DNA from: an uncultured Verrucomicrobiae bacterium
GTDB lineage: Bacteria; Verrucomicrobiota; Verrucomicrobiia; Chthoniobacterales; Chthoniobacteraceae
DNA: 64,000 bases
NCBI GenBank assembly: GCA_963836755.1
Contig: CAWIKF010000001.1
Location: 384,001-448,000, forward strand
Reading direction: 5' to 3'
A model generated the notes under the pieces. The model saw nothing but the letters and a program-made list of their open reading frames with translations, did not search any database and was not told where the DNA came from. Within the stretch, counting starts at the first letter, position 1. Each line of letters begins with the position of its first letter. Shown piece by piece: positions 1 to 64,000 of the stretch. A program made the translations under genes and the position numbers.

Positions 1-1
1 C

Positions 2-448
2 TGCAGCGCGCGCGACAGCTGGCTAATGGCCCTCTTCACCTTCGGCGAGGGCTACCATAACTATCACCACGAATTCCAGCACGACTACCGCAACGGCGTC
101 AAACCATGGCAGTATGACTGCACGAAATGGACCATCTGGATGTTGAACAAATGCGGCCTCGTCTCCGGCCTGCGCCGCGTTCCTTCCGAAAAAATTCTCC
201 TCGCCGAGCTGGGTGAAACCCAGCGGCAGCTCCAGGAAAAGTTGGCCACCGTCGCCACCGGTCACGATTACCACGGCGTCATCGCGAACGCCTACGATCG
301 CCTAGGCGAGATCGCCGCACGGTGGAAAGACCACGTGTCCGATGATTTCGAAGTGAGCCGCGACATGCTCATCGAACTGCGCCGCGAAATCCGCGAAGCC
401 ATGCGCAGCCTCCAGTTGTTCAACAAACTGGACGGCGCTCTCGCCTAG
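2..448 (+). CDS. Acyl-CoA/fatty acid (delta-9 type) desaturase, C-terminal part; 5' end outside window
   Basis: GEGYHNYHH third His box followed by DYRNG..WQYDCTKW; the frame is open from base 2. Confidence 0.85.
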   Translation, partial: CSARDSWLMALFTFGEGYHNYHHEFQHDYRNGVKPWQYDCTKWTIWMLNKCGLVSGLRRVPSEKILLAELGETQRQLQEKLATVATGHDYHGVIANAYDRLGEIAARWKDHVSDDFEVSRDMLIELRREIREAMRSLQLFNKLDGALA

Positions 449-501
449 CCGCATTTCGTAGCTTGCCGGAGCCGCGACATCTGCGGCAACCTTGTGGGGT
501 C

Positions 502-2505
502 ATGACTCCGAAATTCTCGACCGTCGTCATTGAAAATTTCACGCCGCTGCTCGATGGCGGGCGCTACCCGATCAAGCGGTCCACAGGCGAGGACCTGACG
601 GTCGAGGCGGATATTTTCATGGCCGGGCACGACATCGTCTCCGCGCTTTTTAAATGGCGCAAAGCCGGCGCGGCGCGCTGGAATGAGACGGCGATGCTGC
701 CGATCCCGAACGGCCAGGATCGCCACGTCGCCACCTGCACGTTTTTTGAAAATGCGTTGCACGAACTCACGATCGAGGCGTGGATCGATGCGTTCCGGTC
801 GTGGCAGCATGAGTTTCGGAAAAAGTTTCAAGGCGGTCTCATCGACTTGAAGAGCGAGACGATTGAGGGCGCGCATCTCATCCAAAGTGCCGCGGAACGC
901 GCGGCTGGAACTCCCGATGCAGCGCGGCTGATCGAGATCGCGAAAAAAATCGAAGAGAGTGCTCCGTCGCAGGTCGATCAAATTTCGCACTGGAGCGAGC
1001 TCGAGGGATTGATGGCAGCGTGGCCTGATCGCTCGCAATCCACCGAGTATGAGCCTTTCCCGCGGGTGGAGGTTGACCGTGAGCGGGCAGTTTTTGCGGC
1101 GTGGTATGAATTCTTCCCGCGCTCCGCGGAAGGCCGCGCAGACAAGGCGTCAACGTTCCGCGATTGCCTCCCGCGCATCGAGGACGCGAAGGCAATGGGC
1201 TTTGACGTTATTTATTTTCCCCCCATCCACCCGATCGGCGAGACCGCGCGCAAAGGCCGTAACAACTCCGTGAAGTGCGAGCCGGGCGAGCCGGGCGTCC
1301 CTTACGCCATCGGCAACTATCGCGTCGGCATCAACGGCGGCGGACACAAGGACATCGAGCCGGCGCTTGGGACCTTCAAGGACTTTGACTGGCTCATTAA
1401 GGAACTCGACAAGCGCGGCATGGAGCTCGCGCTCGACTTTGCGATCAACTGCTCGCCCGATCATCCGTATGTCCGCGATCATCCCGAGTGGTTTTTCAAG
1501 CGGCCCGACGGGACGATCAAATACGCGGAGAATCCGCCGAAGAAATACGAGGACGTCTATCCGCTGAACTTCTTTTGCGAGAACTGGCTTGAGCTTTGGG
1601 AGGAGCTGACGAGCGTGGTGATGTTTTGGGCGGAGAAAAAAGTGCGCACCTTCCGCGTCGATAATCCGCACACGAAGCCGGTGGCGTTCTGGGAATACTT
1701 GATCGGGAAAGTGCGCGAGAAATTTCCCGACACCATCTTCTTAAGTGAAGCTTTCACGCGCCCCAAAATGATGCGGCAGCTCGCGAAGGCAGGCTTTCAG
1801 CAAAGCTACACCTACTTCACATGGCGGAACTTTAAGCACGAGATCGAGGAGTATTTCACCGAGCTCACGCAAACGGAGATGGTCGAATATTTTCGCGGAA
1901 ACCTATTCCCGAATACTCCAGACATACTCCCGCATTTCCTTCAACAAGGTGGCCGCCCGGCTTTCCTCATCCGCGCGGTGCTCGCAGCCACGCTCTCCAG
2001 CGTTTACGGCATCTACAGCGGCTTCGAGCTATGCGAAAACGCGGCGCTGCCAAACAAGGAGGAGTATCTCGACTCGGAAAAATACCAGCTCAAGGTGCGC
2101 GATTGGAATGCCCCGGGAAACATCAAGGACTTCATCACGCGCATCAACCGCATCCGACGCGAAAACCGCGCGCTGCACGAATACGCAAACCTCCGCTTTT
2201 ACAACGCAGATAACGACAACGTCCTTTTCTACGGAAAGATGACTGAGTCGCGCGACAACCTCATTCTCGTCGTAGTAAACCTTGATCCGTATCAAGCGCA
2301 CGATAGCTTCATCCACATCCCCGTGGAGGAGTTTGGCTGGCTTGAGGGCGATACCTATCAAGTGCACGACCTGCTTTCCGATGAGCGTTACCTTTGGCGC
2401 GGCAGCCGGAACTTTGTAGCGCTAAACCCGCAGCAAAAGCCGGCGCACATTTTCCGCATCCGCCGCTGGGTCAGCCGCGAGCAGGACTTTGACTACTATC
2501 TGTAG
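502..2505 (+). CDS. glgE: Alpha-1,4-glucan:maltose-1-phosphate maltosyltransferase (GH13_3)
   Basis: WYEFFPRS, PPIHPIG, YAENPPKKYEDVYP, FRVDNPHTKP, LSEAFTRP and QSYTYFTWR motifs; ATG at 502 chosen as start. Confidence 0.95.
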   Translation: MTPKFSTVVIENFTPLLDGGRYPIKRSTGEDLTVEADIFMAGHDIVSALFKWRKAGAARWNETAMLPIPNGQDRHVATCTFFENALHELTIEAWIDAFRSWQHEFRKKFQGGLIDLKSETIEGAHLIQSAAERAAGTPDAARLIEIAKKIEESAPSQVDQISHWSELEGLMAAWPDRSQSTEYEPFPRVEVDRERAVFAAWYEFFPRSAEGRADKASTFRDCLPRIEDAKAMGFDVIYFPPIHPIGETARKGRNNSVKCEPGEPGVPYAIGNYRVGINGGGHKDIEPALGTFKDFDWLIKELDKRGMELALDFAINCSPDHPYVRDHPEWFFKRPDGTIKYAENPPKKYEDVYPLNFFCENWLELWEELTSVVMFWAEKKVRTFRVDNPHTKPVAFWEYLIGKVREKFPDTIFLSEAFTRPKMMRQLAKAGFQQSYTYFTWRNFKHEIEEYFTELTQTEMVEYFRGNLFPNTPDILPHFLQQGGRPAFLIRAVLAATLSSVYGIYSGFELCENAALPNKEEYLDSEKYQLKVRDWNAPGNIKDFITRINRIRRENRALHEYANLRFYNADNDNVLFYGKMTESRDNLILVVVNLDPYQAHDSFIHIPVEEFGWLEGDTYQVHDLLSDERYLWRGSRNFVALNPQQKPAHIFRIRRWVSREQDFDYYL

Positions 2506-4503
2506 TCACTTCGCCTTTAGTCTTAGAACTGTCACCGAGTTTGGCGGAAGCTCGTAGTGAAAGTTGGGGGCAGCTTTACGGAAAGTTATAGGTCTCGGAG
2601 AAATTTTCGTCGGCTCCGCGATCGAATTGCGACCATCTGGTGCGCCAGTGAGAACTTCGCCGGTGGCGATGGGCTTCACGCTTTTGACTCCTTTTAGATG
2701 GATTTGCAGCGGCTCTGCTTCCGCGGACGTGTTGACGAGTTTCATGATCACATCGCCGCTTGCAGTCTCCTTACTCGCCGTTGCAAATAAGGACTCATCG
2801 GCACCGCGGGTATCATGTGATGGAGTCAAAGCATCCGTTGGCTTTGGCGATGCTCTCGCTGAAAGCTCTACAGGCAAAACCACATCGCCGCGATTTCGTG
2901 CGAACATTGCCTGCGCATAGTAGGAAGGCGAGCCAAAGCTATGCAGGGCGTCGTAGCCGATAAGGTTGATTCTCCATTGGCGCGCGCCGGGATTTATATT
3001 CACCAGCAACGGCGCATAGCTCTGCATAATTACAAGGTCCGAGTTTCGCTCGAGCCCAGTCATCCACGCTGCATCGCCCAGCGCCGCAGTCATCGACGGC
3101 GTTGCAGGCTTTTCCTCGGGCTTCTCCCAAGGCCGCTTGGTATCCTGTGAAGCCCATTCGCCGACGAAAATCTTTGGTCCGTTCCGATCGGTCTTATCGT
3201 AATTGCCGCTCATCTTTTCCATATCAGCAGCTGAGCGGTAGAAGTGCTGGTCATCCACATCTGGAGTCCGACTTTTGACGCGCGCGGTCGCGATAATCTT
3301 GAGGTGCGGATACTTTGACTTGATAGCATCGTAAAATTGCGCGAACCGGCCATCATAGCTTCCTGACTTGTCGAAGTTATCCTCATTCCCAATCTCGACA
3401 TAGGTCAAAGCGAATGGCGCCGGATGCCCATTCTTACTCCGTTCCCCACCCCAATGCGTGCTTGCATCACCTGTCACATATTCGATCTCATCCAACGCAT
3501 CCTGCACGAAAGGTTGCAACTCCGGCCCCGGTTCGATGTGTTGTCCTTTCAACGCATAACCGGCAAAAACAGCGAGCACAGGTTGCATATGAAGGTCTTC
3601 GCACCATTCGAGAAATTCGAGCAAGCCCAGACCATCGGTCGAGCGATAGTGCCACGGATCTCGATGTCCAGGTCGCTGCTCGATCGGACCGATGGTCTTC
3701 TTCCAGTCGAACCGCTCCGCGATCGTGTCGCCCTCGACGTAGTTCCCGCCCGGAAACCTTAGAAACGATGGCTTTAAGTAGGCGAGCTTCTTCATGAGAT
3801 CGATGCGATTCCCATTGGCCCGATCTTTATAGGTCGGCGGAAAGAGTGAGACTTCGTTAAGCCAAAAAATTCCAGCAGCCTTTGTGGAGATCACGAAGCG
3901 GTTATCCTTTGAAGGCGAAAGCGCTTTTGTAGTAAGTGTGAGACTGTAACGCTTCCAGTCAGCTGAAACCTCAGGAACATCCGCTTTCGCACAAACAAAC
4001 TTCTCATCTGCACTTTCAAGGCTAACTGTGAGTGGACCTTTGAATCCGTCCTCGCCTTTCGCGTAAAAGGAGACGCGATACTTCGTGTTCGGCTCGATAG
4101 GGATGCCCCAGTAACCTTCATTCGCGACTCCGACGCGCTGGCCCTTCGCCACAGAATCAACCTGCACTCGCAAACTGCAAGTTAGCGCTGTTCCGATGAT
4201 TGGTTGCTGGTCGTCCAGCACGATCTTCCCGACCGAGTCTTTGCCGGTGACTAGCGACCAATCAACTGGGGATCTAGGATCATCCCTAAAGCTACGATTG
4301 CGGATCAGTTCCGCATAAAGTCCACCGTCATAAGAATGATTAATTTCTTCGGTCATCAAACCGTATAACAGCGGGCTGATGGTTACTCCCGGCTCATCAA
4401 CTTTGATGGTCAGTTCTCGTGCGCCCGCGCCCAAGGTGAGGTGGATGAAAATCGCTGCCGATAGCGCGCTCCAACGGAGGTTCGGAGTAGCTAAGTTTCT
4501 CAT
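2506..4503 (-). CDS. Secreted alpha-L-arabinofuranosidase (GH51) with N-terminal carbohydrate-binding-like module
   Basis: Signal peptide; [39 protein letters not shown] and MQSYAPLL motifs. Confidence 0.9.
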
Positions 4504-5939
4504 GAGTTAGGAATTGGCTTTGAAAGGACCTCAGGCCTTTCGCGAAGGACCTTTAGAATCATCTCGCCGAAAAGGTTATTGGCCCATGCGAACCAATGGC
4601 GGCTGTATTTCGCGGGATCATCCATGTAAAAGGATTCGTGCATGAAGCCAGTCCCCGCCGACGAGATTTTTAACATCGAAATGCAGTGGGCGATTTCAGA
4701 ATCTTCATTGCTGGTCAATGCGCGCGCCGTGATTCCCAGCGGCCAGATCCAGTCCTTACCTTTGTGAGGACTGCACTCACCTTCGGCGACGGTTCCCTTC
4801 GAATAGTAGGGATTCGCCGGGCTTAGCGAAAAGTGGCGTGAGTCGAGCACAACGGGATCGCCTGTCAAAGAAGGACTGAAGTAAGGAATGGAAACCAAGC
4901 TTGGAAGTCCCGCGTCATCCATGAGCAAAGTATGACCCAAACCATCGCATTCGTAGGCATACATCTTGCCGAATTTAGGATCGTTGACGATACCGTAGTC
5001 TTCAATTCCTTTTTGAACCTCGGCGGCAAGCATGCGGCACTCGGCGGAAAGTGCCACGTCCTTCTTCATGGAGTCAGATATTTCGGCGAGTTGGTTTAGC
5101 GAGGTGATGGCAAAAAGGTTCTCCGGGATGTTGAAAAGATAGGTTGTATTGTCATCGGACTGGCGAAAGGAGGAACAGATCATCCCAGTCGGCTTCATAG
5201 GTGCTCCAAGGCCTTCCTTTCCATCTGCACGGCCGCGGATGAAAGTATAGAGCCCATGATTCTTCTCGCGCTGTTGATCCCGCATTGTCGCGACGGCTAA
5301 ATGCATCGCTTTCCAGAAGTCATCATCAAAGGCTTTAGAGTCGCCAACTACTTTCCAATACTCATAGGACAAGCGGATGGGATAGCAGAGCGAGTCTAGC
5401 TCCCACTTGCGCTCAAAAACTCCGGGGCGCATCTCAGTCCTATCCTTGCCATGCGCACTAGGCTTTGAAGTGTCCCGTTGAAACGCGTTCGCATAGGGGT
5501 CGATGAGGATGCAAGCCATCTGACGATGGATAAGTCCTGCAATCATTTGCGAAAGGTGCTCGTCGTTTTTGCAAAGCGGGATGTAGCTCTGCACTTCGGC
5601 AGCGGAATCGCGCAGCCACATGGCATTGATGTCGCCAGTCAGGATGAATGTGTCCGGCTTCCCATTCGTTACTGTAAAAGTAACGCAGGTATCGAGCGTA
5701 TTCGGATAGGAGGACTCGAAGATTCTTCGCAGCTCAGGGTCGGCGATCTTTTGAGTGACGCGTGCGATTTCCTGCTCGACTGCTTCGCTGGTAAACTTTC
5801 GCTTGTCTGGCGCCGGGCGTGCGGAGGCTGTCGGCGGCGGCGTCTGTGCAAGGGCTGAGGCGATCCACAAAACTGAAGCGGCGAAAAAGGTGGTGCGAAA
5901 AATTTGATACGAAAAGTGTGTTCCGAGTCGGCTTTTCAT
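4500..5939 (-). CDS. Glycoside hydrolase family 125 (exo-alpha-1,6-mannosidase-like, DUF1237)
   Basis: [49 protein letters not shown] and WFAWAN motifs. Start set at ATG 5939 because the longer ORF overlaps dnaG. Confidence 0.9.
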
Positions 5940-6038
5940 GGGGAGGTTTCGCATCATCTCAGAGCGCGGTGGCTTGTCAATCGGCCGAGGCGGACGCGCG
6001 GCTTGCGAAGCTTGACGGCGGTGGTTAGCTAGCGGCAC

Positions 6039-7820
6039 GTGGGATTGATTTCGCAAGAAACTCTCGAGCAGATCGCCGCGGCGAATGACATCGTCGATGT
6101 GATCGGGAGCTACTTTCCGCTCAAGCGGGCGGGGACGGTTTTCAAGGCGCTTTGCCCGTTTCACGACGAGCGGACACCATCGTTCACCGTGAATCCGCAA
6201 CGACAGATCTTTAAATGTTTCGGCTGCGGCGCGGGCGGCGGCGTTTTTAAATTCATCGAGTTGCGCGAGAACGTGAGTTTCCCGGATGCGGTGAAGCGGC
6301 TGGCCGAGCGCGCCGGCATCCAAATCGTGGAGGAGGAGATGAGCGCGGAGGACAATCGCCGTTTCAAAATGCGCAAGCGACTGCTGGCGCTGCATCAGCA
6401 GGCGGCGGAATGGTTTCACCGGAACCTGATGCAAAGCGACGCCGCGAAAGCCGCGCGCGCTTATTTAAAAGGGCGCGGCATCCGCGGCGAGATCGCGCAG
6501 AGCTGGAAAATCGGCTACGCCCCGGACGCGTGGGACGCGTTTGGAAATTGGGCGCGCGAGCAAACTTTTACCCGCGATGAAATCGTGCGCAGCGGACTGG
6601 TGAAATTGCGCGAGGAGGGGAAAACCGACGGCGAATTTTACGACCGATTCCGCGATCGCGTCATGTTTCCGATTTGCAACGACCTCAGCGAAGTCATCGC
6701 GTTCAGCGGCCGCCTGCTGCAGAGTGATGCACAAGCGGCGAAGTATGTAAACTCGCCCGAGACGATGCTTTTCACCAAAGGCAGCGTCCTTTTCGGCATG
6801 CACAAATCGAAACGCGCGATGGCGGATAAAGGCTCGGCGATCGTGCTCGAGGGGCAGCTTGATTTGATCACTGCGTTTGAGGCCGGTGTGCAAAACGTGG
6901 TCGCGCCGCAGGGGACGGCTTTCACAAAAAATCAGGCGCATGCGTTGAAGCGCTTTGTCGATGAGGTCGTGCTCTGTTTTGACTCCGACAACGCGGGAGC
7001 AAAAGCCACGGAGCGCTCGCTCGCCACGCTGCTCGAGGCGAATTTGCTCGTCCGCGTGGCGACGATGCCAGCGGGGCATGATCCGGACTCGCTCATCCGC
7101 GAGCAGGGCGCGGAAGCTTTTGCGGAACGGATTGTGTCGGCACGGGACTTTTTTGATTTTCAAATCGACCGGCAGGTGAGCGTGCCGGAATTCGCGACGC
7201 CGCGCGGCAAAATGCAATTCGCGCGAAAAATGGCGGAGTCGGTTAGCCTGCTCACGGACAAAGTTTTGCGCGAAACCGTAGCGCACAATGTCGCGATGCG
7301 GCTGGAGATTTCGCTGCGCGATTTCTGGGCGCTGCTCACCAACGGCGCGAAACCGGGGCCGACCTCGCCGACCAAAGTGCGCACGCTTGTTTCACAAAGC
7401 ACGCTCGGTCAGCTTTCGCTGCTTGCGTTGCGCGACGCCGCCGCCCGCGAGTGGATTTTGACGCAGCCGTGGCTTGAGACGCTCGCCGGGATCGAGCAGT
7501 CCAACCTTTTGCAAGAAATCCTGAGCGCAAAAATTCGCGCGGACGATCCGGCATCGATCGGCGCTTTCGCGGTGCGGCTCGAAGCGGAGGACGAAGCGAC
7601 GGTGAATGCGCTGCTCGAGGAGAAGCTGCCGGAGGAGACGATCGCGGCCGCCGAGGATTGCTGGCGGCGGCTGAAACGGTTGAAAATGGAGCGGCGTTTG
7701 CAGGCGCTTTTGGCCCGCCAGCGCGCGCCAAATTTGGCGGCGGCCGAGACCATTACACTTCAGAAACAAATTCTTGACCTGCAGAAAAGCCTCATGGATA
7801 TTGCGCGGCCTTTCTCCTAG
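6039..7820 (+). CDS. dnaG: DNA primase
   Basis: CHC2 zinc finger [37 protein letters not shown] and FDSD; lies directly upstream of rpoD. Confidence 0.97.
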
Positions 7821-7866
7821 CCCCGGCGTGTGTTGGGGGCATGGACCTCGCTAAAAACGGACCGGT

Positions 7867-9966
<2,100 letters not shown>

Positions 9967-9990
9967 GCGAGAAAGCGCGAAAGTTTTTGC

Positions 9991-10018
9991 GCAACTTTCC
10001 AGCTCGATTCGCGTTTCA
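9991..10018 (+). promoter_or_regulatory. Putative ECF-sigma-type promoter
   Basis: GCAAC-N16-CGTTTCA, matching the AAC...CGT pattern of ECF promoters, ends 8 nt before ATG 10027. Confidence 0.45.
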
Positions 10019-10026
10019 TCCAACGA

Positions 10027-10377
10027 ATGAATGCGGATGAACACGATCAACTTTGGGAGCTGCTTGGCCGCGCCAAACAACCGGCGGTGCCTCCCTTTTT
10101 CGCGCGAAACGTTTTGCGCGAAATTCGCTGCGCGCAGCGGGAGCGGTCGGGCTTTTTCGGATGGTTTATGCGCACGTGGCGCGTGGCGATTCCCGTCGGC
10201 GCGGCGTCTGTCGCGGTGATGCTCACGGCGGCGCTCTGGCAGCATTCCGCAGCGGAAAAACATAATCCGCTGGCGGCGCAAATCGTCAGCAACCCGGACT
10301 ACGACGTCATCAACCACCTTGACGAGTTGGCCGCGACGGAAGAGAACGCCGTATGGCTCGACAACTCGGTCGATTGA
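10027..10377 (+). CDS. Single-pass membrane protein, anti-sigma-factor-like
   Basis: Cytoplasmic LWELL..P..FFARNVLREI segment, one hydrophobic helix and an acidic LDEL tail; its end overlaps the start of a DUF3106-like gene. Confidence 0.6.
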   Translation: MNADEHDQLWELLGRAKQPAVPPFFARNVLREIRCAQRERSGFFGWFMRTWRVAIPVGAASVAVMLTAALWQHSAAEKHNPLAAQIVSNPDYDVINHLDELAATEENAVWLDNSVD

Positions 10378-10845
10378 TTTTCGCCTCGCTCCTGCTCGCC
10401 GCCTCGGCTCACGCCCAGGAAGATTCTCCTGCTCCGGAAGCGTCGCCGAGCGCGACGTCGCCGCACGACAAAAAGCAGGAGCGGATGGAGGATGCGCGTC
10501 GAATTTTTGACAAGCTTCCGCCCGGCCCGAAGCAACATTTTCGCGAAAATCTCGATCGCTGGAAAAATATGTCGCCGGAGGAAAAAGCGGCAATGCGCGA
10601 TCGCGAGCAATATCGCCGCGAAAAAATCGCCCAGGAGATCGACGCATCCGTTCGCGAAACGGGGCTGACGCTGACGCCCGACCAGCGCGAAGTTTACGCG
10701 CTACGTTACACGCAGGAGCGGCGCAAAATCGAGGAGCAGTTGCACAAGGAAATGGAAGCAACATCGCGGCCCGATGCTCAAGCAGATGCAGTCGCGATTG
10801 AAGGCGGAGTTCAGTGCGCCATCGCCATCGCCGAGCCCGAAATAA
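10353..10845 (+). CDS. Secreted helical DUF3106-like protein; apparent +1 frameshift near 10760-10772
   Basis: Signal peptide ending AHA and FDKLPP/RWKNMSPEEK repeats. The shifted frame gives PMLKQMQSRLKAEFSAPSPSPSPK-stop at 10845, abutting the convergent gene. Confidence 0.6.
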
Positions 10846-11528
10846 TCACGCAGCGTTGTCGCGATAGCGCGACATCAGCTGGAAAAAACGGATCGTGTCG
10901 CGCACCGGATGGATCTTACTTTTTTCCTCGCCGTAAACCGTGCTCACCGGCACTGCGGCGATGCGAAATTTTGCGCGAGCGGCGATCAGCAGCATCTCGG
11001 TTTCGTAGTCGTAATTGTTGCTCTCGCAAAAAAGTCGCGGCAGCACCTCGCGATGAATCATCCGGAATCCGCATTGCGTATCGGGAATCCATTGCCCGCA
11101 CGCGCGGCTGATCCGCCACGACATGTAGCGGTTCGTCAGCTTCCGCACAAACGGCATTTTTTTCATGTCGCGTCATGCGGTTGCCGACGATGAATGGCGC
11201 GTGCGTTTCGTTCGCCTCTTTTAAAAATTGCGGGATTTCCTCCGGCAAATGCTGGCCGTCGCCGTCGAGGATCAGCACGTATTCAAAACCGCGCTCGAGC
11301 AGCGCGCGGAAGCCGGTTTTGATCGCCGCGCCTTTGCCGCGATTGACCTCGTGCGTGATCACCTCCGCGCCGCTTTTGCGCGCCTCCGCGGAAGTTTGAT
11401 CGGGCGAGCCGTCGTCGATCACGAGCACCGTGTCGAGATATTGCAAAGTCCGCCGCGCCACTTCTGCGATGTGCCGTTCCTCGCAGATACGCGGGCACGA
11501 GCGCCGCGACATTCGTGCGATCGATCAT
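10846..11528 (-). CDS. Glycosyltransferase family 2 (DPM-synthase-like); two apparent +1 frameshifts (~11485, ~11172)
   Basis: ALVPAY/EE..I, VIDDGS.D.T, NRGKGAA, LDGDGQH and DTQCGFR motifs are spread over three frames; the start overlaps the lipA stop (ATGA). Confidence 0.85.
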
Positions 11529-12412
11529 CGCCGCACCGGATGAAAATCCGCCGCGTGATACGAGCTGCGCACGAGCGGGCCGGACGACACATGCTCGAAG
11601 CCCCGCGCATACGCCGCCTCCGCGTAATCGCGAAATTTTTCCGGGTGAATGTAGGCGACCACCGGCAAATGCTCCGGCGTCGGCCGCAAATATTGGCCCA
11701 TCGTCAGCACCTGCACGCCCGCCTCGCGCAGATCGTCCATCGTTTGCAAAAGCTCCTCCTCCGTCTCGCCGAGCCCGAGCATCACGCCGCTTTTCGTCAC
11801 CATCCCCGGCGCGATTTCCTTCGCTCTTTTTAAAACAGCGAGCGACACGCGATACTTCGCGCGCGAGCGCACCAGCGGCGTCAACCGCTCGCACGTCTCG
11901 ACGTTGTGATTGAAAATATGCGGCGCCGCGTCGGTCACCTGTTTAACGGCTTGTTCGCGATTGTGAAAATCGGGCACGAGCACCTCGATGATGATCGTCG
12001 CATCCACTTCGCGAATCGCGCGGATCGTCTGCGCGAAATGTTCCGCGCCGCCGTCCGCCAGATCGTCGCGCGCGACCGCCGTCACGACCACGTGCTTTAA
12101 TTTCATCCGCCGCACCGCTTCCGCGACACGCTGCGGCTCATCGACCTCCAGCGCGAACGGCTTCGCCGTCGTCACCGCGCAAAAACCGCACGCGCGCGTG
12201 CAGCGCTCGCCGGCGATCATAAAAGTCGCCGTCCCCTGGCTCCAGCATTCCCAGCGGTTCGGGCATTGCGCCTCCTCGCAGACCGTGTGCAGGCGCAGGT
12301 CGGAGATGAGCGCCTTCGTGGAAAAAAAGACCGGGTTCGTCGGCAGCCGCACCTTGATCCAGTCAGGCTTGCGCGCCTGATGCAGCGACGGATCGATTTT
12401 TACGCACGACAT
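11525..12412 (-). CDS. lipA: Lipoyl synthase
   Basis: CEEAQCPNRWEC, CTRACGFC and GPLVRSSY motifs. Confidence 0.97.
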   Translation of the reverse strand: MSCVKIDPSLHQARKPDWIKVRLPTNPVFFSTKALISDLRLHTVCEEAQCPNRWECWSQGTATFMIAGERCTRACGFCAVTTAKPFALEVDEPQRVAEAVRRMKLKHVVVTAVARDDLADGGAEHFAQTIRAIREVDATIIIEVLVPDFHNREQAVKQVTDAAPHIFNHNVETCERLTPLVRSRAKYRVSLAVLKRAKEIAPGMVTKSGVMLGLGETEEELLQTMDDLREAGVQVLTMGQYLRPTPEHLPVVAYIHPEKFRDYAEAAYARGFEHVSSGPLVRSSYHAADFHPVRR

Positions 12413-12557
12413 GAAGGCGGGAAACTTAGAGAGTCCGCGCTGCAAATCAATGCGGAAACTCGGCGCTGTCTGCTCTCAGCCTGCGCAGAGAAAACTCGCG
12501 ACGCTACACCATCGGGACGCTGCAGAATCTTTCTGCAAACAGGTCAAAATTCCGCGC

Positions 12558-13508
12558 TCACGCCAGTGCGTCGCGGCAAAATTTGACCTGGCGCGCAAGC
12601 TCCGCCATCCGATCCGAGCCGGGGGGAATCTTGTATTCAAATTCGATCGTGCCCTGGATCGGCCACTTGTTGTCGCGAATGAGCCGCAGCACTTCCGCAA
12701 CCGGCGTATCGCCTTCGCCCAGCGGCACGGACGGCCCGTTGTTGTATCGGCGATCCTTCACATGCACGTGCGTCACGCGGTCATGATATTTCGTGATGAA
12801 CGGCACCGGCGACATATTGTTACCGGCCACGAAATGGCCGAGATCGACATTCGCGCCGTTGTATTCCGCCAGCGCAAACGCCGCTTCCCAATGCTCCGGC
12901 TTCGTGGTCGCATGCCCGTGATATCCGACCATCATCTTATGTTTGTCGGCGAATCCTCCCAGCCGCTTCAGATCCGGTTCGGCGTGCGAAATTTCCGTCG
13001 ACATCGCGCGCGCGCCGAGTGCTTTCACGAGCGCAAACGCATAATCGATTTCTTCGTCCGACATTTCGAAAATCCCGTCCACTTTCACGATTTCGATGAG
13101 CACACCCGCGGACTCATACTTTTCGCGAAAATCTTTCGCTTTATCGACTGGCGCCGATTTGCGCCACTCGCGCAGATTTGCCGCACCCGAACCCGTCTGC
13201 TCTTTCGCCACGCCTTTTTTTCCGTAAACCAAATCCGCCGGCGCTCCGAGAAAAACTTCCACCGGCTGCGCGCGCAACTCGATGCCGCTCAAGCCAAGCT
13301 GCACGACCTTTTTCAAAATCTCGTCGCCGCTCATCGTCGGCGCGGCGAAACTGTAAGGCACGTTGAGCCCGATCTGCACGCCCGCGACGATCGAGTTCGG
13401 TTTGCTGGTCGAGCTTTCCGCGCCGCGCAGCGATCTCGGGAAAAAAGCGGCGGCGGGCAGGGAAGCGAGCGCGAGTTTTGTGAATTGTCGACGAGTTTGG
13501 AGGGACAT
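12558..13508 (-). CDS. Tat-exported sugar phosphate isomerase/epimerase (xylose isomerase-like TIM barrel)
   Basis: TRRQF twin-arginine signal; YHGH, DLGH, HVHVKD and IEFE metal-ligand motifs. Confidence 0.8.
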   Translation of the reverse strand: MSLQTRRQFTKLALASLPAAAFFPRSLRGAESSTSKPNSIVAGVQIGLNVPYSFAAPTMSGDEILKKVVQLGLSGIELRAQPVEVFLGAPADLVYGKKGVAKEQTGSGAANLREWRKSAPVDKAKDFREKYESAGVLIEIVKVDGIFEMSDEEIDYAFALVKALGARAMSTEISHAEPDLKRLGGFADKHKMMVGYHGHATTKPEHWEAAFALAEYNGANVDLGHFVAGNNMSPVPFITKYHDRVTHVHVKDRRYNNGPSVPLGEGDTPVAEVLRLIRDNKWPIQGTIEFEYKIPPGSDRMAELARQVKFCRDALA

Positions 13509-13689
13509 GGTCGCAGGCGCTATTTGCGCGAGCGGAGATTGCTAACCGCGAAAAGCGGCGACGTAAACTTGAAACTTCGCGAGCGGAAAAAGGGATGCGG
13601 AACCGCGGAGTCTGGCTGGCGTCCGGATTTGGAACTTTTTCGGAGTAAAATCGCGCCGCTCCAGAGTAAAACCACTTTTTTGACCGACT

Positions 13690-13966
13690 CTGCGTGCAGG
13701 ATCGCCCAAACGGGAGCCGCGCGGGCGACCCGGCGTGCCGGATCGGTCAAACAGGAGCTGTGCGGGCGATCCTGAGTGCCGGATCGGTCAAATCGGAGCT
13801 GCGCGAGCGATCCTGCGTGCCGGATCGGTCAAACAGGAGCTGCGCGGGCGACCCGGGGTCTAGGATCGTTCAAATCGGAGCTGTGCGAGCGAGCCGGCGT
13901 GCAGGATCGGTCGCGCGGGAGCTGTGCGAGCAAGTCTGCACGCAGATTCGCCCAAACCGGGAGCCG
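13690..13966. repeat. 41-bp tandem repeat, six full units plus one partial, non-coding
   Basis: Units start at 13690, 13731, 13772, 13813, 13854, 13895 and 13936; consensus approximately CKGCGTGCMGGATCGGTCAAAYVGGAGCTGYGCGRGCGAYC. Confidence 0.9.
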
Positions 13967-14034
13967 TTTCACCAGATCCTTCGCACGACTCGGAATGAAG
14001 GTTAAAAAAAGTTCGCTGCCGCGCGGCGAGGCTG

Positions 14035-14062
14035 TTGACTTTTCCGCGAGAAATTTTAAAAA
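14035..14062 (+). promoter_or_regulatory. Putative sigma70 promoter, probably giving a leaderless transcript
   Basis: TTGACT-N16-TAAAAA ends 7 nt before GTG 14070. Confidence 0.4.
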
Positions 14063-14069
14063 CGCGCCC

Positions 14070-14459
14070 GTGCCCCGCGCTGCTCTCCGCTTCGGCCAAT
14101 GGCTGCTCGTCGCCGCTCTGCTGAGCGCGACCGGCGCCCAATGGCTCGCGCTGCAATCGGTGGCGTGGGGGACGATGCTGGTCGATTACGCGCAGCATGA
14201 CGGGTGGGCCACGGCGATTGAGAAAACCTTCGACGGCTTGCATCCGTGCGCTCTTTGCAAAAGCATCGCGCAGGGGAAGAAGGCGGAGAAAAAGCCCGAG
14301 GCAGTCGTCGTGGTGGTAAAGTTGAATTGGTTTCATCAGTCGCAAAATCTGGTGCTGGCGAGGCCGGCAGCGCCCTGGACGTGGCGCGTGGAATCGGGTG
14401 GGTGCGAGGCGCGTTTTGAGCAGCCCGCGCTGCCACCGCCGCGAAGCGCGCTCGCGTAG
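14070..14459 (+). CDS. DUF2946-like small membrane protein with CxxC and C-terminal polyproline motif (putative regulatory leader ORF)
   Basis: Hydrophobic N-terminus, TFDGLHPCALC, and C-terminal FEQPALPPPRS. Confidence 0.65.
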   Translation: MPRAALRFGQWLLVAALLSATGAQWLALQSVAWGTMLVDYAQHDGWATAIEKTFDGLHPCALCKSIAQGKKAEKKPEAVVVVVKLNWFHQSQNLVLARPAAPWTWRVESGGCEARFEQPALPPPRSALA

Positions 14460-14563
14460 TTCGCCGTTTCCCGACGCCGTGCGTGTGCACGTGCCGTCAA
14501 ACTTTTACCCGCGCGGAGAGTCGCGCCGTTGCGCGGCGTTCCGCCACTTCATTCCACTCTTTT

Positions 14564-15620
14564 ATGAAAACAAATCATCTCCACTTTTATCCTCACTTCC
14601 GTCATGGCAGTCGCCGCCGCCCATGCGTGCGATCTGTGCGGCTGTTACACGCCGCAACTCGAAACCAGCATGTCCGAGCCGGCCGGCCCGCTGACCAATC
14701 AGCATCCGGAGGCCGCGACCTCGTCTTCGCGGCTTTACGGCGCGGTGGGCGAGCAGTTCACGCATTTCGGCACCACGCAATACAACGACCACGAAGTCGC
14801 GAACCCGACGGGCCAGCGGCTGGAAAGTTCCATCACGCAGATCGTCGCCGGCTACACGTTCACCGACCGCTTTGCGCTGCAGGTCAATGTCCCGCTCATC
14901 TACCGCTATTACAAACGGCCGGATGGGTTCGAAATCGATCGCGGCACGGAATCGGGCGTCGGCGATGTGTCGGTGCTCGGGAAGTTCGTCCTTTTCCACA
15001 CCGAGGCGCTTCGTTCGCAGGAAAGTTCCGGCGATGGAAAAAATGCCGTCGTCACGCAAGGCGAGCCGGACTTTACGGCATCGGCCGTCTTGCTCGGTGG
15101 CGTCAAAGTTCCCACCGGCGACAGCCATCGCATCTCGGAGGAATTTCACGAAAACGATGTCGAGGGCGCGCCGGAAAGCGGCATCCACGGCCACGATCTC
15201 ACGCTCGGCACCGGCTCGTGGGACGCGATCATGGGCGCGCAGGTTTCGATGCGTTACAAGAATGCGTTTTTCGAGGCCGACTCGCAATTCACGCTGCGCG
15301 GCGAGAGCCACTACAGCTATCATTTCGCGAATGATCTCTCGTGGAGCGGCGGCCCCGGCTACTACCTGATCCGCCATCGCGACGCGCTGCTCGGCCTGCA
15401 ATGCGTGCTCTCTGGCGAAAACAAAAGCACCGACCGATTCCAGGGACGCGTCGCCGATGACACCGGCGTGACCGCGCTCTACGTCGGGCCGAAAGTGCTG
15501 GTTTCGTTCGGCCGCTACAGCGGAGAAATCGGCGCCGATCTGCCGGTGCTGATGAACACGACGAAGTTCCAGGTCGTGCCTGATTATCGCATCCGCGCTG
15601 GATTCGCGGTGCGGTTTTAA
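14564..15620 (+). CDS. Outer-membrane beta-barrel transporter-like protein (MetA-pathway/phenol degradation-like) with metal-binding motifs; apparent +1 frameshift in the signal peptide (~14570)
   Basis: Removing one A joins ATG 14564 to give MKTIISTFILTSVMAVAAAHA-CDLCGC. Also GVGDVSV, GVKVPTG and LGTGSWD motifs and a terminal Phe. Confidence 0.7.
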
Positions 15621-15676
15621 ATCGTGCGTCGCAGGAGAAACTTTGTTCCGCGTCCCGCTCTTTTAAAACGAATCCG

Positions 15677-16868
15677 CTACGCGAAAAAGCGCTCCGGCGG
15701 CATCATCGGCTGCGGCTTGCAAATGCGATCGACGCAGCTCTGCCAGCTTTCGTGGCCGGTGAGGATTTCGATTTCGACGCGCAAAAAATACATCGGCACG
15801 TCAAACTTTTCGAGCCGCGGCAGTCGCACGCAATCCTTCTCCGTCGTGATGACGGCGTCGACGTCGCGGTTCGAGCAGCGCGCGATGAAGCCGCTGACTT
15901 CCTTGTCGGTAAAACGATGATGGTCCGCGAAATGCCGCGTGAGTTCGATGTTCGCGCCGAGCTCGCGCAGCGCCATCTCGAAGCTTTCCGGCGACGCGAT
16001 TGCGCTGAGCGCTCCGACGTATTTCCCGCGCAGCCAGTCGAGCGGCAGCCGTTCGCCGGTCTGCACGTGCTCGAGGTATTGCGGGCGATGCGCGCACTCG
16101 ATGATCTCGGCGGTGCGATTGTAAAGTGCGGATGCGCTCGATGAGTTCCTTGTTGCCCGCCGGCGTGCTTTTCGTGATGAAAATATACGAGGCGCGTCGG
16201 AGATTTTTCGGCGGCTCGCGCAGCGTTCCGCGCGGCAAAAGATATTCGTTTCCAAACGGCGCCTGGCAATCGATGAGCACGATGTCCAAACGATGTTTTA
16301 AATGAATGAACTGCATCCCGTCATCGAGCAGCAGCGTGTCGCAGCCCATTTTATCGATGGCGTAGAGCCCGCTCGCGACGCGGTTTTTGTCCACCAAGAC
16401 GATCACGTCCTTCAAGTTCACCGCGAGCATGTAGGGCTCGTCGCCGGCCATGCGCGAGTCGAGCAAAATGCTGGTGCCGTCGCTGACGATGCGCGGCTGG
16501 TAAGGCGCGCGATTGGTGAGCGCGTGGATCCATCTTTTTAACAGCGGCAGCTTTTTGCTTTTGTAGCCGCGGCTCAGGATCGCGACGCGCCGCCCGCCGG
16601 CCTGCAGCGCGCGAGCGAACTTTTCCACGACCGGAGTTTTGCCCGTGCCGCCGACGGTGAGGTTGCCAATCGCGATCACGAGACAGCCGAGCTGCCGCTC
16701 GCGCTTGATGCGTTTGCGATAAAGCCAGAGCCGGAATTGCACGGCGCCGCCGTAAACATGCGACAACAGATATAAAACAGCGCGCAACACCGCCGCACGC
16801 TTGCCGCCGCGCTGCTCGAGGATGACCTCGATGGCAAACTGCTCGAACTCCTCCAGCCAGCGCCGCAT
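15677..16868 (-). CDS. lpxK: Tetraacyldisaccharide 4'-kinase; apparent +1 frameshift near 16125
   Basis: [28 protein letters not shown] and LPRGTLREP in frame 1; FADHH and TTEKD in frame 2. Confidence 0.93.
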
Positions 16869-17705
16869 TTAAAAAAGGATGCGCACGCCGTCGTTGTCCG
16901 CCGTGGTGATGATGGTGCGCGCGCTTTTTTCGCCGCTCGCCGCGAGCATCGCCGCGGCAACTTTTTCCGCGTCGCGCAAAGTCACGCAGCAGATCGTCGA
17001 GCCACTGCCGCTGAGGAATCCGCCGAGCGCGCCGGCCGCTTCGCCCGCGCTGATGACATTGTTTAAAAATGGGATGAGCGGCTCGCGAAACGGCTGGTGA
17101 AGCCCATCTGCGAACGCTCCGCGCAATTGCGCGTAATTCTGCGACGCAAAGGCGGCGGTGATTCGGCAGGCGTTCGCGCAGCTCGCGGCGGCGGCAGTGC
17201 GGTCGATCTGCGCGGGCAGCACGCGCCGCGCATCGGGCGTCGCGATTTCAAAATCGGGAATCAACAAAACGAATTGCAACGCATCGGCGACGAGAAAACG
17301 CGCGGGCGCTTCGCCGCCGGCGACGGTGAAGCCGCCGAAGGCCGCGGGCGCGGCGTTGTCGGGGTGGCCTTCGAGTTCCGCGCAAAGTTTAAACAGCCGT
17401 TGCGACGAGAGCGGCGTGTCCGCGAGGACATTGAGCGCGTGCAAGATGCCGAGGCGCACCGTGACGCTGCTGCCGAGCCCGCGCGACCGCGGCACGTCGC
17501 CGGAGATTTCAAAATCGAACGCAAACGGCGCGACCGACGCCGCTGCGAAAAAAGCCGCAGCCGCTTCCGCCGGCATGCCGTCCGAACTTTGATCGGCGTC
17601 GCATTTCCAGACGCGGACGCGATTGTAAATCTGCAGCGCGACGCCGAGGCAATCGTATCCGGGGCCAAGATTCGCGGTGGTCGCGGGGATCTGGATGGTG
17701 ACCAT
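16869..17705 (-). CDS. thrB: Homoserine kinase
   Basis: PATTANLGPGYD, PRSRGLGSS, EGHPDN and LSGSGST motifs. Confidence 0.95.
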   Translation of the reverse strand: MVTIQIPATTANLGPGYDCLGVALQIYNRVRVWKCDADQSSDGMPAEAAAAFFAAASVAPFAFDFEISGDVPRSRGLGSSVTVRLGILHALNVLADTPLSSQRLFKLCAELEGHPDNAAPAAFGGFTVAGGEAPARFLVADALQFVLLIPDFEIATPDARRVLPAQIDRTAAAASCANACRITAAFASQNYAQLRGAFADGLHQPFREPLIPFLNNVISAGEAAGALGGFLSGSGSTICCVTLRDAEKVAAAMLAASGEKSARTIITTADNDGVRILF

Positions 17706-17707
17706 GA

Positions 17708-17815
17708 GATTTAGGATTTGGAATTTGGCATTTAGGAAGTTGCTCGCGAAACGCGCGCCGTTGCGAAAGGCTGCTTACTTCCTAAATCTTAAATCCTAAA
17801 TCCTAAATTCTTAAA
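17708..17815. repeat. Inverted repeat built from tandem heptamers (GATTTAG)n ... (CTAAATC)n
   Basis: Left arm 17708-17740 is GATTTAG GATTTGG AATTTGG CATTTAG GAAGT; right arm 17777-17809 is ACTTC CTAAATC TTAAATC CTAAATC CTAAATT; a 36-nt spacer lies between. Confidence 0.85.
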
Positions 17816-18559
17816 ATGTCCCGCCTCGACGACCGCGCGCCCAGCCAACTTCGCCAAGTTTCTTTCACGCCAAACATCGCGCCGCATGCGACCGGCTCCG
17901 TGTTGGCGGCGTTTGGCGAGACGCGCGTGATTTGCGCGGCGATGATTGAAGAGGGCGTGCCGCGCTGGATGAAAGAGCAGCGGGTGAGCGGTGGCTGGAT
18001 CACGGCGGAATATTCGATGCTGCCGTATTCGACGCTCGGGCGGAAACCGCGCGATATTTCGAAGGGAAAACTCGACGGGCGCGGCGTTGAAATCCAGCGA
18101 CTCATCGGGCGCTCGCTGCGCGCGGCGGTGGATCTGGAGCTGCTCGGCGCGCGGACGCTGTGGATCGATTGCGATGTGTTGCAGGCCGATGGCGGGACGC
18201 GCACGGCGGCGATCACTGGCAGTTGCGTGGCCGTCGCGCTCGCTTTTCAAAAACTGCTCGCTGAAAAAAAAGTGGCGCAGTTGCCGATCAAAAAAATGAT
18301 CGCAGCAGTCAGCGTCGGCATCGTGAACGGCGAGCCGATGCTCGATTTGAATTACGAGGAGGACAAGGAGGCGAGCGTCGATCTGAACATGGTGTTAACG
18401 GAAGATGGCCACTTTGTGGAAGTGCAGGGCGCGGGCGAGGAGGCGACTTTTTCGCAGGAGGAATTTGTGGCGATGCTCGAGCTCGGGCGGCGCGGCGTCG
18501 TTGATTTGATTGTTGCCCAAAAGGCCGCGCTCGCGCAATTTACGCCGCTGAATTTATGA
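17816..18559 (+). CDS. rph: Ribonuclease PH
   Basis: [21 protein letters not shown] and [18 protein letters not shown] motifs. Confidence 0.97.
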
Positions 18560-19554
18560 AAAAAGCGCTCATCACCGGAATCACCGGCCAGGACGGTTCG
18601 TATCTCGCCGATTTGCTTTTGAAAAAAGGTTACGAGGTCCACGGGATCATCCGGCGCGCGAGCACGTTCAACACTTCGCGCATCGATCATCTTTACCAGG
18701 ATCCGCATGTGCACGGCGTGCATCTTTTTTTGCATTACGGCGATCTCGCGGACGCGCTGAATTTGACGCGCTTGATCGATCGCGTCGGGCCGGATGAAAT
18801 TTACCATCTCGGCGCGCAAAGCCACGTGCGCGTGAGTTTCGACATCCCGGAATACACGGGCGACGTGTCGGGGCTCGCGACGATCCGCATCCTCGAGGCG
18901 ATCCGCGAATCAAAAGTGCAGGCCCGTTTTTACCAGGCCTCGTCGAGCGAAATGTATGGCAAAGTGCAGGCGGTGCCGCAGATCGAGACGACGCCTTTTT
19001 GGCCGCGCAGCCCGTATGCGGTCGCGAAAGTGTATGCGTATTGGGCGACGGTGAATTACCGCGAGAGCTACGGCATGCACGCGAGCAATGGCATTCTTTT
19101 CAACCACGAAAGTCCTCGTCGCGGCGAGACTTTCGTGACGCGGAAAATCACGCGCGCTGTCGCTCGGATCAAACGCGGACTGCAAAAAGATTTGTATCTC
19201 GGCAATCTCGATTCGAAGCGCGACTGGGGTTACGCGAAGGAATACGTCGAAGGAATGTGGCGCATGTTGCAGCAGGAGACGCCGGACGATTACGTGCTGG
19301 CGACGAACGAAACGCACACGGTGCGCGAGTTTGTCGAGGCATCGTTCGCGCGGGTCGGTCTCGACTGGCAGGAGTATGTGAAATACGATGCGCGCTACGA
19401 GCGGCCGGCCGAGGTGGATTTGCTGATCGGCGATCCGGCGAAAGCGAAGGAAAAGCTCGGTTGGGAACCGAAGGTGCGTTTCAAGGAGCTCGTGGAAATC
19501 ATGGTCGACGCGGATTTGAAAGAGATCGACCAGCCGGGGACGATCCATCTTTAA
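18556..19554 (+). CDS. gmd: GDP-mannose 4,6-dehydratase
   Basis: [28 protein letters not shown] and [17 protein letters not shown] motifs. Confidence 0.97.
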
Positions 19555-19638
19555 GCTTTGTCGGCGAGTTGGCCAATGCTGCGCCAACTTGGATCCCATT
19601 TTTATCCAGCCGCCGCGCGCGACCGTGCCAGAAATCGC

Positions 19639-19678
19639 TTGACCGCGCGCGGTGAAGCCGAGAGTGTATCCGCCCTTT
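19639..19678 (+). promoter_or_regulatory. Putative sigma70 promoter of rpmB with GC-rich discriminator
   Basis: TTGACC-N17-GAGTGT-ATCCGCCCTTT; the 14-mer TGTATCCGCCCTTT recurs upstream of uvrA. Confidence 0.5.
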
Positions 19679-19691
19679 AACACGGAAATTT

Positions 19692-19955
19692 ATGTCGAGA
19701 CTTTGCGCCATCACCCAAGCCAAGCCCTCCAAGGGCCACGTCATCCATCGCCGAGGCATGGCGAAGAAAAAAGGCGGCGTCGGCCGTCACGTCACCGCGA
19801 ACACGCCGCGCATGTTCCTGCCGAACCTCAAGGTGCGCCGCATTTGGGTCGCGGAACTGAAGAAGTTCGTCACCGTGAAATTGACGGCACGCGCAATTAA
19901 AACCGTGACGAAAAACGGTGCCTATGCCACGCTGAAAAAAGCGGGCGTCATCTAG
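19692..19955 (+). CDS. rpmB: 50S ribosomal protein L28
   Basis: MSRLCAIT, RRGMAKKKGGVGRH and FLPNL; this is the long PVC-type L28. Confidence 0.95.
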   Translation: MSRLCAITQAKPSKGHVIHRRGMAKKKGGVGRHVTANTPRMFLPNLKVRRIWVAELKKFVTVKLTARAIKTVTKNGAYATLKKAGVI

Positions 19956-19993
19956 ATTTCGCCGCGCCCAACCAAAATCCAACCAACCCAACC

Positions 19994-20203
19994 ATGGCCT
20001 ACACAGTAACCAGCAAAAAATCAGGCAAAACCTATCACCTGCATGAGCGCAGGCAAAAACTCAAAGGCGGACAAGAAGTGACGCTTTATTTCTTCGCGGG
20101 CCAACCGCAGGACGGCGCGATCGAGCAGCTCCCGAATGGCTACGAAGTCTCGGAAAACACGAAGACCGGTTTGCCCTTGCTCAAGAAAAAAGTCGCGGCC
20201 TAA
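19994..20203 (+). CDS. Small basic hypothetical protein (69 aa)
   Basis: Clean ORF with host-like codons and an A/C-rich leader, between rpmB and a strong terminator. Confidence 0.8.
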   Translation: MAYTVTSKKSGKTYHLHERRQKLKGGQEVTLYFFAGQPQDGAIEQLPNGYEVSENTKTGLPLLKKKVAA

Positions 20204-20229
20204 GCCGCTTCCGCAATCGAACATTTTCC

Positions 20230-20267
20230 CGGCGGCTCGGTCGAAGGATCGAGCCGCCGATTTTTTT
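20230..20267 (+). terminator. Intrinsic terminator
   Basis: CGGCGGCTCGGTC-GAAG-GATCGAGCCGCCG followed by A and T7. Confidence 0.85.
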
Positions 20268-20271
20268 GTCC

Positions 20272-21231
20272 ATGAACGAAATCACCACTCCCATCCCCGT
20301 GACGATCCTGACCGGCTTTCTCGGCGCGGGAAAAACCACGTTGCTGAATTTTATTTTGCAGCAGCAGCACGGCTACAAATTCGCAATCATCGTCAACGAA
20401 GTCGGCGAGATCGGCATTGACGGCCAGCTCGTGGAGAACCAGCGCGAGGAAGTCGTGCAGATGAACAACGGCTGCGTCTGCTGCACGGTGCGCAAGGATT
20501 TGGTGAAGGGCGTGCAGAAACTTTTGCAGCGCGGCGGCTTCGATTACCTGCTCATCGAGACCACCGGCATCGCCGATCCCGGCCCGGTCGCGCAAACTTT
20601 TTTAAACATCCCGCAGCTCACCAAACTCGTCCGGCTCGATTCGATCATCACCGTGGTGGACGCCGAGCAGATCGAGAAACAAATGGGCGAGACCGAGACA
20701 GCGCGCGAGCAAATCGCGATGGCCGATTTTGTCCTGCTCAATAAAACGGACCTTGTGGACGGTGTGCACCTGGAAAAAACCGAGACGGAAATTCGCGCGC
20801 TCAATCCGCACGCGGAAATTTTTCGCACAAGCCAGTCTCAGGCGAACCTGCGCGAGCTGCTCGACATGAACGCTTTCAACGTGGACCAAAAAATCGCGGT
20901 CGATCCGCGATTTCTCGACGAGCTCGAGCATCGGCATCACGAGGATATTTCCTCGATGTCGTTTCGCTTCGACCGGCCATTCAATGTCGATAAGTTCGAA
21001 CTTTTCGTGCAGGAACTTTCCTCGCGCGAAAAAGTTTACCGCTCAAAAGGCATCATCTCCATCGCGCAAAATCCGCGGCGCGCGATTTTTCACGGCGTCA
21101 ATAATCGCTTCACGATCTTCTGGGATCGGCTCTGGAACAAGGACGAGGAGCGAATCAGCCAACTCGTTTTCATCGGGAAAAAACTCGATCAAACCGCCAT
21201 CAAAAGAAGCCTGGAAAAGTGTCTCGCTTGA
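20272..21231 (+). CDS. COG0523/CobW-family metallochaperone GTPase
   Basis: TGFLGAGKTT, NEVGE, GCVCC, ETTGIADP, NKTD and YRSKG motifs. Confidence 0.92.
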   Translation: MNEITTPIPVTILTGFLGAGKTTLLNFILQQQHGYKFAIIVNEVGEIGIDGQLVENQREEVVQMNNGCVCCTVRKDLVKGVQKLLQRGGFDYLLIETTGIADPGPVAQTFLNIPQLTKLVRLDSIITVVDAEQIEKQMGETETAREQIAMADFVLLNKTDLVDGVHLEKTETEIRALNPHAEIFRTSQSQANLRELLDMNAFNVDQKIAVDPRFLDELEHRHHEDISSMSFRFDRPFNVDKFELFVQELSSREKVYRSKGIISIAQNPRRAIFHGVNNRFTIFWDRLWNKDEERISQLVFIGKKLDQTAIKRSLEKCLA

Positions 21232-22769
21232 AAAATTTACTTCTCTGCGGCGCGATTTTGAGCGCGCTTATGCTTTCGGCGGCGCGCGCCGACGATTCAC
21301 AATCGTCGCCATCGCCCGCGCAAAAAGCCGATGCGTCGCCGAAGCCGGAAAAAGAATCCGCCGATGCGAAGGAGGCGCCGCCAAAGGAAACCATCGGCAC
21401 CGCGCAAATCGCCGGGGCGTCGCTCGCCTACCATGTGAAGACCGGCATGATGCCGATTTTGAAAGACGACGGCGGCGTGCGCGCGAACTTGTTTTACGTT
21501 TATTACAAGCTCGATTCGGGAGGCGATGCGGCGAAGCGCCCGATCACTTTTTGTTTCAATGGCGGGCCCGGATCGTCTTCCGTCTGGCTGCATCTCGGCG
21601 CCTTTGGACCAAAAAAAGTTCAGCTTCCGTCGGGAACTGAGGCGTCGTCGCCAGCTGCGAAAATCGTGGATAATCCGAACTCGATCCTCGACGCGACCGA
21701 CCTCGTTTTTATCGATCCGATCGCGACCGGGCTGAGCCGCGCGGCGAAAGGGGAAAAGCAGGAGCAATTTTTCGATGTGGATGAAGACATCAAGGCCGCT
21801 GGCGAATTCATCCGGCTTTTCGTTACGCGCGAAAACCGCTGGCTCTCGCCGAAGTATCTATGCGGCGAAAGTTACGGCGGGCTGCGCGTCGGCGGGCTCG
21901 TGCCGTATTTGCAGGATGAGCACGGGATGAACATCGACGGCGTGATTGTTCTCTCCGGGCTGCTGGATTTCGAGACGCTCTACGAGGACGGCAGCAATGA
22001 ACTGCCGTTTGTGCTTTCGCTGCCTGCGTTCGCCGCGACCGCGTCTTATTATCATAAACTCGCACCCGATTTGCAGGCCGATCTTCCGAAGGCGCTGCGC
22101 GAGGCGCGCGAGTTTGCGCACGGCGCATACGCGACGGCTTTGTTGAAAGGAAATGCGATTGATCCCGGCGAAAAACAGCGCGTCGCCGAGCAGCTCTCGC
22201 GTTTCACCGGCCTCGCCGCGCGCGACATCAGCGACACGAATCTGCGCATCACTCCCGATATTTTTCGAAGCCTGCTGCTGCGGCAGGAGGGAAAAATTCT
22301 CGGCCGCTTCGATGCGCGCATCACTGCGGACAGCCGGGAAAAACTTCACAATTGGCCCGAGTTTGACCCGTCGCTTTCGGCCGTGCTGCCGATTTTTTCC
22401 GCCGGCGTGAACGACTACGTTCGCGACAATCTCGGCTACAAAAGCGATGCGCCTTATCACGTGCTCGGCGCGCTGCCGTGGCATTACGGGCAGTTTTCGA
22501 ATCGCTACGCGTCGATGACTGAAAAACTCGGCGGAGCGCTTCGGCAGGATCCGCACATGCGTCTGCTGGTGCTGCTGGGCAAATACGATCTGGCGATTCC
22601 CGGCGACGAGATGCGCTACAGCATCGATCATCTGCCAATCCCGGACAGCCTGCGCGGCAACGTCACTTTCGCGAGCTACGACAGCGGCCACATGATGTAT
22701 TTGAACCCGCCAGATGCCGCCAAATTGCGCGCCGACCTCCTCGCCTTTTATCACGGCACGAAACCTTGA
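21219..22769 (+). CDS. Secreted serine carboxypeptidase, S10 family
   Basis: Signal peptide; FNGGPGSSS, DP..TGLS, GESYGG and SGHMMY motifs. Start uncertain (21219 or 21228). Confidence 0.92.
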   Translation: MSRLKNLLLCGAILSALMLSAARADDSQSSPSPAQKADASPKPEKESADAKEAPPKETIGTAQIAGASLAYHVKTGMMPILKDDGGVRANLFYVYYKLDSGGDAAKRPITFCFNGGPGSSSVWLHLGAFGPKKVQLPSGTEASSPAAKIVDNPNSILDATDLVFIDPIATGLSRAAKGEKQEQFFDVDEDIKAAGEFIRLFVTRENRWLSPKYLCGESYGGLRVGGLVPYLQDEHGMNIDGVIVLSGLLDFETLYEDGSNELPFVLSLPAFAATASYYHKLAPDLQADLPKALREAREFAHGAYATALLKGNAIDPGEKQRVAEQLSRFTGLAARDISDTNLRITPDIFRSLLLRQEGKILGRFDARITADSREKLHNWPEFDPSLSAVLPIFSAGVNDYVRDNLGYKSDAPYHVLGALPWHYGQFSNRYASMTEKLGGALRQDPHMRLLVLLGKYDLAIPGDEMRYSIDHLPIPDSLRGNVTFASYDSGHMMYLNPPDAAKLRADLLAFYHGTKP

Positions 22770-22778
22770 GGCGGCATA

Positions 22779-22818
22779 TTGCTATTCGTTGCGCGCTGCA
22801 CGAATGTATCCGCCCTTT
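22779..22818 (+). promoter_or_regulatory. Putative sigma70 promoter of uvrA
   Basis: TTGCTA-N17-GAATGT-ATCCGCCCTTT, the same layout as the rpmB promoter. Confidence 0.45.
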
Positions 22819-22824
22819 TAAAAA

Positions 22825-25800
22825 ATGGCCAAACCCGACCTGCATTCCGTGCCGAATCCTGGCGTCGTCGAAATCCGCGGCGCGCGCCAGAATAATCTGA
22901 AGGGGATCGACCTCGATCTTCCGCTCGGGAAGCTCAACGTCATCTCCGGCCCGAGCGGCAGCGGCAAATCGTCGCTGGCGTTTGACACGATTTACGCCGA
23001 GGGCCAGCGCCGCTACGTCGAGACATTCAGCCCATACACGCGCCAATTTCTCGAGCGAATGGACAAGCCGAAAGTTGACGCGATTCACGGCATCCCGCCG
23101 GCCATCGCGATCGAGCAGGCGAACCATGTAAAAAGCACGCGCTCGACCGTCGGCACGATGACGGAGATCAACGATTACCTGAAGGCGCTGATGCCGCGCA
23201 TCGCCCGCGCCTATTGCCCGGAATGCAGCCGCGAGATTCGCGTCGAGACAGCGCGATCGATCGCGGAGCAAGTGCTGGCCGACCTTCGCGGGGAATCGGT
23301 GCTGGTGACTTTCGGCGTGCCGGTGCCGGCGAAAACCGAGCCAGCAGAATTTTTCAAATTTCTTCAGCAGCAAGGCTACCTGCGCATTTGGATCGATGGC
23401 GCGATCCATCGCACCGACGCCGCGCCGGCTGTGCGACGGTTGCCCGCGCTCGTCCGCGTGCTTCAGGATCGGATGAAAATTTCCGAGGAGAACAATTCGC
23501 GGCTCGTCGAGGCGATTGAGACCGCGCTCCGTTTCGGCAAAGGCCAGGTCAGCTTCTTGCGCGAGTCCGATGGCCGCGAATGCCCGTATTCACTCGGCTG
23601 GCACTGCGCGCATTGCGATCTCGAAATCACGCCGCCGTCGCCTGGCTTATTTAGTTTCAACAACCCGCTCGGCGCATGTCCGAAGTGCCGCGGCTTCGGC
23701 CGAAGCATTGCACTCGACCTCGAGCGCGCGCTCGATCGCACACGCAGCATCGACCGCGGCGCAGTCAAAGTTTTTCAAACTGAAAATGGCCGCGAATGCC
23801 AGCGCGACCTGCTCAAACACTGCGCTGAGCGCGAGATCGACATTTACTGCGACTTTGATCAGCTGCCGCAGGCCGATCAGGATTTCGTCATTCGCGGCGA
23901 GCGAAAAAACGGCGAAGCGACGTCGGAGGATCTGTGGGAAAATGGGCGCTGGTATGGCGTGCAAGGTTTTTTCGATTGGCTCGAAACGAAAAGCTATAAA
24001 ATGCACGTGCGCGTTTTGCTGAGCCGTTATCGCAATTACGCGCTCTGCAGCGAGTGCCACGGCGGCCGCTTCCAGCCGGCGACGCTCAATTTTAAACTCG
24101 CCGGCTGCGACGGCCGATTACTCACGCTGCCGGATCTGGCGGCAAAACCTGCTGCAAAATTGATGGCGGAAATCGCCAGTTGCCGTTCGCACTTTTCCAA
24201 CGACGCGACGACCGAAATGCTGCGGAACGAGGTTGAAACGCGGCTCCGTTATCTCGTCGAAGTCGGCCTCGGCTATCTCTCGCTCGACCGCTCCACGCGC
24301 ACGCTCAGCGGCGGCGAAGTCGAGCGCGTGAATTTGACCACGTGCCTCGGCGCATCGCTCGTGAACGCGCTGTTCGTGATGGATGAGCCGAGCGTCGGCC
24401 TGCATCCGCGCGATGTGCAGCGGCTGATCGGCGTGATGAAAAATTTGCGCGACAAAGGCAACACACTGCTCGTGGTCGAGCACGAGGAATCGATCATCCG
24501 CGCGGCCGACAATGTCATCGAAATCGGCCCCGGTCGAGGCGAGGGCGGCGGCGAGCTTGTCTTCCATGGCGACGTGCCGAAACTCGAAAACGCGCGCACG
24601 CTCACCGCCGATTATTTGAACGGGCGCAAATCAATCCCGATCCCGGAAAAACGGCGCTCTCCGAAGGCGTGGATCAAGCTGCAAGGCGCTATGGAGCACA
24701 ATCTGCGCGACGTTGACGTCGATTTTCCGCTGCGCGTTTTCACCTGCGTCACCGGCGTTTCCGGCTCGGGAAAAAGCAGTTTGATCCGCGACGTCCTTTA
24801 TCAAAATCTGCTCGCGCTAAAGGGCGAAAACACGGGCGAAGATGGCATTGGCGCGTGCAAAAAAATCAGCGGCGCGCATCGCATCGACAGCGTGATGATG
24901 GTCGATCAATCTTCGCTCGCGCGCACACCGCGCTCCAGCCCGGCTGTTTATCTCGGCGTGTTCGAACCGATTCGCGAACTCTTCGCGACCACGCCCGAGG
25001 CCGTCGCGCAGAACCTGACCGCGAGTTCATTTTCTTTTAACTCCGGCAAAGGCCGTTGCGAGCGCTGCGGCGGCAACGGCTTCGAAAAAATCGAAATGCA
25101 ATTTTTGAGCGATCTTTTCGTGCGGTGCGCGGAGTGCGATGGAAAGCGCTACCAGCCGCACATTTTAAAAATCAAACTTCGCGAAAAGTCGATCCACGAC
25201 GTGCTCGAGATGAGCGTCACGGATGCGATCCAGTTTTTTGCGGGCGACAAACTTTTAAAATCAAAAATCGGAAACTTGAAGCTGCTCGAGGAGGTTGGCC
25301 TTGGCTACCTGCGGCTCGGCCAGCCGCTCAACGTCTTGTCTGGCGGCGAATCGCAGCGGCTCAAACTCATCGGGCATTTGACCGATGAAAGCCGCGGCAA
25401 CAGCCTGCTGATTTTCGACGAGCCGACGACCGGCCTGCATTTTGACGACGTGGCGCTGCTCGTCAAAGTGTTTAACAGGTTGGTGGAGCAGGGGAACACG
25501 CTCCTCGTGATCGAGCACAATCTCGAGGTCATTAAATCAGCGGATTATCTTATCGATCTCGGTCCCGAGGCTGGCGATGAAGGCGGCATCGTGGTGGCGA
25601 AAGGCACACCGGAGGAAGTGGCCAAAGTGAAAGAATCTCACACCGGCAGATTTTTAAACAATCTGCTTCAGCGTGAAAATTCGCGCGCGAATAAAAGTGT
25701 CATCAACTTTGACGCGGATACTGAATCCATGCGGGTTGCGGAGACTCCGCCGCATCTGGGAAACGGGAATCACGCAATCCAGGTGCATGGCGCGCGTGAG

Positions 25801-28420
25801 CATAATCTCAAAAACATTTCGCTCGCGATTCCACGCGATCAAATCGTCGTCGTTACCGGCTTGAGTGGTTCCGGAAAGTCGACGCTCGCTTTTGACATTC
25901 TATTTGCGGAGGGGCAGCGGCGTTTCCTCGACAGCATGTCGCCGTATGCGCGGCAATTCGTCGAGCAGCTCGAAAAGCCTGATGTAGACTTGATCTCCGG
26001 GCTTCCACCGAGCGTGGCGATCGAGCAGCGCGTGACGCGCGGCGGCGGCAAATCGACCGTTGCGACCGTGACGGAGGTGTATCATTTTCTGCGACTTTTT
26101 TTCGCAAAGCTCGGCACGCAGTGGTGTCCGAAATGCCAGGTGCCGGTGGAAAATCGCAGCGTTTCCGCGCTCATCGAACAGGCGGAGGCACTCGCGCAAA
26201 AAGGTGCGCGTGAAAATTTTAGCGCCGGTGGTCAAGGCACGAAAAGGTTTTCACACGGATGTCGCGCAGGCCGCTCTGCAAAAGGGTTTCACGACTTTGT
26301 TCGTGGACGGGCGGTTCGTTCCGGCTGAGGGTTTTCAAAAGCTGGAGCGTTTCCGCGAACACTCGATCGACGTGCTGATCGGCGAGGCGTCGAGCCCTGC
26401 GGAAGTGCGCCAGCTCGTGACGCGAGCGCTGGAAATGGGCCGCGGATCCGCGCGCGTGCTCGATGCAAAAAATCGGTCGACGATTTTAAGCCGCGAAATG
26501 AATTGCCCGAGCTGCGGCGAGTCGTTCGAGGAACTCGATCCACGCCTTTTTTCTTTCAACTCGCTGCACGGCTGGTGCACGGGCTGCCATGGGTTCGGCG
26601 AGGTTTGGAATGCGGCGGAAAGTGAGGCGGAATCGGCGTTGGAGGCAGAGCTCGACGAGGAGCGCCAGCACGAATCGCTGGAGGATGGCGAATCGTCCCA
26701 ATGCCCATATTGCAAGGGCGCGCGGCTGAATCCGGTCGCGCGCAATGTGCAAGTGCACGGGATGACGATCGACCGGCTCACGGCGCTTTCTGTGCGAAAG
26801 GCGCAGCTCGCGCTGGACGGCATGCGCTTCAATGACAGGGCCGCGTTGATCGCACAGGACATCGTGCCGGAGATCACGCAGCGTTTGCATTTCATGACGC
26901 AAGTCGGGCTCGATTATCTCGCGTTGAATCGCTCGGCGAAAACGTTGAGCGGCGGTGAATCGCAGCGCATCCGTTTGGCGGCGCAGCTCGGCTCGAATCT
27001 GCGCGGCGTCCTTTACGTGCTTGACGAGCCGACAATCGGCCTGCATCCGCGCGACAACCTCGCGCTTCTCGAGACCCTTGAGGCTCTCAAGCGAAAGGGT
27101 AATTCGCTCGTGATCGTGGAGCACGATGAAGACACGATGCGGCGCGCTGACACGATCATTGATCTCGGCCCGCGCGCGGGCTCGCGCGGCGGCGAAGTCG
27201 TTGGTATCGGAACGTTGGACGAGATTAAAAAAATCGAGCGCTCCGCGACCGGCCGCTGTCTGCGCAAACCGCTCTCGCATCCGACGCGGAAAGCGCGCCG
27301 TTCGCTCAAGGATGTGCAGCACTGGGTCGAGCTGCAAGGCGCGTGCGCAAACAATCTTCAGGCTTTGGACGTGAAATTTCCGATCGGGAGATTGATCGCA
27401 ATTTCTGGAATTTCCGGCTCGGGAAAAAGCACGCTGATGCGCGGCGTTTTGCTGCCGGCCGTGCAACAAGCTTTAAAACGTAGCAAAGTGGAGCCGCGCG
27501 ATTACGAGGCGATTCGCGGAACGGAATTCATCGAGGCGGTTTATGAAATGGACCAGTCGCCGATTGGGAAAACTTCGCGTTCAACACCCGCGACCTACAT
27601 CGGATTTTTCGATGAAATTCGGAAGCAATTCGCGTCGCTGCCGATGTCGCGGATGCGCGGCTACACGGCCTCGCGCTTCTCTTTTAACAACCAGGGCGGC
27701 CGCTGCGAAACCTGCATGGGACAAGGCGTGATCAAGATCGAGATGAACTTTTTGCCGACGAGCTACATTCCGTGCGGCGATTGCCACGGCAAGCGCTACA
27801 ACGCGCAGACGCTCGAGGTTTTATACAATGAAAAAAGCATCGGCGACGTAATCGAGATGACCTTCGAGCAGGCGGCGGAGTTTTTTAAATCGAATCAAAA
27901 AATTCATCGTCCGCTCGCGTTGCTATGCGAGACCGGACTTGGATATTTGCAACTCGGACAGCCAAGTCCGACGCTGAGCGGCGGCGAGGCGCAGCGGCTG
28001 AAATTGGTGAGCGAGCTGACGCGCGGCGTGGCTCGGTCGGACAATTCCCGGCTGCGCAAAATGACCGAGCCGAAATCGACGTTGTATTTGCTCGAGGAGC
28101 CGACAATCGGGCTGCACATGGCGGATGTGGAGGAGCTTTTGAAAGTGCTTCACCGGCTGGTCGATGACGGCAGCACTGTCATCGTCATCGAGCATAATCT
28201 GAGCCTGATCGCTGATGCCGATTACGTCATCGACATTGGGCCGGAGGCCGGTGAAAACGGCGGCAAAGTTGTGGCGGTGGGCGCTCCGGAGCAAATCGCA
28301 AAAAGCAAAACGAGCCGCACCGCGCCGTTCCTGCGGGAAGTGCTGCCGGCTCAATCGCCAACGGCGAAAGCCGTGGCAATGCGTGGGCCAACCGTGAGCA
28401 TGGCGAGCGGCGCGAGCTGA
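22825..28420 (+). CDS. uvrA: Double-length (tandem-fused) excinuclease ABC subunit A; apparent +1 frameshift near 26205
   Basis: Four Walker A motifs ([32 protein letters not shown]), four LSGGE signatures, two AEGQRR motifs and multiple CxxC zinc fingers. Confidence 0.93.
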
Positions 28421-29712
28421 AAAAGCAGGCGCGGCAGGGCCGTCGCGAGATGCCTAAGATATTGGTCCGGCGTGGGCCATCCGCTGAATAGAAAAATGCC
28501 GGCGTCGATAAACATCGGAATTCCGACGGCGGCGAAATAAGTGACGAGAGTGCGCCGATGGGGTGAATGTTTTTCAATCAAAAATAAAATGCCGACAGCC
28601 GCGAAGCCGCACCACAACAGGCTCCACTGCTTCCAGTTGATCAGGTGTGCGCCGAGCCTCAGTCCAATTTCCGGGATGCGGTGAACGTTGTGCAGCAGTG
28701 TCGTAAACGTCACCGGCATGAAGGTGGGATCGGTCACGACATGCAATCGGTGCAGCGCAACTTTCCATCCCAGCCAGACGAGCAGACCGGGTAACGCGAT
28801 CCAGCAGCAATTTAAAAGGCGGCGACGCATCGTTAACGCGGCGATGAACAGAAGCGAAAACCACAGAATGATCCCTTCGCCTTTGATCCACGGCAAAATG
28901 CCGCTGAGCAATGCAAAACGCGAAGCGGACGCAGTGGAGTTTTTTTGCAGGAATTCGTTCAGGTAAATCGCTGCTCCCAAATAGGCCACAGCGAGCGGAA
29001 AGTCGGCGTAGCCTTGTGGTAATCCCCAGTCACCAAAGCATGAATAGGGCAGAAAGAAAAAGGAGAGGGCGAGAATCGAACCTGCACGCGCGCTACGAAT
29101 CGATCGCATCATTCCGGTGTGGAGAAACGCCAATGCCGCCGCGTAAAAAAATGGGCTCACGAGCTTGATCCAGGTTTGGTCGCAGTCGCCGAGCCAGGAA
29201 TAAATCCAAGCCTCCGTGAGCGGCAGTAATAGCGGATAGTCGAGATGACTCCACGTGCGTGAGCCGTCGGAAAAATACGACGCGGGCAGCGCGCCATGAT
29301 TTAAAAATGCGATTCGCGCTTTTGCTTCCCAGATCAAAATCCCGTCCCACACGAACGCGGAGCGCAAGCAAATAACGGCTACCACCACGATGCTCACCGC
29401 GATGAAAAAGCGCAGAATCCAATCAGCAGTCAGCGCTCGTGGCGCGGCGCGTCGCGGGCGATTGCGCAGTCGTCTGAGGCCAGTGGCGCCCAAAAAGATG
29501 CACGCAACCGTCATCGTGATTTGCAGTGAAATGCCTCGCGCAAAAATGCCGATCAAAGCGAGGGCGCTGGAAACAAACGCCGTTCCCAGAATCCAGGATA
29601 GCGCGAAAACTTCGGCCGCGTCCGCATCTTCATCAGCCGGCAAAAGCATTGTTACACCGAATCCGGCCGACAAAATCGTGAGCACTCCAACGAGCAGCAA
29701 TAACGCGTTCAT
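28351..29712 (-). CDS. Multi-pass membrane protein, GT-C fold (ArnT/PMT-like) glycosyltransferase candidate
   Basis: Many hydrophobic helices; WDG..IW..KAR, HLDYP, GYAD and K.EG motifs. Confidence 0.6.
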   Translation of the reverse strand: MNALLLLVGVLTILSAGFGVTMLLPADEDADAAEVFALSWILGTAFVSSALALIGIFARGISLQITMTVACIFLGATGLRRLRNRPRRAAPRALTADWILRFFIAVSIVVVAVICLRSAFVWDGILIWEAKARIAFLNHGALPASYFSDGSRTWSHLDYPLLLPLTEAWIYSWLGDCDQTWIKLVSPFFYAAALAFLHTGMMRSIRSARAGSILALSFFFLPYSCFGDWGLPQGYADFPLAVAYLGAAIYLNEFLQKNSTASASRFALLSGILPWIKGEGIILWFSLLFIAALTMRRRLLNCCWIALPGLLVWLGWKVALHRLHVVTDPTFMPVTFTTLLHNVHRIPEIGLRLGAHLINWKQWSLLWCGFAAVGILFLIEKHSPHRRTLVTYFAAVGIPMFIDAGIFLFSGWPTPDQYLRHLATALPRLLFQLAPLAMLTVGPRIATAFAVGD

Positions 29713-30242
29713 CGTAAATTTTGCGCCTGTGGAATCATCACTAGCCGTTCCCCCGCACTTCGTGCGTCGGGCAGATCCGGCGGTGGCTTCAGTGCGAAAA
29801 AAAACAGTGCACCGAACTGCCACTTTTTCAGCGCATCGACGGTCGCCTTCACTTCATCAGGGGCAACGTAGGTGATGAAAACCGTGTGCGGCCACGCAAG
29901 ATAGCTGATCGTTAACGCGGCGAGATTGGACTCGTTGTCGCTGCGATTCGCGATGAAGGCAATTGTCCGCGATGTAGGCACAGAGGCGATTGCGCGGCTA
30001 ATCGGTTCCGATGCACGAGGGACATCGAGCGCCTCGCGGAGCATCGAGTCGGTGGAAGAATACGGCCCGGAGTTGTCGTTGCGAGTGACGAAGGATGGAC
30101 GCAAAATCGCTGCGATGCCGAACCCGAAAAATGCCGCCGCAAACAAAATGCAGAACAGCCGCTCGGCTTTGCGGAAAGTGAGATCGCGAGTCAAAGCCGG
30201 CGCAGCTTCCTGAAAGGCGCGAGTTGCGTCAAGCCACCGCAT
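29709..30242 (-). CDS. Hypothetical membrane-anchored protein (start uncertain)
   Basis: One TM helix and a YLAWP motif; its stop overlaps the start of the GT-C-like gene (ATGA). Confidence 0.55.
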   Translation of the reverse strand: MRWLDATRAFQEAAPALTRDLTFRKAERLFCILFAAAFFGFGIAAILRPSFVTRNDNSGPYSSTDSMLREALDVPRASEPISRAIASVPTSRTIAFIANRSDNESNLAALTISYLAWPHTVFITYVAPDEVKATVDALKKWQFGALFFFALKPPPDLPDARSAGERLVMIPQAQNLR

Positions 30243-30290
30243 CGTGCGAATGCAGTTGCGTCGCACGCGCCATTTTTGCATCACCCACCG

Positions 30291-31232
30291 GTGCTCGCAT
30301 TTTATTTGCACAACCTGAGCCCATTCATCTGGGAAATCCGGCCCGGCATCGGCTTGCGCTGGTATGGCTTTGCCTACGTGCTCGCGTTCGCCGTTGGCTA
30401 TTGGCTTTACCGCTGGCTCGCGGAGCGCGGCTACTCAGAGCTGGCGCCGGAAAAAGTCGGCGACTTCATCACTTGGGCGGCGGTCTTCGGCGTGATGGTC
30501 GGCGGCCGGCTCGGCCACATGCTTTTTTACGATTGGCCGCAATGGCTGCACGATCCGCTGATGTTTTTTCGTGTGTGGGAAGGAGGAATGGCGAGCCACG
30601 GCGGGATGATTGGTTTGATCCTGTTTACGTTGTTTTACGCCCGCAAGCACAAGTTGTCATGGACGAGCATCGGCGACAATCTTTGCGTGGTCGCGCCGGT
30701 CGGACTGTTTTTCGGGCGCGTCGCGAATTTCATCAATGGCGAACTTTACGGCCATGTCACGACAGTCGCTTGGGCAGTGCAGTTTCCGAAGGAGCTTTAC
30801 GATTCGCCGGAACTGGCGGGCCGGGCGATCTCTGATGCACAAAAAATCAATCCGACGCTGGACACGGCGAGCGGCGTTGTCGATGCGGCCCGGCACGATC
30901 CGAGAGTTGCGGAAATGCTTCGCGAAATTTTACCGCCGCGACATCCGTCGCAGCTTTACGAGGCCTTCCTCGAGGGCATCGCCCTCTTCGCCGCAATGTG
31001 GTTTCTGCGGACAAAAGTGCGCGTCCCGCGCGGCGTTCTCACCGGCTCGTTTTTCGTGCTCTACGCTCTTCTGCGCATTGCCGGCGAAGTATTTCGCGTG
31101 CCGGATGCGCCGCTTACCGGACCGTTCACACGCGGCCAATTTTTGTCGCTGTTTTTAATTTTGATCGGCATCGCATTCATCTTTTGGGGCTTTCGCGCAC
31201 GGCAATATGAGCGCGCCCAGATGGAAACATGA
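30291..31232 (+). CDS. lgt: Prolipoprotein diacylglyceryl transferase
   Basis: LRWYG, GGRLG, GGMASHGG, GRVANFINGELYG and HPSQLYE motifs. Confidence 0.97.
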   Translation: MLAFYLHNLSPFIWEIRPGIGLRWYGFAYVLAFAVGYWLYRWLAERGYSELAPEKVGDFITWAAVFGVMVGGRLGHMLFYDWPQWLHDPLMFFRVWEGGMASHGGMIGLILFTLFYARKHKLSWTSIGDNLCVVAPVGLFFGRVANFINGELYGHVTTVAWAVQFPKELYDSPELAGRAISDAQKINPTLDTASGVVDAARHDPRVAEMLREILPPRHPSQLYEAFLEGIALFAAMWFLRTKVRVPRGVLTGSFFVLYALLRIAGEVFRVPDAPLTGPFTRGQFLSLFLILIGIAFIFWGFRARQYERAQMET

Positions 31233-31834
31233 CGCGCGCGGCCGAGTATCAGCAAGTCTGGGACGGGCTTTGGTTTTGGCAGGCATACGACCCTTCGGTG
31301 AAAACGGAGCTGAGCTGTTGCGCAGTGGCGTTGCGTGCCGGGCTTGTGTTCATTGATCCGATTCCGATGGTTGATGAAGCGCTTGCGGAATTGACGGAGC
31401 GCGCTTCGCCGGCAGCAGTTATTTTAACAAGCGCGAACCACACGCGCGCCGCCGATTTCTTCAGGGAAAAGTTTACAATCCCAGTTTTTGCGCACCTCGA
31501 AGCGAAGCAGGAATTGACGATCAAAGTTGACCACTTTGTCGAGGAGGGCGCGACGATTTTGGACGATCTGACGCCGATTCATCTGCCCGGCTTTGCTCCG
31601 GGAGAAATGGCGATTCATCATCCCGCGCTCGGCGCGATGTTTGTCGGCGACGCTTTGATCAACGTGGGCTCCGATGGTTTTTCACCACTGCCGGCAAAAT
31701 ACTGCGCCGATGCGAAACTCGGCCTCCGCTCGCTGCGAAAATTATTGAACTTTGATTTTGAACTCATGACATTCGCGCACGGGCTGCCGATCATTTCCGG
31801 CGCCAGGCGCCGTCTCGCAAACCTAGTCGCATGA
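31229..31834 (+). CDS. Metallo-beta-lactamase-fold protein with degenerate metal site
   Basis: FIDP, ILTSANHTR, FVGDAL and FAHG motifs. Confidence 0.7.
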   Translation: MTRAAEYQQVWDGLWFWQAYDPSVKTELSCCAVALRAGLVFIDPIPMVDEALAELTERASPAAVILTSANHTRAADFFREKFTIPVFAHLEAKQELTIKVDHFVEEGATILDDLTPIHLPGFAPGEMAIHHPALGAMFVGDALINVGSDGFSPLPAKYCADAKLGLRSLRKLLNFDFELMTFAHGLPIISGARRRLANLVA

Positions 31835-32322
31835 AACTTCGCCACCTTTTTTGCATGGTGCCCGCGCTTTTTTTCTCGGCATTCGCGCGGGGCGAAGATG
31901 CCAGCCTGCCGATGCCGCGGACCGATGCAGCCATGCGCCAAAAGATCGATGAGTTTTTCAAGGCTGTGGAAAATCATCAGATCGATGCCGCGTTTGACCA
32001 GCTCGTGAAGGACAGCAACATCGCAACCCGGCCGGACGATGTTACGACGTTGAAAGCGCAAACTCAGCGTGCCGTGCAGTTGTTTGGCGAAATCGTCGGA
32101 CACGAGATTGTGGCGGTGAATAATGTCGGCACGCACCTTTTTCGCGTGACCTATCTTTCGCTCGGCAAGGAATATCCGCTCCGCTGGCGCTTTTATTTTT
32201 ACCGGTCGGCCGAGGAATGGAAATTGATTGATATCCGGGTCGACGATCGGTTGGTGGATTTGTTTGGCGAGACGCCTACTGCCTCGGATCAGCGGCCGAC
32301 GAATTGGCCAAAGTCTCCGTGA
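31831..32322 (+). CDS. Secreted hypothetical protein
   Basis: Signal peptide and PLRWRFYFYR..WKL motif; coupled to both neighbours by 4-nt overlaps. Confidence 0.75.
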   Translation: MKLRHLFCMVPALFFSAFARGEDASLPMPRTDAAMRQKIDEFFKAVENHQIDAAFDQLVKDSNIATRPDDVTTLKAQTQRAVQLFGEIVGHEIVAVNNVGTHLFRVTYLSLGKEYPLRWRFYFYRSAEEWKLIDIRVDDRLVDLFGETPTASDQRPTNWPKSP

Positions 32323-33161
32323 TCGCGCGGGTTCTCGCGTTCATCCGATTCTCGCACACAGTCTTCGCGCTGCCTTTCGCGCTCGGCGCAATGTTTGTCG
32401 CCGCGCGCGGATGGCCGGCGCCGCGCATCTTCGCGCTGATCGTGCTCGCGATGATCTTCGCACGCACCGCCGCGATGCTTTTTAACCGGCTCGCCGACTG
32501 GCATCTTGATCAGCGAAACCCGCGCACTGCCGGCCGGCACAAACTTGTTTCACGCGGAGTCGCGGTCGCTTTGCTCATCGTCAGCGCCGCCGCATTCATC
32601 GCGACAACATTTTTGATCAACCAACTTTGCTTCGCACTTTCGCCAATGGCGCTGGCGATCGTTTTTTTCTATTCGTTGACGAAGCGTTTTACCTCTCTTT
32701 CGCATCTTTTTCTTGGTTTTGCGCTTGCTGTGTCGCCCGTCGGAGCCTGGCTGGCTGTGACGGGAAGCTTGGCGTGGGTGCCGCTGGTGTTGGCATCGGG
32801 AGTGCTTTTCTGGGTCGCAGGTTTCGACCTGATCTACGCCACACAGGATTATTCGTTCGATAAAAAGGAAGGGCTCCGCTCGCTCGTCGTGCGGCTCGGC
32901 ATCGCGCGCAGTCTCATCCTCGCGCAAATTTTTCACGCGACCATGTTCGTTTTTTTGATCGTATTCGGCGTCGTCGGAAAATTGGGTGAACTCTATTTCA
33001 TGAGCCTCGTGGCGGTGTTGGCAGCTTTGGTCTACGAGCATCGGGTCGCGCGAAAGCTTGATGTTGCGGCGATCAATCGTGCCTTCTTTTTGAGCAACGC
33101 GTTCGTTGGACTCGTCTTCGTAACGAGCATTTTTTTCGAGATGGTTTTGTTGCACTTCTGA
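32319..33161 (+). CDS. UbiA-family polyprenyltransferase (MqnP-like)
   Basis: HTVFALPFA, ARTAAM.FNRLAD..D.RNPRT, YSLTKRFT and GFDLIYATQD motifs. Confidence 0.9.
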   Translation: MIARVLAFIRFSHTVFALPFALGAMFVAARGWPAPRIFALIVLAMIFARTAAMLFNRLADWHLDQRNPRTAGRHKLVSRGVAVALLIVSAAAFIATTFLINQLCFALSPMALAIVFFYSLTKRFTSLSHLFLGFALAVSPVGAWLAVTGSLAWVPLVLASGVLFWVAGFDLIYATQDYSFDKKEGLRSLVVRLGIARSLILAQIFHATMFVFLIVFGVVGKLGELYFMSLVAVLAALVYEHRVARKLDVAAINRAFFLSNAFVGLVFVTSIFFEMVLLHF

Positions 33162-33207
33162 GTTTGGACCGTGTGGCGTTCATCTCCGTCCACACGACCG
33201 CTTTGAA

Positions 33208-33229
33208 CGCATCTACGCATCATGATGCG
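33208..33229. promoter_or_regulatory. Palindromic operator candidate upstream of metH
   Basis: CGCATC-N10-GATGCG, containing the perfect 14-bp palindrome CGCATCATGATGCG (33216-33229). Confidence 0.5.
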
Positions 33230-33281
33230 ATTATTTGTTCCTTGTCTTTGCTGACGGATTGGTGTTAAGTGGGATCCACCG

Positions 33282-34291
33282 ATGACCGAAGCTGTTTCCC
33301 TTTTACATCCGCTCGAGGCGCTTTTGCGCGAGCGCATCGTCATCCTCGACGGCGCGATGGGGACCATGGTGCAGCGCTACAAGCTGCAGGAAGCCGACTA
33401 TCGCGGCGCGCAGTTCGCGGATTGGCCGAGCGATCTGAAGGGAAACAACGATCTGCTTTGCCTCACGAAGCCGGAGGTCATCGAGGAGATTCACACGCAG
33501 TATCTCGAGGCCGGCGCGGACATCATCGAGACGAATACTTTCAACTCCCAAACAATCTCAATGGCCGACTACGGCATGGAATCGCTGGTGCGCGATCTGA
33601 ACTTGGCGGCCGTCAAAGTGGCGCGCAAAGCGGCCGCGAAGCTTCCGAATAAATTTGTAGCCGGCGCGATCGGACCGATGAGCAAAACGCTTACAATCTC
33701 GCGCGACGTGAACGATCCGGCAAAGCGAGAGGTGAGTTTTGATCAGGTAAAGAATGCATATTACGAGCAAGTTGAGGCCTTGATGGAAGGCGGTGTAGAT
33801 GTGCTGCTGGTCGAGACGATTTTCGACACGTTGAACGCGAAGGCGGCGCTGTTTGCGATCGAGGAATTTTTTGACAAAAACAGCGTGCGCATTCCCGTAA
33901 TGATTTCGGGCACGATTACCGATTTATCGGGACGAACTTTGACCGGCCAAACCGTCGAAGCGTTTTTGATTTCGCTCATGCACGCGCAGCCATTGAGCAT
34001 CGGGCTGAACTGCGCGCTCGGGCCAAAGGAAATGCGGCCTTACATCGAGGAGCTTGCGCACCTCGCGGCGTGTTACGTGAGTTGCTATCCAAACGCCGGC
34101 TTGCCCGATCCGTTGTCGGAAACCGGTTTTCCCGAGACGCCGGAAACGCTTGCTCCGCAGCTTCGCGATTGGGCGCAAAACGGTTGGTTAAACATCGTTG
34201 GCGGCTGCTGCGGAACGACTCCCGCTCACATCAAGGCGATCGCTGATGCCGTGCGCGATTGTCAACCGCGAGAACTTGTGGAGGTGCTGGC

Positions 34292-34295
<4 letters not shown>
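33282..34295 (+). CDS. metH: B12-dependent methionine synthase, homocysteine-binding module (split gene, part 1)
   Basis: [28 protein letters not shown] and GGCCGTTP motifs. Confidence 0.93.
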
Positions 34296-36939
<2,644 letters not shown>

Positions 36940-36958
<19 letters not shown>

Positions 36959-37692
36959 CTCTCGACGCGATTCTTCCAGCCTGCGAGCCAGCGTTCCTCG
37001 TGACGTGCCGGCGGTGAATTTTGCACGCGGCGCGCGAGCACCTTTTTAGCGGCATCGGAAAATGCGCGCACATCGCCGCCGTTCATCGTCTCGAGCACCT
37101 GCAGCAGTCCCCAGCCCGCGCCTTTGTAACGCTCGGTTGCCAGCGTCCCTTCGCCTTTGAAATTTGTGTAGTCAATCAGCGCGAACACCCCGCGCGGAGT
37201 TTGCTTCAGTCGCTCGAATTCGCGCTGCACTTTTTCACGTTTGGATGGATCGGCTTCCGCGAGCATTTTCGGCAGCGACTCTTCCATCCGCTCCACCAAA
37301 AACGCAGTCTGCGCGGGAATCGTGTCGGCCAAAAATTTCCGCAAGAAAGACATCTGGTCGCTCCCAAATCCACGCAGAAACTCGGTGCGGGAATTCCACG
37401 GGCACGGTCCCATCATCCACGCCTCCGTCTTCACGCTTCGCGCAGCGAGGAATCGCATGAGTTTGGGAAAACTTTCGTCGAACGGCCCGCGTTTTCCCGC
37501 CGGATACCAGATGAAATGGCCGATGCCGAGCGACGCGAAATCTTCGCCGGCGTTCCATGAGGTGAGGCCTTTCAACGTGCCCGCACATTCATTTTGCCAG
37601 ACTTTGTGGCCAATCTTCGTCAACTCGGCGGACGACATTTCGCCGCGAGCCGAGAGAGAAAGCAAAAGTGAGCAGAGCAGGAGAAATTTCAT
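36940..37692 (-). CDS. Secreted hypothetical protein
   Basis: Signal peptide [42 protein letters not shown] and GWGLLQVL motifs. Confidence 0.8.
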
Positions 37693-37785
37693 GAGGTCAA
37701 ATTGAGCGGACGCCACGAAAGCGCAATGCGAAGAACTTTGGATTGAGCGGCCCAAAGCATATAGCTAATCTCGCATTCTTTCCCC

Positions 37786-39732
37786 ATGAGCCAGAATATC
37801 GATTCCTATCTCGTCGAAAATCGCGTCTTCAAACCGGCGAAGGATTTTTCGAAAAAGGCGCACGTTAAAAGCCTCGCGGATTACCAGGCAAGATATCGCG
37901 AATCGATTGCGAAGCCCGATAAGTTCTGGGCGCGCGAGGCATCGGAACTTTTGTGGCAGCAGAAATGGACGAAGGTTTTGGAATGGAAGGAGCCTTTTGC
38001 AAAATGGTTCGTCGGCGGCAAAATCAACGTGTCGGAGAATTGCCTCGACCGGCATTTGTCCGGCGCGCGGCGGAACAAGGCGGCGATCATTTTCGAAGGC
38101 GAACCGGGCGAAAAGCGGACGCTGACTTATCAGCAACTGCATCGTGAAGTTTGCAAATTCGCGAACGTGCTCAAGCGGAACAAAATCAAAAAAGGCGACC
38201 GCGTCATCATCTACATGCCGATGATCCCGGAGGCCGCAGTGGCGATGCTGGCGTGTGCGCGGATCGGCGCGGTGCATTCGGTCGTGTTTGGCGGATTTTC
38301 GGCGGAGAGCATCAAGGACCGGATCGCCGACAGCAAGGCAACTGCGGTCATCACGGCAGACGGTGGATACCGACGCGGCGCGATTGTTCCGCTAAAACAG
38401 AACGTCGACGAAGCGTTAAAAACCAGTTCAGAGGTGAAACGCGTCATCGTCTTCCGCCGCGTGGGCAACGACATCCACATTGAGGAGGGGCGCGATGTCT
38501 GGTGGCACCGGGAGATGGAATACGTGAACGCGGAGTGCAAGGCGGAGCCGCTCGACAGCGAGCATCCGCTTTTCATCCTTTATACAAGCGGCTCGACGGG
38601 CAAACCGAAGGGGATTTTGCACACGACCGGCGGCTATCTGCTCGGCGCGTATTGCACCACGAAATACGTCTTCGACATGCGCGACGAAGATCTTTACTGG
38701 TGCACCGCCGATGTCGGCTGGGTCACCGGCCACAGCTACGTCGTCTACGGTCCGCTCGCGAATGGTGCGACGACTTTCATGTATGAAGGCGCGCCGAATG
38801 CGCCCGACTGGAGTCGCTGGTGGAAGATGATCGAGGAGTATCGGATCACGATTCTTTATACCGCGCCGACTGCGATTCGCGCCTTCATCAAGGCGGGCGA
38901 CAACTTTGTTAAAGAACATGATCTCACTTCGTTGCGCCTGCTCGGCAGCGTCGGCGAGCCGATCAATCCCGAAGCTTGGATCTGGTATCACGAAAAAATC
39001 GGCGGCGGCCGCTGCCCGATTGTCGACACGTGGTGGCAAACCGAAACGGGCGGGATCATGATCACGCCATTGCCCGGTGCGACGCCGACCAAACCGGGCT
39101 CGGCAACGCTGCCGTTTTTCGGCGTGGATGCAGCGATTGTGGACGACGACGGAAAGGAAGTCGGCCCCAATGTCGGCGGAAAATTGGTCATCCGGAAACC
39201 GTGGCCGTCGATGCTGCGCACGATTTACGGAGATAAAACTCGCTATAAACAAGCGTATTGGAGCGAGATCAAAGGAATGTATCTCGCGGGCGACGGCGCG
39301 CGGCGCGACAAGGACGGATATTTCTGGATCGTCGGTCGCATTGACGATGTGCTGAACGTCGCCGGCCATCGCCTCGGCACCAGCGAAGTGGAAAGCGCGC
39401 TTGTGTCGCATCCTGCCGTCGCGGAGGCCGCGGTAGTCGGGAAGCCCGATGAAATCAAGGGTCAGGGCGTAGTCGCATTTGTGACGGTGTGCAGCGGCGT
39501 AAAAGCCGACGCGGCTTTGCGCGAAGCTTTGCGCAAGCATGTGGGCGAAATGATCGGCCCGATCGCGAAGCCGGACGAAATCCGTTTTGCCGAGGCGCTG
39601 CCGAAAACGCGCAGCGGAAAAATCATGCGCCGTTTGCTCAAGGAAGTCGCTTCCGGAAATTCCGTGACCGGCGACACGACGGCGCTTGAGGATCTCAGCG
39701 TATTGGCGCGCCTGAGCAAGACCGAGGAGTGA
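37786..39732 (+). CDS. acs: Acetyl-CoA synthetase
   Basis: [21 protein letters not shown] and [11 protein letters not shown] motifs. Confidence 0.97.
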
Positions 39733-39741
39733 CGCGCGAAT

Positions 39742-40764
39742 TTGCAGACTTCTTTTTTCGTCATCGGGCTGCGTGAAATTGCGCGAAAACTCTTTCGCAT
39801 ATTTTTGCGCATCACACATTTGTTACAGCGGCGAAGACTCAACCGCGCCGAGTTTGACCTCGGTTGGCTTGGATGGCAGCAGGCGGAATTTTTCGGCACG
39901 GAAGTGCAGGCGCAGATCGAAAAAATCCAGCAGTTCGAGAAGGAACAGGCACGTCTTCTCAATCTTTCGGCTGACCACGCGGCCGCTTTGCGACGGCTCG
40001 AAGAACGCCGGCAGGCAGCGCGCGACAACTTTGAAAGCGACGCCGCGGAAAAGAGAACCCAACGCGAGCAGGTGGAAAAACATCTCGCAGAGACCGAACT
40101 CAAGCTTGATGAAAACAAGGCTGCAGCAAAACGTTTTTCCGAGGCGCTGAGAGAATTGGAGAAACTGCCGGACGTTTTAACAGATCGTTACAACGCGCTG
40201 ATGGCAGTCGCGCAAGTCACTGATGAAATTCGCGAGGAGCGGCTGCGCGTGCATGATTTGCGCGCGAACATTCCGTCGGAGCGGCAGGATTTGGCGAAGC
40301 GGGAACTCGCAGTGACGCGGGAAATTTCCCAGCTTGAATCCGGTTTGTCAGCTGCGCGGGCGCAGCGTTCGATGCTTCTCGAGGCGGAGCAAAAGGCGCT
40401 TGAGACGTTTGAAAATGAAGATCGTGAATTCGCCAAGCGAGTGGCCGCAAGCCAGCGCCAGATCAAGGTTTCCGAGCGCCGCTCGAAAACGCTCGACGCG
40501 AAAAAGCGGGAGCCGTTTTTGCTTGTTGGTCGCTGCCTGGCCGATCACGAAATTGCTCCGATGAATCAGCCGGCGACGCTTGAGCGCGTGCATGAATGCC
40601 GGGCGAAAGTGGCTGCCATCGCGGAAAAAATCGCGGCCTCGCGCGCGGAATCTGCGGAAGTGCCGGCGACGTCGTTGGTATATTTCTACGTGCTGCTGAT
40701 CCTCGCGCTCGCTGCGATCATTTTTCTCGCGATGCATGCACGCGGCGGACGCTTTCCTCAATGA
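39742..40764 (+). CDS. Coiled-coil protein with C-terminal membrane anchor
   Basis: Long E/R/A/Q/L-rich helical stretch ending in LVYFYVLLILALAAIIFLA; start uncertain. Confidence 0.7.
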   Translation: MQTSFFVIGLREIARKLFRIFLRITHLLQRRRLNRAEFDLGWLGWQQAEFFGTEVQAQIEKIQQFEKEQARLLNLSADHAAALRRLEERRQAARDNFESDAAEKRTQREQVEKHLAETELKLDENKAAAKRFSEALRELEKLPDVLTDRYNALMAVAQVTDEIREERLRVHDLRANIPSERQDLAKRELAVTREISQLESGLSAARAQRSMLLEAEQKALETFENEDREFAKRVAASQRQIKVSERRSKTLDAKKREPFLLVGRCLADHEIAPMNQPATLERVHECRAKVAAIAEKIAASRAESAEVPATSLVYFYVLLILALAAIIFLAMHARGGRFPQ

Positions 40765-41485
40765 TCGCAACTTGCGCGCGCACACGACGGTCGAGCGCGA
40801 ACTCCGATGGCGTCTCGATCGTAAACGTGCGGTCGGCGTGATGAAGATGCAGATAGGGCGCTTCTGGCAGACCCATTTTTTTGAAAACGCGGAGGGTGAT
40901 TTTGCGACGGAAGACGCCGTTGCGGAAAGGTCGGCCATCGACGCGCGGCCGCGGGTCGATGGGAATAATTTTGCGCGCCGCTTTTAGTAAACCTTCGCCC
41001 CAATGCGGCTTCAGCTTCTGCACTTCGTAAAGGTAAAGCCCCTGCCCGTCAAAGTCCTCGTGCAGCATCAGCGCGAGCGGGAAATGCATCGGCTTGATGA
41101 GCTCTTTCAGCGCGCGTAACGCGGCGATTTTGTCGTCTTGAAAAAGTCGATTCAGGTCGCGGCGCAGATCGTCGTTGCGGCTGTTATTGACAAGTCCCCA
41201 CGGATTTAAACAAGGGAAAATGATGAACGGATGTTGGGCAAACAGCCTCACATTTTTTTCTGCCCATGCGAGGCAAGCTTCAGGGCCTGCGGGCTCGTCG
41301 CCATGGATGCCGGTGGAAATGTAAATCGCCCCGGTTTTCGGCAGACGCTTCGTTTTTAAAAAATAGACCGGATAGCCGCCGACTTCGGCGAAGCGGCGCA
41401 TGATGAGACCGCCCTTGCGCGCGAGTGCGCGCCAACGTTGGATGAGAAAGCGGTAGTCGTGGGCGCGGTGCTTCGTGACGTCCAT
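40718..41485 (-). CDS. M14-family zinc carboxypeptidase/amidase
   Basis: GIHGDEPAG, PCLNPWG, DLNR, LHED and TIETP motifs. Confidence 0.85.
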   Translation of the reverse strand: MDVTKHRAHDYRFLIQRWRALARKGGLIMRRFAEVGGYPVYFLKTKRLPKTGAIYISTGIHGDEPAGPEACLAWAEKNVRLFAQHPFIIFPCLNPWGLVNNSRNDDLRRDLNRLFQDDKIAALRALKELIKPMHFPLALMLHEDFDGQGLYLYEVQKLKPHWGEGLLKAARKIIPIDPRPRVDGRPFRNGVFRRKITLRVFKKMGLPEAPYLHLHHADRTFTIETPSEFALDRRVRAQVAIIEESVRRVHASREK

Positions 41486-42870
41486 CAGAGCGCGGCGAGC
41501 AGCTTTTCGTGGATGCCGCCGAAACCGCCGTTGCTGAAAATGACAATTACGTCGCCGCTGCGCGCGAGCGGCTGGATGCGCGCGATGATGTTTTCCACGC
41601 TCGGCTCGTAAAACGCGGGCTTGCCGGCCGCTGAGATCTCTGCGACGACGCCCTCGGGATTGAGCCGCTCGTGCTCGGGAATTTGCTCCAGCTTTGCGAC
41701 CTGCGCGAGGATCACGCCGTCTGCGAGGCCGAGCGCAGCGGGAAGTTGTTTTTGAAAAACGGCGCGTCGGGTGGTGTTCGACCGCGGCTCAAAAATCGCC
41801 CAGATTCGGCTGCCAGAATATTGATGGCGCAGACCGGCCAGCGTTTCGCGAATGGCTGTCGGGTGATGTCCAAAGTCGTCGACAACCTTGATCCCATGCG
41901 CTTCTCCGCGGATTTCCTGACGACGCTTCACGCCGGTAAAACTGGCGACCGCGCGCTGGATCACCTCGAGAGGCACGCCGTAGAAACGCGCGGCCGAGAT
42001 TGCCATTGCAGCATTCCGGACGTTGTATTCGCCGACGCACTGGATGTTGAACTTTGTATCGAAGAGCGTAAACGAAGAGCCGTGCGCATTGTAAGCGGCG
42101 TCGCGAATCTTGTTCGCGGCATTTGGTGAAAAGCCGACTTCCACAATTGGTGCGGGACAAGTTTTGCCGACATCCACGCAGTTCGCGTCATCGCTGTTGA
42201 GCAGCACCATTCCGTTTGACGGCACGATGTTCAACAGTCTGCGGAAGCTGAGCTTGATTGCCGCGAGATCGTCGAAGATGTCGGCGTGGTCAAACTCAAT
42301 GTTGTTCACGATCACCAGCTCGGGCAGGTAGTGGACAAACTTTGACCGCTTGTCGAAAAACGCTGTGTCGTATTCGTCCCCCTCGATCACAAAATATCGC
42401 GAGTCGCGCAGGCATGCGCCCTGGCCGAGATCGCGCGGAATGCCGCCGATCATGTAGCCGGGCGCGAGGCCACCGCATTCCAAAATCCACGCGAGCAGCG
42501 AAGTCGTGGTCGTTTTTCCATGCGTTCCGGTGACGACGAGGTTATGCCGACCGCGCAAGAAAAATTCCTTCAGCGTCTCAGGCAGCGACAAGTAGTAAAG
42601 TTTGCGGTTCAGCACCGCTTCGGCCTCGGGATTGCCGCGCCGGATCGCGTTGCCGACCACGATCAAGTCCGCGTCCGGCGGCAGATTTTCCGCGGCATAC
42701 GGCGTGGTCAGTTTCACGCCTTTCTCCTCGAGAAATGTGGACATCGGCGGGTAAATGTTTTCGTCCGAACCGCTCACAGTGAAATTCCGTTCGCGGAGCG
42801 CCGCGGCGACCGAGCCCATTGCGGTCCCGCAGATGCCGAGGAAATGAATGTGGCGGATCTCGTCTCGCAT
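41485..42870 (-). CDS. mpl: UDP-MurNAc:L-Ala-gamma-D-Glu-meso-DAP ligase (murein tripeptide ligase)
   Basis: GICGTAMG, YPPMST, GTHGKTTT, EGDEYDTAFFDKRSKF, EFDHADIF and FEPRSNT motifs. Confidence 0.93.
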   Translation of the reverse strand: MRDEIRHIHFLGICGTAMGSVAAALRERNFTVSGSDENIYPPMSTFLEEKGVKLTTPYAAENLPPDADLIVVGNAIRRGNPEAEAVLNRKLYYLSLPETLKEFFLRGRHNLVVTGTHGKTTTTSLLAWILECGGLAPGYMIGGIPRDLGQGACLRDSRYFVIEGDEYDTAFFDKRSKFVHYLPELVIVNNIEFDHADIFDDLAAIKLSFRRLLNIVPSNGMVLLNSDDANCVDVGKTCPAPIVEVGFSPNAANKIRDAAYNAHGSSFTLFDTKFNIQCVGEYNVRNAAMAISAARFYGVPLEVIQRAVASFTGVKRRQEIRGEAHGIKVVDDFGHHPTAIRETLAGLRHQYSGSRIWAIFEPRSNTTRRAVFQKQLPAALGLADGVILAQVAKLEQIPEHERLNPEGVVAEISAAGKPAFYEPSVENIIARIQPLARSGDVIVIFSNGGFGGIHEKLLAAL

Positions 42871-42924
42871 GAGAGCCGCACAAATTAAAATAAACGGCGC
42901 GCAAGGGAAGCGCTTTGTTCCAGC

Positions 42925-43905
42925 CTATTTTGCCGGCGCGCCGAGATATTGCACGCCGACGGCGACTGTCAGTGACGCCTCGGTCTTTTGCTGGGGGCGA
43001 GGCGCCCCGAGAAACAGCGCGTAAAAGTCCGGATCAATGTCACTGGTGGTCGCGGGCTTTCCTTTTTCAACGCCAATGCTCGTGGTCAAAGTTCGGAGCA
43101 GAACACGACGCGGCGCCTGCTGCCGGTCGACTGTATAGACAACGACTTGCGGAGTGATTTGAAGCGCGGCACCGGTTTCGAGCAGCTCCGGAGTGATCAC
43201 CAGCTCCGTCGCCGCGGCTTTCCATTCCGGCTCGTTCGCGGGAATCGCCCCGAGGTTGAGCGCGCAGTCATACAAAGCCGTCGGCGCTGCGACGCTGCCG
43301 CAGACCGCCACAATCATTGATTTTCCAGCAGCCGCCGTGGCCGTCAACTTTCGCGTGATGCCGCCGGCGAGCCCCGTTTCGCTCATCCGCACCTCCGGAT
43401 TGACCGTTGCGTAGCCGGTCGGCGCAAGGTTGAGGATCGTGCCGGGCTCCGCGCGGCGCGTCGTAAACTCGCGCGGCGTGCCCGGGACGATCACGACTTT
43501 GCCGCCGGGCTGTGGAAGAATCCGCGGGGCACCATAGATCCGCGGAACCGCTACCTCGTAATCTACGACCGGCTCCTGCGGTAAAACTTCGCGCGTCACG
43601 CGGTGGGTGCCGGCGTTCACGGTGATCGCGACGGAAATCATTGCGGGGGCGTTCCGCGCTTCCTGCAATGCGTGCGCGGCGGCTTCGATTTTTTCTGGAT
43701 TGTCAAAAAGCCGCACCATGCCGTTTGCCAGAATCACGAAGCGGCCTTGTGGCGAAAGAGTCTGGCGCAAAAGTTCGGTCACCGTCGCGGTCGGCAGGTA
43801 ACCGACGGGCGCATCGCGAAAAGTTCCCGCCGCAGCGGCACATCGCAGCGGCAAAATCGCGCAGATCAGCCAGCTCGCGGCGGCGCCGAGCAGAGCTTTC
43901 GTCAT
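42925..43905 (-). CDS. Secreted protein with secretin N-domain-like segment
   Basis: Signal peptide, then LRQTLSPQGRF....VRLFDNPEKIE....P resembling a NolW-like/N3 repeat, then a beta-rich remainder. Confidence 0.5.
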   Translation of the reverse strand: MTKALLGAAASWLICAILPLRCAAAAGTFRDAPVGYLPTATVTELLRQTLSPQGRFVILANGMVRLFDNPEKIEAAAHALQEARNAPAMISVAITVNAGTHRVTREVLPQEPVVDYEVAVPRIYGAPRILPQPGGKVVIVPGTPREFTTRRAEPGTILNLAPTGYATVNPEVRMSETGLAGGITRKLTATAAAGKSMIVAVCGSVAAPTALYDCALNLGAIPANEPEWKAAATELVITPELLETGAALQITPQVVVYTVDRQQAPRRVLLRTLTTSIGVEKGKPATTSDIDPDFYALFLGAPRPQQKTEASLTVAVGVQYLGAPAK

Positions 43906-43966
43906 GCGTGAAAGGTGCGCCCGTTTGCGCCTCGAGACAAGCTCGCGGGGCAAAATCGCGCGCGCG

Positions 43967-44377
43967 TCAGGCGTTGCGCGGCTCGGTTTTCGTGCGGCGC
44001 AATTCAAAAATGCGCACCAGCACAAACGCGATCAAGGCGATGATGAAAAAAACCAGCAGCACCTCGGCGATGCCTTGCAGCACGTCGATGATCGTCCGGT
44101 AAACTTCCAGAATCCAGCGGTCGCGATTCAACTCCACGATCTCCGCGCCCTTCACCACCGGCTTCGTGATGTATTTCTCGAGATCGTAAATGCGGACGCC
44201 GCTGGAGATGCCGACGACGTAGATCGCGAACATCAAATATTTACGCCATGCGGCAAAAATATCGTCGCCGATGATACGCTTCAGGATTTGATCAACCGGT
44301 TTTTTGAAAGCCGCGGCGACGACGACCGAGACGACCGTCGCGATGAGGAAAGTCACGAGCAGGAGCGTGAGGAACAT
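43967..44377 (-). CDS. Hypothetical membrane protein (three TM helices)
   Basis: Three hydrophobic helices; AWRKYLMFAIYVVGISSG and RWILEVYRT segments. Confidence 0.8.
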   Translation of the reverse strand: MFLTLLLVTFLIATVVSVVVAAAFKKPVDQILKRIIGDDIFAAWRKYLMFAIYVVGISSGVRIYDLEKYITKPVVKGAEIVELNRDRWILEVYRTIIDVLQGIAEVLLVFFIIALIAFVLVRIFELRRTKTEPRNA

Positions 44378-44431
44378 GGCTGCTTCTTAGCGCGAGCGGT
44401 CGCGGAGGCGCAAATCAAAAGCCGTCGGCGC

Positions 44432-44462
44432 AAAAAAAGCCCGATCATTTCTGATCGGGCTT
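44432..44462 (-). terminator. Intrinsic terminator
   Basis: Minus strand reads AAGCCCGATCA-GAAA-TGATCGGGC-TTTTTTT. Confidence 0.9.
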
Positions 44463-44520
44463 GGCCAAGGAACGAGCGTTTAAGTTTTAGTAGTGTTTTA
44501 AGTGTCTTCCAGGCTCGCCT
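44432..44520 (-). ncRNA. Candidate sigma54-dependent small RNA (~88 nt)
   Basis: ORF-less stretch between a -24/-12 promoter and a terminator; 5' GGCGAGC pairs with GCTCGTT around a 35-nt A/C-rich loop. Confidence 0.65.
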
Positions 44521-44529
44521 TCCTTATTT

Positions 44530-44546
44530 AGCAGCCGCCGTGCCAA
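44530..44546 (-). promoter_or_regulatory. Sigma54 (RpoN) -24/-12 promoter
   Basis: Minus strand TTGGCACGGCGGCTGCT compared with consensus YTGGCACG-N4-TTGCW: exact GG-N10-GC spacing and one mismatch. Confidence 0.8.
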
Positions 44547-44640
44547 GCCGCCGCACGTTTTTTCCCCGGGGAAATTTGAGTGTGCCCGCAGGGTGAAAAC
44601 ATTTGCGGACGAGACGTTGTGGGCTACTTTCGATGCCCTT

Positions 44641-45093
44641 ATGACTTTTCAGGAACGCATCGACAACGATTTGAAGGAGGCGATGAAGGCGAAAAACGCC
44701 GACAAACTCGCCGTCCTCCGCATGTTGAAAGCTGCGCTCAAGAACGCCGCGATCGAGAAAGGCGGCGCCTCCGCGCAGCTCGACGAGGCCGAGGCAGTGG
44801 CAATCGTGCGCAAGCAGGCGAAGCAGCGCCAGGATTCGATCGAAGGCTTTGAGAAAGGTCATCGGCCCGAACTAGCGGAAAAGGAAAAAGAAGAGCTCGC
44901 GTTTTTAAATGAATATCTGCCGCAGCCGCTCGATGCGGAAGCGCTCAGCCAGCTCGTGCGCGAATCGATTGCTGAGGCGGGCGCGACGTCGAAGGCGCAG
45001 ATGGGCGCGGTGATGAAAATCGCCAGCGCGAAGGCGGCCGGACGCGCTGATGGCCGCGCATTGAGCGCGGAAGTCCAGAAGCAGTTGTCTTGA
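44641..45093 (+). CDS. GatB/YqeY domain protein
   Basis: DLKEAMKAK, KQRQDSIE.F, YLPQPL, MGAVMK and GRADG motifs. Confidence 0.93.
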   Translation: MTFQERIDNDLKEAMKAKNADKLAVLRMLKAALKNAAIEKGGASAQLDEAEAVAIVRKQAKQRQDSIEGFEKGHRPELAEKEKEELAFLNEYLPQPLDAEALSQLVRESIAEAGATSKAQMGAVMKIASAKAAGRADGRALSAEVQKQLS

Positions 45094-45116
45094 AAAAGTC
45101 CGCACCGACGACGCCC

Positions 45117-45800
45117 ATGATCACCGCCGTCATCGTGGCCGCGGGCAGCAGCCGGCGCATGGGTTTTGACAAGCTCCTCGCGCTCCTCGCGGGCAAGCCG
45201 GTGCTGGCGCATTCCATCTCGGCGTTCGAGCGCAGCCCGGAGGTCAGCAGCATCATTTTGGTCACCAAACGGGAGCGGCTCGCGGAATTCAAAGAACTTT
45301 GCTCCGCACAAAAGTTCCGCAAGGTCAGCAAAATCATCGCCGGCGGCGCGGAACGCCATCTCTCTGTCTGGCGCGGCCTCAAAGCGGTGAGCGGCGACAC
45401 GCAGTTCATCGCCATCCACGATGGCGCGCGGCCGCTGACCACGCCGGCGTTGATTCGTGATTGCCTGCTCCTCGCGCAGGAAACCGGCGCGGCTTGCTGC
45501 GCGTCGCAGGTGCCCGACACCGTGAAGCGCGCGGACGACCAGCAATTCGTCAGCGAGAGCGTCGAGCGTTCGGGACTTTGGACGATGCAGACGCCGCAAA
45601 TTTTTTCGACGACGGTCATTCTTCAGGCTTACTCAAACGTCATCGCGCACAAGGAATCCGTCACCGACGAAGTCTCGGCCGTGCAGCGGATTGGCAAGAA
45701 AATCAGCCTGTTGCGCAATGAGGACTGGAACTTTAAGATAACCCTCCCGCGTGACCTCGAGCTGGCCGAGCACGTTCTGGCCTCGCGCGGCGAAATTTAA
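45117..45800 (+). CDS. ispD: 2-C-methyl-D-erythritol 4-phosphate cytidylyltransferase
   Basis: AAGSSRRMG.DK, GGAER..SV, IHDGARP, QTPQ and NFKIT motifs. Confidence 0.95.
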   Translation: MITAVIVAAGSSRRMGFDKLLALLAGKPVLAHSISAFERSPEVSSIILVTKRERLAEFKELCSAQKFRKVSKIIAGGAERHLSVWRGLKAVSGDTQFIAIHDGARPLTTPALIRDCLLLAQETGAACCASQVPDTVKRADDQQFVSESVERSGLWTMQTPQIFSTTVILQAYSNVIAHKESVTDEVSAVQRIGKKISLLRNEDWNFKITLPRDLELAEHVLASRGEI

Positions 45801-45802
45801 CC

Positions 45803-47071
45803 ATGGCCTACGAATACCACCTCTCCCGACTGCCGAACGGCATCCGCATCGCCTCGGTCGAAATGCCGCACATGCAGAGCGTCAGCGTCGGCATTTGGGC
45901 CGGCATCGGCGGGCGTTACGAGACTCAGCGGCAGAGCGGCATCTCGCATTTCATTGAGCACCTGATGTTCAAGGGGACCAAGAACCGCTCGGCGAAACAG
46001 ATCATCGAATCGGTCGAGGGAATCGGCGGCTATCTCAATGCCTTCACCACTGAGGACCACACTTGCTATTACGCAAAAGCCGCCGCGCCGCATCTCCCGC
46101 AGCTCTGCGACGTGCTCGCCGACATGTATCGCCACTCGACATTCGAGCCGAGCGAGATCGAGCGCGAGCGCGACGTCATTCGCGAGGAAATCCTGATGTA
46201 TAAAGACAATCCGGCGCAGCACGCGCAGGAACTTTTATCCGAAACAATGTGGCCTGCGCATCCGCTCGGCCGCCCGCTGACCGGCACGGTTGAGACCATC
46301 TCGCGGTTGAAACGCCCGCAGCTGATGAGTTTCATGAATCAGCATTACAACGGCCGCACCACCATCGTCACCGTCGCGGGAAAAGCGAAGCACGACGACG
46401 TCCTCGCCGCATTCGGTTCAAAGCTCGCCGCCGTTCCTGCCGGGCGCACACCGCGCTACGCCCGCAGCCGTTTCCGGCACGGCGAAGCGAAGCTTTCACT
46501 CGTGACGCAGGATACCGAGCAGACGCATTTGGCGATGGGATTTTACGCCTTTGGCCGGTCCGATGAGCGCCGCTTCGCGCTCAAACTTCTCAGCGTGATT
46601 TTGGGCGAAAACATGAGCTCCCGCCTTTTCCAAAAGCTGCGTGAGAAATACGGCTTCTGCTACTCCGTCCAAACCGGCATGGTCTCGCTCGCCGACGCGG
46701 GAATGATCAACATTTACGCCGGGCTCGACACCTCCAAACTCGCCCGCGCCGTCCGCGTCATCATGCAAGAGCTCCAGCGCATCTGCCAGAAAGCCCCCAG
46801 CCGCGGCGAACTTCGCAAAGCGCAGGACTACACCATCGGCCAGACCTTGATGGGGCTCGAGAGCACCACCAACCAGATGATGTGGATGGGTGAATCGATC
46901 CTCGGCTACGGCAAAATCCTCGACCCTGCCGACGTGGAAAAAAGGATCATGAGCGTCACGCCGGAGCAGGTGAAAGAGGTCGCATGTCATTGCCTCGACC
47001 GCGCGCGGCTCGGCCTCGCCATCGTCGGCCCCGTGAAGGATCGCGAGGAAATCCAGAGCTGGGTGGGCTAA
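45803..47071 (+). CDS. M16-family (pitrilysin-like) zinc peptidase
   Basis: HFIEH inverted zinc motif; NAFT and SSRLFQ.LRE..G..YSV. Confidence 0.93.
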   Translation: MAYEYHLSRLPNGIRIASVEMPHMQSVSVGIWAGIGGRYETQRQSGISHFIEHLMFKGTKNRSAKQIIESVEGIGGYLNAFTTEDHTCYYAKAAAPHLPQLCDVLADMYRHSTFEPSEIERERDVIREEILMYKDNPAQHAQELLSETMWPAHPLGRPLTGTVETISRLKRPQLMSFMNQHYNGRTTIVTVAGKAKHDDVLAAFGSKLAAVPAGRTPRYARSRFRHGEAKLSLVTQDTEQTHLAMGFYAFGRSDERRFALKLLSVILGENMSSRLFQKLREKYGFCYSVQTGMVSLADAGMINIYAGLDTSKLARAVRVIMQELQRICQKAPSRGELRKAQDYTIGQTLMGLESTTNQMMWMGESILGYGKILDPADVEKRIMSVTPEQVKEVACHCLDRARLGLAIVGPVKDREEIQSWVG

Positions 47072-47161
47072 CGCGCTCATTCCCCCGATCCCGCCCGGTT
47101 TTTTCTGCGAGAAGGCTGTTGGCTTTTCGTCCGATGCATCTATTTTAGCGCTCTCTTTTTT

Positions 47162-48472
47162 ATGAATGTCGAAGTCGAAAATTTGCCCCATTGCATCACC
47201 ACTCTCCGCGTCGAGGTGGAGCCTGAAAAAGTAACCCAGACCTGGGATTCCATCGCGAAGGATTACATGCGCCACGCGAAGCTGCCGGGCTACCGGCCGG
47301 GGAAGGCGCCACGGCAGATCGTGGAGCGAAAATATGAGAAGCAGATTCGCGAGGAGCTGCAAAAGCAGTTGCTCTCCGAGAGCTGCCGCGAGGCGATCAA
47401 TGAGAAAAAGTTGCGCGTGCTCTCGCTGGCGGAGGTCGAGGATGTGGAGATCGGCGAGGATAAGACGCTCCGTTTCACCGCTACGCTGGTGACGGCGCCG
47501 GAGTTTGAGACGCCCGATTACAAGAATATCGAGATGACGACGTCGTCGGTGGAGGTGAGCGAGGAGGAGGTGGATGCGGCGCTGGAACGGCTGCGCGAGG
47601 ATTCGGCGGACTTTGTCGACATCTCGGATCGCGGCCTGGAAATGGAGGATTTCGCGGTGATCGATTACACGGGGACGATCGATGGGAAGCCAGTGCACGA
47701 GGTTTTTCCAAAGGCGGGGAAGCCGCTCTCGGGCAACAATGATTTTTGGATTCGGCTGACGGCTGAGGCGTTTTTCCCGGGATTCAGCGAGCAGTTGCTC
47801 GGCGCGAAAGTTAGCGACGTGCGGGAGTTTGAGATCGAGGTGCCGGCGGAGTTTGCGGTCGAGGAGATGCGCGGGCAGAAAATCCATTACGCGGTGACGG
47901 TGCGCGGGCTGAAGTCAAAGCAGTTGCCGGAGTTGAACGATGAATTTGCCGGGAAGATCGTGCGCGGGAAGACTGCGGCGGAGTTGCGCGACGTGGCGCG
48001 CGACGAGCTCCGGCGGCAGAAGGAAAAAGCGGCGGTGCGCGAGCGGAAAAATCAGATCATGCAGGCGCTCTTGAGCCGCGTGGAATGCGAGCTGCCGGAG
48101 AATCTGGTGCGCCAGGAAACCCAGCGCATCCTCGCTGACATCGTGCGCGAAAATCAGGCTCGCGGCATTGCCGAGGAGGTGATTCGCGAGAACGAAAAGG
48201 AGCTGGTTGGCTCAGCGGCTCAGAACGCGCGCGACCGCTTGAAGGGAACTTTTATTTTACTCCGAATCGCGGAGGCGGAAAAAATCGGCGTGACGCAGCA
48301 GGACTTTCAGCAGCGCGTGGCGATGATGGCCGCGAACTACAACGTCCCCTTTGAAAAAATGCTCAAGGAGCTGGAAAAGCGCGATGCGATCGGTCAGATC
48401 CGCGAGGAGATCCTCACGGGCAAGGTGCTTGATTTCCTCGAGTCGAATGTTAGCGTCCCAGCGGCTTCGTAG
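47162..48472 (+). CDS. tig: Trigger factor
   Basis: PGYRPGKAP ribosome-binding motif and FKBP-like domain; lies upstream of clpP. Confidence 0.95.
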   Translation: MNVEVENLPHCITTLRVEVEPEKVTQTWDSIAKDYMRHAKLPGYRPGKAPRQIVERKYEKQIREELQKQLLSESCREAINEKKLRVLSLAEVEDVEIGEDKTLRFTATLVTAPEFETPDYKNIEMTTSSVEVSEEEVDAALERLREDSADFVDISDRGLEMEDFAVIDYTGTIDGKPVHEVFPKAGKPLSGNNDFWIRLTAEAFFPGFSEQLLGAKVSDVREFEIEVPAEFAVEEMRGQKIHYAVTVRGLKSKQLPELNDEFAGKIVRGKTAAELRDVARDELRRQKEKAAVRERKNQIMQALLSRVECELPENLVRQETQRILADIVRENQARGIAEEVIRENEKELVGSAAQNARDRLKGTFILLRIAEAEKIGVTQQDFQQRVAMMAANYNVPFEKMLKELEKRDAIGQIREEILTGKVLDFLESNVSVPAAS

Positions 48473-48499
48473 ACACGGAGCGCAGCAGTTTTTTTACCC

Positions 48500-49180
48500 A
48501 TGCCAATTCAATCCAACACTCGCGAAACTCCGCACGATGTGCTCGTCCCGATGGTTATCGAGCAGACCGGGCGAGGGGAGCGCAGCTACGATATTTATTC
48601 GCGGTTGCTGAAGGATCGCATCATTTTTCTCGGCACTCCGATCGACGATCACATCGCGAATTTGGTCATCGCGCAGATGCTTTTTTTGCAAATGGAGGAT
48701 CCGAAAAAAGACATCCACATTTACATCAACTCGCCCGGCGGCTCAGTGACGGCGGGGCTGGCGATTTATGACACGATGCAGTTCGTGACATGCGACGTGA
48801 CGACCTATTGCCTCGGCATGGCGGCCAGCATGGGCGCGGTGCTGCTTTGCGCCGGCACAAAGGGCAAGAGATATGCTTTACCCAACTCCGACATCATGAT
48901 CCACCAAGTCTCGGGCGGCGCGCAAGGCACCGCCAGCGACGTGGAGCGGACTGTCGAATACATGTTTAAATTAAAAAAGCGCCTCATCCAGATCATGGCC
49001 GACCATACCGGCAAGGATTTCGAGACTGTGAAGAACGATTCCGATCGCGATTATTACATGAGCGCGGCGGAGGCGAGCGCCTACGGTCTGGTGGATCAAG
49101 TCGTGCAATCGCGCAAGGAATTGAAGGCCGAGTCGAAGCCCGAGCTGGCGGACAAGCCAGCGGATAAGTCTTCGGAGTGA
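48500..49180 (+). CDS. clpP: ATP-dependent Clp protease proteolytic subunit
   Basis: [25 protein letters not shown] and MIHQ motifs. Confidence 0.97.
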
Positions 49181-49261
49181 AATCGGATGAAGTGCCGGAT
49201 GTTTTCTCAGCTTAAAAACCCCGCGAAACTTTCACGCCGTTCCGCGGCAATATTCTAAAAG

Positions 49262-50536
<1,275 letters not shown>

Positions 50537-50584
50537 ACCGCGCGGAATCGCGGCAAACTTTTTTCGCCGTCGCCGGTTTTTCGC

Positions 50585-50618
50585 AAAAAAAAGCGCCGCC
50601 CGTTTCCGAGCGGCGCTT
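50585..50618 (-). terminator. Intrinsic terminator between convergent clpX and thioredoxin genes
   Basis: Minus strand reads GCGCCGCTCG-GAAA-CGGGCGGCGC-T8. Confidence 0.8.
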
Positions 50619-50636
50619 GCAAGTGAGTTGCGTCAG

Positions 50637-51074
50637 CTACTTTTTAAAGCTGTCGAGCTTCGCGATGAATGCGGACGGTCCGCCTTCAAGATAGCCAACC
50701 TGCTGGCCTAAAACATTCCCGTCTTTGTCCAGCAAAACAAACGTCGGAAAACCTTCGACTTTATATTTTTGCTTGAGGTCCCCGTTCTGTTCCTTGACCT
50801 GTTTGGACTGCGGTTTCGAATTTGGAAAATCGACTTCGACAAGCACGAGATTCTTCGTGGCATAGTCTTTGAATTCCTTGGTTTTCAGGACTTCCTTGTT
50901 GAACTTGATGCACCAGCCGCACCAGTCGGAACCGGTGAAATCGAGCAGCACTTTTTTGTCCTGCGATTTCGCCTCGGCCTGCGCCTTTTCGTAATTGGTA
51001 TTCCAGTGCGCTTCCTGCGCGAATGCGGGCAACGCCGCGGCGAGCAGGAGGCTGAGAAGAGTAAGTTTTTTCAT
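50637..51074 (-). CDS. Secreted thioredoxin-family protein
   Basis: Signal peptide; FTGSDWCGWC and GFPT motifs. Confidence 0.92.
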   Translation of the reverse strand: MKKLTLLSLLLAAALPAFAQEAHWNTNYEKAQAEAKSQDKKVLLDFTGSDWCGWCIKFNKEVLKTKEFKDYATKNLVLVEVDFPNSKPQSKQVKEQNGDLKQKYKVEGFPTFVLLDKDGNVLGQQVGYLEGGPSAFIAKLDSFKK

Positions 51075-51091
51075 CAGTAGTTTTTGGGGAA

Positions 51092-51442
51092 TCAGACCTG
51101 GAATTTCAACGTCGCGCCCGATTGCATCGCCGCGTGTTCGGCATCGGTGCAGGCGGAATTTGTCGGCACGCCCGCAGCTTCATCGCTGCGTTGCACGAGG
51201 CTGTTCCCGGTGAGATACGCCTCGACTTCGTCGCCGCTCACATCGGCGAGCATTGCGCCATTGATTTCGACGCAGGGTGAAAGCGGCTGCCCGCTTTTCT
51301 GCTCCATCTCCCAGCGAAAAGCCGGGTTCGCGATGATGTCTTTTTCGGTGAAAGGCAGATCGTATTTTCGAAGCACGGCGCGCACGCCGTTGCTCCAACC
51401 GCAGTAGGTTTTTAAGTAGGCCGTGATTTGTGGTTTTTCCAT
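51092..51442 (-). CDS. Glutaredoxin-like protein (monothiol-type)
   Basis: YCGWS active-site-like motif and SGQPLSPCVEING. Confidence 0.8.
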   Translation of the reverse strand: MEKPQITAYLKTYCGWSNGVRAVLRKYDLPFTEKDIIANPAFRWEMEQKSGQPLSPCVEINGAMLADVSGDEVEAYLTGNSLVQRSDEAAGVPTNSACTDAEHAAMQSGATLKFQV

Positions 51443-51508
51443 AGCGTGGAAAAAGTAGCACACTTGCCGCGCGCTCCCAAGCATCCGTTTTCACAGACGC
51501 GAATTCTG

Positions 51509-51688
51509 CTAGTAAACGTAAACGCGCTCGCGGTGATACGGATAAGGTCCGCGGTCATAATATCCGCCGCTGTAATAGACGTGGTCGTGATACGGATGAT
51601 GGTAATAATGGTGGTGCTCACCCTCGTGCAGGTCTTCGCAGGCAGCGAAAAGGAAAGCGAGTGGGAGGAAGCCGAGCAGAAGTTTCAT
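51509..51688 (-). CDS. Small His/Tyr-rich lipoprotein (59 aa)
   Basis: MKLLLGFLPLAFLFAA-C lipobox; TAGAGT -10-like hexamer 5 nt before the ATG. Confidence 0.65.
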   Translation of the reverse strand: MKLLLGFLPLAFLFAACEDLHEGEHHHYYHHPYHDHVYYSGGYYDRGPYPYHRERVYVY

Positions 51689-51737
51689 ACACCACTCTAA
51701 TCGCGGCTGCGTGCGCGATTGGGTTTCCCCGCGCATT

Positions 51738-54700
51738 TCAGCTTCGCAATTTCACGAGCAAATCCTTGCTCTCCACCGACTCGCCGGCCTGAACGAAAAT
51801 TTCCACCGCGACGCCATTCGACGGCGCGTAAATCGTCGTCTGCATTTTCATCGCCTCCAGCGTGAGGAGCTTGTCCCCTTTCGCAACCTTCGAGCCGACG
51901 CTGATATTTAGCGCGGTGATCACGCCAGGAATCGGCGCGCCGACTTGCAGCGGATCGCCCTCGCTGGCCTTCACGCGCGCTTTGGTTTTCGGCTGGATCG
52001 ACCGATCCGCAACCGACGCTTCACGCGGGCGGCCATTGAGTTCGTAGGAAAGAATGCGGCGCCCTTCCGCGTCCGGCAGACCGATGTTGATGAGCTTGAT
52101 GAAAAGCGTCTTGCCCTCCTCGATGCCGACCGAAATTTCCTCGCCGGGCTTTAAGCCGTAGAAAAATGCCGGCGTCGGCAGGACGCTCACGTTGCTGAAA
52201 TCGCGGACAAATTTCGCGAAGTCCGCGAACACCTGCGGATACATCAGATGGCTGTAAAGATCATCGTCGCTCGCGTCGCGCTTCAACTTTGACGCCAGCT
52301 CCGCGCGAGTCGCGTTGAGGTCGATCTTTGGCGCCTTCGCGGTATCGGACTTTGTCGTGCCGAGCACCGCGCTCACCAGTTTTTTCGGCCAGCCGCCGAG
52401 CGGTTTGCCCAGCCCGCCGGCGAGCATGTCGCGCACCGATTCCGGAAAATCCATGCCAGGCTCGAGATTCACCACATCGGCCGGTTTGATTCCTTTCGTG
52501 AAAAGAAAAAGCGTCATGTCGCCAACCACTTTGCTCGACGGCGTCACTTTCACAATGTCTCCAAAAAGCTGATTCACCTCCGCGTAGCAGCGCGCGATTT
52601 CCGGCCAGCGATGCGCCAGGCCCATCGAGGCGGCTTGCTCTTTTAAATTCGTGAACTGCCCGCCCGGCATTTCGTGCAGATACACCTCCGCCGAACCGGT
52701 GCGTGGCGCGGTGTCGAACGGCGCGTAATAATTTCGCACCTGCTCCCAATAATCCGAAAACTCGTTGAGCGCATCGAGATCGAGCCCCGTTTCGCGCGGC
52801 GTGTCTTGGAGCGCTGCGACGATCGAGTTCAAATTCGGCTGACTCGTGGAGCCGGACATCGAGGCGAGCGCGAGATCGACGATATCCACGCCCGCATCGC
52901 TCGCGCGCAAAACCGAGCCGGCGTTGATGCCGCTCGTGTCATGCGTGTGAAAATGAATCGGCAGGCCGATCTCCGCCTTCAGCGCTTTCACGAGCGCATG
53001 CGCCGCGTAAGGCCGGCAAAGCCCCGCCATGTCTTTGATCGCGAGAAAATGCGCGCCCATCCGCTCCAGTTCCTTCGCGAGATCGATGTAATATTTCAGC
53101 GAATATTTCGTGCGTTGCGGATCGAGAATATTTCCCGTGTAGCAAATCGCCGCCTCGCAAATCGCGTGCGTCTTTTGCACCGCCTCCATGGAGGCCTTCA
53201 TGTTCGGCAAATAATTGAGCGAGTCAAAAATGCGGAAAATATCGATGCCGCTTTCCGCAGAATGTTTAACAAACCCCGACACAACGTTGTTCGGATAATT
53301 CGAGTAGCCAACCGCGTTTGAGCCGCGCAGCAGCATTTGAAAGCAAATGTTCGGAATCCGCTCGCGCAACTCGCGCAGCCGGCGCCAGGGATCCTCGCGC
53401 AGGAACCGCATCGACGTGTCGAAAGTCGCGCCGCCCCACATTTCCAGCGAAAAAAGTTCTGGTGTGCGCCGCGCGATTGCATCCGCGGTTGCGAGCATGT
53501 CAAAAGTCCGAACGCGCGTCGCGAGCAGCGATTGATGCGCGTCGCGAAAAGTGGTGTCGGTAATCAGCAGCCGCTTTTGCGCGAGCGCCCAATCCGCAAA
53601 TTTTCTCGCGCCAAGTTTCAGCAAAAGTTGACGCGTGCCGTCCGGCGGAGCCTGTTTTCGATCGTATTTCGGAAGTGTGACGGAAGTCAGCGGTGTGTCG
53701 ATTCGCCGGCCCTTCGCCTGCGGGTTCCCGTTCACGATCACATCGCTCAAAAACGCGAGAAGCTTCGTCGCGCGATCGCGCCGCGGTTTGAAAACAAAGA
53801 GCTGCGGCGTCGTGTCGATCAGCCGCGTGGTCGCATCTCCCGAGCGAAACGTTTCATGGCGGATCACATTCTCCAAAAACGGAATGTTGGTTTTCACGCC
53901 GCGAATGCGGAACTCGCGCAGCGCGCGATCCATCCGCTGCAGCGCGATTTTAAACGTCGGGCCGGATGCGGTGATTTTGGTCAGCAACGAATCGTAATAC
54001 GGCGTGATTACCGCGCCGGTGTCGCCCATCCCCGCATCGAGCCGGATGCCGAAGCCGGCGGCGGAACGATACGTGATGATTTTGCCGTAGCTCGGCGTGA
54101 ATTTATTCTCCGGATCCTCAGTCGTGACCCGGCATTGCACGGCGAATCCGTTGCGCGGAATCGCGGCCTGCGCGGGCAGTTCCAATTCCGGCCCGTGCAG
54201 CTCCGCGCCGCTTGCCACCAGGATTTGCGCGCGCACGAGGTCGATGCCAGTGATGAGCTCGGTGACGGTGTGCTCGACCTGAATCCGCGGATTCATCTCG
54301 ATGAAAAACCATTCGTCGCGGTCGAGATCGAGGAGGAACTCGACGGTGCCCGCGTTGTTGTAGCCGATCTCGCGCGCAATCCGCGTCGCCGCCTCGCACA
54401 GCTGCTCAACAATCTGTTTCTTAATGTTCACTGACGGCGCCATCTCGACAACTTTTTGGTGCCGTCGCTGCACCGAGCAATCGCGCTCGTGCAAATGCAG
54501 GACGTGGCCGTGATGGTCCCCGAGAATCTGCACTTCGATGTGCTTCGCGCGCGGGATGTATTTTTCCAAAAAGACCGCCGCGTTGCCGAATGCACGCTCC
54601 GCCTCGCCCTGCGCTTCGTCGAGCAGCGGCGCCAGATCGGCCGCTTTTTCAACCACGCGCATGCCGCGTCCGCCGCCGCCAAAAGCCGCCTTGATGATGA

Positions 54701-55214
54701 GCGGAAAGCCGATTGTTTTGGCAATGCGCATCGCCGCGCTTCGATCGCTCACCGGATCATCGGTGCCCGGCAATGCAGGCACAGAAAGCTTCTTCGCAAG
54801 ATTGCGCGCGGCGACTTTGTCTCCCATCAAGTCGAGCAACTCCGGCCTCGGCCCGACGAAAGTGATGCCGGCTTCCGTGCAAGCCTTCGCGAAGCCAGCA
54901 TTTTCGGACAAAAATCCGTAGCCCGGATGAATCATGTCCACGCCCTTTTCTTTCGCAAGCGCGACGATGCCGTGAATGTCGAGATAAGCGCCGACCGGCC
55001 CTTTTCCTTCGCCGACCAGGTAGGCCTCGTCGGCCTTGAATCGATGCACCGAGAGCCGATCTTCCTGCGCATAAATGGCGACCGTGCGCATGCCGAGTTC
55101 GTTCGCCGCGCGGAAAACCCGAATAGCAATTTCGCTGCGATTCGCGACCAGCAACTTTTTCCCCGCCACATTGATTTCATCTTTGGCGACAGCTGCGCGA
55201 GTGGAGGGAGACAT
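51738..55214 (-). CDS. pyc: Pyruvate carboxylase
   Basis: ANRSEIAIR, HPGYGFLSE, RDCSVQRRHQK, RDAHQSL, HFHTHDT and EAMKM motifs. Confidence 0.97.
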   Translation of the reverse strand: MSPSTRAAVAKDEINVAGKKLLVANRSEIAIRVFRAANELGMRTVAIYAQEDRLSVHRFKADEAYLVGEGKGPVGAYLDIHGIVALAKEKGVDMIHPGYGFLSENAGFAKACTEAGITFVGPRPELLDLMGDKVAARNLAKKLSVPALPGTDDPVSDRSAAMRIAKTIGFPLIIKAAFGGGGRGMRVVEKAADLAPLLDEAQGEAERAFGNAAVFLEKYIPRAKHIEVQILGDHHGHVLHLHERDCSVQRRHQKVVEMAPSVNIKKQIVEQLCEAATRIAREIGYNNAGTVEFLLDLDRDEWFFIEMNPRIQVEHTVTELITGIDLVRAQILVASGAELHGPELELPAQAAIPRNGFAVQCRVTTEDPENKFTPSYGKIITYRSAAGFGIRLDAGMGDTGAVITPYYDSLLTKITASGPTFKIALQRMDRALREFRIRGVKTNIPFLENVIRHETFRSGDATTRLIDTTPQLFVFKPRRDRATKLLAFLSDVIVNGNPQAKGRRIDTPLTSVTLPKYDRKQAPPDGTRQLLLKLGARKFADWALAQKRLLITDTTFRDAHQSLLATRVRTFDMLATADAIARRTPELFSLEMWGGATFDTSMRFLREDPWRRLRELRERIPNICFQMLLRGSNAVGYSNYPNNVVSGFVKHSAESGIDIFRIFDSLNYLPNMKASMEAVQKTHAICEAAICYTGNILDPQRTKYSLKYYIDLAKELERMGAHFLAIKDMAGLCRPYAAHALVKALKAEIGLPIHFHTHDTSGINAGSVLRASDAGVDIVDLALASMSGSTSQPNLNSIVAALQDTPRETGLDLDALNEFSDYWEQVRNYYAPFDTAPRTGSAEVYLHEMPGGQFTNLKEQAASMGLAHRWPEIARCYAEVNQLFGDIVKVTPSSKVVGDMTLFLFTKGIKPADVVNLEPGMDFPESVRDMLAGGLGKPLGGWPKKLVSAVLGTTKSDTAKAPKIDLNATRAELASKLKRDASDDDLYSHLMYPQVFADFAKFVRDFSNVSVLPTPAFFYGLKPGEEISVGIEEGKTLFIKLINIGLPDAEGRRILSYELNGRPREASVADRSIQPKTKARVKASEGDPLQVGAPIPGVITALNISVGSKVAKGDKLLTLEAMKMQTTIYAPSNGVAVEIFVQAGESVESKDLLVKLRS

Positions 55215-55310
55215 AACCGCCGGTTTTATAAACAGTGGCCGCGCGTGTGACAAGTGGCGCATCGTGCTCGCCTTTCGCGCGGCGGGCGGGCAAAATGTTC
55301 GGCTTTCATC

Positions 55311-56123
55311 ATGATAAACAAACGGCAGCGCATTGTTTTAAAGTTTGGCTCCGGCGTTCTCGCGAGCGCGCGCGGCAATGCGCTTGAGGAAAAACAATTC
55401 ACACGCCTCGCTACCGAAATTGCGGAACTCGTCCGCGCCGGCCACGAGTGCATCGTCGTCTCCAGCGCCGCGGTCGCCGCGGGCATGCGCGTGCTTGGTT
55501 TAAAGGAGCGGCCCGCCGAGCTTTCCACCGGTCAGGCATGTGCGGCGATCGGCCAATCAAAGTTGATGCAGCTTTACGCGACAAAGTTCGCGGCGCATCA
55601 ACTCAACGTCGCGCAGCTTCTGCTGACGCATGGCGACCTCGACAGTCGCGCGCGCTATCGCAATGCGAAAAACACTTTAAAGCGGCTGCTCGCGTGCCGA
55701 AATGTGGTGCCCATCATCAACGAAAATGACTCCGTCGCTGTGGAAGAATTGCGGTTCGGCGACAACGATCGGCTCTCGGCCGAGGTCGCGATTCTGGCGG
55801 AAGCGGATATGCTCATCATTCTAACGAGCGTAAACGGATTGATGGACGACGCGGGACGGCTGCTGCCGTTCGTGGCGAAGCTGCAGGACGTGACGAAGTT
55901 CGTGCGAAACGAAAAGGGAAAACTCTCCGTTGGCGGCATGGCGTCAAAGTTGGACGCCGTCAAACTTGCCACGAATGCCGGAATCCCGACGGTGATCGCG
56001 CATGGGCGCCGGGCGGGTCTGCTTGCGTCGATCGTCGCGGGAAAGCCGGTGGGAACAAGGTTCGCGGCGCTCGGCGAAAAATTTGACGCTGCTGGCGATG
56101 CCCGCGAACTTTCGGGATCATGA
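55311..56123 (+). CDS. proB: Glutamate 5-kinase (no PUA domain)
   Basis: KFGSG, VSSAAV, NENDSV, FGDNDRLSA and GGMASK motifs. Confidence 0.95.
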   Translation: MINKRQRIVLKFGSGVLASARGNALEEKQFTRLATEIAELVRAGHECIVVSSAAVAAGMRVLGLKERPAELSTGQACAAIGQSKLMQLYATKFAAHQLNVAQLLLTHGDLDSRARYRNAKNTLKRLLACRNVVPIINENDSVAVEELRFGDNDRLSAEVAILAEADMLIILTSVNGLMDDAGRLLPFVAKLQDVTKFVRNEKGKLSVGGMASKLDAVKLATNAGIPTVIAHGRRAGLLASIVAGKPVGTRFAALGEKFDAAGDARELSGS

Positions 56124-57386
56124 GCGATCTGCAGCGCGAAATTCTTGATTTTGGAATGCGTGCGCGCGTGGCGTCGCGCACGCTGGCGCGCGCGAAATCG
56201 CCGCAGAAAAATGAGGCGCTGCATGCGATGGCGGATGAGTTAATCGCGCGTAGCGAAGCAATTTTGACGGCGAACGAAAGCGACGTCTCGCGAGCTAAAT
56301 CCGACGTACTTTCGGCTGCGATGATCGACCGCCTGACCTTAAATAGCGCGCGTCTCAAAAGCATGGCCGACGGCATCCGGCAGGTCACAGAACTCGACGA
56401 TCCTGTCGGCAAAATCATCACGGAATGGACGCGGCCAAATGGGTTGCGAATCGTGAAAGTGCGCGTGCCGATCGGGGTGATCGGCATCATTTATGAGTCG
56501 CGACCGAATGTGACGAGCGACGCCGCGGTGCTCTGTTTGAAAACCGGCAACGCGGCGATTTTGCGCGGTGGCTCGGAATCGATTCTATCCAACATCGCCA
56601 TCGCCGAGGCGCTGCAAGCGGGCGCGAGCCGCGCTGGATTGCCGGGCGGACAGCATTTTGCTGATTCCAAAAACGGATCGTGAAGCTGTGCGCCACATGG
56701 CCGAGATGGACAAGTATCTCGACATGATCGTGCCTCGCGGCGGCCATGCACTGATTCAAGCAGTCGTTAAACATGCGCGGATGCCGGTGATCAAGCACTA
56801 CCACGGCGTCTGCATCATTTATGTGGATAAGGAAGCCGACTTGGAAATGGCGGAGCGGATTGTCTTGAATGCGAAAACGCAGCGGCCCGGCGTTTGCAAC
56901 GCGGTCGAAACGGTCCTCGTGCATCGCGATATTGCGGAAGATTTTTGGCGGCGTGCGGGGAAAAGTTTACTCGCTAAAAATGTCGAGATTCGCGGCGATG
57001 AACGCGTGCGGCAAATCGTCGGCGAACAGCATTCCAAGCCGGTTGCCGAGGAAGATTGGACCACGGAATATCTCGATTACATCCTCGCCGCGCGCACGGT
57101 GGCGGACATCGATGAAGCTGTGGAGCACATTGAAAAATATGGCTCGCATCACAGCGACGGAATCGTGACAAGCGACGCGGCTCGCGCGGAGAAATTTTTA
57201 AACGAAGTCGATTCCGCGACGGTTTATTGGAATGCCTCGACGCGGTTTACGGACGGCGCGGAGTTCGGCTTTGGCGCGGAAATCGGGATCAGCACGGACA
57301 AACTTCACGCGCGTGGGCCGATGGCGCTGGAGGAATTGACCACTTACAAATACGTGATCTACGGCAACGGCCAGATCCGCGAATGA
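56120..57386 (+). CDS. proA: Gamma-glutamyl phosphate reductase; apparent +1 frameshift near 56645
   Basis: IYESRPNVT and LRGGSE in frame 1; PRGG, GVCNAVET, NASTRFTDG and KLHARGPM in frame 2. Confidence 0.95.
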
Positions 57387-57393
57387 ACCGCGG

Positions 57394-57834
57394 TCAGACG
57401 CCGATGTCTTCGTTCCAAAGCGCGGGATTTTCGCGAATGAATTTCGCCATCATCTCGTAGCATTGCGGCAGGTCGAGATCGGTGACTTCGACGCCATGGC
57501 TGCGCATGAAATCGACCGCGCCGGGAAAAGTGCGGCTCTCGCCGACGATGACTTTTTTGATGCCGAATTGCACGACGGCGCCGGCGCAGAGATAGCACGG
57601 CATGAGCGTGGAATAGAGCGTCGTATTGTGGAATGAGCCGAGTCGGCCGGCGTTGCGCAGACAGTCGATTTCCGCGTGCGTCACGGGATCGCCATTTTGC
57701 ACGCGCTTGTTGTGGCCGGCGGCGACGAGCTGTCCGTCGCGCGCGAGCGCGGAGCCAATGGGAATGCCACCTTCCGCCAATCCCTGCCGCGCTTCGGCGA
57801 TCGCCGCTTGCATCATCGAATCGATCTCAGGCAT
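57394..57834 (-). CDS. Cytosine/nucleoside deaminase (yeast Fcy1-like)
   Basis: GGIPIG, HAE, PCYLC and WNEDIG motifs. Confidence 0.9.
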   Translation of the reverse strand: MPEIDSMMQAAIAEARQGLAEGGIPIGSALARDGQLVAAGHNKRVQNGDPVTHAEIDCLRNAGRLGSFHNTTLYSTLMPCYLCAGAVVQFGIKKVIVGESRTFPGAVDFMRSHGVEVTDLDLPQCYEMMAKFIRENPALWNEDIGV

Positions 57835-57914
57835 GCGCGAAAGTAGCGCGCCGAGCGGTGACGAAAAGCCAAAAAGGTGCGGTGCTCGCGCAGAACTTTT
57901 ACGCGATGCGATCT

Positions 57915-58739
57915 CTATTTTTTCGCAAGCCCATCCGCGACCGCGCTTTCAAGTGCTTCACCACGCAGGCCTTTCGCAAGGATGATCCCGTTTTTATCGA
58001 GAAGATATGACGCCGGGATGCTGTTGATGCCGTAGGTTTGCGCGAGCTGGTTTTGCCAGCCTTTGCCGTCAAAGTATTGCGGCCAGGTCATCTTGTTTTC
58101 CTGCAAAAAACTGCTGAGCTTGGCTTTGTCCTTGTCCAGACTCACGCCAATGATATCGAAGCCCTGGTCGTGATGTTTCTGGTAGGTTTTGATCACATTC
58201 GGCAGCTCGCCAACGCACGGCCCGCACCATGTCGCCCAGAAATCGATCATGAGCAGCTTTCCTTTTTCCTGCGCGACTGAGAGCGGTTTGCCGTCGAGAT
58301 CTTTGACGTCAAAGTCGGGAAATTTTGATCCCACTGCGAGGCTGTTTTGGATTTTGCTGGACGCTTCCGCTTGCTGCAGCGAGGCGATGATCTCGTCTGC
58401 TTTTGCAGCCTGCGAAGTTTTTGGAAACTCCGCCTTCATCGTCTTAAGCGTCTCGGTCGCTTTCGGAAAATCGTTGAAAATCTGCGCGTAAAGCATCGCT
58501 TTCATCAGAAAGATTTGCGCGATCGCATCCGTTGTTTCGTCCTTGTGTTCGGCGACCAGCGCGTCAAAAGCCTTCAATTCATCCGTGTAATCGGCTTCGT
58601 TTTTTTGTCCCGCCTGAATCTTCGCCTTTACCTTTTCCACCAGCGTTTGGAGTTCGGCCTGCGGATCAGCCGCAAAGTTGTTCTGCGTGAACGCGAGAAG
58701 CAGCAGGCAGGCAAGCGCGGGGAGGAGTCGGGTCGTCAT
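57915..58739 (-). CDS. Secreted TlpA/ResA-like thiol-disulfide oxidoreductase with helical N-domain
   Basis: Signal peptide; DFWATWCGPC and INSIP motifs. Confidence 0.92.
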   Translation of the reverse strand: MTTRLLPALACLLLLAFTQNNFAADPQAELQTLVEKVKAKIQAGQKNEADYTDELKAFDALVAEHKDETTDAIAQIFLMKAMLYAQIFNDFPKATETLKTMKAEFPKTSQAAKADEIIASLQQAEASSKIQNSLAVGSKFPDFDVKDLDGKPLSVAQEKGKLLMIDFWATWCGPCVGELPNVIKTYQKHHDQGFDIIGVSLDKDKAKLSSFLQENKMTWPQYFDGKGWQNQLAQTYGINSIPASYLLDKNGIILAKGLRGEALESAVADGLAKK

Positions 58740-58838
58740 GCGCGAAGCTGAGCATTCGCCGCTGCGCGAGGCAAGATAATCGCGCTCGCCGCGCGGGCGC
58801 GCGCGCAAAATCTCGCGTGAAAAAATCAAAAGAGCGGG

Positions 58839-58866
58839 TTGACATTTTTCCGATGCCGGGGACGCT
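58839..58866 (+). promoter_or_regulatory. Putative sigma70 promoter of the TIR gene pair
   Basis: TTGACA-N16-GACGCT lies 21 nt before ATG 58888. Confidence 0.45.
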
Positions 58867-58887
58867 CCTTTTCCCGCCCGCCCGCCG

Positions 58888-59820
58888 ATGGAACTACGAG
58901 AAAAAATATTCGTCGCTTATTGTTATCCCGACAAAAAGTGGCTCGACCGCCTGCAGCCCGCACTCGCGGAGCTGGCTGTGGCGCCGGACATCATCGTCTG
59001 GGACGAAAGGAAATTGCGCGCGAGCAAACTTTGGTGCCAGGAGCTGCCGCGGATTCTGGCGGAGAGCAAAATCGCGCTGATGCTGGTCAGCGATCTTTTC
59101 TTGGAATCGGATTTCATCCGCGTCGCGAAAATGCCTGCGCGATTTGCTGCCGAGCGCGCGGCTGGTTTGCACGGTGGTTGGGTGCTAATCACACATTGCC
59201 GCTACGAATCTGCAGGGCTCGATGAAGCGCTTGCGGTCAACGATCTCGACCGGCCTTTCGATGCATTGAATGTCGCGCAACGCGAAAATGTGGCAGCGGG
59301 AATCGGGCGAAAGTTGCGCAAGATCGCCGGCATCGTCGAACCCGCGAAGCCGGTAGAAACGCCGGCTGAGCCGAGCTTTTCCAAAACCAAAAAGTCGGTC
59401 GCAGAAAACGCGGAGGAGCCAACTTTGTTTAACGAAGAGCTGGCGAGCGAACCAGAGCCCGCGGCAAAAGCTGCGCCGCAATTTTTGTCCGAACTCAGCA
59501 CGATCATCGCGGCGCGGCGCCAGAACACCGGCGAACTGCGGCGGCTCGCGCGATGGGGAATGCTCGCGTCGCTCGTAGTCATTGCGATCGCGCTGCTGGT
59601 CGTGCTGCTCACCGGCAGCCTTTCGCTGCTGTTGATGATTGCTGGATTTGGATTTTTCATCGCGTCGATGGTTTTCGCCTTGCGAAAGCGCATCGAATTT
59701 CTCGCACAAAGTATCGTCGGCATGCGTTATATCCGCACCGGCATCAGCGAAGGCAGCCTGCCTGAGCGGCAGCGCGCGGCCTTGACGCAAAAGGCGATGG
59801 ACATTGTCGGCGAAACCTGA
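58888..59820 (+). CDS. TIR-domain protein with two C-terminal transmembrane helices
   Basis: IFVAY..DKKWLDRL, VWDERKL....W..EL...L....IALMLVS..FL.SDFI follow the TIR_2 pattern; then a Pro/Glu linker and a hydrophobic hairpin. Confidence 0.8.
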   Translation: MELREKIFVAYCYPDKKWLDRLQPALAELAVAPDIIVWDERKLRASKLWCQELPRILAESKIALMLVSDLFLESDFIRVAKMPARFAAERAAGLHGGWVLITHCRYESAGLDEALAVNDLDRPFDALNVAQRENVAAGIGRKLRKIAGIVEPAKPVETPAEPSFSKTKKSVAENAEEPTLFNEELASEPEPAAKAAPQFLSELSTIIAARRQNTGELRRLARWGMLASLVVIAIALLVVLLTGSLSLLLMIAGFGFFIASMVFALRKRIEFLAQSIVGMRYIRTGISEGSLPERQRAALTQKAMDIVGET

Positions 59821-59832
59821 GGACGCAATATT

Positions 59833-60678
59833 ATGAGCCAACCAAATCTGCCTAACGCCGATTTCGATCAATCTTTTTCAAAGGCGAGCTTGCGCGAAAA
59901 AAAGCTGCGTCAAAGTGCGACGTTCGCGCTCGTCGTGCCAGCGGTCGTCGGCGCGCTGTGGCTGATTTATTCCGTAAGCCAGGTGACGACGTGGGTTTCT
60001 CGATCGCATGAAATCCGACAGCGCGAAGCTGCCGTCGAGCAGCGCGAAAAAGATGCGAAGCGGCATGTCGCGGAGGCAGATCAGCATCGCGCCGAGGCCG
60101 AGGCGCTCGCGCACACTTCGCAGCAAAAGGCGGCGGCGGCGCAACAGCACGCGGACGATGTGGAGCAGCGGCTTGTCAAGGTTCGCAGTGAAATCGGCGC
60201 ACTCGGGACTTTGATCCCAGACTTCAATTCCGCTCGCGCGAAAGCGGCGAAGCTTATGGCAAGCGAAGCGCTCGAAACGCAGCTCATGGAAATGCGCGCG
60301 GCCGTCGGTCGCACGCTCGGCCGGATGGAGCAGCAGATCGACACGGCGCTGCCGGAGGCCGAGCAAAAAACGCGCGTTTACATTTTTCTCGCCGACGAAA
60401 GCGAGCGCGATAAAGCGGCTGCGCTCAAGACAAAACTCGAGAGCGCTCGATTCGATGTGCCGGCAGTCACCAAAAACACTTCGCGGCGAATCGATGGAGT
60501 CGAAGTTCGATTTTTCCGCGAGCAGGATAAAGCTGATGCCGCGCAGCTTGCCGGACTCGTCGACGAGCAGCTCGCGCTCTCGGGCGATAAGCCGATTTAC
60601 ACTTCGGATTCAGATTTCGCTGCGGGCGGGAAAAAGTTCCAAGTCTGGATTGGGAGAACGGCTGCTCAAACACATTGA
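59833..60678 (+). CDS. Membrane-anchored coiled-coil protein with C-terminal LytR_C/SPOR-like alpha/beta domain
   Basis: N-terminal TM helix, long coiled coil, and RVYIFL..ERDKA..L..FDVP..EVRFF..D..FQVWI. Confidence 0.65.
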   Translation: MSQPNLPNADFDQSFSKASLREKKLRQSATFALVVPAVVGALWLIYSVSQVTTWVSRSHEIRQREAAVEQREKDAKRHVAEADQHRAEAEALAHTSQQKAAAAQQHADDVEQRLVKVRSEIGALGTLIPDFNSARAKAAKLMASEALETQLMEMRAAVGRTLGRMEQQIDTALPEAEQKTRVYIFLADESERDKAAALKTKLESARFDVPAVTKNTSRRIDGVEVRFFREQDKADAAQLAGLVDEQLALSGDKPIYTSDSDFAAGGKKFQVWIGRTAAQTH

Positions 60679-60746
60679 TAGACCTCTGTTTTCGCGCGAA
60701 AGTTCCTTCCTTGATGCAGGCCGCTCCGTTTTCTAATTTCTCGCGG

Positions 60747-61205
60747 ATGAAAATTTTCAGCGCACTTGCTTTTTTGATGTCGGCCATTTCAGCGAGTGCG
60801 GCCAGTTATTCCGATACGGAAGCGGCGAATCACGAAGGCGAAAATGCTGAGGTGCATGGAAAAGTTTTTGACGTGCATGTGACGCAGTCGGGAATGGTGA
60901 TGATCAACTTCGGCGCAAAATATCCCGCGCAAACTTTCACCGCAGTGATTTTTCCGGATCACGCAAATCAATTTCCCGATCCCGAAAAATTCCTTGGCGC
61001 GACGCTTTCCGTGAGCGGCGAAATCAAGTCGCACCATAACAAACCGGAGCTGGTTGTGGATGCGCCAGCGCAACTCAAGGTGCTCGCGGAAGCGCCGGCC
61101 GCCACGCCTGCGCCCGCGCCAGTTGCGGGCGCTGCGGGAAAATCCGCGGAAACGATTGTTGGGCCCGACGGCGTCACTCGCCGCATCGTTCCATTCTCGT
61201 TTTGA
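60747..61205 (+). CDS. Secreted OB-fold protein
   Basis: Signal peptide; V.GKV..V, INFGAKYP.QTFTAVIF and VSGEI....KPELVV motifs. Confidence 0.75.
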   Translation: MKIFSALAFLMSAISASAASYSDTEAANHEGENAEVHGKVFDVHVTQSGMVMINFGAKYPAQTFTAVIFPDHANQFPDPEKFLGATLSVSGEIKSHHNKPELVVDAPAQLKVLAEAPAATPAPAPVAGAAGKSAETIVGPDGVTRRIVPFSF

Positions 61206-61228
61206 AGTAGAACGGCGCGCGTCGCCGA

Positions 61229-61771
61229 CTACTGGGAGGAGTTCGGATGCTGCTGCAGAAACGCTTTTCGCTGCCGCGTCTCTTCGTCGAGGCGTGCCTT
61301 GTGCGCGAGTTGCTCCGCCGTCGGATTGAGAATCGACGAAGTCGGCGGCACATCCGGCAGCGCCGGATAACCCGGGAGATGCGCGCCTTGCAGCGGCCCT
61401 GAAGCCTCGAGGTGACCAATCTGAAGACCGGTCTGCGATTTTGTTGAAGACGTGGAAGTGGTCGTTAGGTTCGCGGCCGGGTCAGGCTGACTGGCAAGCG
61501 AAAGAGCCGGCCGGTTCTGCTTTGACGCCGGATCATCCGAAAGCGGATCACTGAGTTGATTTAAATAAGCGCGATAACCCTGAAAAATTTCCTCGATCAC
61601 ATTTTTGTGTTCGGTCGCGAATTGCTGGACCTGCGCGGCCGTGGCCGCATCCTGATTTTTTGACGCTTGCGTGACGACTTGCTGAAGCAGGTCATCGTTT
61701 TCATCGGCGCGAACGGCTTCCGATGCAACGCCTGCGAATATGCAGGTGATCGAAAAGATTGCTGCTTTCAT
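61229..61771 (-). CDS. Secreted hypothetical protein
   Basis: Signal peptide ending VRA, followed by a low-complexity body. Confidence 0.6.
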   Translation of the reverse strand: MKAAIFSITCIFAGVASEAVRADENDDLLQQVVTQASKNQDAATAAQVQQFATEHKNVIEEIFQGYRAYLNQLSDPLSDDPASKQNRPALSLASQPDPAANLTTTSTSSTKSQTGLQIGHLEASGPLQGAHLPGYPALPDVPPTSSILNPTAEQLAHKARLDEETRQRKAFLQQHPNSSQ

Positions 61772-61850
61772 CGTCGCGCTTTCTTTCGTGAATCATACGC
61801 CGCTTTGCGCGGGGATACAGCGCAATCCTTCGGCAGGAATTCAACGCGCG

Positions 61851-62997
61851 TCAAAGTTCATCCACGTTTGCGCCAGCGCCTTTTTTCGCGACGAGGCCGC
61901 GCAATTTTCCGTGGATGAATTCACTGATGTCGCCATCCATCACCGCCTGCACATTGCCGGTCTGCACGCCGGTGCGGTGGTCCTTCACCATTTGATACGG
62001 CTGAAAAACGTAGCTGCGAATCTGGTTTCCCCATGCGATGTCGCCCTTCTCGCCGTATTGGCGGTCGAGCTCCGCGCGCTTTTTATCCTGCTCGAGCTGG
62101 AAAAGTTTCGCCTTCAACATGCGCATCGCCAGCTCGCGGTTGCGGCCCTGGCTTCGCTCGGCCTGGCACGCGACGACGATGCCCGTCGGCTTATGCACAA
62201 GTCTCACAGCCGTCTCCACTTTGTTAACATTCTGTCCGCCCTTGCCGCCGCTGCGAAAAGTGTCGAGCTCAATGTCGACGGGATTGATTTCCACCGGTTC
62301 GCTCTCAGCAATTTCCGGCACGACATCGACGCTCGCGAACGAAGTGTGCCGCCGCTTGTTCGCGTCGAACGGCGAAATGCGCACGAGGCGATGCACGCCG
62401 CGCTCGGTCTGCAAATAGCCATACGCGTGCTCGCCTTGCACGAGCAGCGTCACGGATTTCACGCCGACTTCGTCGCCCGTTTGAATATCGACCGTCTGGC
62501 TTTTGTAGCCGTTGCGCTCGATCCAGCGTTGATACATCCGCAGCAGCATGTCCGCCCAGTCGCACGATTCCGTGCCGCCCGCGCCGGAGTGGATCGTCAT
62601 AAAAGCGTTCGCGCGATCATGCTCGCCGCCGAGCAAACTGCTCATCTCGATCGCCTCGAGCTGCTGCAAAACGGCAGCCTGCTCGCTCGCGACTTCCGCA
62701 GTCGCTGAGGCTTGCGCGGCCGGCTCCGTTTCTTCCTCCGCGAGCGATTTTAAAATCTCCAGATCATCGAGCCGCTGTTCCAGCGCAAGCAGCGGCGTGA
62801 TTTTTCCGCGAATCAATGAGACCTGCTCGACCTGCTGTTGCGCGCGATCCTTGTTCGTCCAGAAGTCGGCCGCGCTCATCGCGGCCTCGAGTTCGCTCAG
62901 TTGCGCCTGAAGTTTCGGCAGGTCAAAGATACCTCCGCAGTTCGCCGACGCGGGTTTTGAGAGCAGTGGTGTCGATGGCTTGGAGGTCGGTGGACAT
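61851..62997 (-). CDS. prfB: Peptide chain release factor 2 with programmed +1 frameshift
   Basis: MSTDL..ELRRYL followed by GGAGG-TAT-CTT-TGA-C at 62936-62922; SPF anticodon motif and GGQ in the second frame. Confidence 0.97.
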
Positions 62998-62999
62998 TG

Positions 63000-63365
63000 C
63001 TAATTGTTTTTGCGGAAATTGTTTTTGTCGACCGGCGAAGCGGCGGCGGAATCAAACCGAAAAATCGTCTCGCCGTCCTTCATCAAATCGAGCCGGTCGC
63101 GCGCGATCGTTTCGACGTAGGCGGGGTCATTTTTTAAAAGTTCCACCACGCGCGTGCGCTCGTCGACGATTTGTTTTTCGTGCGCGAGATCGGCGCGAAG
63201 CTGCTCCACACGGGCGTTCTGGTCGCGTTGCAATTTCAGCTCCGGCAGAAATGCGCAGACGATCAGCGTCACAATCGCGAATGCGATCAGCGCCATCATC
63301 AGGCGGTTGAGCGAGTGCCAGACGCCCCGTTCGCGCCGCTGCTGGAAATCGCCGTAGTCGTTCAT
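63000..63365 (-). CDS. Septum formation initiator (FtsB/DivIC family)
   Basis: TM helix, coiled coil and DPAYVETIARDRLDLMKDGE. Confidence 0.85.
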   Translation of the reverse strand: MNDYGDFQQRRERGVWHSLNRLMMALIAFAIVTLIVCAFLPELKLQRDQNARVEQLRADLAHEKQIVDERTRVVELLKNDPAYVETIARDRLDLMKDGETIFRFDSAAASPVDKNNFRKNN

Positions 63366-63446
63366 GAATCCTGCCGCACTTTGACGCGCGCTCGATTATT
63401 TGTCACGAAACCAGCGCGCAAAAATGGTGCGAAAATGTTTCGCGGC

Positions 63447-64000
63447 TTATTCCTGATCGGTCTCGATGATGCTTTCATCCGACTGCGTCACGCGGACGAT
63501 TTCCTCGATCGTCGTCTGGCCCAGCCCCACGCGCCGCCACCCATCTTCGCGCAGCGTGCCCATGCCTTGTTGAATCGCGCGTTGCTTCAATTCGCTGCCC
63601 GGAGCTTTTTTAATGACGAGCCGCCGCATCGGCTCGTTGACGACGCAAAATTCGTAAATCGCCGCGCGTCCGCGATATCCAGTTTGCCGGCAATGATCGC
63701 AGCCGGAGCCGCGGTAAAATTTGAAATCAGGCGGAAACGTAACGCCGAGTTCACGCAAATATTCCACCGGATACGTCACCGTTTTTTTGCAATCGGGACA
63801 GATCAAACGCACGAGCCGCTGCGCCACAAACGCGCGCACGACCGATGCGAGCAGAAACGGCTCGACGCCCATGTCCATCAAGCGCGTGATGCCGCCTACC
63901 GCGTCGTTTGTGTGCAAAGTGCTAAACACCAGATGGCCCGTCATCGCCGCGCGAATCGCGATCTCGGCCGTTTCAAAATCGCGGATTTCTCCGACCATCA
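63447..64000 (-). CDS. GspE/PilB-family secretion ATPase, C-terminal part; 5' end outside window
   Basis: [31 protein letters not shown] and GYRGR motifs. Confidence 0.93.

Follow-up and report, generated by a model that had tools for sequence, protein, structure and literature searches.

Qrr1-5 of Vibrio are transcribed from sigma-54 promoters, are ~100 nt in length, and occur in 1-5 copies; they need Hfq and a conserved pairing region. CsrB/RsmXYZ and GlmY titrate proteins. CsrB and the Rsm RNAs contain repeated unpaired GGA motifs, and GlmY can reportedly be sigma-54-driven. The CrcZ RNA is several hundred nt long and carries several AAnAAnAA motifs. In the available excerpt of PMC5113210, CrcZ and CrcY of Pseudomonas are described as paralogous, A-rich RNAs that depend on RpoN and an activator and sequester a translational repressor, and crcZ is placed after the activator gene cbrB. 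The excerpt of PMC5568312 describes Pxr of myxobacteria as an RNA of ~100 nt with three stem-loops and a sigma-54 promoter that is located after the activator gene nla19 in an Hfq-free host, with tandem paralogs that have promoters of their own. The FopS family of Bacteroides thetaiotaomicron, which is associated with the RRM protein RbpB, has, in the excerpt of PMC11697453, a promoter of the housekeeping type and a conserved 5' seed that is single-stranded.

The element analyzed here lies on the minus strand at 44432-44546 of the window, the whole 64-kb stretch of DNA that was analyzed. It belongs to a lineage-specific, multicopy RNA gene family, apparently undescribed so far, of the order that includes Chthoniobacter. 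The RNA would work most like CrcZ, but it falls outside that group by partner, gene position, and size. At the sequence level the sigma-54 promoter of CrcZ and CrcY is shared by this family; in contrast, its copies have no activator gene as a neighbor, the Hfq partner was not found, and the RNA is ~90 nt long with one loop. Pxr is matched in the sigma-54 promoter, the paralogs, and a host without Hfq, whereas the architecture differs: one helix closes a large open loop that is followed by a terminator, and the copies are dispersed. As with FopS and RbpB, the RNA is multicopy (1-4) in a host with RRM proteins; unlike in FopS, the 5' strand is paired and covaries, no conserved seed is found, and the promoter is of the sigma-54 type. 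Qrr differs in that the loop of the present family is not conserved family-wide and Hfq was not found.

Hfq was detected in 1/150 genomes of the order and not in this genome. The CrcZ and Qrr analogies drawn in a first-pass annotation of this DNA fail where the partner is concerned: the one Hfq-bearing genome has no match to the RNA. That sole Hfq gene (G022:C1:4224347-4224541, plus strand) was possibly acquired laterally. No match was obtained for LSm, and ProQ was found in 0/5 genomes. Membership in the CsrB/RsmXYZ group is contradicted by the single GG(A) of the RNA, which is paired, and by the search of this genome (96% complete) for CsrA, which found none. RapZ, the comparison with GlmY, was found in 0/30 RNA-bearing genomes. 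Neither the cold-shock domain nor Ro60/TROVE was found in this genome, and no Ro60 gene was found among the neighbors of the RNA, in contrast to bacterial Y RNA. A search of the element against Rfam, as the first-pass annotation had proposed, gave no family matches: 0 matches were obtained in the window with Rfam 15 at the gathering threshold, only terminator-type matches (E 0.3-9) appeared for the element in E-value mode, and 10 diverse member loci gave nothing on the element. No description of small-RNA regulation in this order was found in the literature on Verrucomicrobia, Chthoniobacter, Akkermansia, and Udaeobacter, the supplements of which could list the motif. The main text of PMC11109978 does not name the phylum.

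Promoter, predicted RNA, and terminator at the locus

The features of the locus are listed by their positions in the window.

44530-44546, minus strand: sigma-54 (-24/-12) promoter, assigned from the sequence; the spacing is correct in 45/46 matches of at least 45 bits to an RNA-only model
44432-44519, minus strand: predicted ~88-nt noncoding RNA; 5' end predicted from the spacing of the promoter and 3' end from the position of the U-run
44507-44514, minus strand: 5' strand of helix P1, GCC-U-GGAA, assigned from covariation counts; family consensus AGC-Y-W-GG-R-A
44473-44506, minus strand: 34-nt loop, predicted to be single-stranded, with a 28-nt G-free core; mean unpaired probability 0.82
44464-44472, minus strand: 3' strand of P1, UUCC-UU-GGC, with the one-base bulge of the family, assigned from covariation
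44432-44462, minus strand: intrinsic terminator with a GNRA-type loop and U7; 99% paired across the family
43967-44377, minus strand: downstream 136-aa hydrophobic ORF; no Pfam or NCBIfam match, and not among the recurring neighbors
44641-45093, plus strand: divergent YqeY-like gene (Pfam PF09424) with a likely ATG start at 44641

The sigma-54 site extends from 44546 to 44530 with GG at 44544-43 and GC at 44532-31, and its spacing predicts a +1 near 44519. Both the site and the predicted start had been proposed in the first-pass annotation, and both are borne out by the minus-strand sequence. The ~88-nt stretch without a complete ORF that was described there also stands: no ATG occurs within 88 nt after the predicted +1, and an 11-bp GAAA-capped hairpin with U7 terminates at 44432. 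The presented, G-poor loop was likewise recovered as the 34-nt segment listed above, with the G-free stretch at 44505-44478. G-free runs of at least 26 nt are not rare when taken alone (272 in this genome). The folding z-score is -4.1 and 0/200 shuffles fold equally well, with the terminator supplying most of the energy. Ordinary protein genes of this lineage end in the same style of terminator.

In the 3.18-Mb genome, 47 sites match the strict sigma-54 pattern. Two of these sites were flagged with a terminator-like hairpin within 130 nt, and a real U-run is present only at this locus. The combination of promoter and terminator at 44432-44546 is not due to chance, because the association of pattern, terminator, and U-run is unique in the genome and the unit is conserved in relatives. 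The predicted RNA at 44432-44519 scores 93 bits against the family model R2 described below, and a model search located the element once in this genome (96% complete). Two weak model matches were rejected as paralogs; one is the terminator of a pilin gene and the other is a sigma-54-like promoter followed by a small ORF and a terminator. One DNA contig from sequencing runs spans the element unchanged and possibly represents the source sample itself.

Distribution and conserved structure of the family

BLAST over 41 genomes provided two relatives in which the element lies beside other genes, and a pattern search over 301 genomes provided three more. Three true members appear among the 119 matches listed from a loose pattern scan of GTDB, and these belong to a Chthoniobacterales bacterium (L140), a Chthoniobacter sp. 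(L147), and a Verrucomicrobiota bacterium (L065). Model R1 was constructed from seven RNA bodies with the promoter left out and matched 110 places in 63/150 genomes of the taxonomic family. Seventy of the 110 places, mostly the best-scoring ones, were inspected together with L140 and L065. Of the 46 matches of at least 45 bits, 45 are preceded by a correctly spaced -24/-12 site (degenerate in one case); in the remaining match (L205) the site is one base short. When the seven seeds are removed, the correctly spaced site, which the R1 model does not contain, is found in 38/39 matches of at least 45 bits. The weaker matches (n = 26) comprise 8 with the site and 18 without it, the latter being mostly ordinary gene terminators.

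Model R2 was built from the promoter and RNA of 54 sequences, with members at 43 bits or above and terminators at 38 bits or below. It identified 60 places in 45/150 genomes of the taxonomic family (one copy in 32 genomes, two in 12, and four in 1), a count that omits two rows at 37-38 bits taken as terminators. Across the order, members were found in 16/150 genomes: 4/16 in family f1 plus this genome, 10/15 in f14, and 1/6 in f5. R2 members were not found in the other 13 sampled families of the order, nor in ~128 genomes from elsewhere in the class, where the best match was 34 bits; these results are given as "not found" rather than "absent" because many of the genomes are incomplete and weak matches are lost in the filters. 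Conservation of the promoter/RNA unit in relatives, on which the first-pass annotation had staked its proposal, is thus seen in the 45 genomes, in two further families, and at 62 metagenome loci returned by a pattern for the promoter and helix only. A hairpin followed by a U-run was flagged at 61/62 of these loci without being asked for by the pattern, and many of the loci are closely related. Viral contigs gave 0 matches. The element is very probably a real sigma-54-linked RNA gene.

Three further loci were recorded. L205:1535-1645 (plus strand), with the promoter spacer one base short, and L223:1261-1351 (minus strand), an RNA body without a recognizable promoter, are possibly decaying copies. 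L291:1529-1631 (plus strand), from a member of the class outside the order, has a sigma-54-like site, ~100 nt, and a strong terminator with no P1 motif and is possibly an unrelated sigma-54 sRNA.

The helix P1 is formed by AGC-Y-W-GG-R-A, which is paired with U-Y-CC-N, a one-base bulge, and R-GC-Y. The two parts of P1 are 79% and 87% paired, respectively, in a MAFFT alignment of 54 members, and 83% and 91% paired in a model-fitted alignment of 80 rows that holds 9 nonmembers and leans toward the structure. Covariation of the structure, a check named in the first-pass annotation, was found for P1; for the whole structure in the 80-row alignment, 0/500 shuffles reach the observed values, and slid controls are lower. 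Examples include GGAA/UUCC against GGGA/UCCC and, beside the bulge, A-U against U-G and C-G. The sequence of the P1 core is conserved beyond the requirement for pairing. In 70/70 measured members, 20-24 nt (22 nt in 45) separate the invariant GG of the helix from the C of the -12 element, and this fixed distance places the predicted 5' end at the start of the helix. The single GG in the RNA is paired with a probability of at least 0.8 in 67/70 members. An unpublished genome (G189) was included only in the first six-sequence alignment, and no conclusion depends on it alone.

A different stem, GGCGAGC/GCUCGUU, had been drawn in the first-pass annotation. This stem can form in the present copy, where its fold is -26.9 kcal/mol against -27.1 kcal/mol for the family fold, but it is not the conserved pairing: as a family fold it is 55% paired and is equaled by 266/500 shuffles. 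The (G)CUCGUUCCU segment was considered as an anti-SD seed and dropped because it is the covarying 3' strand of P1.

The loop is 18-35 nt long in 71 genome members, with a core composition of 41% A, 29% C, 25% U, and 5% G and a median unpaired probability across the family of 0.76. Its sequence is kept within subfamilies and not between them. The ACACT and CT(T)AAA(A)C repeats reported for this copy are not family-wide, and what is left is a weak A-Y-Y-U-W bias with z ~5 against base shuffles (null maximum 4.4); dinucleotide shuffles reach the AYYUW and ACYU counts in 30/1000 and 163/1000 cases, respectively. AUG occurs in 0/31 nonredundant loops, where 5.4 are expected and 0/1000 dinucleotide shuffles are as low, and in 4 of all 133 loops. 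A small peptide was rejected as the product, with loop lengths distributed over all three frames (18/31/22) and an ATG ahead of the terminator in only 7/71 members.

Gene neighborhood and predicted sigma-54 control

The 136-aa ORF on the same strand starts 55 nt past the terminator. A weak sigma-70-like pair was noted by eye at 44413-44408 and 44389-44384 and is not listed by the promoter scan. On the other side, the yqeY loci of relatives do not contain the element. Neighboring genes, which were called with an in-house hexamer score, are common only within genera or clades and have unrelated functions, and the copies are at unlinked loci. The neighbors include DinB, DUF1501, a sulfatase, Ku, MsrA, a single receiver domain, a prolyl oligopeptidase, and TIGR03118. 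No sigma-54 activator gene was found among 102 flanking ORFs and 13 further recurring neighbors. With no fixed neighbor and no adjoining activator, the element is therefore taken to be a free-standing gene.

An element that acts in cis, either as the leader or attenuator of the gene downstream or as an insulating terminator whose sigma-54 site is silent, would agree with the gene that begins on the same strand at this copy, with the equal energies of its two 5' folds, and with a terminator style that is generic in the lineage. Against it, the first gene downstream is encoded on the opposite strand in 47/71 genome copies (in 22 it is on the same strand, and 2 have none) and in 57/62 metagenome copies, and the neighbors are unrelated between genera. 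Neither of the alternative 5' folds involves the terminator, and the covariation of P1 requires a transcript. No conserved same-strand downstream gene with an antiterminator was found. An attenuator is unlikely because the neighbors are unrelated and mostly convergent, and for the cis element as a whole we see a very small chance. The same counts uphold the stand-alone RNA, as opposed to an attenuator leader, that had been suggested in the first-pass annotation.

This genome encodes RpoN and four full-length receiver-type sigma-54 activators. RpoN is present in 150/150 genomes of the order, as are RRM proteins (each tally contains one unpublished genome, G176), and phylogenetic profiling is uninformative. 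An NtrC box, an activator or IHF site, or a clearly enriched palindrome was found in 0/86 nonredundant upstream regions, in which only an A/T-rich tract near -46 appears. A weight matrix from the family promoters identified 38 other intergenic sites in this genome. The genes behind them are, as we assign them, pilin-type, PilT-like, and receiver proteins, dnaK, and many small ORFs. An ATG is located at +1 to +12 in 18 of the 38 sites, compared with 2-8 in other 12-nt windows, and the sigma-54 regulon seems, from these predicted sites, to be rich in near-leaderless mRNAs.

Several of the sigma-54-like sites open tiny ORFs of 20-47 codons; examples of sites in this genome (G000) are C2:1735185 (plus), C2:209749 (plus), C1:524690 (plus), and C2:2222275 (plus). 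At C2:1471236 (minus) and C2:1340601 (minus), ~40 nt are nearly identical from the promoter into the leader, and the sequence beyond differs.

Other elements were observed near copies in relatives. A phage-type integrase gene (L199:76-1377, minus strand) lies 124 nt downstream of one RNA copy. A compact tRNA-like cloverleaf RNA (L414:1501-1573, minus; L419:1501-1573, plus; L433:1501-1574, plus; and 27 further loci within L415-L443) turned out to be a neighbor that forms a family of its own. It is ~68 nt long with a 6-bp acceptor-like stem, an anticodon-like loop that is mostly CAAUAAA, and a T-like arm. It was found in 43/150 genomes of the taxonomic family (E <= 1e-7) and not in this genome, received no ARAGORN or Rfam call in the loci tested, and is divergent from the sigma-54 RNA in 7/30 loci. 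It is often preceded by TGAAC ~40-45 nt upstream, which resembles an ECF-type promoter. A second tRNA-like element lies beside three copies in G366, and a longer one with a UCA-containing loop, possibly selC-like, lies upstream of another copy (L204:1437-1512, plus; L201:1798-1873, plus; L188:1637-1712, minus; L196:1358-1447, plus); these also received no ARAGORN or Rfam call.

Function of the loop and candidate partners

The reading that we prefer, to which we give an even chance, is a sigma-54-induced RNA that acts as a protein-binding decoy. A signal through one of the NtrC-type activators of the host would turn on transcription. P1 would bury the 5' end and clamp the loop in its open state for a single-strand RNA-binding protein, which the loop, possibly aided by the P1 bulge with its conserved sequence, would bind and titrate. 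Titration would then alter the translation or stability of the mRNA targets of that protein, which is the logic of CrcZ or CsrB with another partner. The candidate partners would be the three RRM proteins of this genome (our first guess), KhpA together with a KhpB-like protein, and the six-domain ribosomal protein bS1, all of which are encoded in this genome. Co-occurrence does not single out the RRM proteins, because they are present in all genomes with or without the RNA.

A binding platform fits better than a pairing seed because the length and sequence of the loop vary, whereas its poverty in G and its openness are kept. The conservation of the P1 core and the varying copy number would also count for a platform, and 1-4 unlinked copies per genome are typical of titrating RNAs. 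Also in favor of the decoy are the promoter at a fixed spacing before matches to the promoter-free model, the covariation of P1, the avoidance of AUG in the loops, the pairing scans in which no partner beat shuffles, the RpoN and RRM proteins of all 150 genomes, and the four full activators of this one. In the excerpt of PMC11697453, the Bacteroides RRM protein binds a paralogous sRNA family at single-stranded regions, a precedent for such binding; that family is described there as carrying a seed for pairing and not as a decoy, which counts against the decoy reading. The short loop, which offers few sites, and the weak loop motif signal also count against it, as do a motif that is neither enriched in G-poor leaders nor shared with sigma-54-regulon leaders beyond composition and upstream regions in which no conserved activator site was found, and the distinct loop sequences of the paralog subfamilies would fit paralog-specific seeds as well.

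A trans-acting base-pairing sRNA like Qrr, Pxr, and FopS has a smaller chance, although a tangible one. The loop, or a strand freed by processing, would pair with mRNAs, chaperoned by an RRM or KH protein, and each paralog would have targets of its own. The size, the terminator, and the sigma-54 control match those of pairing sRNAs, and the loop sequences are conserved within subfamilies. According to the excerpts available, Pxr is a sigma-54-dependent, multicopy sRNA of hosts without Hfq (PMC5568312), and FopS has a seed and binds an RRM protein (PMC11697453). The scans for pairing covered only the start regions and intergenic DNA of one genome. The best duplex of the loop with start regions is -22.8, weaker than the best of 10/12 shuffled loops, and neither strand of P1 stood out from 20 shuffles against start regions or intergenic DNA. 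Of P1-like motifs in other intergenic DNA, 5 were found besides the RNA itself, and none is convincing. An 11-bp match before rpsO was rejected; it falls within a promoter spacer and is not conserved across 28 relatives, of which 2 gave a shuffle p < 0.05 and one gave 0.05. No family-wide seed is seen, and duplexes from a G-poor loop are weak. The pairing seed offered in the first-pass annotation was not found in these scans, where no partner beat the shuffled controls.

The loop could also serve as a sponge that sequesters a G/U-rich sRNA whose normal targets for repression are C/A-rich leaders, in the way that AgvB and SroC act on GcvB. A weak Rfam likeness to AgvB (E = 1) points in this direction, but it consists mostly of the terminator and an A/C run. 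The longest intergenic complement of the loop is 12 bp, compared with 11-17 bp in 30 shuffles. A scan for a G/U-rich partner that ends in a terminator gave one candidate, and Rfam gave nothing in the window. A sponge is highly improbable.

A further reading is a decoy leader for the translation-initiation machinery. The loop would mimic the leaders of highly expressed genes and bind bS1 or the 30S subunit, with translation shifting toward near-leaderless mRNAs, which are frequent in the predicted sigma-54 regulon. Leaderless translation is not known to need bS1, which favors this proposal. No SD signal is seen in this genome (164 against 146 in the control, 1871 starts), and many of its genes have G-poor A/C/U leaders. 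Those recognizable from the sequence include, by our assignment, tuf, gap, rplK, glnA, and pilins, which we take to be highly expressed. SD-scarce Verrucomicrobia are reported in the excerpt of PMC10783764. The avoidance of AUG by the loops and the ATG near the start at 18/38 of the sigma-54-like sites also agree with such a decoy, but AUG avoidance is expected of any open noncoding loop in an SD-less host. The abundance of bS1 and ribosomes, both very high, is a further objection. The first-pass annotation had likened the loop to the leaders at 19971-19993 and upstream of 51074. These leaders are A/C-rich and the likeness holds for composition, but it does not go beyond composition: the 4-mer correlation of loop and leaders is 0.17 (p 0.12), the loop motif is not enriched in the G-poor leaders of this genome (z -0.4 and 0.8), and words shared with leaders in general or with sigma-54, pilin, or PEP-CTERM leaders are not above composition. 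A comparison of sigma-54-regulon leaders with the loop motif gave p 0.2-0.6. No target site is identified, since the likeness does not extend to words. We consider the initiation decoy improbable.

A broader form, in which the RNA is an AUG-free decoy leader that is induced by sigma-54 and soaks up a reader of G-poor leaders (bS1/30S or an RRM protein), is doubtful, though a shade less so. If it were true, translation would tilt from leadered housekeeping mRNAs to near-leaderless ones, which account for roughly half of the sigma-54 regulon as predicted. A small RNA would then reprogram translation globally, a mode for which no description was found.

The genomes of the order are without the usual sRNA helpers, as far as Hfq, ProQ, CsrA, and RapZ were tested. 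With its defined promoter and structure and its 1-4 copies, the conserved family is bait for the alternative RNA-binding protein of the phylum, and it can mark the sigma-54 regulon in Verrucomicrobiota, which are widespread and mostly uncultured. Should the loop titrate a factor that reads leaders, the family would show global control of translation in bacteria without Shine-Dalgarno signals.
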